A DNA stretch of 12,061 bases, taken from a virus. Lineage: Duplodnaviria > Heunggongvirae > Uroviricota > Caudoviricetes. Shown here piece after piece: positions 1 to 12,061 of the stretch (the stretch's first letter is position 1; the number at the start of each line of letters is the position of its first letter). The translations under genes and the position numbers were made by a program. The notes beneath the pieces were generated by a model. The model was not told where the DNA came from, ran no database searches, and saw only the letters and a program-made list of their open reading frames with translations. Where the stretch lies: positions 78,463-90,523 of the IMG/VR virus record IMGVR_UViG_3300010412_000010. One strand, 5' to 3'.

Positions 1-1
1 A

Positions 2-319
2 CTGGAAGGCGACAAGAAAAAAGAGTTCTATGACTACATCGACAAGAACTGGAAGTCTGATGACGAAGAAGAGTCCAAACAAGTCAATGAAGCAACTTTG
101 ACTAACCCATCGTCAACTTTTATTGCGCAGTTGACTGGAACGCGAGCCGACGCGGTTGATGAGTTTATCAATACACATAATCTTGATGGAACAATGTTGT
201 ACAAGCATGTGAAGCTTGGTGGACTTCCAGTTAGAATGGATTTTACAACAGCACTGGCCGGAAAAGACGGAAACAAATATCAAGTCGAATTAATCAAAAA
301 ATTCCAAAAGAAAAAATAA
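2..319 (+). CDS. 3' part of a T4-like phage hypothetical protein (starts left of the window); possible internal head protein
   Basis: The frame of track ORF 98..319 is open back to position 2 (LEGDKKKEFYDYIDKNWKSDDEEESKQVNEATLTNP...), so the TTG at 98 is not the true start. I recall the KKKEFxxYIDKNW motif from T4-like phage hypotheticals. TAA at 317-319 abuts the next ATG at 321. Confidence 0.7.
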   Translation: MEGDKKKEFYDYIDKNWKSDDEEESKQVNEATLTNPSSTFIAQLTGTRADAVDEFINTHNLDGTMLYKHVKLGGLPVRMDFTTALAGKDGNKYQVELIKKFQKKK

Positions 320-320
320 T

Positions 321-893
321 ATGGACAGAATTTCCAGTATTATCAGAAAGGCGATTGTAAAAACTCATCCTGTATTGGCAACCGAAGAAGACAATTGGTT
401 GTTTGATGGCAGTGAAGATATTCTTACTGAAGCCGAACTTGCACAAAAGAAAGGCCATTTGGATTTTGATGGTGTGGTATTTGTTTATTTCAATATCAAT
501 TTGTCGCGAAAACTGAATACCCCGTTGTGGTCTGTGCGTAACGCAAAAACTGGGGTTATCCTTGGACACGACCGCGAAATTGTGTTGAAAGATGCTGAGT
601 TTGTTGTTGGGCAGGGCGGTAAAGAGCGCGTTCGCAAAGAAATGAACAAGAATGTTCATGCTGGTGTTCGTGGAAAAATTGTACACAATGTAAAGGCGGA
701 CACCAATGGAACCGCAGTGACTTATAATCCATATAAGTATGACACCTTCGTGAGATTGCCAAGCGAAACGCCAGTCAAGTCAGCAAAACATGTGAGCATG
801 GTTGACAAAAAAGTTTGGGCGACTGGTATCGAAGATATGAAACCAGAAGAGCTTAATGACCTGCGACAAAGGTCGGAAAAATACAAGGGTTGA
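321..893 (+). CDS. Phage hypothetical protein: ~45-aa N-terminal extension plus a widespread phage domain of unknown function (VYFN...SV...F.V...G..RV..E..KNVHA.V.G...VTYNPYK...FV)
   Basis: 190-aa ORF coupled to the upstream stop. The C-terminal motif set is recognised from phage hypotheticals. Confidence 0.8.
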   Translation: MDRISSIIRKAIVKTHPVLATEEDNWLFDGSEDILTEAELAQKKGHLDFDGVVFVYFNINLSRKLNTPLWSVRNAKTGVILGHDREIVLKDAEFVVGQGGKERVRKEMNKNVHAGVRGKIVHNVKADTNGTAVTYNPYKYDTFVRLPSETPVKSAKHVSMVDKKVWATGIEDMKPEELNDLRQRSEKYKG

Positions 894-897
894 TTCG

Positions 898-1098
898 ATG
901 ATTAAGGATTCAGACAAAAAAGTAGAAGACGAATTCAACAAATTTGTCGATGACTATATCAAAACACTCGATGATGCGAAGAAGATGATATCTTCGGCAA
1001 AAGACATTGGTGCCCTAGACAGAACCTTGCTGATTGTTACCAAGTTGGTGCAAAAAAAGCACCAGAAATTCGGTGAGTTGCACAGAAAACATTTTTGA
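898..1098 (+). CDS. Small, probably helical hypothetical protein (66 aa)
   Basis: The ATG at 898 follows the TGA at 891-893 and fills the gap between neighbours. It is a more plausible start than 856, which overlaps the previous gene. Confidence 0.65.
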   Translation: MIKDSDKKVEDEFNKFVDDYIKTLDDAKKMISSAKDIGALDRTLLIVTKLVQKKHQKFGELHRKHF

Positions 1099-1111
1099 TT
1101 AGACCTTCAAT

Positions 1112-1495
1112 ATGGAAATTAGAGAATTGAATGACGACAATTTTTTGATGTTTGCTATTAAGAATTATGACAATCCGCATTGTGCCGGAATGGAAGAATT
1201 CGAAGAAGACCTGAATCGAATCAAGTATCTGAAAAGGCTTCTCAATAAATATGTTGGTGGCGGCGAACTTAAAGAACGACTGATTATCAACCACATAATT
1301 GTATTGACGAATGTGTTTGGTGTCGAAGCTGCGGTTAGAATAATGTTTCACAAGCTGGAACCAGAACTATTCCCAGCCATAAAAACATTTTTGATTTTTT
1401 TGAATTTACTTCCTGAAACTGTTCCGCATTCTGGGGTAACATTGGTCGATATCCCACTCGACATAAATATTGTCGGTGTATTAAGGAAAATCTAA
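1112..1495 (+). CDS. Conserved T4-like phage protein of unknown function (ELNDDNFLMFAIKNYDNP...LKERLIINHIIVLTNVFG; from memory DUF7207-like)
   Basis: Strong resemblance to a core hypothetical of T4-like cyanophages and marine myophages that lies upstream of the primase region. Confidence 0.85.
   Translation: MEIRELNDDNFLMFAIKNYDNPHCAGMEEFEEDLNRIKYLKRLLNKYVGGGELKERLIINHIIVLTNVFGVEAAVRIMFHKLEPELFPAIKTFLIFLNLLPETVPHSGVTLVDIPLDINIVGVLRKI
1462..1469 (+). promoter_or_regulatory. Putative T4-type late promoter (CATAAATA)
   Basis: One mismatch to TATAAATA, 25 nt before the ATG at 1495, which has AAGGA at 1483-1487. Confidence 0.5.
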
Positions 1496-2076
1496 TGTCT
1501 GCTATCCTAGATTCCATTGTTGCATATAAGTTTATTACCCTGCTGTCGACTCCTTGGGAAGAAACCGAGGCGTTTGATTTGGGTATTATCGACAAAGACG
1601 GCAATCCACTAAAAAAAACCAAAGACCTTGGAAGCAAAAAAGAAAAAGAAGCATATTCGATTTTCCATCGTTTGGTTTTCAATATCAAACGACTATTACA
1701 AAAACTTCCGTTTGGTAAGGCCAAATTAGCTAGCTTTGCTGCTGCTGCGCTGTTGCTAAAAGAACATATGCAGCCAGAAGACGCTGCGCTTTTTGAAAAA
1801 AACCTAATGTTGTTTATCAAAGAATCTGGCCTGTCGCCGACCCACAATTTGACAGAACAGTTTTCGCTTCACGACACGCTTAGTGCCGGTCAGTATTATG
1901 TGACTGAAGATACTATTGACCAGTATGGGGATGTCGTTGTTGCTGGGCATATTGTTGTTGTTAATGAATCGGCAAAAACATTTTCTGTGTTTGGTTCCGT
2001 GTTGGTGGAAGCAACAGACAAAGAAACCGGACTGGTTGTGCTTGTCCCAGCAAGTATGGTGAAACGACATGACTGA
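1495..2076 (+). CDS. Conserved T4-like phage hypothetical protein (Y.FI.LL.TP.E.T.AF.LGIID.DG...AY..FHRLVFNIKRLL.K.P.GK..LASFAAA..LLKE)
   Basis: The N-terminal ~90 aa match the family that usually follows the preceding conserved gene in T4-like genomes. TAATG stop/start overlap. Confidence 0.85.
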   Translation: MSAILDSIVAYKFITLLSTPWEETEAFDLGIIDKDGNPLKKTKDLGSKKEKEAYSIFHRLVFNIKRLLQKLPFGKAKLASFAAAALLLKEHMQPEDAALFEKNLMLFIKESGLSPTHNLTEQFSLHDTLSAGQYYVTEDTIDQYGDVVVAGHIVVVNESAKTFSVFGSVLVEATDKETGLVVLVPASMVKRHD

Positions 2077-2983
2077 AAAAACATATGGCGAATTTGTTGC
2101 CGAACAAAGAATGATATTGGAGGGTACGGTAAAAGTGCCACCATCGCTGCTACAGGAAGCCAGAGACGCCGCTATTAGCATTGTGCTTTCATTAGCCGCA
2201 CCAAGTGTGATGAAAAATAAAGACACATTGCCAGACCACTATGCCGCATTTATTAAGGCGGTATCACGATACAAATTGTCATCTAGGGATGTTAATGATA
2301 TTTTGAAGGCCGTTGTCGTTCCAAAAAAGAAAGAGCGCATGATGTCCGTGATGGTTGATTATGAAAAACATTTTCCGAAAAACTATATGCGCGGACTGGC
2401 CAACGAGATAGAAATCCCAAAACAAATAGAACTCGTGATTGATTTGTATGGGAAACAGATGCCACCAAACCAACTTGGTGCTTATATACCAGATTTACAT
2501 GCGATTGCTATCAACCTGTCAAGATTTTACCTGAAAGACTTTGCGGATGAGCGCGTTAATCCCAAAATGCTGGAACTGGCATTACTAGAAGTATCCGGAA
2601 CAATCGAACATGAACTGACCCATTCCATCGAACATATTTTTATTTCCGGTAAAGAACCAAAACGAATAAAAATCAAAGGCGGCGAAGCACAGTCTGTCGA
2701 TGATGCGAAAGGCCGTGAAGACTATCTTACCTCCAATGTTGAATTCGAAGCCATGTTAAAGTCCGCTGCAACCGAATGGCGCGAATATGTGTATGCCATT
2801 GGCAGACAAGCAGACGCGGAACAACGAAAACTCGACTTTCAAGTATTTACGGCACAACGCCCGACGGTTCCGGAATCCAATATAAATTTCCCAAATGATT
2901 TTTTTGCTGCATTAAAGAAGATATCAAAAAAACGGTATAAGATTGCGTTGACAAAACTTGTATCGCTGATAAAAAAGGTGTGA
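2069..2983 (+). CDS. Putative zinc metallopeptidase (zincin, HELTH) with an N-terminal T4-like capsid-targeting sequence
   Basis: HEXXH motif (IEHELTHSIE), preceded by the typical G.Y.P...I.IN strand and followed by YLTSNVEFEA (candidate third ligand E). The N-terminus KTYGEFVAE resembles T4 IPII/IPIII KTYQEFIAE. Confidence 0.7.
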   Translation: MTEKTYGEFVAEQRMILEGTVKVPPSLLQEARDAAISIVLSLAAPSVMKNKDTLPDHYAAFIKAVSRYKLSSRDVNDILKAVVVPKKKERMMSVMVDYEKHFPKNYMRGLANEIEIPKQIELVIDLYGKQMPPNQLGAYIPDLHAIAINLSRFYLKDFADERVNPKMLELALLEVSGTIEHELTHSIEHIFISGKEPKRIKIKGGEAQSVDDAKGREDYLTSNVEFEAMLKSAATEWREYVYAIGRQADAEQRKLDFQVFTAQRPTVPESNINFPNDFFAALKKISKKRYKIALTKLVSLIKKV

Positions 2984-2985
2984 CC

Positions 2986-3297
2986 ATGAAATTAAAAGAA
3001 GAATATAAAATCGTTGAGTCTGAATCTTCGACGCCAGCCAATGTGACCGGCGCTGCTGTATCGACCGATGTCCCAAAGATAACACCAAAACGATTTGCCG
3101 GTATGGATGTGTTTGAAGTTTGTCCAGAAGTATTTCACCGTTGTATCAAAGGGAAACGCAAATATCTTCGATATGACACTTATGTCGGTGATGATGATGT
3201 TGGCGTTGCTATCCGCGACTATGGAAGAAACAATCCAAAAAAACCAATCGTACTGCAAAACAGTAGAAGTGGGTCAATGATTTATTTGAAACGGTGA
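2986..3297 (+). CDS. Conserved T4-like phage hypothetical protein (PAN..G...FAG.DVFEV...F..C..GK.KY.RY..YVG.D.VG..IR.Y...NPKKPI.LQ....G.MIYL)
   Basis: Motif recognised from T4-like myophage genes upstream of spanin and primase. The start is ATG 2986 or GTG 2980. Confidence 0.8.
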   Translation: MKLKEEYKIVESESSTPANVTGAAVSTDVPKITPKRFAGMDVFEVCPEVFHRCIKGKRKYLRYDTYVGDDDVGVAIRDYGRNNPKKPIVLQNSRSGSMIYLKR

Positions 3298-3302
3298 TAT
3301 TC

Positions 3303-3761
3303 ATGTTTAATATGGGATTAGAAACAAAAATAATGTTGGTTGTTGGGTTGGCCGTGGTGACGCTGGTTACATTGATGTATTTCAAATACGAACATGCCAT
3401 CGAACAGAATGTGTTGTTGGAAGAAAAGATAGCCGCGCAAGAAGCGATTATCACCGAAGTACAACAACAAATGGTTCGGATGCGCGAACAAGGTAAGCAA
3501 GTTGCCGACCTGAACAAGAAGGTCATCACGGTAGAACGCCAAGTTCAATTTCACGAAGATGCTATTTCTGCAAAATTCACTAAGGGCGGAAGAGACTTTG
3601 GGCGATTGGCAATGGGCAACCCAGATTGGATTGGAAATATTATCACCGACGCAACCAATGAACGGTTCCGGTGTTTGGAAATTGCTACTGGAGCAAAAAC
3701 AAATGAGAAAGATTCAGCTAATAGCCTGTGTCCAAATCTTGTTACTACTACCACTCGTTAA
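3303..3761 (+). CDS. Rz: Inner-membrane spanin subunit (i-spanin, Rz-like)
   Basis: Single N-terminal TM helix (IMLVVGLAVVTLVTLMYF) followed by a long coiled-coil-like periplasmic region and two C-terminal Cys. It overlaps a lipoprotein gene. The start could be 3294 (GTG), 3303 or 3312. Confidence 0.8.
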   Translation: MFNMGLETKIMLVVGLAVVTLVTLMYFKYEHAIEQNVLLEEKIAAQEAIITEVQQQMVRMREQGKQVADLNKKVITVERQVQFHEDAISAKFTKGGRDFGRLAMGNPDWIGNIITDATNERFRCLEIATGAKTNEKDSANSLCPNLVTTTTR

Positions 3762-4059
3762 TGGATGTACCTTTTTTTCCAAACAGTCTGTAGTTAAAAA
3801 CCAAGAAAAAATCGTGTTGGATATCCAGCCGCCATCACCTGTTGTGTTGCGTCGGATAACGCCAATAGTAGTGACTGAAGAAAATTCAAAACAACAATTT
3901 GAAAAACTGAAGGCAAAGGGAATTGACCCAGTTGTGTTTGGCATGACGGATGTTGATTATCAGGCCATGTCTGAAAATCTTGGCGCGCTGCAAAAGTTCA
4001 TTGTTCAACAAAACGAAATAATCAAGGCATACCGAGAATATTACGAAAAACAGCATTGA
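3703..4059 (+). CDS. Rz1: Outer-membrane lipoprotein spanin subunit (o-spanin, Rz1-like)
   Basis: ATG 3703 has GGAG at 3690-3693. The signal peptide MRKIQLIACVQILLLLPLVNG-C ends in a lipobox-like Cys, followed by a Pro-rich linker and a C-terminal helix (DYQAMSENLGALQKFIVQQNEII..Y..YYE) typical of T4-like o-spanins. It overlaps the i-spanin by 59 nt. Confidence 0.85.
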   Translation: MRKIQLIACVQILLLLPLVNGCTFFSKQSVVKNQEKIVLDIQPPSPVVLRRITPIVVTEENSKQQFEKLKAKGIDPVVFGMTDVDYQAMSENLGALQKFIVQQNEIIKAYREYYEKQH

Positions 4060-4084
4060 CTTTGGTTTGGTGGCCGGATATCAT
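4056..4084 (+). promoter_or_regulatory. Sigma70-type promoter for primase (TTGACT-N17-TATCAT)
   Basis: -35 at 4056-4061 and -10 at 4079-4084, 17-nt spacer, 29 nt before the primase ATG. Confidence 0.7.
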
Positions 4085-4099
4085 GTCCGGCTCATTTTA
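4073..4099 (+). terminator. Possible intrinsic terminator for the spanin transcript (GCCGGA-N7-TCCGGC then TCATTTT)
   Basis: 6-bp GC-rich inverted repeat just after the o-spanin stop. The U-tract is imperfect. Confidence 0.35.
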
Positions 4100-4113
4100 A
4101 TAATTATGTCGCC

Positions 4114-5148
4114 ATGAAATTTTCTTCAAAACTCCACATTGACACCGTATATGTCCCGCAATTGTGTTCCAGATTCAGGAATTACAAAAAAACGCGCGAC
4201 TATGTGTGGAACTTTTCGTGTCCGATTTGTGGCGACTCAGAAAAGAAAAAAAACAAAGCCCGTGGATACATCTATCGCAAAGAAGACACCCTGTTGTATC
4301 GGTGTCATAACTGCAATGCGGGGATGACTTTTTCGACTTTCTTGAAAAGTCAAGACCCAATTCTATACAACCATTATGTGTTAGAAGCATTTGGTGGCGT
4401 CAGAGACACTACACAAGAGCAAGAATTCACCGCGAAGGACTTGGGGTCGACCCCGCCAGTGTTTATGGAGCCACACGAAGCTCTGCGCGACCTCGCGCGC
4501 GTGAGCGAGCTTCCGGAAGACCATTTTTGTAAAAAATATGTTGTTGGTCGGAAAATTCCAGAAAAATTACATTCTTTGTTGTATTACTGCGATGACTTCC
4601 AGCCGCTTGCCGCGAAACTCAATTCAAGTAAGGCACAAAAAATACCAAGCGGCGAACAGCGATTGATTATCCCGTTTTTTGATGAAAACAAAAAATTGAT
4701 TGGATTGCAGGGCAGGGCACTTGATAACAACAAGCTTCGTTATGTAACCCTTAAGGTGAGCGATGAAAGTCCGAAGGTGTTTGGGTTGGACAGATTCGAT
4801 AAAACAAAGACGGGGTTCATTGTGGAAGGTCCAATCGACAGTCTGTTTTTGCCAAATTGTTTGGCGGCAGCAGGTTCTTCTACTGACTTATTTGAATATG
4901 TCGACAAAAAAAATTGTATTGTTGTGATGGACAATGAGCCACGAAATAAAGAAATAGTTAGCGTCATGAAGAAATGTGCGGACGCTGGCTTCCGTGTTTG
5001 TATATGGCCAACAACAAATAATCATAAGGATATCAATGACATGGTTTTGTCTGGAATGTCGCAAGAAGACATCGTTGCTCAAATAATGAACAATAGCTTT
5101 TCCGGATTAAATTTTGATTTGAATTTGGCTTCTTGGAAGCGATGTTGA
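4114..5148 (+). CDS. gp61: DNA primase, T4 gp61 type
   Basis: Zn finger CPICGDS...KARG...LLYRCHNC. TOPRIM motifs IVEGPIDSLFL, DNEPRN and KDINDMV. 344 aa, matching the size of gp61. Confidence 0.97.
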   Translation: MKFSSKLHIDTVYVPQLCSRFRNYKKTRDYVWNFSCPICGDSEKKKNKARGYIYRKEDTLLYRCHNCNAGMTFSTFLKSQDPILYNHYVLEAFGGVRDTTQEQEFTAKDLGSTPPVFMEPHEALRDLARVSELPEDHFCKKYVVGRKIPEKLHSLLYYCDDFQPLAAKLNSSKAQKIPSGEQRLIIPFFDENKKLIGLQGRALDNNKLRYVTLKVSDESPKVFGLDRFDKTKTGFIVEGPIDSLFLPNCLAAAGSSTDLFEYVDKKNCIVVMDNEPRNKEIVSVMKKCADAGFRVCIWPTTNNHKDINDMVLSGMSQEDIVAQIMNNSFSGLNFDLNLASWKRC

Positions 5149-5156
5149 CATAAATA
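5149..5156 (+). promoter_or_regulatory. Possible late-promoter box (CATAAATA) upstream of nrdJ, overlapping a TTGACA at 5145-5150 that has no good -10
   Basis: Motif is in the intergenic gap, 74 nt from the ATG, farther than the other boxes. Confidence 0.35.
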
Positions 5157-5230
5157 ATTAATCCAATACAAGTGTAAAAATACGGTGCGCAATGTGCCGA
5201 TGATAACTTTTGTTTCTATATGGAGAAAAC

Positions 5231-7219
5231 ATGAACAATAATATTTCTACTATTCCTGATACCAACGACATTATGGATGAGTATATGAGGTTTATTGCAT
5301 TGAGTCGTTATGCGCGATGGCTTGATGATAAAGGAAGAAGAGAAACTTGGCAAGAAACTGTGGCGCGTTATTTCGATTTTTTTGAAGGTCACATTAAGAA
5401 CCGCAATCCAAAAGCAATCAAGCAATATAAAAAAATTAGACCTATGCTCGAACAGAGCGTACTAAACCTGAAAGCAATGCCGTCAATGCGCTGTTTAATG
5501 ACTGCTGGCGTAGCATTGGAACGAGACGAGGTTGCCGGATTCAATTGCTCATATGCTGCGGTTGACAATGTTCGTGTTTTTGATGAAATCATGTATATCC
5601 TGCTGTGTGGAACTGGTGTTGGGTTTTCCGTTGAGCGCCAATACACAAACAAGCTTCCAGAAATCGCCGAGGATTTTTATGAGTCTGATACAACAATTGT
5701 TGTTGCTGATAGCAAGATTGGTTGGGCGAAATCATTTAGAGAATTGATTAGCCTGTTGTATTCTGGTCAGATTCCGAAATGGGATGTATCAAAAGTGCGA
5801 CCCGCTGGTTCCAGACTGAAAACTTTTGGTGGAAGAGCTTCCGGCCCAGAACCATTGGTTGACCTATTTCGGTACTCCATTACACTGTTCAAAAAAGCAG
5901 CCGGAAGAAAACTATCGGATTTGGAATGTCACTCACTGGTTTGCAAGATTGCAGACATCGTTGTTGTGGGTGGGGTTCGTCGCTCTGCTCTTATCAGTCT
6001 GAGTAATTTGTCGAGTGATAGAATGCGCCATGCAAAAATGGGGCAATGGTGGTTGATAACGCCTGAGCTTGCGCTGGCAAACAACAGTGTGTGCTATACC
6101 GAAAAGCCAGACTTTGATTCTTATTTGCGGGAAGTTGTTGCGTTGCATGAGTCTCGCTGTGGCGAACGCGGTTTCTTTTCTCGTGTTGCAAGTAAAAAAC
6201 AAGCGGCAAAGAATGGAAGAAGAGACGCAGACCACGAATTTGGTACCAACCCATGCAGTGAAATTATTCTGAGGCCAAATCAGTTTTGCAATTTGTCCGA
6301 AATCGTTGTTAGAGCGGATGACACTCTCGAAACACTAAAAGAAAAGGCCGTTGTTGCTACTATTCTTGGAACACTGCAATCGACGCTTACAAATTTCCGG
6401 TATCTGCGAAATGTTTGGAAGCAAAATACCGAAGAAGAAAGACTTCTTGGTGTTTCGTTGACTGGTAACATGGATAACTTCTTTATGAGTGGCATGAAGG
6501 CATATTATTTTTCTGGTAGTGGTGAACTGCCAAAAGAATTGTCGGTGGTTCTTAACGAGCTTAAACAGGTCACGATTGATACCAATGCCGAATGGGCAGA
6601 TATTCTTGGAATTGAACGGTCTGTCGCAATCACATGTGTCAAGCCTTCCGGTACAGTTAGCCAATTGGTTGATTCTGCTAGTGGTATTCATGCGAGATTC
6701 AGTGATTACTACATTAGAAGGGTTAGGGCGGATGAAAAAGACCCGTTGGCTCAATTCATGATGCAAGCTGGATTTCCGTGCGAGCGTGATGTAACTAAAT
6801 CGTCAAACTTGGTTTTTAGTTTCCCGAAAAAATCACCAGAAGGAAGCGTGAAGGTTGATGATTTGACAGCAATACAACAGCTTGAAATTTGGAAGACATA
6901 CCAGCAACATTGGTGCGAACACAAACCATCGGTCACCGTGTATTACACTGATGATGAATTTTTGGCAGTGTCGCAGTGGGTGTGGGAAAACTTCGATATC
7001 ATTTCTGGTATTAGCTTCTTGCCAAAAGAAGACCATGTGTACCAACAAGCACCATACGAAAAAATTTCGAAAGAAAAGTATGAAGAGCTTCTTGCTGCAA
7101 TGCCAAAAGATGTCGACTGGGATGCGCTGTCTACATTCGAGAGCGAAGACAATACTGCCGGAACCCAAACATTGGCATGTTCTGGTGGGTCGTGTGAAAT
7201 TGCAGATTTGAGTTCGTAA
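5231..7219 (+). CDS. nrdJ: Class II (adenosylcobalamin-dependent) ribonucleotide reductase, monomeric RTPR-like
   Basis: Motifs SRYARW, MPSMR, GFNC, GTGVGFS, GGVRRSALI, active-site TNPCSEI/QFCNLSE, KPSGTVSQL and C-terminal redox pair ACSGGSCEI. There is no ATP-cone and no nrdB downstream. ATG 5231 has GGAG at 5222-5225; 662 aa. Confidence 0.93.
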   Translation: MNNNISTIPDTNDIMDEYMRFIALSRYARWLDDKGRRETWQETVARYFDFFEGHIKNRNPKAIKQYKKIRPMLEQSVLNLKAMPSMRCLMTAGVALERDEVAGFNCSYAAVDNVRVFDEIMYILLCGTGVGFSVERQYTNKLPEIAEDFYESDTTIVVADSKIGWAKSFRELISLLYSGQIPKWDVSKVRPAGSRLKTFGGRASGPEPLVDLFRYSITLFKKAAGRKLSDLECHSLVCKIADIVVVGGVRRSALISLSNLSSDRMRHAKMGQWWLITPELALANNSVCYTEKPDFDSYLREVVALHESRCGERGFFSRVASKKQAAKNGRRDADHEFGTNPCSEIILRPNQFCNLSEIVVRADDTLETLKEKAVVATILGTLQSTLTNFRYLRNVWKQNTEEERLLGVSLTGNMDNFFMSGMKAYYFSGSGELPKELSVVLNELKQVTIDTNAEWADILGIERSVAITCVKPSGTVSQLVDSASGIHARFSDYYIRRVRADEKDPLAQFMMQAGFPCERDVTKSSNLVFSFPKKSPEGSVKVDDLTAIQQLEIWKTYQQHWCEHKPSVTVYYTDDEFLAVSQWVWENFDIISGISFLPKEDHVYQQAPYEKISKEKYEELLAAMPKDVDWDALSTFESEDNTAGTQTLACSGGSCEIADLSS

Positions 7220-7224
7220 TAAAT

Positions 7225-7245
7225 CGCCCCTTCGGGGGCGTTTTT
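7225..7245 (+). terminator. Rho-independent terminator with a cUUCGg tetraloop
   Basis: CGCCCC-TTCG-GGGGCG-TTTTT directly after the nrdJ stop. UUCG loops are a hallmark of T4-like terminators. Confidence 0.95.
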
Positions 7246-7252
7246 ATTTCTG

Positions 7253-7260
7253 GATAAATA
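7253..7260 (+). promoter_or_regulatory. Putative T4-type late promoter (GATAAATA) for the RuvC-like gene
   Basis: One mismatch to consensus, immediately after the terminator and 29 nt before ATG 7290. Confidence 0.65.
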
Positions 7261-7287
7261 TTCTCACTACAATCACAAGTGAGAATA
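7259..7287 (+). promoter_or_regulatory. RBS-sequestering hairpin (TATTCTCACT-N9-AGTGAGAATA)
   Basis: Perfect 10-bp inverted repeat. The 3' arm contains the GTGAG Shine-Dalgarno-like site 6 nt before ATG 7290, and the 5' arm overlaps the late box. Confidence 0.75.
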
Positions 7288-7289
7288 CT

Positions 7290-7847
7290 ATGAAAGTTGC
7301 AGGAATTGATTACAGCATAAATGGCCCTTCTATTACTATTGTCGATACAGACCTTCCGTTTTGTTTTGAAAACACCAAAACCTTTTTCCTGACCAAAACC
7401 AAAAAACACGCCGATGTTTTGTTTGGTGGAAAAATTGTTGGTGGGTTGTTGTCCGACTATTCCACACAAGAAGAAAGGTTTTTCAATAATGCCAAATGGC
7501 TGGTTGACCTTTGTGTGGAACATTCCGTGGAACACTGCCTGATTGAAGACTACGCCATGGCCGCTAAGGGCAGGGTATTCCACATTGGAGAAAACTGTGG
7601 AGCCATGAAAGGCCGTCTGTGGGCTTTTGGCATACCATTTGATGTGGTTGCCCCCCAGATACCCAAAAAGGCCGCTACGGGCAAGGGAAACGCGGATAAG
7701 GCACTTATGCACGATGCTTTCATGGCAGAAACCGGAATTGACCTGAAAAATACCATGACGCCAGATAAAAAGGCTGTTGACAGCCCAGTTGCGGATATTG
7801 TAGACTCTTATTTTATAGCCAAATTGTGCCACGAAAAATTTTCTTAA
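7290..7847 (+). CDS. ruvC: RuvC-like Holliday junction resolvase (RNase H fold)
   Basis: N-terminal AGIDYS (catalytic D), IEDY (catalytic E), PxxxKKxxTGKGNADK and DIVDSY (final acidic pair). Confidence 0.85.
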   Translation: MKVAGIDYSINGPSITIVDTDLPFCFENTKTFFLTKTKKHADVLFGGKIVGGLLSDYSTQEERFFNNAKWLVDLCVEHSVEHCLIEDYAMAAKGRVFHIGENCGAMKGRLWAFGIPFDVVAPQIPKKAATGKGNADKALMHDAFMAETGIDLKNTMTPDKKAVDSPVADIVDSYFIAKLCHEKFS

Positions 7848-7851
7848 AAAG

Positions 7852-7880
7852 TTGTTTTTTCGAAAAAACCGTGTTATAGT
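7852..7880 (+). promoter_or_regulatory. Sigma70-type (early) promoter TTGTTT-N17-TATAGT with an extended -10 TG and an upstream A-tract
   Basis: -35 at 7852-7857, TG at 7872-7873, -10 at 7875-7880, then GAGGA RBS (7901-7905) and ATG 7913. Confidence 0.75.
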
Positions 7881-7912
7881 ATGCATACATTGAATGAAAA
7901 GAGGATTTTGCC

Positions 7913-8245
7913 ATGACCACACCAGCCTTTGAAACCGCCCTGAGTTCGTTTGTTGTGTTGGCCAATGCCCGCCTGAATGAGTATTTCGAGCGCCATTTTC
8001 CGAACATTCCTCGCGAAGTAATCAGCGTTGCCGCTGGCGGTCGTAAATACGCCAAATTGGTTGCCCGCCGCGATGATGCCGGTAAAGGTGGCTGTGTTTA
8101 TGCCTTCGTTGACAAGAAAACCGGCGAAATTTTCAAACCAGCCAGTTGGGCTGCCCCCGCTGCCCATGCGCGCGGAAATGTTTTTTCTGAATACAATGGT
8201 GAAGAAGCATTGAGCGATAACGGCTCTCACATTCGGTATCTGTAA
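7913..8245 (+). CDS. Conserved small phage protein (GRKYAKLV...VYAFVDKKTGEIFKPASW.APA.HARGN; from memory DUF7717-like)
   Basis: Highly recognisable motif from T4-like and cyanophage hypotheticals. Strong RBS and promoter. Confidence 0.85.
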   Translation: MTTPAFETALSSFVVLANARLNEYFERHFPNIPREVISVAAGGRKYAKLVARRDDAGKGGCVYAFVDKKTGEIFKPASWAAPAAHARGNVFSEYNGEEALSDNGSHIRYL

Positions 8246-8255
8246 GGAGATTGGA

Positions 8256-8480
8256 ATGAGTAAATCAAAAGATGTGGTTGGCGATGTCTTTTTTGCAATG
8301 ATAGTGTTTCTTAGTGGCGGTTTCATTTTGCTGCTTTTGAACAGTTATGTTGAATTCAAAGAACGCCAAAAAATTGATGTGCCAGCGTATTCGATTTTCA
8401 AGCAGGCAAAGGAAGACTGCGAAAAAACCATTCCGCGAAACCAAACCTGCTCTTTTGAGTACCGATATGTTCCAAAATGA
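8256..8480 (+). CDS. Small single-pass membrane protein with a C-terminal CEKxxPRNQxC motif
   Basis: AAGGAG RBS at 8244-8249, a hydrophobic segment at residues ~10-29 and a Cys pair seen in proteobacterial phage hypotheticals. Confidence 0.75.
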   Translation: MSKSKDVVGDVFFAMIVFLSGGFILLLLNSYVEFKERQKIDVPAYSIFKQAKEDCEKTIPRNQTCSFEYRYVPK

Positions 8481-8701
8481 AAACAATCACGCCGGAACTA
8501 TTGAAGAAACATGCGTATGATGTTGACGAATCTACTGGATTGATATTCGTCAATGCGTATCAGTTGTGTTGTTGTCTGTTGGAGAAAGGAGAGCCGATTC
8601 CAGACACATCGTTTGAGCTTGAGCAAATGATTGGGATTGCATTGAAGAAAAGTAGTGATGTCATTTTCAATTCAACCCTGTTATACTTTTTGCACCTATA
8701 G
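8477..8701 (+). CDS. Hypothetical protein (74 aa to the TAG, or 94 codons if the TAG is read through to TGA-TAA at 8759-8764)
   Basis: ATGA overlap with the upstream gene. This is the only TAG stop among the genes I call, and the frame stays open for 19 more codons. Confidence 0.6.
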   Translation: MKTITPELLKKHAYDVDESTGLIFVNAYQLCCCLLEKGEPIPDTSFELEQMIGIALKKSSDVIFNSTLLYFLHL

Positions 8702-8849
8702 ACAAATTCTCACTGTGGCGAGCATATCGCGATTCTAGGAATCAAAAACGCCCAGTGGTGATAACACACAGGATTATGGATTAACATGTCATTTATGATA
8801 TATCATTCGACGAGTGCTATTCGATTCTCAGAAAAGTATTTGTCAGAAC

Positions 8850-9626
8850 ATGGACATTGACAACATGAGCAAACGCCCGCCATTTGATTTAGACTCGGCT
8901 CGGAATGCGTCTATTAACAACAATGTTCGTTTTACTGCATTGTACAACCATGTCATTTCAAATTTTCCACACCCAGACAATAAACTCAAACCAGTGAAAT
9001 TTTCTAGTGTCACCGATGTGTCCAGAATACAAGCAACAAAACGATTTGTTAGGTCTTCTCTTAACAAAGACAGTGATGTTGTTGTTTATGAACAAACCCA
9101 CAATATTGGGGTGAGTAACGCCGATGTACATTCGTGGGATTTTTATTTTGCGAATGGGGTTGGTGTTGATGTACAACGAGTACACAATGAGAACAGTAAA
9201 TTCAATATTTTGTTTGGTCGGTTGTACTCAAAAGACAACAATCGTGTGCCATGCGACAGGATAATCCGAGAAGCCGGAATGTTTGGGATAATATGCCCAG
9301 AAGACAAATATGTCGATGATATTGGTAATAGTTGTGTTTTTGGTTTTGATTGTGCTGACTTGAGACCACAATTAAAACCACACCACAACAGGAAAAATTT
9401 TTTCTTGCATGAAGTCGAGTTTATGACAGCCATTACCGAGATAATAACCAAATCAAATGCTGCGTCGGATATCAACGAAAAATTTATGTTTAAGCATCGA
9501 ATTGGCAGTGGTGGTGGAGATTTTACCGACAATTTCATGCTCGGATACACCGGAGTGTCGCTTGATGAGTGTAATATTATTCTACGGCTAACAAAAACAA
9601 TGAGTTGGTTGCCAGGATGGTGTTGA
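8850..9626 (+). CDS. Hypothetical protein, possibly of PD-(D/E)xK nuclease fold
   Basis: Long ORF (track start 8814; ATG options at 8850 and 8865). The WDFYFANGVGVDVQ segment resembles a D...D-x-K/Q core. No family firmly recognised. Confidence 0.65.
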   Translation: MDIDNMSKRPPFDLDSARNASINNNVRFTALYNHVISNFPHPDNKLKPVKFSSVTDVSRIQATKRFVRSSLNKDSDVVVYEQTHNIGVSNADVHSWDFYFANGVGVDVQRVHNENSKFNILFGRLYSKDNNRVPCDRIIREAGMFGIICPEDKYVDDIGNSCVFGFDCADLRPQLKPHHNRKNFFLHEVEFMTAITEIITKSNAASDINEKFMFKHRIGSGGGDFTDNFMLGYTGVSLDECNIILRLTKTMSWLPGWC

Positions 9627-9648
9627 TTTTTCCAAAATACCCATTGGA

Positions 9649-9656
9649 TATAAATA
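9649..9656 (+). promoter_or_regulatory. T4 consensus late promoter TATAAATA
   Basis: Exact consensus in the intergenic gap, 28 nt before ATG 9685, which has GGAG at 9675-9678. Confidence 0.85.
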
Positions 9657-9684
9657 CTGGTATGGACGAATGTTGGAGTTATTC

Positions 9685-10365
9685 ATGTCAAACAAAATCA
9701 AACCAGCGTTGTATGCTCTTTGGGCTATCGTATACAAATTGTCAATTTTTCCTTTGGAAGCAATCGCTTGGATTGTTGGCGTGTTTCTTACCGGCGTCCT
9801 GATTGCGCTTGACAAAACAGAAATCGTCGATAACCCAGAAGAAGAAGCAACCCATCCAGAAGGTTGGAAGCTGGAAATTTTTCCACAAAAATGGATGACC
9901 CTGTATAACAATTACGACAATGGTATGCAGGGCGATTCTCGTTGGTGGAGAAGCCTAGCGGAACAAGGCAAGAGTCCACTGTCAAAGTGGCAGAAATTTG
10001 TATGGACAAATTTTCGCAATCCAGCAAATGGTTTCCGTTGGATTGACCCAATCTTTAGTTATTATGCACAGAATGTAGGCTTGCCAGAATATGTTGGCGA
10101 TTACTACATTTCAGACAAATATGGAATCGAAGGTTTCCGTATTATCTGGGTTAAGACAAAATCTTTCCCATACTTGTATTCCGGAATTTATTATGTTAAG
10201 GTGTACAACAGGAATGCAAAGGTAGGGTCTTTCTGGTATGGTAGATACTTTGTTGCCAGAATTGGATTCAAAACATCGCCAGACCATACACCAGAAAACA
10301 GAACCAGCCCCGTTGGTTCCGTGTTTAGAATCTGGCCATTTGACAAACACGACGGTGCCGAATAA
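9685..10365 (+). CDS. Trp-rich phage membrane protein (N-terminal hydrophobic segment; ...DN...GD..WW...W...RNPANGF...GFK; from memory DUF7338-like)
   Basis: 226-aa ORF with an RBS and a late promoter. The motif is recognised from phage hypotheticals. Confidence 0.75.
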   Translation: MSNKIKPALYALWAIVYKLSIFPLEAIAWIVGVFLTGVLIALDKTEIVDNPEEEATHPEGWKLEIFPQKWMTLYNNYDNGMQGDSRWWRSLAEQGKSPLSKWQKFVWTNFRNPANGFRWIDPIFSYYAQNVGLPEYVGDYYISDKYGIEGFRIIWVKTKSFPYLYSGIYYVKVYNRNAKVGSFWYGRYFVARIGFKTSPDHTPENRTSPVGSVFRIWPFDKHDGAE

Positions 10366-10366
10366 C

Positions 10367-10522
10367 ATGTCATCTAAACCAAAACAGAAAGGCGTTATCG
10401 CCAGACGAAATTTGGCTGCTATGTCAGATATCATGCGTAAAGGTGGAGCGCACAGGATTTCCAATAAGGCAATTCGTGCAAAGGAAAAGCGCAAGTGGAA
10501 AGAAGATAATGGACTCGCATAA
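10367..10522 (+). CDS. Small basic peptide (51 aa, RKGGAH...K..R.K.K motif)
   Basis: ATG 1 nt after the upstream TAA, and it overlaps the next gene. Lys/Arg-rich. Confidence 0.55.
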   Translation: MSSKPKQKGVIARRNLAAMSDIMRKGGAHRISNKAIRAKEKRKWKEDNGLA

Positions 10523-10862
10523 CGACGACGATTTTGAAAAAATTTTTGAGGATTACATTATGGAAACGAAAGACATTGACGCAAAAAAACTAATTGCCGA
10601 TATCGGGATTGCCAAGGCCGGTCAATATTTGGCAGACGCAATCAAGAAACATGTTGTGCGAATCGAGTTTACGAAAAAAGATGGTACCAATCGGGTTCTT
10701 GTTGGTACCACAAAACCAAACCACATTCCAAAAGACAAGAAGCCAACCGGTGATGACACCAGAAAAAAATCAACCGAAGTGGTCGTTGTTTTTGATTTGG
10801 ATAAGTCTGAGTGGAGAAGTTTTCGTATCGACAGCCTAACAAAATTCAGGATTGTTTCTTAA
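10509..10862 (+). CDS. WYL_2 / Sm-like SH3 beta-barrel protein (DUF2693-type), common in T4-like phages
   Basis: Motif V.IEFTKKDGT.R...GT....IP...V.VFDL....WRSFR. The start is ATG 10509 (or 10560). Confidence 0.85.
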   Translation: MDSHNDDDFEKIFEDYIMETKDIDAKKLIADIGIAKAGQYLADAIKKHVVRIEFTKKDGTNRVLVGTTKPNHIPKDKKPTGDDTRKKSTEVVVVFDLDKSEWRSFRIDSLTKFRIVS

Positions 10863-10884
10863 CTCTTCATGGCGAGGATTAACC

Positions 10885-11367
10885 ATGCCAAGAAAAACAA
10901 AACAAGATGATGGGGTGGTTATTAACTTTCCGAGTGAAGAAGAACGGGTTGCCATTAAAACCCAGAAAATCGAATCCGAATCAACCGACGGATACGAAGA
11001 AGAATATGACCCATATGTCGACCCGCTACTGAAAGAAATTCAAGTAACCGTATTGGAGTTACTTGATGATGCTGGTGTTGATATTTCCACACAATCCATG
11101 GCCAAGGCATTTGCTATGATGACCTTTGCGCTAAAAGCTGGATTGATGGAAGAGCAGGGCAAAGAATATTTTTTCCAGTATTTCACTGATGATTTTTTCG
11201 AAGAAGTGGATTGTGTCATCGAAGAAGTTGACCCGGACGATTTTATTGACTCTCCTGTATCAACGACTTTTGTTATGACGGATGAATACTATGATGGCGA
11301 CGAAATTGAAATTCTTGGTGATGTATTGTATTTCCAGTTGCCAAGTAAAGAGGATGTGTCTGAATAA
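10885..11367 (+). CDS. Highly acidic hypothetical protein (160 aa)
   Basis: GAGGA RBS at 10874-10878. By hand count about 42 D/E versus 11 K/R. Confidence 0.8.
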   Translation: MPRKTKQDDGVVINFPSEEERVAIKTQKIESESTDGYEEEYDPYVDPLLKEIQVTVLELLDDAGVDISTQSMAKAFAMMTFALKAGLMEEQGKEYFFQYFTDDFFEEVDCVIEEVDPDDFIDSPVSTTFVMTDEYYDGDEIEILGDVLYFQLPSKEDVSE

Positions 11368-11387
11368 TTTCTTAATGGAGAATTGAC

Positions 11388-11606
11388 ATGAGTTGTACTA
11401 ATGGCATTGTTTGTTTTGAAGAAGGTATTGTTGCCAGAATTGGAAACCAACCAAAAAGCGATAATCCATATGCTCGCGGAACACCAAGTTACAATAACTG
11501 GAACGACGGTTGGGCAACACAAGATTTTGAATTGCGAGACCTTCCGGTTGACTTGTTGATTCAGGAACAAGACTCGTTTTATGGGGATACGAATGAAATC
11601 TACTAA
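11388..11606 (+). CDS. Rmf/CrpP-like small protein
   Basis: GGAG RBS at 11377-11380. The G..A...G/N.....NPY.......W..GW spacing matches ribosome modulation factor (G..AG..G.....CPY......W..GW). Confidence 0.65.
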   Translation: MSCTNGIVCFEEGIVARIGNQPKSDNPYARGTPSYNNWNDGWATQDFELRDLPVDLLIQEQDSFYGDTNEIY

Positions 11607-11650
11607 CGACCAATCGTAATTCTCCGTCGGACATTATATCCGTTGTCCGG

Positions 11651-12010
11651 ATGCATTCTGGTGATGTGTTCCCAAAAGAATTTGCGCGCGGTAAAGTCGA
11701 TGATGACTATGTTGATGACATTCCATTGTTTTGTGGATGTGATTTGATAATCGTCGAGGGCAGAACCGAGGTGTTTATTATTCCAATCGGAAGCGGAAAC
11801 GCTTGCTATATATACGACAACAATGAATTTCCCGTAATGTCACTTGCTGCTGGTACCAAAAGCAAAGACATCATGTTGTTGAAACAACCAAAACATGCTG
11901 TTGAGTTTACCAAACTGAGCACTACTTTTTTCTTGTTTAATTTATTTACCTTGCCACTGGAAACACTTCGTTTTATCAAGCGCCATTTATTCAAAAGAAA
12001 CTTTGAGTGA
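11651..12010 (+). CDS. Hypothetical protein (true start uncertain; frame open from 11597)
   Basis: 119-aa ORF filling the gap, with a hydrophobic C-terminal stretch and no RBS at ATG 11651. Confidence 0.55.
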   Translation: MHSGDVFPKEFARGKVDDDYVDDIPLFCGCDLIIVEGRTEVFIIPIGSGNACYIYDNNEFPVMSLAAGTKSKDIMLLKQPKHAVEFTKLSTTFFLFNLFTLPLETLRFIKRHLFKRNFE

Positions 12011-12019
12011 GAATTGTTT

Positions 12020-12061
12020 ATGCCGATGTATGAGTATCATTGTGATTCGTGTGATTCGTGT
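12020..12061 (+). CDS. 5' end of an FmdB-family zinc-ribbon protein (truncated by the window)
   Basis: MPMYEYHCDSCDSC matches the MPxYEYxCxxC signature. Only 14 codons are visible. Confidence 0.6.
   Translation, partial: MPMYEYHCDSCDSC

Follow-up and report, generated by a model that had tools for sequence, protein, structure and literature searches.

The 70-nt spacer between a ribonucleotide reductase gene and a RuvC-like Holliday junction resolvase gene in a T4-superfamily phage probably acts as a late-only translational switch of the kind described for T4 gene 49. The spacer holds, in order, an intrinsic terminator, a putative T4-type late-promoter box and a perfect inverted repeat whose right arm ends 2 nt before the resolvase start codon. 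The stretch of DNA that we analyzed (the window, 12,061 nt) is the final 12 kb of a 90,523-bp viral contig, with a completeness of about 50% as estimated by CheckV. The features needed for the argument are as follows, in window coordinates:

5210..7219, + strand: nrdJ, class II (B12-dependent) ribonucleotide reductase gene (phrog_367, E 4.8e-188; Pfam RNR barrel and RNR-II insertion domains)
7225..7249, + strand: intrinsic terminator, a 6-bp all-GC stem with a UUCG loop (7225-7240), then TTTTTATTT (7241-7249)
7253..7260, + strand: putative late-promoter box GATAAATA, T4 type, gp55-dependent, with a predicted +1 at 7266
7259..7268, + strand: left (5') arm of the hairpin, TATTCTCACT, overlapping the final 2 nt of the box; 7266-7268 alone expected in the late transcript
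7269..7277, + strand: hairpin loop of 9 nt, from sequence and fold
7278..7287, + strand: right (3') arm, AGTGAGAATA, with a weak SD-like GUGA/GAG (7279-7283), ending 2 nt before the ATG
7290..7847, + strand: RuvC-like Holliday junction resolvase gene, 185 aa (phrog_159, E 1e-26)

The phage and its RuvC-like resolvase

The initial BLAST matches were ribonucleotide reductase genes of podo- and siphoviruses and suggested that the phage is not T4-like, a view overturned when the contig was searched by tblastn with T4 core proteins. Homologues of the late sigma factor gp55 (E 4.6e-18, genome 39916-40365), the sliding clamp gp45 (E 1.5e-19), gp44, gp43, gp46, gp47 and RegA (50% identity, genome 67913-68269) were matched, and we therefore place the contig in the T4 superfamily; the match to gp62 was weak (E 0.08). 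T4-type late regulation, which the earlier note on this DNA had taken for granted, thus finds support in the encoded gp55 homologue. A single-protein scan of viral contigs matched no near relative of the phage, and the closest RuvC homologue has 51% protein identity. Because the collections contain no near relative, architecture was compared across homologues and not in aligned columns.

The nrdJ gene, whose exact start is uncertain, lies directly upstream of the RuvC-like gene. Small neighbouring genes (window 321-893, 7913-8245, 9670-10365 and 10443-10862) belong to families of unknown function: mycobacteriophage L5 gp82-like (PF25735), DUF7717, DUF7338 and WYL_2 Sm-like SH3 domain protein. 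An Rfam search of the window matched no family. The gene starting at 12020, cut by the contig end, encodes a product whose N-terminus, MPMYEYHCDSC, resembles FmdB-type zinc-ribbon regulators; the right-arm 9-mer AGTGAGAAT of the hairpin recurs once in the genome, 5 nt before this ATG (window 12006-12061), and the start region of the gene, GAAUUGUUUAUG, resembles what we take to be the RegA target consensus. An FmdB-like gene is found shortly 3' of RuvC in Vi01, KpS110, JA15 and Vibrio phage 1.244.A, followed in 1.244.A by gp33 and gp32. In relatives gp33 sits just past the point where this contig ends, and because of this gene order the missing half of the genome probably continues with gp33.

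The AlphaFold model of the 185-aa product (pLDDT 91.8, pTM 0.90) has an RNase H-like fold of the RuvC type. Its best PDB matches were RuvC of D. radiodurans, T. thermophilus, P. aeruginosa and E. coli, and all top matches were RuvC proteins. When the product was aligned with 35 homologues (36 sequences), no variation was seen at D7, E86, D169 and D172; we take these residues to be equivalent to D7, E66, D138 and D141 of E. coli RuvC. The alignment profile matches D. radiodurans RuvC (E 2.6e-5). The protein missed the gathering score of Pfam PF02075 (16.4 vs 22.2 bits) and is therefore classed here as RuvC-like, not as a member of the Pfam RuvC family. It shares its fold and the four acidic residues with bacterial RuvC (E. 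coli 1hjr, T. thermophilus 4ld0/6s16, D. radiodurans 7xhj) and with RuvC of Lactococcus phage 67 (4ktw), at Foldseek E values of 4e-10 to 3e-5 and TM scores of 0.6-0.75, but differs from them by an extra N-terminal beta-hairpin region and by a sequence identity of 13-20%. The model thus supports the assignment of the product as a RuvC-like junction resolvase. The suggestion that this resolvase is not homologous to that of T4, having a RuvC fold and not that of Endo VII, agrees with both the structural matches and the conserved D-E-D-D set.

The earlier note had also proposed checking whether the genome lacks a gp49 homologue. No Endonuclease_7 (gene 49) match was found in the contig; as the contig is only about 50% complete, this absence alone proves little. 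Endonuclease_7 was likewise absent from four complete RuvC-bearing relatives, Vi01, RSP15, DLP6 and Cr30, in a search that detected the T4 control at E 3.9e-23.

Terminator, late box and hairpin in the 70-nt spacer

The terminator is a GC-rich stem-loop (CGCCCC-TTCG-GGGGCG) followed by a T-run. It was also detected by a terminator consensus scan and is present in every fold. The element had previously been placed at 7225-7245; its T-tract in fact runs to 7249. An AT-rich palindrome, GTTTTTTCGAAAAAAC, lies just 3' of the RuvC stop (window 7852-7867) and is too weak for a classical terminator.

The late box was found exactly where it had been claimed, at 7253-7260. GATAAATA is an 8-bp TATAAATA-like sequence of the T4 late type, for which no -35 element is required; it carries G instead of T at -13, a position that is poorly conserved among the late boxes of T4-like phages (PMC1524935). 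The + strand of the 90.5-kb genome carries 33 copies of the 7-mer ATAAATA, the - strand 4. Nineteen of the 33 + strand copies of NATAAATA are intergenic, though intergenic DNA, defined as what crude gene calls leave, makes up 5.9% of the genome, and ATAAATA is by far the top enriched intergenic 7-mer genome-wide. Copies are located 17-65 nt 5' of baseplate wedge, tail sheath, portal and major head genes; some sit before replication-region genes too. The preceding base varies (T, G or C), in agreement with other T4-like phages (PMC1524935). Since ATAAATA tops the intergenic 7-mers and precedes late structural genes, GATAAATA is a credible late promoter, and NATAAATA may credibly be regarded as the late promoter sequence of this phage. 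Mere AT-rich spacer composition was ruled out as the source of ATAAATA by the lack of enrichment of other AT-rich 7-mers and by the 33:4 strand bias. A module composed of a GC-rich terminator, a T-run, 3-4 nt and NATAAATA recurs at genome 59808-59852 and about 75120-75163, and looks like a standard terminate-and-restart late cassette of this phage.

The two arms of the hairpin are perfectly complementary over 10 bp, with all pairs Watson-Crick and no G-U; both the inverted repeat (7259-7287) and the ATG at 7290 are as originally described. The right arm had been said to bury the ribosome-binding site. The SD-like region is indeed paired, with the qualification that the site itself is weak (GUGA/GAG) and contains no canonical GGAGG. 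The hairpin folds at -10.8 kcal/mol, compared with -3.3 +/- 1.6 kcal/mol for 200 dinucleotide shuffles (z -4.8), none of which was as stable, and the stem is retained in 96-nt and 131-nt folds. In silico folding of the long RNA hence sequesters the SD/AUG region in a stable helix.

There are 6 perfect hairpins of at least 10 bp in the 90.5-kb genome, vs about 1.5 in Markov-simulated genomes. By our estimate, about 0.01 such hairpin is expected by chance within any of the approximately 20 box-to-start leaders; because these leaders make up less than 1% of the genome, chance placement of the hairpin here is unlikely. By a cruder measure, mean pairing over -13 to +3, the RuvC-like start ranks 17th among 122 starts and is no outlier, and the long-minus-short difference in this measure is small (0.12). 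Mean pairing is diluted by the unpaired spacer, the AUG and spurious ORF starts, and we prefer free energies and shuffle z-scores.

T4 late boxes span positions -13 to -6 (PMC1524935). With this geometry the +1 is predicted at 7266, inside the left arm, so that the late promoter is placed where late transcripts would lose the 5' strand of the helix and retain 3 nt of it. A late start near 7266 that keeps about 3 nt of the left arm, as the earlier note had anticipated, is thus borne out, as a prediction, by the published box geometry. Folding energies are -10.8 kcal/mol for the long RNA and 0 kcal/mol for RNA that runs from 7266 to the AUG; since the former folds and the latter does not, the long RNA would hide the ribosome-binding site and the predicted late RNA would expose it. 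Of 200 dinucleotide shuffles, 199 have more structure than the predicted leader with the first RuvC codons (7266-7330; z +2.1), which suggests selection for an accessible initiation region.

We propose the following sequence of events. Transcripts from upstream promoters would mostly end at the terminator (7225-7249). Read-through RNA would hold both arms, and the hairpin, pairing the weak SD region to within 2 nt of the AUG, would block the 30S subunit. After gp55 and gp45, presumably with gp33, have directed host RNA polymerase to late promoters, RNA synthesis would begin about 6 nt past GATAAATA (around 7266), within the left arm. The resulting mRNA would keep 3 nt of the arm, form no helix and have an open leader, allowing the resolvase to be made. 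Junction cutting would in this way be limited to the late period, when branched replicating DNA needs resolving for packaging.

A double lock of terminator and hairpin in the style of T4 gene 49, the central idea of the earlier note, is supported in silico by the elements themselves, the folds, the T4-like machinery and the recurring layout described below. The hairpin could be nearly redundant, because the strong terminator just upstream may leave few read-through transcripts. The weak SD, the G at -13 of the box, the hairpin-free syntenic relatives and the rank of 17/122 also count against the switch.

Two more sites in the genome show a comparable contrast between long and short RNA. At genome 48926-48990 (L004:8926-8990), TATAAATA at 48936-48943 lies within the 5' arm of a long helix, which also takes in the SD and the GTG start codon (48976) of a gene for a 290-aa protein; the long RNA folds at -23 kcal/mol (z -4.6) vs -2.8 kcal/mol for the predicted late RNA. 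This protein falls in a viral family of unknown function and weakly matches Pfam AAT / peptidase C45 (E 2.6e-4). At genome 17170-17255 (L002:17170-17255), the SD (AAGGA) of a 104-aa ORF pairs with a CCUUGAU located about 30 nt 5' of the box CATAAATA at 17207, with -24.7 kcal/mol for the long form (z -3.4) vs -3.4 kcal/mol for the short one. Given these two additional candidates, the phage appears to use the device repeatedly, as T4 does.

Leaders of other RuvC-like genes and alternative readings

The order of box, hairpin and ATG was found before the RuvC-like genes of RSP15, Vi01, KpS110, JA15, Kevin, phiMAM1, SKML-39, pSal-SNUABM-02 and one IMG/VR locus (L075). In RSP15, Vi01, KpS110, JA15 and L075, the 3' end of the box opens a hairpin, and 0-6 nt separate this hairpin from the RuvC ATG. 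Six leaders, these five among them, were folded both ways and gave -10 to -16 kcal/mol for the long form and 0 to -3.6 kcal/mol for the short one. For the Serratia phages Kevin and phiMAM1, and for SKML-39 and pSal-SNUABM-02, 73-nt segments that include the hairpin fold at about -22 kcal/mol. DLP6 combines a terminator with a degenerate box and with a 7-bp stem that adjoins the RuvC ATG.

The RuvC-like genes of Ackermannviridae (Vi01, KpS110, JA15, Kevin, phiMAM1, SKML-39) and of RSP15 are homologous to the window gene (27-40% identity) and share the order of elements with it. Their stems, of 11-14 bp, differ in sequence from that of the window and take in most of the box (AAAUACCC...GGGUAUUU); their gene order is RuvC, a hypothetical gene, FmdB and gp33, whereas the window gene instead follows nrdJ. 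In a MAFFT alignment of eight Ackermannviridae/RSP15 leaders the stems were one column out of register between genera, so individually folded stems were compared. These vary by compensatory change (CCCAUAAC/GUUAUGGG vs CCCGUAAC/GUUACGGG; AUAC..GUAU vs AUAG..CUAU), and pairing is preserved through A-U to G-C changes between Kuttervirus and Miltonvirus and through a C-G to G-C change beside the box in Agtrevirus. The gene-49-style layout proposed for the window is hence shared, with differing stem sequences, by T4 gene 49 and by RuvC genes of several distant lineages.

In Vibrio phage vB_VcorM_GR28A (L097:300-373), a strong hairpin AAAAUCCCCUG...CAGGGGAUUUU encloses the sole SD-like run and stops 3 nt short of the annotated RuvC-like start; the surrounding 130-nt fold has -34.6 kcal/mol. 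No recognisable T4-type box was seen at this locus, and the late promoter of the GR28A lineage may differ from the T4 type.

Other loci are organized without the hairpin. In Cr30, pf16 and some metagenomic loci the RuvC gene is coupled to the upstream ORF with no spacer. Four loci with the same succession of nrdJ and RuvC as the window (L032, L048, L056, L057) have a box but no hairpin, the box being placed for a leaderless mRNA. Among 72 non-redundant IMG/VR RuvC loci (within L014-L093, e.g. L014:660-677 and L015:1486-1503; boxes counted were NATAAATA, CTAAATA or ATA[CG]ATA), a late-type box ends 4-8 nt before the ATG in 43, most often at 5 nt (25 loci). The background for this layout is 1.25% of all ATGs and 5% of neighbouring ORF starts, and 41 of the 43 loci are without an SD-like motif. 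With T4 geometry a 5-nt spacer puts the +1 on the A of the AUG, which implies that the close-box loci would make leaderless late mRNA. Judged by their sequences, then, RuvC-like genes of the T4 superfamily nearly always carry a putative late promoter of their own; the window locus is the hairpin variant, and the predicted leaderless arrangement is the commoner one. A literature search returned no description of hairpin control of RuvC-like genes, nor of leaderless late mRNAs in T4-like phages.

These comparisons bear on three other readings of the spacer. The one that survives best, though we consider it unlikely, is that the true start lies 5' of 7259, so that the hairpin is part of the functional mRNA, either as a constitutive brake that keeps a potentially toxic nuclease scarce or as a message-stabilising 5' stem. 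Scarce expression of a resolvase is plausible, the start at 7266 is a prediction, and another late box of this phage (30038) precedes a hairpin that would fall inside the transcript. Against it, T4-type geometry puts the +1 inside the arm (PMC1524935), and there is no other promoter-like site between the terminator and the hairpin. The overlap of box and left arm, present in every relative, would moreover have no purpose.

We give still less credence to a second reading, in which a dimeric phage protein binds the inverted repeat as a DNA operator overlapping the late promoter and start, and represses or times transcription, not translation. The operator of I-TevI overlaps that gene's own late promoter and, when bound by I-TevI, would be one analogue; a resolvase recognising an extruded cruciform would be another. 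In the case of I-TevI the operator site is part of a multi-layered control (PMC2988022). The repeat in the window, perfectly Watson-Crick without G-U, is equally good as DNA, and it overlaps both the box and the predicted +1. The full palindrome, however, occurs once in the genome, and it is the right half-site alone that recurs, again just before a start codon, which fits a role in translation initiation. The right arm, with the SD, abuts the AUG in all relatives, the T4 gene 49 stem would, as DNA, have a mismatch where the RNA pairs G with U, and no candidate regulator was identified.

The least probable reading, a chance palindrome in an AT-rich spacer before a gene simply expressed from its late promoter after an ordinary terminator, could draw on the single locus, the moderately stable AU-rich stem and the hairpin-free syntenic relatives, but is opposed by the shuffles (z -4.8, 0/200 as stable), by the roughly 0.01 such hairpins expected in box-to-start leaders and by the recurrence of the architecture before RuvC genes of unrelated lineages and before T4 gene 49.

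Relation to T4 gene 49 and established late-only switches

If the spacer is indeed a late-only translational switch, unrelated nucleases, Endo VII and RuvC-like, are under the same late-only control in T4-superfamily phages. The same control on two unrelated resolvases would imply strong, repeated selection against having a resolvase during recombination-dependent genome replication. It is possible, though we find it doubtful, that the cassette of box, hairpin and ATG predates either resolvase gene, the leader having been retained while Endo VII and the RuvC-like nuclease displaced one another. A regulatory region would then have outlived its gene, at a resolvase slot that an ancestral phage of the T4 superfamily had next to its ribonucleotide reductase genes. 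Several observations hint at this: T4 and this phage share a distance of 29 nt from box to ATG; the left arm begins AAAUACC(C/U) in T4 gene 49, Ackermannviridae, RSP15 and L075; ribonucleotide reductase neighbours are found in T4, this phage, DLP6, RSP15 and pf16; and Endonuclease_7 is absent from the four complete RuvC-bearing genomes, and T4 is not among the 414 phage records that match the RuvC-like protein. The rival view is plain convergence of the gene 49 and RuvC leaders, since pairing arises almost automatically between a box with AAAUA at its end and an SD with UAUUU after it.

For T4 gene 49 we draw on the T4 sequence itself and on two reviews. In their accounts of Barth et al. (1988), this gene for endonuclease VII has a helix that sequesters the ribosome-binding site, with a late promoter in the 5' arm (PMC2988022, PMC3014915). 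In the T4 record, 29 nt separate AATAAATA from the ATG; the left arm contains the box, and the right arm, which abuts the AUG, contains the SD. The leader folds at -15.9 kcal/mol in the long form and at 0 in the short one. The window resembles this arrangement in its late box (GATAAATA vs AATAAATA), in the identical 29-nt spacing from box to ATG, in a 5' arm that begins in or at the box, in an SD-bearing 3' arm that ends 0-2 nt before the AUG, in a loop of 5-9 nt, and in a stable long form with, by folding, an unstructured late form. Both genes encode the junction resolvase of their phage, by similarity in our case, and both have ribonucleotide reductase genes as neighbours. Their products are unrelated (RuvC / RNase H-like fold in the window, Endo VII fold in T4), and the window stem is shorter and weaker (10 bp, -10.8 vs about -16 kcal/mol) and shares only 2 nt with the box. 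Unlike T4 gene 49, the window has a terminator directly upstream, and no nested internal start is evident in it.

The combination of late box, hairpin and ATG could serve annotators as a signature for predicting expression timing in uncultured phages. The mechanism of the switch has been known since the 1980s and is textbook T4 biology; the locus is a good further example of an established device, adding breadth but no new principle. Late-only translation through hairpins is established for T4 e, soc, 49 and I-TevI (PMC3014915, PMC2988022). T4 e, soc and I-TevI, together with mobE of phage Aeh1, follow the same logic as that proposed here: the SD and/or AUG is concealed in read-through RNA of the early or middle period, and a translatable RNA comes from a late promoter that lies inside the 5' strand of the helix (PMC3014915, PMC2988022). 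Several of these genes encode nucleases, as the window gene appears to do. They are otherwise different genes, and in them 5' ends have been mapped and effects measured, about 100-fold for gene e, whereas the window switch is predicted from sequence.
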